Shown here: in pieces, positions 1-11,704 of the stretch
Layout: each line of letters starts with the position of its first letter
How positions within the stretch are numbered: position 1 is the first letter of the stretch
Origin: a bacterium
GTDB lineage: Bacteria; Acidobacteriota; Blastocatellia; HR10
Direction of reading: 5' to 3'
Assembly: GCA_041640655.1 (NCBI GenBank)
Contig: JBEPZV010000066.1
Coordinates: 1 to 11,704, forward strand
DNA length: 11,704 nt
Program-made: the position numbers and the translations under genes
The notes under the pieces: generated by a model
What the model was told of the DNA's origin: nothing
What the model saw: only the letters and a program-made list of their open reading frames with translations
The model's database searches: none

Positions 1-1124
1 TGGTGCAGGCGCTGCTGGCGTCGGGGAACGAGACCTTCTATCGCGAGGAGGCCGGACGCCGGTTCTACTTCGATCCGGCGGACGCGAGATATCGCGAGGA
101 GGAGCAGCCTCCCGGCCTCGTGCTCCTCTCCACCCTGAAGGCGCAACATCGTCTCATCCGCTCCAATCCGGGAGCGAGCCTCATTGATCTCGGCGATGGC
201 GTCGCGTGCGTGGAATTCCACTCGAAGATGAACACCATCGGCGCAGATACGGTACAGATGCTGCAATATGCGCTCGAGCGCCTCGCCGAAGGGGAATTCG
301 AGGGATTGGTCATCGGGAATCAGGGCGAGCATTTCTCGGCCGGAGCGAACCTGATGCTCCTGTTGCTCGCGGCTGAGGAGGAAGAGTGGGACGAGCTGGA
401 TCTGATGATCCGCGCGTTTCAGCGAACGAACCTGGCGCTGAAGTATGCGGCGCGTCCGGTTGTCGTCGCCCCGTTCGGCCTGACGCTCGGCGGAGGGTGC
501 GAGATCACGCTCCATGCGCCGAAGGTGCGCGCCGCGGCCGAGACCTACATCGGATTGGTCGAGACGAGCGTCGGATTGATCCCGGCTGGCGGAGGGACGA
601 AGGAGATGCTCCTGCGAATGCTCGAGCGCGCGCCGCGGGGAGACGCGGTGGATCTCTTCCCCTATGTCCGACAGGCGTTTGAGACGATCGCCCTGGCGAA
701 GGTCTCCGGCAGTGCGCACGAAGCGAAGCGAATGGGTCTGCTGCGTCCGAGCGATGCCATCACGATGAATCGCGATCGGCTCATCGCCGATGCAAAGGCG
801 ACGGTGCTGGCGCTCGCGCGCGAGGGGTATGAGCGCCTCGCTCCCCCCGCAGAGATCCCCGTGCTCGGCGAACCGGGGCTGGCGGCGCTCAAACTCGGCA
901 TCCACTTGGCGTGGCGCGCCGGACAGATCACCGAGTACGATGCGCACATCGGGCGGAAGCTCGCCTGGGTGCTCTGCGGCGGCGATCTGCGAACGCCGCG
1001 CGCGGTGACCGAAGACTATCTGCTCGATCTGGAGCGCGAGGCCTTCCTCTCGCTGCTGGGCGAGCCCAAGACGCGCGAGCGCATCCGCCACATGCTCACC
1101 GAAGGGAAACCGCTCCGGAATTGA
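1..1124 (+). CDS. fadN: 3-hydroxyacyl-CoA dehydrogenase/enoyl-CoA hydratase (FadN/YusL type), C-terminal crotonase part; 5' end outside window
   Basis: Open frame from the window edge to TGA at 1122-1124. Crotonase motifs FSAGANL, GGGCE and ETSVGLIPAGGG; C-terminus LLDLEREAFLSL...GKPLRN typical of FadN; directly upstream of thiolase and acyl-CoA dehydrogenase. Confidence 0.93.
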   Translation, partial: VQALLASGNETFYREEAGRRFYFDPADARYREEEQPPGLVLLSTLKAQHRLIRSNPGASLIDLGDGVACVEFHSKMNTIGADTVQMLQYALERLAEGEFEGLVIGNQGEHFSAGANLMLLLLAAEEEEWDELDLMIRAFQRTNLALKYAARPVVVAPFGLTLGGGCEITLHAPKVRAAAETYIGLVETSVGLIPAGGGTKEMLLRMLERAPRGDAVDLFPYVRQAFETIALAKVSGSAHEAKRMGLLRPSDAITMNRDRLIADAKATVLALAREGYERLAPPAEIPVLGEPGLAALKLGIHLAWRAGQITEYDAHIGRKLAWVLCGGDLRTPRAVTEDYLLDLEREAFLSLLGEPKTRERIRHMLTEGKPLRN

Positions 1125-1163
1125 GGCGAGCGATCGAACGTCCGTTACGCGAAGGAGGAAGAC

Positions 1164-2348
1164 ATGATGCGCGAAGCGGTGATCGTCGCAGCGGTGCGAA
1201 CAGCCGTCGGAAAGGCGCCCAAGGGAACGCTGCGCCACATGCGTCCGGACGACATGGCGGCCGTCGTGCTGGCCGAAGCCGTGCGCCGCGTCCCCGGACT
1301 GCATCCGGAGGAGATTGACGACATCATCCTCGGATGCGCCATGCCCGAAGGGGAACAGGGCATGAACGTCGCGCGCATCGCCGCCTTGCGCGCCGGCTTC
1401 CCCTATACGGTGCCGGCCATGACGGTGAACCGATTCTGCTCCTCGGGCCTGCAAACGATCGCGCTGGCGACGGAGCGGATCGCCGCGGGATTCGCCGAGG
1501 TGATCCTGGCCGGAGGGACGGAATCCATGTCGCTCGTCCCCATGGGGGGGTATAAGATCGCGCCCAATCCTTACCTCATCGAGCATTACCCAGACGCTTA
1601 TCTGAGCATGGGCCTGACGGCCGAGAACCTCGTCCGCAAATACGGCATCTCGCGCGAGGAACAGGATCGCTTCGCGCTGCGCAGCCATGAGCGCGCCATT
1701 GCGGCCATTGATGCTGGGAAGTTCCGAGATGAGATCGTCCCGCTGCGCGTCCCCATCGAGGAGATGGACGAACGCGGCCGCCCGCGCGTGCGGGAGATCC
1801 TCTTCGATACGGATGAGGGGCCGCGCCGCGATACCTCGTTGGAGGCATTGGCGAAACTGAAGCCGGTCTTTCACGTTGAAGGCACGATCACAGCCGGCAA
1901 CTCCTCGCAGATGAGCGATGGGGCGGCAGCCGTCGTCGTCATGTCGCGCGAGAAGGCGGAGGCTCTCGGCGTCCGGCCTCTGGGGCGACTCATCGCCTAC
2001 GCCGTCGCCGGCGTCCCTCCGGAGGAGATGGGTATCGGGCCGGTCGCCGCGATCCCCAAAGCGCTGCGCATGGCGGGACTGAGCCTGGACGATGTGGACC
2101 TGATCGAGTTGAACGAAGCCTTCGCGGCTCAAGCTCTGGCCGTCATCAAGCTCCTGGAGCTGGACGTGAATAAGATCAACGTCAACGGCGGAGCGATCGC
2201 CCTCGGCCATCCGCTCGGGTGCACGGGAGCGAAGCTGACCGCGACCCTGCTCTACGAGATGCGACGCCGAGGCGCCCGCTACGGCATGGTCACCATGTGC
2301 ATCGGCGGCGGCATGGGCGCGGCTGGGATCTTCGAGCGCCTACAATGA
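1164..2348 (+). CDS. fadA: Acetyl-CoA C-acyltransferase (3-ketoacyl-CoA thiolase)
   Basis: Thiolase motifs NRFCSSG (catalytic Cys), NEAF, GHPLG and CIGGGMG. Shine-Dalgarno AAGGAGG at 1152-1158; start is ATG 1164 or 1167. Confidence 0.96.
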
Positions 2349-2377
2349 GCGCATAACGGCGAAGGAGGAGACACGCT

Positions 2378-4162
2378 ATGACGAGACCTGAAGACGAGCG
2401 GATCAAAGGCGGCAGTTTCCTGATTCGTGAGGCCTCGCCCGATGAGGTCTTCACACCGGAAGATTTCACCAACGAGCACCGGATGATCGCGCGCACGGCC
2501 GAAGAGTTCATGGAGCGCGAGGTCGTGCCCCAGGCCGAGCGAATCGAGCATCAGGATTTGGAGCTGATGGTCGAGCTGCTGCGGCGCGCGGCCGAGGTGG
2601 GGTTGCTCGCGGCCGAGATCCCCGAACGTTACGGCGGATTGGGCCTGGATAAGGTGAGCGCGATGATCATCTCCGAGAAGCTCGCGGCCAACAGCTCCTT
2701 CGCCGTCTCTCACGGCGGGCATACGGGGATCGGCACGGCGCCCATCGTCCTCTTCGGCACGGTGGAGCAGAAGCGGAAATATCTCCCCAAGCTCGCCAGC
2801 GGCGAATGGCTCTCGGCCTATGCCCTCACCGAGCCCGAAGCCGGATCGGACGCGCTGGCCGGCAAGACGCGCGCCGATCTCGCCCCCGATGGCCGCCACT
2901 ATCTGCTGAACGGCTCGAAGATGTGGATCACTAATGCCGGATTCGCCCACATCTTCATCACCTTCGCCAAGGTCAACGGCGAACATTTCTCCTGTTTCAT
3001 CGTCCATCGGGATACGCCGGGGCTGACCATCGGCCCGGAGGAGAAGAAGATGGGCATCAAGGGCTCCTCGACACGAGCCCTTCTGTTCGAGAACGCGCGC
3101 GTGCCTGCCGAGAATCTGCTCGGCGAGATCGGCAAAGGGCATAAGATCGCCTTCAATGTCTTGAACCTCGGCCGACTTCGGCTGGGCGCCAGTTGCGTGG
3201 GGGGATGCAAGATCGGTCTGACGGCGGCTCTTCAATACGCGAAGCAGCGTCGCCAGTTCGGTCGCCCCATCTGCGAATTCGGTCTGATCAAGCATAAGCT
3301 CTCGGAGATGGCCATCCGAACCTGGGTGGCCGAGAGCGCCGTCTATCGCACGGCGGGCCTCATTGACGCTGCGCTCTCAGGGCTCGACGAAGATGACCAA
3401 CCGGCGCGCATGCAAGCCGTCGAGGAATACGCCATCGAGTGCGCGATCAATAAAGTCGTCGGGAGCGAGTTCGCCGATTACGTCGCCGATGAGGCCGTCC
3501 AGATCTTCGGCGGGAACGGCTACAGCGCGGAATACCCCGTCGAGCGCTACTACCGCGATGCGCGCATCAATCGCATCTTCGAGGGGACGAACGAGATCAA
3601 TCGTCTGCTCATCACGGGGATGCTCTTGCGGCGGGCCCTCTCAGGCCATTTGCCACTTCTGCCGGCCATCCAGCGGACGATGCAAGACGTGCTCGCCCCA
3701 TCGGCACCCGAGCTCGACAGCGAAAGCCCGCTAGAGCGCGAACGACGTCTGGTCGCTCAGGCGAAGAAGATCGCACTCTTGGTCGCTGGAGCCGCCGCGC
3801 AGAAATATCGCGAGCGCTTGACCGAGGAACAAGAGATCGTCGGCGCCATCAGCGACATGGTCATCGAGATCTTCCTCATGGAGAGCGCCCTGCTGCGCGT
3901 CCTGAAGCTGAGCGCGCGGCGCGGTCCGGAGTCATGCGCCGTGCAGCAGGACATCGCCCGCACGTACATTCACGACGCGATGGGGCGGATCGAGTTGCTC
4001 GCCCGTCAGGCCGTGAGCGCGCTCGCCGAAGGCGATGAGCTGCGCCTGCAGTTGGCGGCCCTGCGTCGCCTGTCCAAGTTCACCCCGATGAACACAATCG
4101 CCGCTCGACGCCGTATCGCCGACGCGCTCATCCAAGCCGGACGGTATATGTTGAGCGAGTGA
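2378..4162 (+). CDS. fadE: Acyl-CoA dehydrogenase, long (~590 aa) FadE/YusJ type
   Basis: YALTEPEAGSD, NGSKMWITN, KMGIKGSST, RRQFG, QIFGGNGY, IFEGTNEI (catalytic Glu); N-terminal KGGSFLI...FTPEDF and C-terminal extension as in YusJ-like enzymes. SD AAGGAGG at 2362-2368. Confidence 0.95.
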   Translation: MTRPEDERIKGGSFLIREASPDEVFTPEDFTNEHRMIARTAEEFMEREVVPQAERIEHQDLELMVELLRRAAEVGLLAAEIPERYGGLGLDKVSAMIISEKLAANSSFAVSHGGHTGIGTAPIVLFGTVEQKRKYLPKLASGEWLSAYALTEPEAGSDALAGKTRADLAPDGRHYLLNGSKMWITNAGFAHIFITFAKVNGEHFSCFIVHRDTPGLTIGPEEKKMGIKGSSTRALLFENARVPAENLLGEIGKGHKIAFNVLNLGRLRLGASCVGGCKIGLTAALQYAKQRRQFGRPICEFGLIKHKLSEMAIRTWVAESAVYRTAGLIDAALSGLDEDDQPARMQAVEEYAIECAINKVVGSEFADYVADEAVQIFGGNGYSAEYPVERYYRDARINRIFEGTNEINRLLITGMLLRRALSGHLPLLPAIQRTMQDVLAPSAPELDSESPLERERRLVAQAKKIALLVAGAAAQKYRERLTEEQEIVGAISDMVIEIFLMESALLRVLKLSARRGPESCAVQQDIARTYIHDAMGRIELLARQAVSALAEGDELRLQLAALRRLSKFTPMNTIAARRRIADALIQAGRYMLSE

Positions 4163-4316
4163 ATCGCCCTGCCGTCTGGCATCCTCAACGTGAGGGTCGT
4201 CCCACCCGTCCATGAGGCGCGGAACGCTGATGGTTCGCCCCCTTGCACGGAATCCTCGGTGGTTTCGCGCTCCGGGCGATTATACGGACTGGGGCTCATC
4301 GCCTTTAAGGGGGAAT

Positions 4317-4392
4317 TGGCTCCTCAGGGAGGACTCGAACCTCCAACCCGCCGGTTAACAGCCGGCCGCTCTGCCAATTGAGCTACTGAGGA
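4317..4392 (-). tRNA. tRNA-Asn (anticodon GTT), 76 nt, CCA encoded
   Basis: Reverse complement TCCTCAGTAGCTCAATTGGCAGAGCGGCCGGCTGTTAACCGGCGGGTTGGAGGTTCGAGTCCTCCCTGAGGAGCCA: acceptor stem TCCTCAG/CTGAGGA, anticodon arm GCCGG-CTGTTAA-CCGGC, T-loop TTCGAGT, discriminator G plus CCA. Confidence 0.98.
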
Positions 4393-4406
4393 GCACTGCG
4401 GGTAGT

Positions 4407-4436
4407 AGCGTAGCAAAACGAGCGCGCTTTTGTCAA
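4407..4436 (-). promoter_or_regulatory. Sigma70-type promoter of tRNA-Asn
   Basis: Minus strand: perfect TTGACA (4431-4436), 18-nt spacer, TACGCT (4407-4412) preceded by TGn (extended -10), 14 nt upstream of the tRNA 5' end. Confidence 0.75.
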
Positions 4437-4590
4437 CAGCCATCTCTCATCAGGATTGCCGGCTCAACCCCGCAGCGGTGTCCCGGAGAGCTCAGCCACT
4501 TATGCAAAAGCCTGATCGAGGCGCCAGGCATGATCCCCGGCGCGGAGAGCCGCAGCAGAGCGCTATGGGCAAGACTCTCCCCGATCCACC

Positions 4591-5622
4591 TCACCGCAAA
4601 GCGGCCTTGAGGACTTCCGTCTTCGTCTCCCTCCCGGTCGTGATGTGCCTCACGAAGTAGAGGAATCCATCGCGCCCAACCGCCTGCAAACTCCCCCAAT
4701 CATCCCCCACCGGGATCGGACGAACGCGCGCTCCATCTGGCGAAAGAAGATACAGCATATAGGTGAACGGGCGATGAAGGACCCACGATCCTCCCTTCAG
4801 CTCGCGCTTCTGCAACCGGCTCTCCTGCGCCACGACGGCCAGAAGGAGGTCGCCACCAATGAAGGCGAAGTGATCCACCTCCACCTTCCGACGGCCCCTC
4901 CCCGATCGCTCCACCTGCGCCTTGAGCTCCCCTAAGCTCAGGTCCTGCTCGTCCCACCTTCCTGCCTCCAGGGAGAATCGCTGAAGCCGCAAGGCCTCCG
5001 GATCGAGCCAAAACAGGTCCTGACCTCGGACGATCAGCCGCTGAGCCCGCGAGATCACACGCCCGATCCCCTCCGACTGATCGTTCGGAATCGTGGCCAA
5101 CACCCGCCCATCAGCCCCGATCCGATAAATCCACATGCGGGCTTCGGAAGCCTCGGCTTGTCCAGATGCCCTCGCACCGACCAGGAACACTTCTCCCCCC
5201 TCTGCCGGTTCTACGGCCCGGGCGATGAATTCGGGCACGTCGAAAGAACGACGCAGACGCCCTTCGGCATCGAAGATGAGCCCGCGCGTGACCAACCTGC
5301 CCGGCGTATCCGAGGCCCCACCGATGACCACCAACTCGCCGCTGGGAGCGATGCGAAAATCTATGAACCCCAGCAGTCGCTGCTCTCCGGGCCGCAACTC
5401 GAACACACGCTGGCCATCCGGCCGAAGCTTCACGATCGCCCTCGGAGAGCCCCAATAGAGCATCCCCGCGCGGTCAACCTCCAGATAGAAGAGACGGAAG
5501 CTCTCGGCAAGCACCCTCCGCTCAATGACCACCAGCTCCTGAGGAGAAGCGTGTGGCCACGCCTGACCCCCGAACATCGCGAGGATCACCAGCACATGCC
5601 TCGCTGCGCTTTTGCCCGACAT
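4591..5622 (-). CDS. Secreted hypothetical protein, probable beta-propeller (NHL/6-bladed-like)
   Basis: ATG 5622 preceded by GGAGG (5628-5632). Signal-peptide-like N-terminus (KSAARHVLVILAMFGGQAWPHAS). Recurring blade-like motifs: EVDRAGMLYW, KLRPDGQRV, IAPSGELVV, IFDAEGRL, RIGADGRVL, LLSPDG, VGRDGFLYF. Confidence 0.72.
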   Translation of the reverse strand: MSGKSAARHVLVILAMFGGQAWPHASPQELVVIERRVLAESFRLFYLEVDRAGMLYWGSPRAIVKLRPDGQRVFELRPGEQRLLGFIDFRIAPSGELVVIGGASDTPGRLVTRGLIFDAEGRLRRSFDVPEFIARAVEPAEGGEVFLVGARASGQAEASEARMWIYRIGADGRVLATIPNDQSEGIGRVISRAQRLIVRGQDLFWLDPEALRLQRFSLEAGRWDEQDLSLGELKAQVERSGRGRRKVEVDHFAFIGGDLLLAVVAQESRLQKRELKGGSWVLHRPFTYMLYLLSPDGARVRPIPVGDDWGSLQAVGRDGFLYFVRHITTGRETKTEVLKAALR

Positions 5623-6041
5623 AATCGCCTCCGACAATATCCCCCACCGAAGACCGACCCTCTGTCAGGATCGGCCCCGGAGGGCAAGCAATGTCGCGGT
5701 CATCTTCAGCCCATAATTCTCGGACGATGTTACTCTCCGCACAGAAGAGTGAAGCACAAAGATAAAGATTTTGCCAACATTGTCTACTCCCGAAGGGTAA
5801 GATTACCTCACAAAAGTAATTCGTGCACCGAACCTCCACACACGTTTACTCTCCATCTCTGGGTGGACAACATAAAGTATCTTGCGAGCGTCGTATATCC
5901 GCAGCCTCCTTGAAGCGCCGCCGATCTGGAAGAAGAAAGAGCCCGTGAAGCTGTCGCCGACGGACCCCACGCAATAGATGAAGCTACCAGGACCATCCCG
6001 ATGGCCGCGCCGCGTCGGAGAAACTCTCGCGTCAGGCGCAT
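5522..6041 (-). pseudogene. Small secreted Cys-rich peptide precursor, apparently frameshifted near 5837-5847 (77-aa ORF 5808-6041 plus Cys-rich continuation in another frame)
   Basis: Strong SD GAGGAGG (6050-6056) and ATG 6041. Signal peptide nearly identical to that of the ORF at 10969-11704. After QGG-CG the frame stops at 5808, but a second frame open from 5845 reads TCVEVRCTNYFC...QC...LC...FC...IACPPGP. Confidence 0.55.
5956..6006. repeat. Direct repeat copy 1 (signal-peptide-coding segment); copy 2 at 11654-11704
   Basis: Exact blocks gccgacggaccccac (5956-5970 = 11654-11668) and ccaggaccatcccgatggcc (5987-6006 = 11685-11704), same offset of 5698 nt. Confidence 0.9.
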
Positions 6042-6164
6042 GGCATCAACCTCCTCACGGTCGTTTCACACCACCTTGATGGCCCCAAGTCTACTGTCTG
6101 TCTGTCCAGCCCGTTTCTCACGGGCGGCGGGGGCCGACATGAGGACGGGCCCGACGCGCGCGAC

Positions 6165-6181
6165 CGCAAGGCGTGTTCCAA
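6165..6181 (-). promoter_or_regulatory. Putative sigma54 (RpoN) -24/-12 promoter
   Basis: Minus strand TTGGAACACGCCTTGCG against consensus YTGGCACGNNNNTTGCW; exact GG-N10-GC spacing; intergenic, about 125 nt upstream of ATG 6041, correct orientation. Confidence 0.55.
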
Positions 6182-6470
6182 GCCCCAGTGAACCTCCCCC
6201 CGCTCGCCTATCCGCGCGGGCTTTGGAGAACGCTCCGAGCTTGGCGAATCCAGAGACTTGCGCTACGATTGCCCAGCCTGTCGCACAGGCACTCTCGAAA
6301 CCTGATCTGTGGGGAACAACGCTTGAAACTCGTGGCCGCTTCTCAGGGCGTCTAGGGATCCTGAATCTGCTCGGTGGCGTCTTCGCCGATCGGCGAGCCG
6401 ATACTCCACATGCGTGAGTGCTTCAAGAGGCGATCTCCTCGATGACCCTCCCGGAGAACGGGAGAGCTCC

Positions 6471-7598
6471 TCATCCGCGACGAGCTCGCTCTGACGATCC
6501 AAAGACACGCTGAGACGCAGCGGCCTCAGAGTCGTCCTCAGGGCGAAGGGCACTTGCTGGGGAATGCCCCGCACGAATGTACCCCTGGCGATACCGCAGC
6601 TCCACATCTTTATATCTCTTCTTCGCCTGCGGCGAGAGCTCAACTTTGATCCGGCGAAGCCGCCCACCGCCGGTGATGTCTGTCGGTTCATAGCCCAGCA
6701 CATACCGCCCTCGGAGATCCTCAATCAATCGAGCGACTGCATCCACCTTCGGCGGCTCCCCCGGCTTGGCAGCCCCCATCCTCCCGCCCGTGATTTCCAC
6801 CAACTCGTCCATCCCAAACCCTTTAAAGAGAGGACGCCCCATCACCCCCCAAATGAACCGAACATAAAAGCGGCTGGTAACAACCCCAAACACCACGATG
6901 TCGCTTTCATAGAGTCGCTCCAGCACCTTCTGCCTGAGCTCTTGCCTCCTCTGCTCACTCATCCTGGGGTCTCCTTCGCCGAGGTTAAACGTGAACACGA
7001 GGAGGGCTCGACGACGCCCTCGTTCACTCGCGTGCAGCATATAGGTCACCGCCTCATAAATCGAGGTCCACAACAGACTATAATGAACATAGTACTCTCC
7101 CCAACATTTCTCCGACTGGTAAAGCTCCCAGCTCCTCTCCTTCGACGCCAGATCCTCCAAGATGTCCAGAATCGCCTCTTTTCGCGTGGTGAACTTTTGG
7201 ACCAGACAGGGGCCCCCCTGAAAGATCATCATCGCCACTTCGTCCTCCGGCCTCAGACGATCCAGGATCACACGAGCGGCACGAGCAACGTTTTCAAAGA
7301 ACCGAGCTTCCACCAGCAAGAGTAGCGACAGGGGGAGATCATCTTGACCGAAAAAGACGATCTTCTGCGGGATGCCTTCGTCGAACAAAACGAAGTCTTC
7401 CTTCCGTAGCCCAGCGACCGGTAAGCCCGTCTTTTTCGCCGTCACGGCAACGGGAACGAGAACGAGATCGGCTTTGAGATGCACGGGCGTTTCTTGAGCC
7501 ATACCACTTCGAGAGATCGGCCAGGCTCGCGAGAGGAGAAACGTCAGAATAATGGCGAGTAACCTCAGCCCTCGTGTCGGGCACGCCTTGATCACCAC
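6471..7598 (-). CDS. VWA domain protein, acidobacterial VWFA-related type, secreted, degenerate MIDAS
   Basis: Signal-like N-terminus; DLVLVPVAVT...G.PVAGLRKEDFVLFDEG.PQKI..F, PLSLLLLV, RRRALLVFT, ITGG, DLRGRYVLGYEP, RRIKVEL, RYRQGY match this family. SD GGAGGT at 7601-7606; GTG start at 7598 or 7595. Confidence 0.88.
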   Translation of the reverse strand: MVIKACPTRGLRLLAIILTFLLSRAWPISRSGMAQETPVHLKADLVLVPVAVTAKKTGLPVAGLRKEDFVLFDEGIPQKIVFFGQDDLPLSLLLLVEARFFENVARAARVILDRLRPEDEVAMMIFQGGPCLVQKFTTRKEAILDILEDLASKERSWELYQSEKCWGEYYVHYSLLWTSIYEAVTYMLHASERGRRRALLVFTFNLGEGDPRMSEQRRQELRQKVLERLYESDIVVFGVVTSRFYVRFIWGVMGRPLFKGFGMDELVEITGGRMGAAKPGEPPKVDAVARLIEDLRGRYVLGYEPTDITGGGRLRRIKVELSPQAKKRYKDVELRYRQGYIRAGHSPASALRPEDDSEAAASQRVFGSSERARRG

Positions 7599-7653
7599 CC
7601 ACCTCCCTGATGGATCAGATCAATCATTGTGAAAGGCTACAGGGACAGAGTGC

Positions 7654-7683
7654 CATGCGCAAGTGAGATTGGGCTTGCGCATG
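7654..7683. repeat. Perfect 10-bp inverted repeat with 10-nt spacer (hairpin or operator)
   Basis: CATGCGCAAG-tgagattggg-CTTGCGCATG between the 7726-8403 ORF and the VWA gene; no U-tract on either side. Confidence 0.6.
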
Positions 7684-7725
7684 ACGGGGCTTCCCTGAGC
7701 ACGTCTAAGTCACCCCCTCACCCGA

Positions 7726-8403
7726 TTAGAATAGCACACAGACAAACCGCTCTATGGCGGCCATCGTGATACAGGCGATCTCCGGAATTGTCGAGAGCGG
7801 GCCACACTCACCTTGTACAGTTCTCCAAAAACAGGCCGTGCAACTAACGTCATGACCGCAGTTCGATCCTCCCTGAGCAGATGGCAGAGCTCGTCCCCCC
7901 CAATAAGCGACGCTCACGGCCCGATTCCGCGTGATGATCCCAGAAGTGACTGTGCTGGATAAGGCGGATGGCCAACCTGGCGAGAAGAATCCACCGAGCA
8001 TCCTAAGCGCCACCAAAGCCGAACTTTGCTTCACCTCTTCGTACGGAACCGTCGCTATGAGAGAGCGAAGTGTGAAGAGAATCTCAGAGGCGGTGGAAGA
8101 TCTCACCTGCTCAACGAACGGCCGGTAGCCCGTTCTGATCCGCAGCGCGATATCGAGCTGCCGAGCCAGAGGAATGAGCCGGGCGTCGTCCGCGCCACTT
8201 GCGGCCAGACTTTTCAAGTCGTCTATCAACGATCGCGCTTTTTTGTCCAAGACGAAATGGAACTCGAGTCGGTCAAGCGATAACGTGATTCGAGGGTCTC
8301 TGTCTGTCCCTTGACCTGCTTCTGCTCGGAGGCCAACTCTCATCCGGCTTCGCGACTCGACGATCTGAACATCCATCAGCTCCGGGCAGGGAGAACCCCG
8401 CAT
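7726..8403 (-). CDS. Hypothetical protein with C-terminal six-Cys peptide after QGG; no signal peptide, possibly 5'-truncated
   Basis: 225-aa ORF filling the gap between ABC ATPase and VWA gene, co-oriented. Ends SAQGG-SNCGHDVSCTACFWRTVQGECGPLSTIPEIACITMAAIERFVCVLF. Start uncertain (8403 or 8376), no good SD. Confidence 0.65.
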   Translation of the reverse strand: MRGSPCPELMDVQIVESRSRMRVGLRAEAGQGTDRDPRITLSLDRLEFHFVLDKKARSLIDDLKSLAASGADDARLIPLARQLDIALRIRTGYRPFVEQVRSSTASEILFTLRSLIATVPYEEVKQSSALVALRMLGGFFSPGWPSALSSTVTSGIITRNRAVSVAYWGGRALPSAQGGSNCGHDVSCTACFWRTVQGECGPLSTIPEIACITMAAIERFVCVLF

Positions 8404-8406
8404 CCC

Positions 8407-9297
8407 CTAGCGCTCTTGATCCGTCTCCCTCAGGACGTAGCCGTAGATCTCCTCCAGACTGAGCGCCTCCACCTCGATCTCCACAAGCCCCGCCTCCCTC
8501 ACCCGATCTTCCATCCCCTCCTCCCACTGATCCGTCACCACCTGAACCCATCCTCTACCCTCCTCCTCCACAGCCACCCACTCCCGAAAATCGAGCCGAG
8601 GCTGCCCCACATATCGCCCCCGAATCCGACGCCAGTTTCGCCTCAGTCGCTCGCGACTCTCGATTCGCACCACCTCCCCCCGCCGCAAGAACACCACCCG
8701 ATCCGCCACACCCTCCACATCCGCTAAAATATGCGACGTCACTAAAACCCCGGCCCCCCACTCCCGCACAGCCATCCGCACCAGCTCCACACACTCCCGA
8801 CGCATCCCCGGATCCAACGCCGCCGTCGGCTCATCCAGCAGCAGCAAATCCCCCCTCGAGCTGAACGCCACCGTCAGCCCCAACTGCGCCCGCATCCCCT
8901 TGGACAACTCCCCCACCTTCTTCCTCTCATCCAGCCCAAATCGCCGCATCAACGCCTCAGCCCCCCTCCCATCCCACCTCGGATAGAACGCCGCACAAAA
9001 CCGCAACACATCCCTTACTCGTACTTGCCGAAACAACGGCGCCTCCTCCAGAAAAAATCCCATCCGCCGCTTGATCTCCACCTCGTGCCCCTCCAGATCC
9101 ATCCCCCAACACCGAATCCGACCCCCATCAGGCCTCACCAATCCCAGCACGCACCGCAACAACGTCGTCTTCCCCGAACCGTTCGGCCCCACCACCCCCA
9201 CCACCTCGCCCGAACGAACCCCCAAACTCGCCCGAAGCACAAAATCCCCATATCGCTTCTCCACCCTCTCCACCTCAAGCGCTACCCCGTCACACAT
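8407..9297 (-). CDS. ABC-2 type transporter ATP-binding protein
   Basis: Walker A GPNGSGKTT, signature variant LSKGM, Walker B LLLLDEP, H-loop TSH, C-terminal SLEEIY. ATG overlaps the upstream permease stop (ATGTGTGA). Confidence 0.95.
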   Translation of the reverse strand: MCDGVALEVERVEKRYGDFVLRASLGVRSGEVVGVVGPNGSGKTTLLRCVLGLVRPDGGRIRCWGMDLEGHEVEIKRRMGFFLEEAPLFRQVRVRDVLRFCAAFYPRWDGRGAEALMRRFGLDERKKVGELSKGMRAQLGLTVAFSSRGDLLLLDEPTAALDPGMRRECVELVRMAVREWGAGVLVTSHILADVEGVADRVVFLRRGEVVRIESRERLRRNWRRIRGRYVGQPRLDFREWVAVEEEGRGWVQVVTDQWEEGMEDRVREAGLVEIEVEALSLEEIYGYVLRETDQER

Positions 9298-9331
9298 ACG
9301 ATCCCTTCCGACGGAAGATCCAAACCCCTAC
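9254..9331. repeat. Diverged direct repeat (permease 3' end plus first 15 ATPase codons); second copy at about 10134-10211
   Basis: cgcttctccaccc...tcacacatacga...cttccg...gaagatc...cccta aligns without gaps at offset 880; encodes RKGSYV*/MCDGVALEVERVEKR versus RKRSYV*/MCEGMALEVEGVEKR. Confidence 0.88.
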
Positions 9332-10177
9332 ACAGAGAGTCAGAAGTGAAAGCCCCAAAAGAACCGCACCCACAAAAAACTGCCCTCTCACCGAAAAGAG
9401 GAAGGCCATGAGTTCCCACAAATGAGGTTCTAAAAGCGCCTGCACCTTCTCCTCGATGCGATCCGAGAGCAGGAGGAATCCCGGAAACTGCAGGCCTACA
9501 AATAGAGCCGCAATCATATAGCCGAGCACCGTCGGCGAATTCACGTTCATCGCGATCGTCAGCACAAGTGATGCGGACAACAAGGACATCACGAGGGTCA
9601 TCCACCCTACGGTGAAGGAGACAAGCGCCGAGGGAGCACCTTGCCCGATTAGGGTGAGCACAGCGACTGCAAATCCCGGCAAGGCTGAAACGAGAGAACC
9701 AATGACAGCAGCCAATACCGTTCCGAGAAAAAGAGCTTCCTTGCTGAGCGGGAGCACGCAAAGAAGCTGAAAAGATCCCTCCGCCTTCTCCCGGTGAATC
9801 ACGGCGGCCATTCCAAAGGGTACAATGATGGCCGCTCCCAGGGAAAAGACAGCCGCGAAGGAGAGCGAGAACCATGCCGACAAAGGCGGCTCCAACGTAA
9901 TGGAGAAAGCGAGCACACCCACCGCAAAGATGCTGAGGACTCCCAGGAGAACGAACATCATTCGCCGACACTGATGATCATCGAGAAGATAGTGCCTGAT
10001 GATTTCTTTCACCATCGGTGCCATGCACAGGTCCCCTATTTCGCCATAGAGCATACGACAAACGATCTCTCTGGGAAAGCCACTGAAACTCTGGCACAGC
10101 ACGTCCCGACGCCCACGAATGCCTCTCTCCTCCCGCTTCTCCACCCCCTCTACCTCCAATGCCATCCCTTCACACAT
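9290..10177 (-). CDS. ABC-2 type transporter permease, copy 2 (alternative start ATG 10024)
   Basis: About six hydrophobic segments; HREKAEGSFQLLCVLPLSKEALFLG matches the ABC-2 permease cytoplasmic loop motif; paralog of 10170-10931. The first 15 codons from 10177 copy the ATPase start; ATG 10024 has an AGGGG SD-like motif. Confidence 0.85.
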   Translation of the reverse strand: MCEGMALEVEGVEKREERGIRGRRDVLCQSFSGFPREIVCRMLYGEIGDLCMAPMVKEIIRHYLLDDHQCRRMMFVLLGVLSIFAVGVLAFSITLEPPLSAWFSLSFAAVFSLGAAIIVPFGMAAVIHREKAEGSFQLLCVLPLSKEALFLGTVLAAVIGSLVSALPGFAVAVLTLIGQGAPSALVSFTVGWMTLVMSLLSASLVLTIAMNVNSPTVLGYMIAALFVGLQFPGFLLLSDRIEEKVQALLEPHLWELMAFLFSVRGQFFVGAVLLGLSLLTLCVGVWIFRRKGSYV

Positions 10178-10931
10178 ACGACCTCTTCCGCGTGAAGATC
10201 TGAAGCCCTACAAACAGAATAAGAAGCGAAATCGCGAAGAGCATCGCCGCTGCCAGGAGTCGCCCTTCCACAGAAAGCGCAAGTTGAGTGAGTGCCTCAT
10301 CCAGAGGTGAAAGCACTCTCGCTTTGACGCGTTCTGGAAGGAGGGGTAAGATGGCTCCTGGGTATATCCCAAGAACGAGGAAGAAGATGACCACGTAACC
10401 GAGCACCGTCGGCGAATTCACGTTCATCGCGACGGTCATCATGAGCGAAGAGGACAAAAAGGACACCAGCAGGTTCGCCAACCCTAGGTAGGGTAAGAAG
10501 TTCCACTGCCCACCCCCTGCTGATAGAGTCAAGGCCAGGATCCCAATTACGTATCCCGGCAGAAACGCAATCACTGAACCTACAATCCCAGCCAGGACGG
10601 TTCCAAGGAAAAGCGTCCTCTTGGAGATCGGTAGCGCACAAAGGAACCCAAAGGAGCCTTCTGCCTTCTCTCGGTGAACGGACGCGGTTAGCATAAGAGG
10701 AGCGCCAAAACCGGTCCCGAGGCACGAACTGAACAACGTGATCCACAAAAACAGAGCCCCCCTTTCCCCTCGCCCGACAATGAGTGCAGTTGCGACGACG
10801 ACCATCAGGCTGAAGACACCTACTAGAGCCAATACGGATCTCCGACACGGGCGGTCGTCAAGCAGGTAGTGCTTGAGGATCTCTTTCGCAGCTCTGCCCC
10901 TGACAAACATCGCTAGCAGTATACATCTCAC
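10170..10931 (-). CDS. ABC-2 type transporter permease, copy 1 (likely start ATG 10910)
   Basis: About six hydrophobic segments; HREKAEGSFGFLCALPISKRTLFLG motif; shares HYLLDD..CRR and AMNVNSPTVLGY with the downstream permease. Confidence 0.87.
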   Translation of the reverse strand: MRCILLAMFVRGRAAKEILKHYLLDDRPCRRSVLALVGVFSLMVVVATALIVGRGERGALFLWITLFSSCLGTGFGAPLMLTASVHREKAEGSFGFLCALPISKRTLFLGTVLAGIVGSVIAFLPGYVIGILALTLSAGGGQWNFLPYLGLANLLVSFLSSSLMMTVAMNVNSPTVLGYVVIFFLVLGIYPGAILPLLPERVKARVLSPLDEALTQLALSVEGRLLAAAMLFAISLLILFVGLQIFTRKRSYV

Positions 10932-10946
10932 AGCCCGCCTGGTGAA
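10918..10946 (-). promoter_or_regulatory. Possible sigma70 promoter giving a leaderless permease mRNA
   Basis: TTCACC (10941-10946)-17 nt-TATACT (10918-10923)-7 nt-ATG (10910, in frame); no clear SD before that ATG. Confidence 0.35.
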
Positions 10947-10968
10947 AGATCAGGCCAACCGGCGTCAA

Positions 10969-11704
10969 TCAAGAGAGACACTCATCGCATGCAAGGACTA
11001 ACGAAATAGCGGCAATCCGGGACCCAACCAATGCCAGAACACAGCCTACGCCAAGAGTGGCACCACAACTAAAAAATAGACTGGCAACGCTTACTCCGTA
11101 ACCGGCGGCGGCAAGTCCGCATTCGAGCCACGAGCAGCCTGCTGCCATGACCTCCGGTAGGAATAAAGAGGCACTGCTGACAGGCCCTTGAGGAAGAGCA
11201 GCTTTCGCCGTTTGGACGAACCTCTGGGCCTCGCGAATCAGAGGAGCCATTCGACCCCTTTGCAACCCTTCAATGATGTGAAGGAGCCGAGGGAAATCCC
11301 TTTCAAGCTGTACTTCGCTGTCACTGATTGTTACCTCCTCGGGACCAAAGCCGATGGAGCTGAGTTGGAAGTAAGTGCATCCACCCAAATCGTGACCCGA
11401 TAGGCGGAGGGTGAAACGCTCCAGGCTGTGGCGCAGCTCAAGGACGCCGCCCGTCCGTCTCAATTCCGCGTGAAAGTCAAGCTCACCCTGTTCGCTATGG
11501 CGGTAGGACGCCATCACCTCCACACCTCCCTGGATCGGCTCTGCGACAATATCCATCACTTCCCAAGCCCCATTCTGCGATCGGAACAGGCGCACCGCCT
11601 TCTCCCCCATCGGGGTGACCGACACCTGCCCAGGCTGAGGCCGGCTTGACCGGGCCGACGGACCCCACAGGACAGACGAGGCCGCCAGGACCATCCCGAT
11701 GGCC
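10969..11704 (-). CDS. Secreted precursor-like protein with C-terminal 55-aa hydrophobic six-Cys hairpin (bacteriocin-like); 5' end outside window
   Basis: Frame open to the window edge (AIGMVLAASSVLWGPSA = signal peptide h/c region, homologous to the 6041 ORF). Beta-rich then helical middle domain, Pro/Ser linker, then AAG-CSWLECGLAAAGYGVSVASLFFSCGATLGVGCVLALVGSRIAAISLVLACDECLS. Confidence 0.8.
   Translation of the reverse strand, partial: AIGMVLAASSVLWGPSARSSRPQPGQVSVTPMGEKAVRLFRSQNGAWEVMDIVAEPIQGGVEVMASYRHSEQGELDFHAELRRTGGVLELRHSLERFTLRLSGHDLGGCTYFQLSSIGFGPEEVTISDSEVQLERDFPRLLHIIEGLQRGRMAPLIREAQRFVQTAKAALPQGPVSSASLFLPEVMAAGCSWLECGLAAAGYGVSVASLFFSCGATLGVGCVLALVGSRIAAISLVLACDECLS

Follow-up and report, generated by a model that had tools for sequence, protein, structure and literature searches.

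The halocin C8 precursor of Natrinema, ProC8, is composed of a signal peptide, an N-terminal immunity part (HalI) and the C-terminal Cys-rich peptide HalC8, and its gene is followed by the ABC genes halT1-3. Domains related to halocin C8 are furthermore fused to Rhs repeats (both according to the accessible portion of the preprint 10.64898/2026.07.27.741052). Acidobacteria are not mentioned in the text of this preprint.

The window analysed here, the whole stretch of 11,704 nt, originates from a hot-spring acidobacterium. Its ORF listing contains three co-oriented reading frames on the minus strand (10969..11704, 7726-8403 and 5808-6041/5522-5839), which are referred to as cargos 1, 2 and 3 ('preA', 'preB' and 'preC'). 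The cargo 1 locus has the architecture of halocin C8, as far as the latter is described in the accessible portion of its source: a signal peptide, an N-domain and a hydrophobic Cys-rich C-terminal peptide with ABC genes downstream. The original prediction held that each of the three genes ends in a Cys-rich peptide and is directly followed by a different membrane or secreted gene. The latter statement was borne out, since cargo 1 is followed by two ABC-2 permeases and an ATPase, cargo 2 by a VWA protein and cargo 3 by a 348-aa protein with weak propeller-like matches. The former applies to cargos 1 and 2 with their 6-Cys tails, and not to cargo 3, which is a small 10-Cys protein. The region thus comprises three neighbouring gene pairs, each consisting of a secreted Cys-rich protein and its own partner. 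We give about even credence to the reading that it represents a rearranging array of three such modules with dedicated partners, in which module 1 is most likely a polymorphic bacteriocin. For this reading we infer the disulfides, the cleavage and the toxicity of the cargo, the protection by the ABC genes and the partner roles of the VWA and propeller-like proteins. As had been noted, Pfam and NCBIfam searches detected neither a modifying enzyme nor a C39 peptidase among the nine ORFs of positions 4591-11704, and the window contains no T5SS, T6SS or T7SS context.

The 5' end of cargo 1 (10969..11704, minus strand) is cut by the contig end. However, the window runs on into contig C59, which contributes the start of the gene and its GACA-repeat promoter, and across the overlap of C66 and C59 a secreted protein of 256 aa is encoded (ATG at C59:45). 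A TlpA-like thiol-disulfide oxidoreductase is encoded upstream on C59. Thirteen relatives of cargo 1 were found in the databases. Its AF2 model consists of a beta-rich N-domain with pLDDT values of about 80-90 and a C-terminal helical hairpin of low pLDDT. This C-terminal hydrophobic module (10972..11139, minus strand) comprises 56 residues with six conserved Cys, which form six invariant columns in an alignment of 18 diverse sequences. Two overlapping windows of the hairpin are strongly hydrophobic, and its second helix carries E/R or H/P residues. Cargo 1 would accordingly be a Sec/Tat-exported carrier of a beta-rich N-domain and helices that ends in a hydrophobic helical hairpin of ~56 residues, and the hairpin, stapled by three disulfides, may constitute the membrane-active part of a toxin. 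Since the C-module is modelled at pLDDT <50, its disulfides and its cleavage are regarded as putative.

The comparison of 66 pairs within the cargo 1 family revealed that the C-terminal module is swapped regardless of the N-domain to which it is attached. P0007 and P0010 are identical at 142 of 142 positions of the N-domain and share 29% of the 59 positions of the C-module; P0002 and P0006 agree at 90% and 39%, respectively, and a third pair is 97% identical in the N-part and 27% in the C-module. The converse case is provided by the window's cargo 1 and P0002 with identities of 37% in the N-domain and 70% in the C-module. According to a HMMER search over 1.84 billion representatives, which resulted in 27 matches at E ≤ 0.001, the module appears to travel alone as well: 18 of these matches were proteins with other N-regions, 17 of which align only from profile position 158 on. 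In the phylum the module is rare (5 of 401 genomes). One copy is located at the C-terminal end of a 787-aa protein of genome G297 with RHS repeats (PF05593, 4.9e-49) and a DUF6531 domain (3e-14); the first half of the module is read at this C-terminus, with the same C-x6-C-x17-C-x7-C spacing as in cargo 1. Three other copies in the phylum are directly followed by genes for small proteins with 2-4 hydrophobic segments, and a small membrane protein adjoins the module, with no ABC genes, in three of the four distant homologues.

The genes downstream of cargo 1 in the window are predicted to encode an ABC-2-like permease A (10170..10931, minus strand; 253 aa), an ABC-2-like permease B (9290..10177, minus strand) and the ATPase of an ABC transporter (8407..9297, minus strand; 296 aa; PF00005, 5.5e-26). 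Permease A has six hydrophobic segments and is 43% identical to permease B, and both match the ABC2_membrane models weakly (PF12679, 1.5e-3, below the cut-off, for permease A; PF12730, 4.6e-4, for permease B). The likely true start of permease B is at 10024; the stretch of codons between 10177 and about 10134 is the remnant of an ATPase gene start, which belongs to a repeat (D1; 9254-9396 versus 10134-10276, 72%). The best NCBIfam match of the ATPase is PmtA (3.7e-49, 167.5 bits, cut-off 350), and the model of the lantibiotic protection ATPase is matched at 1.6e-30 (106.4 bits, cut-off 309.75); weak GldF/GldA-type matches of the ABC genes were also found in NCBIfam. A permease and an ATPase also adjoin cargo 1 in G005, where the ATPase is 59% identical to that of the window and the permease resembles A (38.7%) and B (36.5%) to a similar degree. 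In G002 a remnant of the pair has been retained: a 96.5% identical piece of permease B, cut by an IS256-like transposase, follows a truncated copy of cargo 1. Taking all module loci together, the downstream genes are of the ABC-2 type in two and encode small membrane proteins in three, and a possible co-variation of permease and module type involves two loci only. The two permeases and the ATPase may protect the producer by pumping the peptide out, and permease B could have been retained from the protection against a second type of toxin.

Cargo 2 (7726..8403, minus strand; 6-Cys tail at 7729-7863) is a 5'-truncated copy. Its homology to the full-length relatives of 306-351 aa begins at 8383, 3 nt after the stop codon of the ATPase gene, and the leader is missing together with about 88 residues of the N-terminus. 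Apart from the leader, sequence comparison revealed no relatedness between cargos 1 and 2. The partner of cargo 2 (6471..7598, minus strand) is an acidobacterial VWA protein, which covers positions 2-321 of the 324 positions of TIGR03436 (8.8e-33; 114.1 bits versus a curated cut-off of 81.25). An orthologous VWA gene was found downstream of cargo 2 in G002, G004 and G008; it is present at all four loci whose downstream DNA is visible. The VWA fragments of the relatives match the VWA protein of the window best (72.6% and 50%, paralogues at most 48.7% and 39%), and the orthologue of G002 shares 90% protein identity with it.

Cargo 3 (5522..6041, minus strand) is a pseudogene. It had been expected that the repair of one frameshift would restore a protein with 8 Cys. 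However, the comparison with its intact counterparts in G002 and G005 showed that two repairs are needed, namely of a 14-nt deletion between 5892 and 5891, downstream of the leader, and of a CAA>TAA stop at 5848-5846, and that the intact orthologues have 10 Cys. Both lesions were recovered in each of the four sequencing runs whose contigs were compared. The intact orthologues of G002, G005, G007 and G010 give rise to a mature protein of ~100 residues, so that cargo 3 is to be regarded as a small protein rich in Cys, and the original proposal of a large precursor ending in a C-terminal peptide can be dismissed.

The partner of cargo 3 is a secreted protein of 348 aa (4591..5637, minus strand; likely start at 5622). 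It has no Pfam or NCBIfam match, and a phmmer search resulted in weak matches to designed propellers (E = 0.001 and 0.0078, one stretch of ~36 residues). Orthologues are encoded in 8 of 41 relatives, that of G002 with 90% protein identity, and the gene is paired with cargo 3 at five of the seven loci inspected. The intact cargo 3 of G002 is predicted to bind its propeller-like partner: the modelled complex scored 0.80, with the best control at 0.19, the runs agreed in at least 87% of the contacts, and the pLDDT of the partner was at least 72. Among solved complexes, 116 of 157 attain such a score, as do 2 of 215 mismatched pairs; these counts hold only roughly here, the alignments being custom. 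Modules 2 and 3 may follow the same plan, in which a Cys-rich cargo would bind a partner in the periplasm. The genes of cargos 2 and 3 are dead in this genome and their partners have been kept, leaving cargo 1 as the only plausibly functional cargo of the three. We know of no VWA or propeller-like protein that has been established as bacteriocin immunity. In G005, furthermore, cargo 3 is intact and the propeller-like partner contains an in-frame TAG at codon 272, a pattern that does not fit an indispensable immunity gene.

Two of the genes had been proposed to share signal-peptide DNA, and this was confirmed for cargos 3 and 1, as 5956-6006 and 11654-11704 are 84% identical over 51 nt up to the contig end. 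At the protein level, 32 of the 40 N-terminal residues of cargo 1 are shared with P0015, a protein of the cargo 2 family, and 24 of 30 with cargo 3. The element ggcTTGACA(GACA)nGTATACT is located ahead of cargo 3, on C59 ahead of cargo 1 and also ahead of the cargo 2 gene of G002, so that one promoter and leader are common to three unrelated cargo families. The copy ahead of cargo 3 (6088..6112, minus strand) carries (GACA)3 at 6095-6106 followed by TAGACT, and contigs of four runs have one extra CTGT at 6093. The number of repeats varies among copies and genomes, and ten GACA-repeat elements were detected in the genome. If TTGACA and TATACT are the two promoter boxes, their spacers amount to 9-13 nt, and the genes behind them may consequently be silent. 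The prediction of a constant leader with exchangeable cargo holds for the promoter and leader shared by the three families and for the swapped C-module of cargo 1.

Traces of rearrangement were detected in the same region. Positions 5987-6390 match G002 (C24, 3618-4034) at 82.6%; within this stretch, 6140..6390 represents a copy of the upstream element together with a 5' fragment of a gene for a small membrane protein. A three-way alignment places a rearrangement junction near 6362-6375, with a microhomology of about 12 nt. Two direct copies border the 5.6-kb block 6140-11704, which G002 and G005 lack at this site. Expression of all three modules may depend on copies of a single GACA-repeat promoter, and their export on copies of a single leader. 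It is conceivable, if doubtful, that the promoter and the first 27-40 leader codons form a portable cassette for expression and export that also serves as a recombination handle. Homologous exchange among the roughly ten copies in the genome would then carry entire modules of toxin and protection into and out of expression sites, and changes of the repeat length would switch the individual sites on or off. The outcome would be a phase-variable arsenal that works without an integrase, made up of disulfide-stapled toxins that each have their own partner for binding or pumping.

The comparison of gene neighbourhoods in the relatives, which had been suggested as a check, showed that the linkage is kept for all three pairs (in G005 and G002 for cargo 1, at four of four loci for cargo 2 and at five of seven for cargo 3); since each pair recurs in related genomes, the pairing is not due to chance. 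Both in the genome of the window (G000) and in G002, 5'-truncated cargo copies stand next to partners that are intact, and the decay pattern of truncated cargos, intact partners and an IS256-like insertion resembles that of toxin loci. Part of these observations could also be read as a recombination scar of dead genes with no present function in a metagenome-assembled genome: the genes of cargos 2 and 3 are broken, rearrangement has left junctions, the permease gene is duplicated and accompanied by an ATPase remnant, an IS element has entered the copy of G002, and the promoter spacers look too short. Yet the reading frames of cargo 1, of the two permeases and the ATPase, and of the VWA and propeller-like proteins are open and conserved (the latter two at 90% versus G002), the pairs are still encountered at the family or order level, where the identity has dropped to 41-50%, and the same sequence was recovered in the contigs of four runs, which renders such a scar highly improbable.

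The Cys-rich proteins could, alternatively, be secreted signals or ligands, for which the propeller-like and VWA proteins would act as periplasmic receptors, with the ABC system exporting or importing the peptide. The specific predicted binding of cargo 3 to its partner (0.80 versus 0.19 for the best control), the leader-bearing cargos behind a promoter family with variable repeats and the loss of either member of pair 3 alone (G000, G001 and G005) would agree with this interpretation. We nevertheless consider it unlikely, since no signalling domain was found in the partners by Pfam and NCBIfam, the window contains no kinase or sigma gene, the module of cargo 1 occurs on a Rhs toxin and beside small membrane proteins, and the swapping of this module is typical of genes involved in conflicts. 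It seems still less probable that cargo 1 is an accessory subunit of the ABC-2 transporter, with its hairpin serving as a two-helix membrane anchor for a periplasmic domain, and that cargos 2 and 3 are unrelated neighbours. The two hydrophobic windows of the hairpin, the ABC-2 genes adjoining cargo 1 in G000 and G005 and the weak GldF/GldA-type matches, which point to ABC systems with accessory proteins, are compatible with an anchor. However, the same module forms the C-terminus of a Rhs protein, three of the four distant homologues in the phylum adjoin a small membrane protein and no ABC genes, E/R or H/P residues are present in the second helix, and the positions of the six invariant Cys, in the loop and at either end, are in keeping with a stapled hairpin that is soluble or insertable.

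If the reading of module 1 as a polymorphic bacteriocin is true, a disulfide-stapled hydrophobic hairpin, carried by small secreted as well as Rhs proteins, would be new among toxin modules, and precursors of the archaeal halocin C8 type would be linked to bacterial polymorphic toxins in their mode of working. A literature search for a printed bacteriocin of the cargo 1 kind in Acidobacteriota yielded none. The pairs of a Cys-rich cargo with a propeller-like and with a VWA protein would provide two new subjects for binding work, and the shared promoter and leader would be able to shuffle secreted cargo among loci in thermophilic communities.

Compared with known systems, the cargos differ from the precursors of RiPPs such as lanthipeptides and sactipeptides in having no modifying enzyme or C39 peptidase-transporter nearby. 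The locus resembles LanFEG and PmtABCD in that one ATPase and ABC-2-like permeases adjoin the gene of a hydrophobic secreted peptide; unlike in these systems, the ATPase remains far below the curated cut-offs (167.5 versus 350 and 106.4 versus 309.75) and the permeases match the ABC-2 models weakly. HalC8 has 10 Cys, unlike the module of cargo 1 with its six conserved Cys. The profile of the halocin C8 domain (TIGR04449) had no match at E ≤ 10 in G000 or in any of 20 members of the cargo 1 family, and Hac8_like_N (PF22862) was not detected in the window, the two matches of the genome (E = 0.43-0.47) being located on other contigs. The proposed analogy to halocin C8 therefore holds for the architecture with three ABC genes downstream and not for these two profiles. 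By comparison with the accessible portion of the preprint, both precursors are secreted proteins of about 260-280 aa with an N-domain of similar size and a hydrophobic Cys-rich C-terminal peptide of 56-76 residues, directly followed by three ABC genes. As a lead only, the ESM Atlas neighbours of cargo 1 include proteins named 'halocin C8 precursor-like' (scores of 0.84-0.86) and proteins with PF27906 Gpos_C8-like (0.84-0.85, 148-160 shared features). With the polymorphic toxins (Rhs, CDI) cargo 1 has in common the conserved N-part and the abrupt switch to a variable C-module at a conserved junction (EVLAxGC), and the locus shares with them a module that also occurs in a Rhs protein, a partner directly downstream and 5'-truncated copies beside intact partners. 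Unlike in Rhs and CDI systems, the carrier is a small signal-peptide protein with no giant filament or shell, and the recombination handle appears to be the 5' promoter and leader in addition to the junction ahead of the module. By these analogies, module 1 looks like a system that works in the manner of halocin C8 or of a polymorphic toxin.

From position 11,704 down to 4591 every gene of the window lies on the minus strand, and the original prediction had correctly placed the cysteine-rich genes and their partners as well as counted the cysteines of the first two. The three genes, referred to here as cargos, each precede a different partner. Cargo 1 (10969-11703, 5' end cut off) is followed by the putative permeases A (10170-10931) and B (9290-10177) and an ABC ATPase (8407-9297), cargo 2 (7726-8403) by a VWA protein gene (6471-7598), and cargo 3, which is split over two frames (5808-6041 and 5522-5839), by the gene for a 348-aa propeller-like protein (4591-5637). 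The window spans one entire contig (C66, 11,704 bp) of the source genome (G000), which comprises 3.1 Mb in 128 contigs and is 89.8% complete.

The ATPase matched PF00005 (5.5e-26), and its top NCBIfam match was PmtA (3.7e-49) with 167.5 bits, under the cut-off of 350. The VWA protein exceeded the cut-off of TIGR03436 (114.1 against 81.25 bits), and the matches of the permeases to ABC-2 models were weak (1.5e-3 and 4.6e-4). No Pfam or NCBIfam match was obtained for the three cargos and the propeller-like protein, every name and Pfam label in the large protein collections read "hypothetical" or was empty, and a tblastn search with P0024 against plasmids gave no match. On the plus strand (3-4162) three ORFs resemble, judged from their translations, fatty-acid beta-oxidation genes, namely the C-terminal part of a hydratase/dehydrogenase, a thiolase and an acyl-CoA dehydrogenase. 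The ATPase gene (8501-9500) stands far apart from the remaining window by a very strongly negative GC skew (-0.55 and -0.44).

The DNA encoding the N-terminal export leader is shared between cargos 1 and 3, as had been claimed (5956-6006 and 11654-11704, 84% of 51 nt). The missing start of cargo 1 presumably lies on contig C59 of the same genome, whose first 10 nt equal the last 10 nt of the window and whose positions 1-142 match the leader and its upstream region at 90.8%. Across this overlap cargo 1 reads as a 256-aa protein whose ATG lies at C59:45. Residues 1-40 have 32 of 40 positions in common with the cargo 2 family protein P0015 and 26 of 40 with cargo 2 of genome G002, and residues 1-30 share 24 of 30 with cargo 3. 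None of the contigs of four public sequencing runs spans the joint, the unitigs ending 10 nt beyond the window end, so that the evidence for the join is the overlap together with the homology.

Upstream of cargo 1, C59 carries a promoter-like element, ggcTTGACA(GACA)nGTATACT, and a gene for a TlpA-like thiol-disulfide oxidoreductase, of which the G002 copy matches AhpC-TSA (9.5e-15). This membrane-anchored protein is encoded at C59:122-757, at 373-966 of locus L019 and at 3061-3669 of locus L020, and at the cargo 1/3 site its gene always lies immediately upstream of the GACA element in these three loci. It could help with the oxidation or isomerisation of the cysteine-rich cargos.

Cargo 1 is rare, with 13 relatives among 5.8 billion proteins and homologues in two of 40 related genomes. 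An AF2 model based on a 16-sequence alignment showed a beta domain of nine strands with two helices (pLDDT ~80-90), followed by a C-terminal helical hairpin below 50. This hydrophobic hairpin of about 56 residues behaves as a separate module, as the identities of N-domain and C-module are decoupled across 66 pairs of the family. P0007 and P0010 agree at 142 of 142 N-domain positions and at 29% in the C-module, P0008 and P0010 at 97% and 27%, and P0002 and P0006 at 90% and 39%; the window copy and P0002 show the reverse, with 37% and 70%. The break falls at a conserved EVLAxGC junction. A HMMER search of 1.84 billion representatives returned 27 proteins at E <= 0.001, nine of them family members or fragments; the remaining 18 have other N-regions, and 17 of these match only from profile position 158 on. 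Six cysteines are invariant in 18 diverse module sequences (C-x6-C-x17-C-x7-C-x17-C-x5-C); the same six, and no more, are present in the window copy. Structural comparison gave no Foldseek match of the cargo 1 model in the PDB at E <= 0.001 and no match of the module profile to PDB sequences at E < 0.2; a wide VIA-align search, whose hits were all generic helical hairpins covering the low-confidence C-module (Z <= 9.6), was uninformative. An hhalign comparison of the cargo 1 and cargo 2 families showed no relation past the leader (probability 5%).

The module is present in five of 401 genomes of the phylum, G000 included. In G297 it forms the C-terminal end of a 787-aa protein after RHS repeats (4.9e-49) and DUF6531, with the cysteine spacing of the family over its first half, which is the readable part. 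In G338, G355 and G180 it ends secreted proteins of 235-242 aa (in G355 the contig start truncates the copy), and the next gene directly after encodes a 95-166-aa protein with two to four hydrophobic segments. G005 encodes a full-length cargo 1 with another leader; behind it lie the genes of one permease and of an ATPase 59% identical to that of the window. In view of how polymorphic toxins and bacteriocin loci are known to be organised, a variable C-module which is shared with Rhs proteins and lies beside small membrane proteins or ABC-2 genes would point to a secreted toxin accompanied by a gene for protection against it.

Full-length relatives of cargo 2 have 306-351 aa (G002, G004, G008, P0015 and P0017); in them a leader, a beta-rich region, helices and a Ser/Thr-rich linker precede a 6-Cys tail, the tail of G008 being different. 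An orthologous VWA gene is the neighbour of cargo 2 in all four loci with visible downstream DNA (G000, G002, G004 and G008), a count that leaves aside the G010 copy, which runs off its contig. A general rule placing a Cys-tail protein upstream of VWA genes was rejected, as no convincing case was found at 13 other VWA paralogue sites of G000. In the window, homology to the full-length gene begins only at 8383, 3 nt past the ATPase stop, and cargo 2 of G000 therefore lacks the leader and about 88 residues. G002 is the mirror image, with cargo 2 intact and cargo 1 without its leader. The cargo 2 model (mean pLDDT 42.8) was too poor for a structure search, and the protein had no named neighbours in the ESM Atlas. 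In G008 the cargo 2 homologue is preceded, at a distance of 2.5 kb, by the gene of a further leader-bearing 237-aa protein with a Cys-rich tail (locus L015 on C49, 240-953).

Intact cargo 3 genes (G002, G005, G007 and G010) encode the leader and a protein of about 100 residues with 10 Cys. Two lesions disrupt the window copy: 14 nt are deleted at 5892/5891, and a CAA codon has become TAA at 5848-5846. Both are seen in the contigs of all four runs, which are perhaps not independent of the source. Cargo 3 precedes the propeller-like gene in five of seven loci inspected and is missing in G001 and G006. For the G002 pair a complex score of 0.80 was predicted against 0.19 for the best control, with a contact agreement of at least 87% and a partner pLDDT of at least 72. 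Of 157 solved complexes 116 reach this mark, as do two of 215 mismatches; the counts hold only roughly because our own alignments were used. G002 cargo 3 is predicted to bind its propeller partner, with strands pairing between residues 279-284 of the partner and 102-107 of the cargo. An immunity role for this partner is argued against by G005 (L020 on C5), where the propeller gene has an in-frame TAG at codon 272 (CGG in G000 and G002) and the upstream cargo 3 is intact.

The arrangement in the window appears to be rearranged. Positions 3090-6138 are collinear with G002:C12 (92.6%), where the TlpA-like gene, the GACA element, cargo 3 and the propeller gene adjoin one another; G005 has them in this order too. 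In G000 two direct copies of promoter and leader enclose a 5.6-kb block that carries cargo 1 with the ABC genes, the truncated cargo 2 with the VWA gene, and a small membrane gene fragment; the junction past the VWA gene has about 12 nt of microhomology. A joint between the two leader copies was absent from the contigs of the four runs, in which rare forms are invisible. In the deepest run (X4), which has loose ends at 6200 and 6390, some contigs turn at 6390 into sequence resembling the small membrane-protein gene that is intact in G002. A minor form, at a depth of 33 against ~3200, joins 6279 to 6361 and omits 81 nt; the community therefore contains further arrangements.

Permeases A and B are 43% identical. 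A 143-nt direct repeat (9254-9396 and 10134-10276, 72%) shows that they go back to the duplication of one permease-ATPase unit; of an ATPase start, some 15 codons survive at 10134-10177, before permease B. In G002 the gene next to the type-2 cargo 1 remnant is permease B, not A, which hints, from two loci only, that each permease may be tied to one module type, the covariation being ambiguous at this number. On G002:C24 (L013, 1-640), at the contig start, the reading frame of permease B gives way after about 60 codons to that of a transposase, presumably IS256-like.

The GACA element occurs in 10 copies in G000 (n = 3 to 8), on contigs C2, C19, C25, C32, C36, C51, C54, C59, C66 (the window, 6095-6106) and C91. 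At eight of the 10 an ORF with 4-12 Cys follows 9-54 nt further on, cargos 1 and 3 included. If the two hexamers are promoter boxes, the spacers are 9-29 nt and none is 17 nt. At window position 6093 the contigs of four runs have one extra CTGT, and one run has both forms. A second locus of this kind lies at C2:57417-60610. It has a GACA promoter and a leader-bearing ORF of 97 aa that overlaps one of 101 aa with 10 Cys and a hydrophobic hairpin; the locus also encodes a secreted protein of 271 aa, an ABC-2 permease and an ABC ATPase with 45% identity to that of the window. The GACA loci C19:19290-21428, C25:21579-23360 and C51:8519-10438 have a common partner family of ~600-700 aa (24-25% identity), and NHL/propeller-looking genes were recognised by eye downstream of Cys-rich ORFs on C25 and C91.

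Taken together, the original observation was largely right, and the idea of repeated cargo and partner pairs is backed by conserved linkage. Cargos 2 and 3 form pairs analogous to cargo 1 and its partner, and both cargo genes are inactive in G000. Cargo 1 is best read as a candidate polymorphic bacteriocin that resembles halocin C8 and against which the ABC-2 system would protect.

According to a 2026 preprint on halocin C8 (10.64898/2026.07.27.741052), the 283-aa precursor ProC8 is exported by Tat and cleaved into an N-terminal immunity protein and a C-terminal halocin of 76 residues. Its gene is followed by three ABC genes, and relatives occur in fusion with Rhs repeats; the bacterial homologues reported there come mainly from Bacillota, with no mention of Acidobacteria. 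The cargo 1 locus has the architecture described there, and TatC is present in G000. However, the halocin C8 models TIGR04449 and PF22862 do not match cargo 1, and its ESM Atlas neighbours labelled "halocin C8 precursor-like" score just 0.84-0.86. Cargo 1 is therefore likened to halocin C8 in its working and not assigned to its family: by its architecture, it presumably works like halocin C8.

Follow-up and report, generated by a model that had tools for sequence, protein, structure and literature searches.

A putative disulfide-stapled helical hairpin as a candidate exchangeable toxin module of a precursor protein in Acidobacteriota

The stretch of DNA analysed here (hereinafter the window) has 11,704 nucleotides and is an entire contig (C66) of a genome from the Blastocatellia, Acidobacteriota. 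Its features are collected in Table 1. The segment under study, hereinafter designated the core, ends the 244-residue frame P0001, which is open at the contig end, and is followed by two ABC-2-type permease genes and an ABC ATPase gene.

Table 1. Features of the window
Feature	Positions	Strand	Remarks
Fatty-acid beta-oxidation genes (enoyl-CoA hydratase-like fragment, thiolase, acyl-CoA dehydrogenase)	3-4162	+	Named by eye from translations
tRNA-Asn	4317-4392	-	Borders lower-GC stretch
348-aa secreted-looking protein	4591-5637	-	No family match; one paralogue on contig C2; 74% DNA identity to L022 gene
Repeat: upstream DNA and signal-peptide start	5997-6138	-	91% identical to bases 1-142 of contig C59; heads the 77-aa ORF 5808-6041
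Acidobacterial VWA protein	6471-7598	-	TIGR03436 above cut-off
Second, unrelated precursor family with six-Cys tail, 5'-truncated copy	7726-8403	-	85% identical to residues 83-306 of full-length P0016 of G040
ABC ATPase	8407-9297	-	Best NCBIfam match PmtA-type, 167.5 bits (cut-off 350); without peptidase domain
ABC-2-type permease 2	9290-10177	-	Likely orphan partner of another core type
ABC-2-type permease 1	10170-10931	-	Directly after core; likely cognate protection subunit
Six-Cys hydrophobic core, 55 aa and stop	10969-11136	-	Residues 190-244 of P0001; predicted helical hairpin, likely toxin
Linker, conserved junction at its end just before Cys1	11137-11187	-	pLDDT <50; putative cleavage and recombination point
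Pro-domain, residues 24-172	11188-11634	-	Predicted antiparallel beta-meander of ~9-10 strands and two helices; predicted core binder
End of likely signal peptide	11635-11704	-	Gene leaves contig; start probably on contig C59

The precursor gene is truncated at its 5' end. P0001 begins inside a hydrophobic stretch, full-length relatives start with stretches that were judged by eye to be signal-peptide-like, and the complete protein of ~256 residues is probably exported. Contig C59 overlaps the window end by 10 nt and begins with a copy of the repeat in Table 1. With C59 and the window joined as we infer, the missing ~12 residues, likely the start of the signal peptide, probably lie at the end of C59. 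The X1 and X2 contigs reach just 10 nt beyond the window end. The 77-residue ORF headed by the internal repeat has a start nearly identical to the signal-like start of the precursor, followed by Gly-Gly and a short two-Cys tail. A ~140-nt leader repeat recurs several times in the related locus L022 and may be a recombination module. The whole stretch is present in four sequencing runs, three of them hot-spring metagenomes and all of them possible sources; no RNA dataset containing it is listed. Pfam and NCBIfam scans gave nothing meaningful for the precursor and its relatives, tblastn with P0001 and P0012 found no plasmid match, and promoter and terminator scans stayed at chance level.

The window from ~5500 to 11704, which holds the whole locus, is mostly 54-60% GC, compared with 63.7% for the genome. 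A genomic island would account for this lower-GC stretch beside tRNA-Asn. In G040 and G015, the related loci are cut by IS-like ends, and the 348-residue and VWA proteins recur beside these precursors in relatives. The second precursor family, whose six-Cys tail is variable, also occurs at L007 2752-3672 and L023 2316-3275; its copy in the window is without ~80 N-terminal residues, including the signal, and resembles an orphan cassette. A third precursor family (~230 residues; L022 1665-2357, L041 3358-3717) has a Cys-rich hydrophobic tail and is followed by several membrane ORFs of ~90-130 residues. At L022 4547-7775, an 87-residue hydrophobic ORF precedes Yip1, SpoIIM, ABC ATPase and permease genes, a candidate circular-bacteriocin-like cluster, since circular-bacteriocin clusters contain such a set.

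Upstream of the precursor, contig C59 carries a CxxC redoxin gene, probably shared with another peptide, and a gene for an unannotated, weakly TPR-like (solenoid) protein of ~550-700 residues. We do not count either as a dedicated partner of the precursor, because both lie behind another small Cys peptide in L022 and the source genome has seven solenoid paralogues (on C59, C9, C91, C45, C25, C19 and C51). A Cys-rich ORF (8-30 Cys, mostly with a signal-like start) lies upstream of each of the six solenoid loci outside C59, adjacent in five and ~1 kb away in C45, and several of these loci have redoxin-like genes alongside. This arrangement suggests a system, present across the lineage, that serves exported Cys-rich peptides.

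Translation of the core places Cys at positions 1, 6, 24, 32, 50 and 53. The two arms, C6-C24 and C32-C50, both span 18 residues and flank the loop C-GATLGVG-C. Arg40 is the sole charge inside the arms, with E5, D51 and E52 outside. The translation thus reproduces the Cys positions, the equal arms, the Gly-rich loop and the single arm charge of the original prediction. Hydropathy reaches 2.2 over 19 residues, in two long hydrophobic C-terminal stretches. Because at least six Cys in the last 55 residues are found in just 5 of the 2957 six-frame ORFs of at least 300 aa in the source genome, the Cys pattern is not chance; the core is a genuine feature under selection. The AlphaFold2 model of the core (10 sequences) has helices at residues 3-26 and 30-54, with pLDDT of 75 and pTM of 0.47, in agreement with the helical hairpin proposed earlier.

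Searches for the family returned 1, 12 and 17 proteins. A core profile matched 12 of 301 class genomes, 4 of 401 phylum genomes and 3 of 7 genomes in the genus; the core is absent from four genus genomes that are 94-98% complete, and its distribution is therefore patchy. These figures describe the family within Acidobacteriota, sampling beyond the phylum being poor. A literature search made without most subscription journals found no description of the family.

The arrangement of Cys residues across the family bears on the disulfide bonds. C6, Y13, C24, C32 and C50 are invariant in 19/19 aligned relatives, as is the alignment column that holds C1. The outer Cys, numbered from C6 and C50, are found at -7/-3 (in one case -9/-4) with +3/+6-7 in 11 of 24 cores, and only at -7 with +7 in 12 of the 24. 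The core of G619 has four Cys, with no outer Cys on either side. In all 25 of 25 cores, the number of outer Cys is equal on both sides. Partial P0011, P0010 and P0013, decayed P0008, frameshifted-looking P0006, near-duplicate P0004 and G073/P0028 were excluded from these counts, and the near-duplicates P0009, P0020, P0024 and P0027 were further left out of the tree. On this mostly weakly supported tree, switches between six and eight Cys number most simply four, at least two of which are forced by well-supported branches. The joint gain and loss of outer Cys on both sides supports a nested disulfide ladder, so the pairing in the original prediction is backed both by conservation and by mirror-symmetric variation, and the bonds C24-C32, C6-C50 and C1-C53 are its putative rungs.

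The window core, with outer Cys at -5 and +3, differs from all other cores compared and is the least symmetric member. Two residues are deleted and the C-terminus is shorter, and one Cys has thereby been lost on each side, so that C1 and C53 remain. The position of C1 outside the predicted helix makes pairing of these two plausible; owing to the asymmetry, theirs is the least certain of the three bonds. Since a spacing of 18 corresponds to five helical turns, the Cys of each arm fall on one face. The cores have GRAVY of 1.05-1.80 and net charge of 0 to -5, and a His or Arg is found mid-way along arm 2 in 24/24. Judged from codon changes, the core is conserved in sequence within one type: compared with the window, a strain from another study has six listed core differences, all synonymous, and 10 of 20 changed codons upstream are synonymous (listed differences, 38 of that contig's 51).

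Comparison of related loci indicates that cores are exchanged. L021 and L022 are 98% identical, and L021 has a ~1.1-kb insert that begins just before the core and carries a different core with its own permease. The old core of L021 persists as a 96-residue orphan ahead of the old permease. Pro-domain and core identities are 88 and 29% for L021/L022, 62 and 32% for window/G040, 38 and 72% for window/L024, and 37 and 66% for G040/L022. Exchange of the tip, with orphan tip-plus-partner cassettes as in polymorphic toxins, is thus found both between L021 and L022 and between the window and G040.

The permeases take part in this exchange. A permease lies 3' of the core in 7/7 cores compared. The one behind the different core of G040 has 96.5% DNA identity (286 nt) to permease 2 of the window, and the strain from the other study keeps the window core, skips 880 nt and has no permease 2. 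This match and this absence suggest that permease 1 travels with the window core and that permease 2 is a retained orphan. The G040-type permease groups with partners of the related L021/L022 core (58%; FastTree support 0.987), and core type B accompanies one permease clade (FastTree 0.987). Strict core-permease pairing is broken: the window and L024 cores are 72% identical, but their permeases are just 44% identical and do not group. The source genome has two permease copies, both at this locus, and of five relatives negative for the core, one has a permease. The permeases may also serve other peptides, because G015 has a permease and an ATPase without a core match, beside a different Cys-rich ORF. 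At nine other loci, a hydrophobic ORF of 88-113 residues follows the core, directly (four) or past a solenoid gene (five); five of these ORFs are homologous. When the source genome was searched with a profile of these small membrane proteins, no counterpart emerged (best E 0.22). From this gene arrangement, permease 1 likely protects the producer from the core.

The core is also found at the ends of Rhs/YD proteins. In G571, a 1772-residue S8 (subtilase)-Rhs protein has TIGR03696 at 1604-1701 and DPxG at 1697, and the core Cys span 1704-1761 with gaps of 7, 17, 8, 18 and 7, directly behind the Rhs self-cleavage motif. TseI is cleaved straight after the equivalent motif, as described in PMC7170923; by analogy, cleavage there in G571 would release a peptide whose third residue is Cys. 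In G619, the four-Cys core ends a 1924-residue Rhs protein, with ~135 residues between Rhs core and hairpin; behind this gene come a gene for a small membrane protein and an orphan Rhs fragment that has a different tip. The core is also carried by a third YD protein (G073), and the C-terminal end of the near-identical P0028 (742 aa) matches it. These matches are distant, at 17-23 bits; specifically, the tips of G571 and G619 score 17.1 and 23.3 bits, and the best of 2000 shuffles reached 12.1 and 11.8, respectively. One of the searches bearing on G073/P0028 was confined by its alignment to proteins of 572-2000 residues. A position at the C-terminus of Rhs/YD proteins is thus seen in G571, G619 and G073/P0028, and together with the exchange described above suggests that the core behaves as a polymorphic-toxin tip. 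Rhs fusion and exchange are the strongest evidence for the proposed function, and both come from relatives that the original prediction did not take in.

The full-length AlphaFold2 model contains a beta-meander (residues 27-125) and helices (130-169), mostly with pLDDT of 85-94; residues 174-244 are largely below 50. Neither model had a Foldseek match at E≤0.001, and a PDB profile search, with a profile diluted by full-length rows, gave nothing under E 0.16. No fold is assigned to the pro-domain, because the best VIA-align hit (Z 7.5, rmsd 5.2, 105 aligned) is at the level of a generic beta-meander. A profile alignment of the two main pro-domain types has probability 98, to which the core contributes much; other than that, the pro-domains of P0012 and G487 look unrelated to the rest by alignment.

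With residues 24-172 and 190-244 as separate chains, complex prediction gave 0.63, compared with 0.01 for the best control, with contact agreement of at least 91% and partner pLDDT of at least 68. Of 157 solved complexes, 116 attain the mark used, as do 2 of 215 mismatched pairs; for the present alignments, these counts are only rough. In the predicted complex, the core sits in the pro-domain beta-sheet, and arm 1 packs on alternating sheet residues and both helices. The predictors disagree on how confidently the core packs, its pLDDT being below 50 in the full-length model. The predicted complex supports a role of the pro-domain in carrying and shielding the core until release. The pro-domain had been proposed at the outset as a chaperone or immunity domain. 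The chaperone part is in line with the predicted cradle, but specific immunity is less likely than a general carrier function, because the domain stays 88% identical while the core is swapped for a 29%-identical one. The permease is the better candidate for specific immunity, since the downstream gene changes and one pro-domain is kept with cores that are unlike each other.

Taken together, these sequence comparisons make it likely that the core is a toxin, probably an undescribed antibacterial one, carried as a module by a bacteriocin-like precursor that is exported. The precursor would be exported via its signal peptide, and the core would be oxidised in the periplasm, with C24-C32 and C6-C50 followed by C1-C53. 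The pro-domain would carry and shield its own core, as its predicted packing suggests, until a protease cleaves 0-3 residues before Cys1; no maturation protease was identified in the locus. The two helices, each of ~27 Å, would then enter the inner membrane of related target bacteria, and the permease and ATPase would remove the core from the producer's own membrane. If the core is a toxin, we give an even chance, by analogy with SDP, to killing through an ion or proton leak, perhaps via the invariant Tyr and the mid-arm His or Arg. The core may alternatively act through a receptor. Unlike cationic pore-formers, the cores are neutral to acidic, a point against a toxin.

In its widest form, the proposal is an Acidobacteriota family of disulfide-laddered, non-cationic membrane toxins, delivered by Rhs proteins or by a beta-sheet cradle, in which, in this genus, a variable ABC-2 subunit confers allele-specific immunity and is swapped, and collected as orphans, with each tip. 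We advance this tentatively, at slightly less than even confidence.

Kinship to halocin C8 is the first alternative. The precursor could be a remote member of the halocin C8 or Gram-positive C8-like group, with the pro-domain itself as the immunity protein. The overall layout with three downstream ABC genes and the predicted binding of the core by the pro-domain fit such kinship, and language-model neighbours include PF27906 Gpos_C8-like clusters (0.78 and 0.84-0.85), which are at lead level only. However, TIGR04449 (halocin_C8_dom) has no match at E≤1 in the source genome, and none in 301 phylum genomes or 19 family members, and one pro-domain is common to very different cores. TIGR04450/PF27906 gave no hmmscan match, the genome search being without a responding control, and Pfam has no match, including HalI-like, for the N-terminal domain. 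Bacterial C8 proteins also miss PF22862 though they share its predicted fold, as stated in bioRxiv 10.64898/2026.07.27.741052. On balance, we regard this combined reading of kinship and pro-domain immunity as unlikely.

Somewhat less probable still is a role of the released core as a strain-specific signal or kin-recognition peptide, exported or sensed by the permease or the small membrane protein. Variable cores with cognate membrane genes fit pheromone cassettes as well, the core is not cationic, and the source genome has several other secreted Cys-rich ORFs, with no role assigned to them. Three Rhs/YD proteins nevertheless have the core where their toxin would be expected, the window shows neither a sensor kinase nor a regulator beside it, and conflict systems typically include orphan cassettes of a core and its partner.

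The hairpin could also be an uncleaved two-helix membrane anchor for the periplasmic beta-sheet domain, consistent with the two long hydrophobic stretches and the lack of a protease gene in the locus, cleavage itself being a proposal. With the N-domain exported, the loop of such an anchor would face the cytoplasm. Cytoplasmic loops of membrane proteins are as a rule basic, yet this loop lacks basic residues, and two invariant Cys close it off. Because of this, and because the orphan core, the swapped core beside an 88%-identical domain and the Rhs caps would go unexplained, an uncleaved anchor is very unlikely; the predicted burial of the core in the pro-domain also speaks against it. Binding of a metal or iron-sulfur cluster by the core Cys, suggested by the CxxC at both ends of eight-Cys members, is the least probable reading of all, since both CxxC are missing in the 12 of 24 cores with outer Cys only at -7 and +7, one core has just four Cys, Cys loss is mirror-symmetric, export of the protein is probable, and genes for CxxC redoxins are found close to loci of this kind.

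Little is known of antagonistic proteins in the Acidobacteriota, an abundant phylum, and the core is a defined toxin candidate from it. Two near-identical strains that differ only by a core-plus-permease swap provide natural allele pairs, and one shared tip links unmodified bacteriocin precursors with Rhs toxins. ABC transporters in immunity are usually viewed as broad protection, a view that would be extended if immunity genes that are swappable and specific to one allele prove to encode ABC permeases. A heat-tolerant, enzyme-free, stapled hairpin of 55 residues would also be easily made and assayed as an antimicrobial scaffold.

The original prediction pointed to glycocins as a parallel. Glycocins such as sublancin and glycocin F have nested disulfides and thiol-disulfide oxidoreductase genes, as PMC12457901 describes. 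The parallel with the core is one of shape, a putative nested disulfide hairpin, with CxxC redoxin genes near such loci as well. The locus has no S-glycosyltransferase (TIGR04195, SunS type; the best in the genome is a 28.9-bit partial match on another contig, cut-off 350) and no C39 peptidase-ABC transporter, the ATPase being stand-alone, accompanied by ABC-2 permeases and without a C39 domain. Membership of the glycocins is ruled out by these absences. In addition, the window precursor differs in its large pro-domain, which is folded, and in helices that greatly exceed those of glycocins in length and hydrophobicity.

With Rhs/YD tips, the core shares the C-terminal toxin position, the orphan tips and the adjacent small membrane genes. 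It differs in being a hydrophobic, Cys-stapled hairpin and not an enzyme, and most members of the family, including that of the window, use an exported pro-domain of ~170 residues and not an Rhs shell.

SdpC and YitM have a shared N-part, a variable hydrophobic C-terminal toxin that begins at a Cys and specific membrane immunity, and SDP collapses the proton motive force, according to PMC6818787. The precursor resembles SdpC/SDP and YitM/YIT of Bacillus subtilis in its likely signal peptide, pro-region and hydrophobic tail that starts at a Cys and varies among homologues, and differs in that the family has three to four nested Cys pairs. TIGR04032 (SdpC) matched nothing at E≤1 in the source genome and none of 19 family members, and an NCBIfam scan found no SdpA- or SdpB-like genes among nine window sequences and two C59 proteins. 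With TIGR04449 failing likewise, HMM membership of either the halocin C8 or the SdpC family was rejected, controls responding (in the source-genome searches, above the cut-off in 1 of 14 for each model).

The closest analogy for the window precursor, as proposed originally, is the halocin C8 type. Halocin C8 has a pro-domain, a C-terminal antimicrobial part, three downstream ABC genes and Rhs fusions, as described in bioRxiv 10.64898/2026.07.27.741052 and PMC11509114. The window precursor likewise has a large N-domain, a small Cys-rich C-terminal part, three downstream ABC genes and Rhs fusions in its family, its export being judged by eye from relatives. The family differs in its Acidobacteriota hosts, in its core of 55-62 residues (76 in halocin C8), in its mirror-symmetric ladder of four, six or eight Cys, and in the swapping of cores as cassettes together with a permease. 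By analogy, the core probably works like halocin C8 or SdpC, although by HMM it belongs to neither family.
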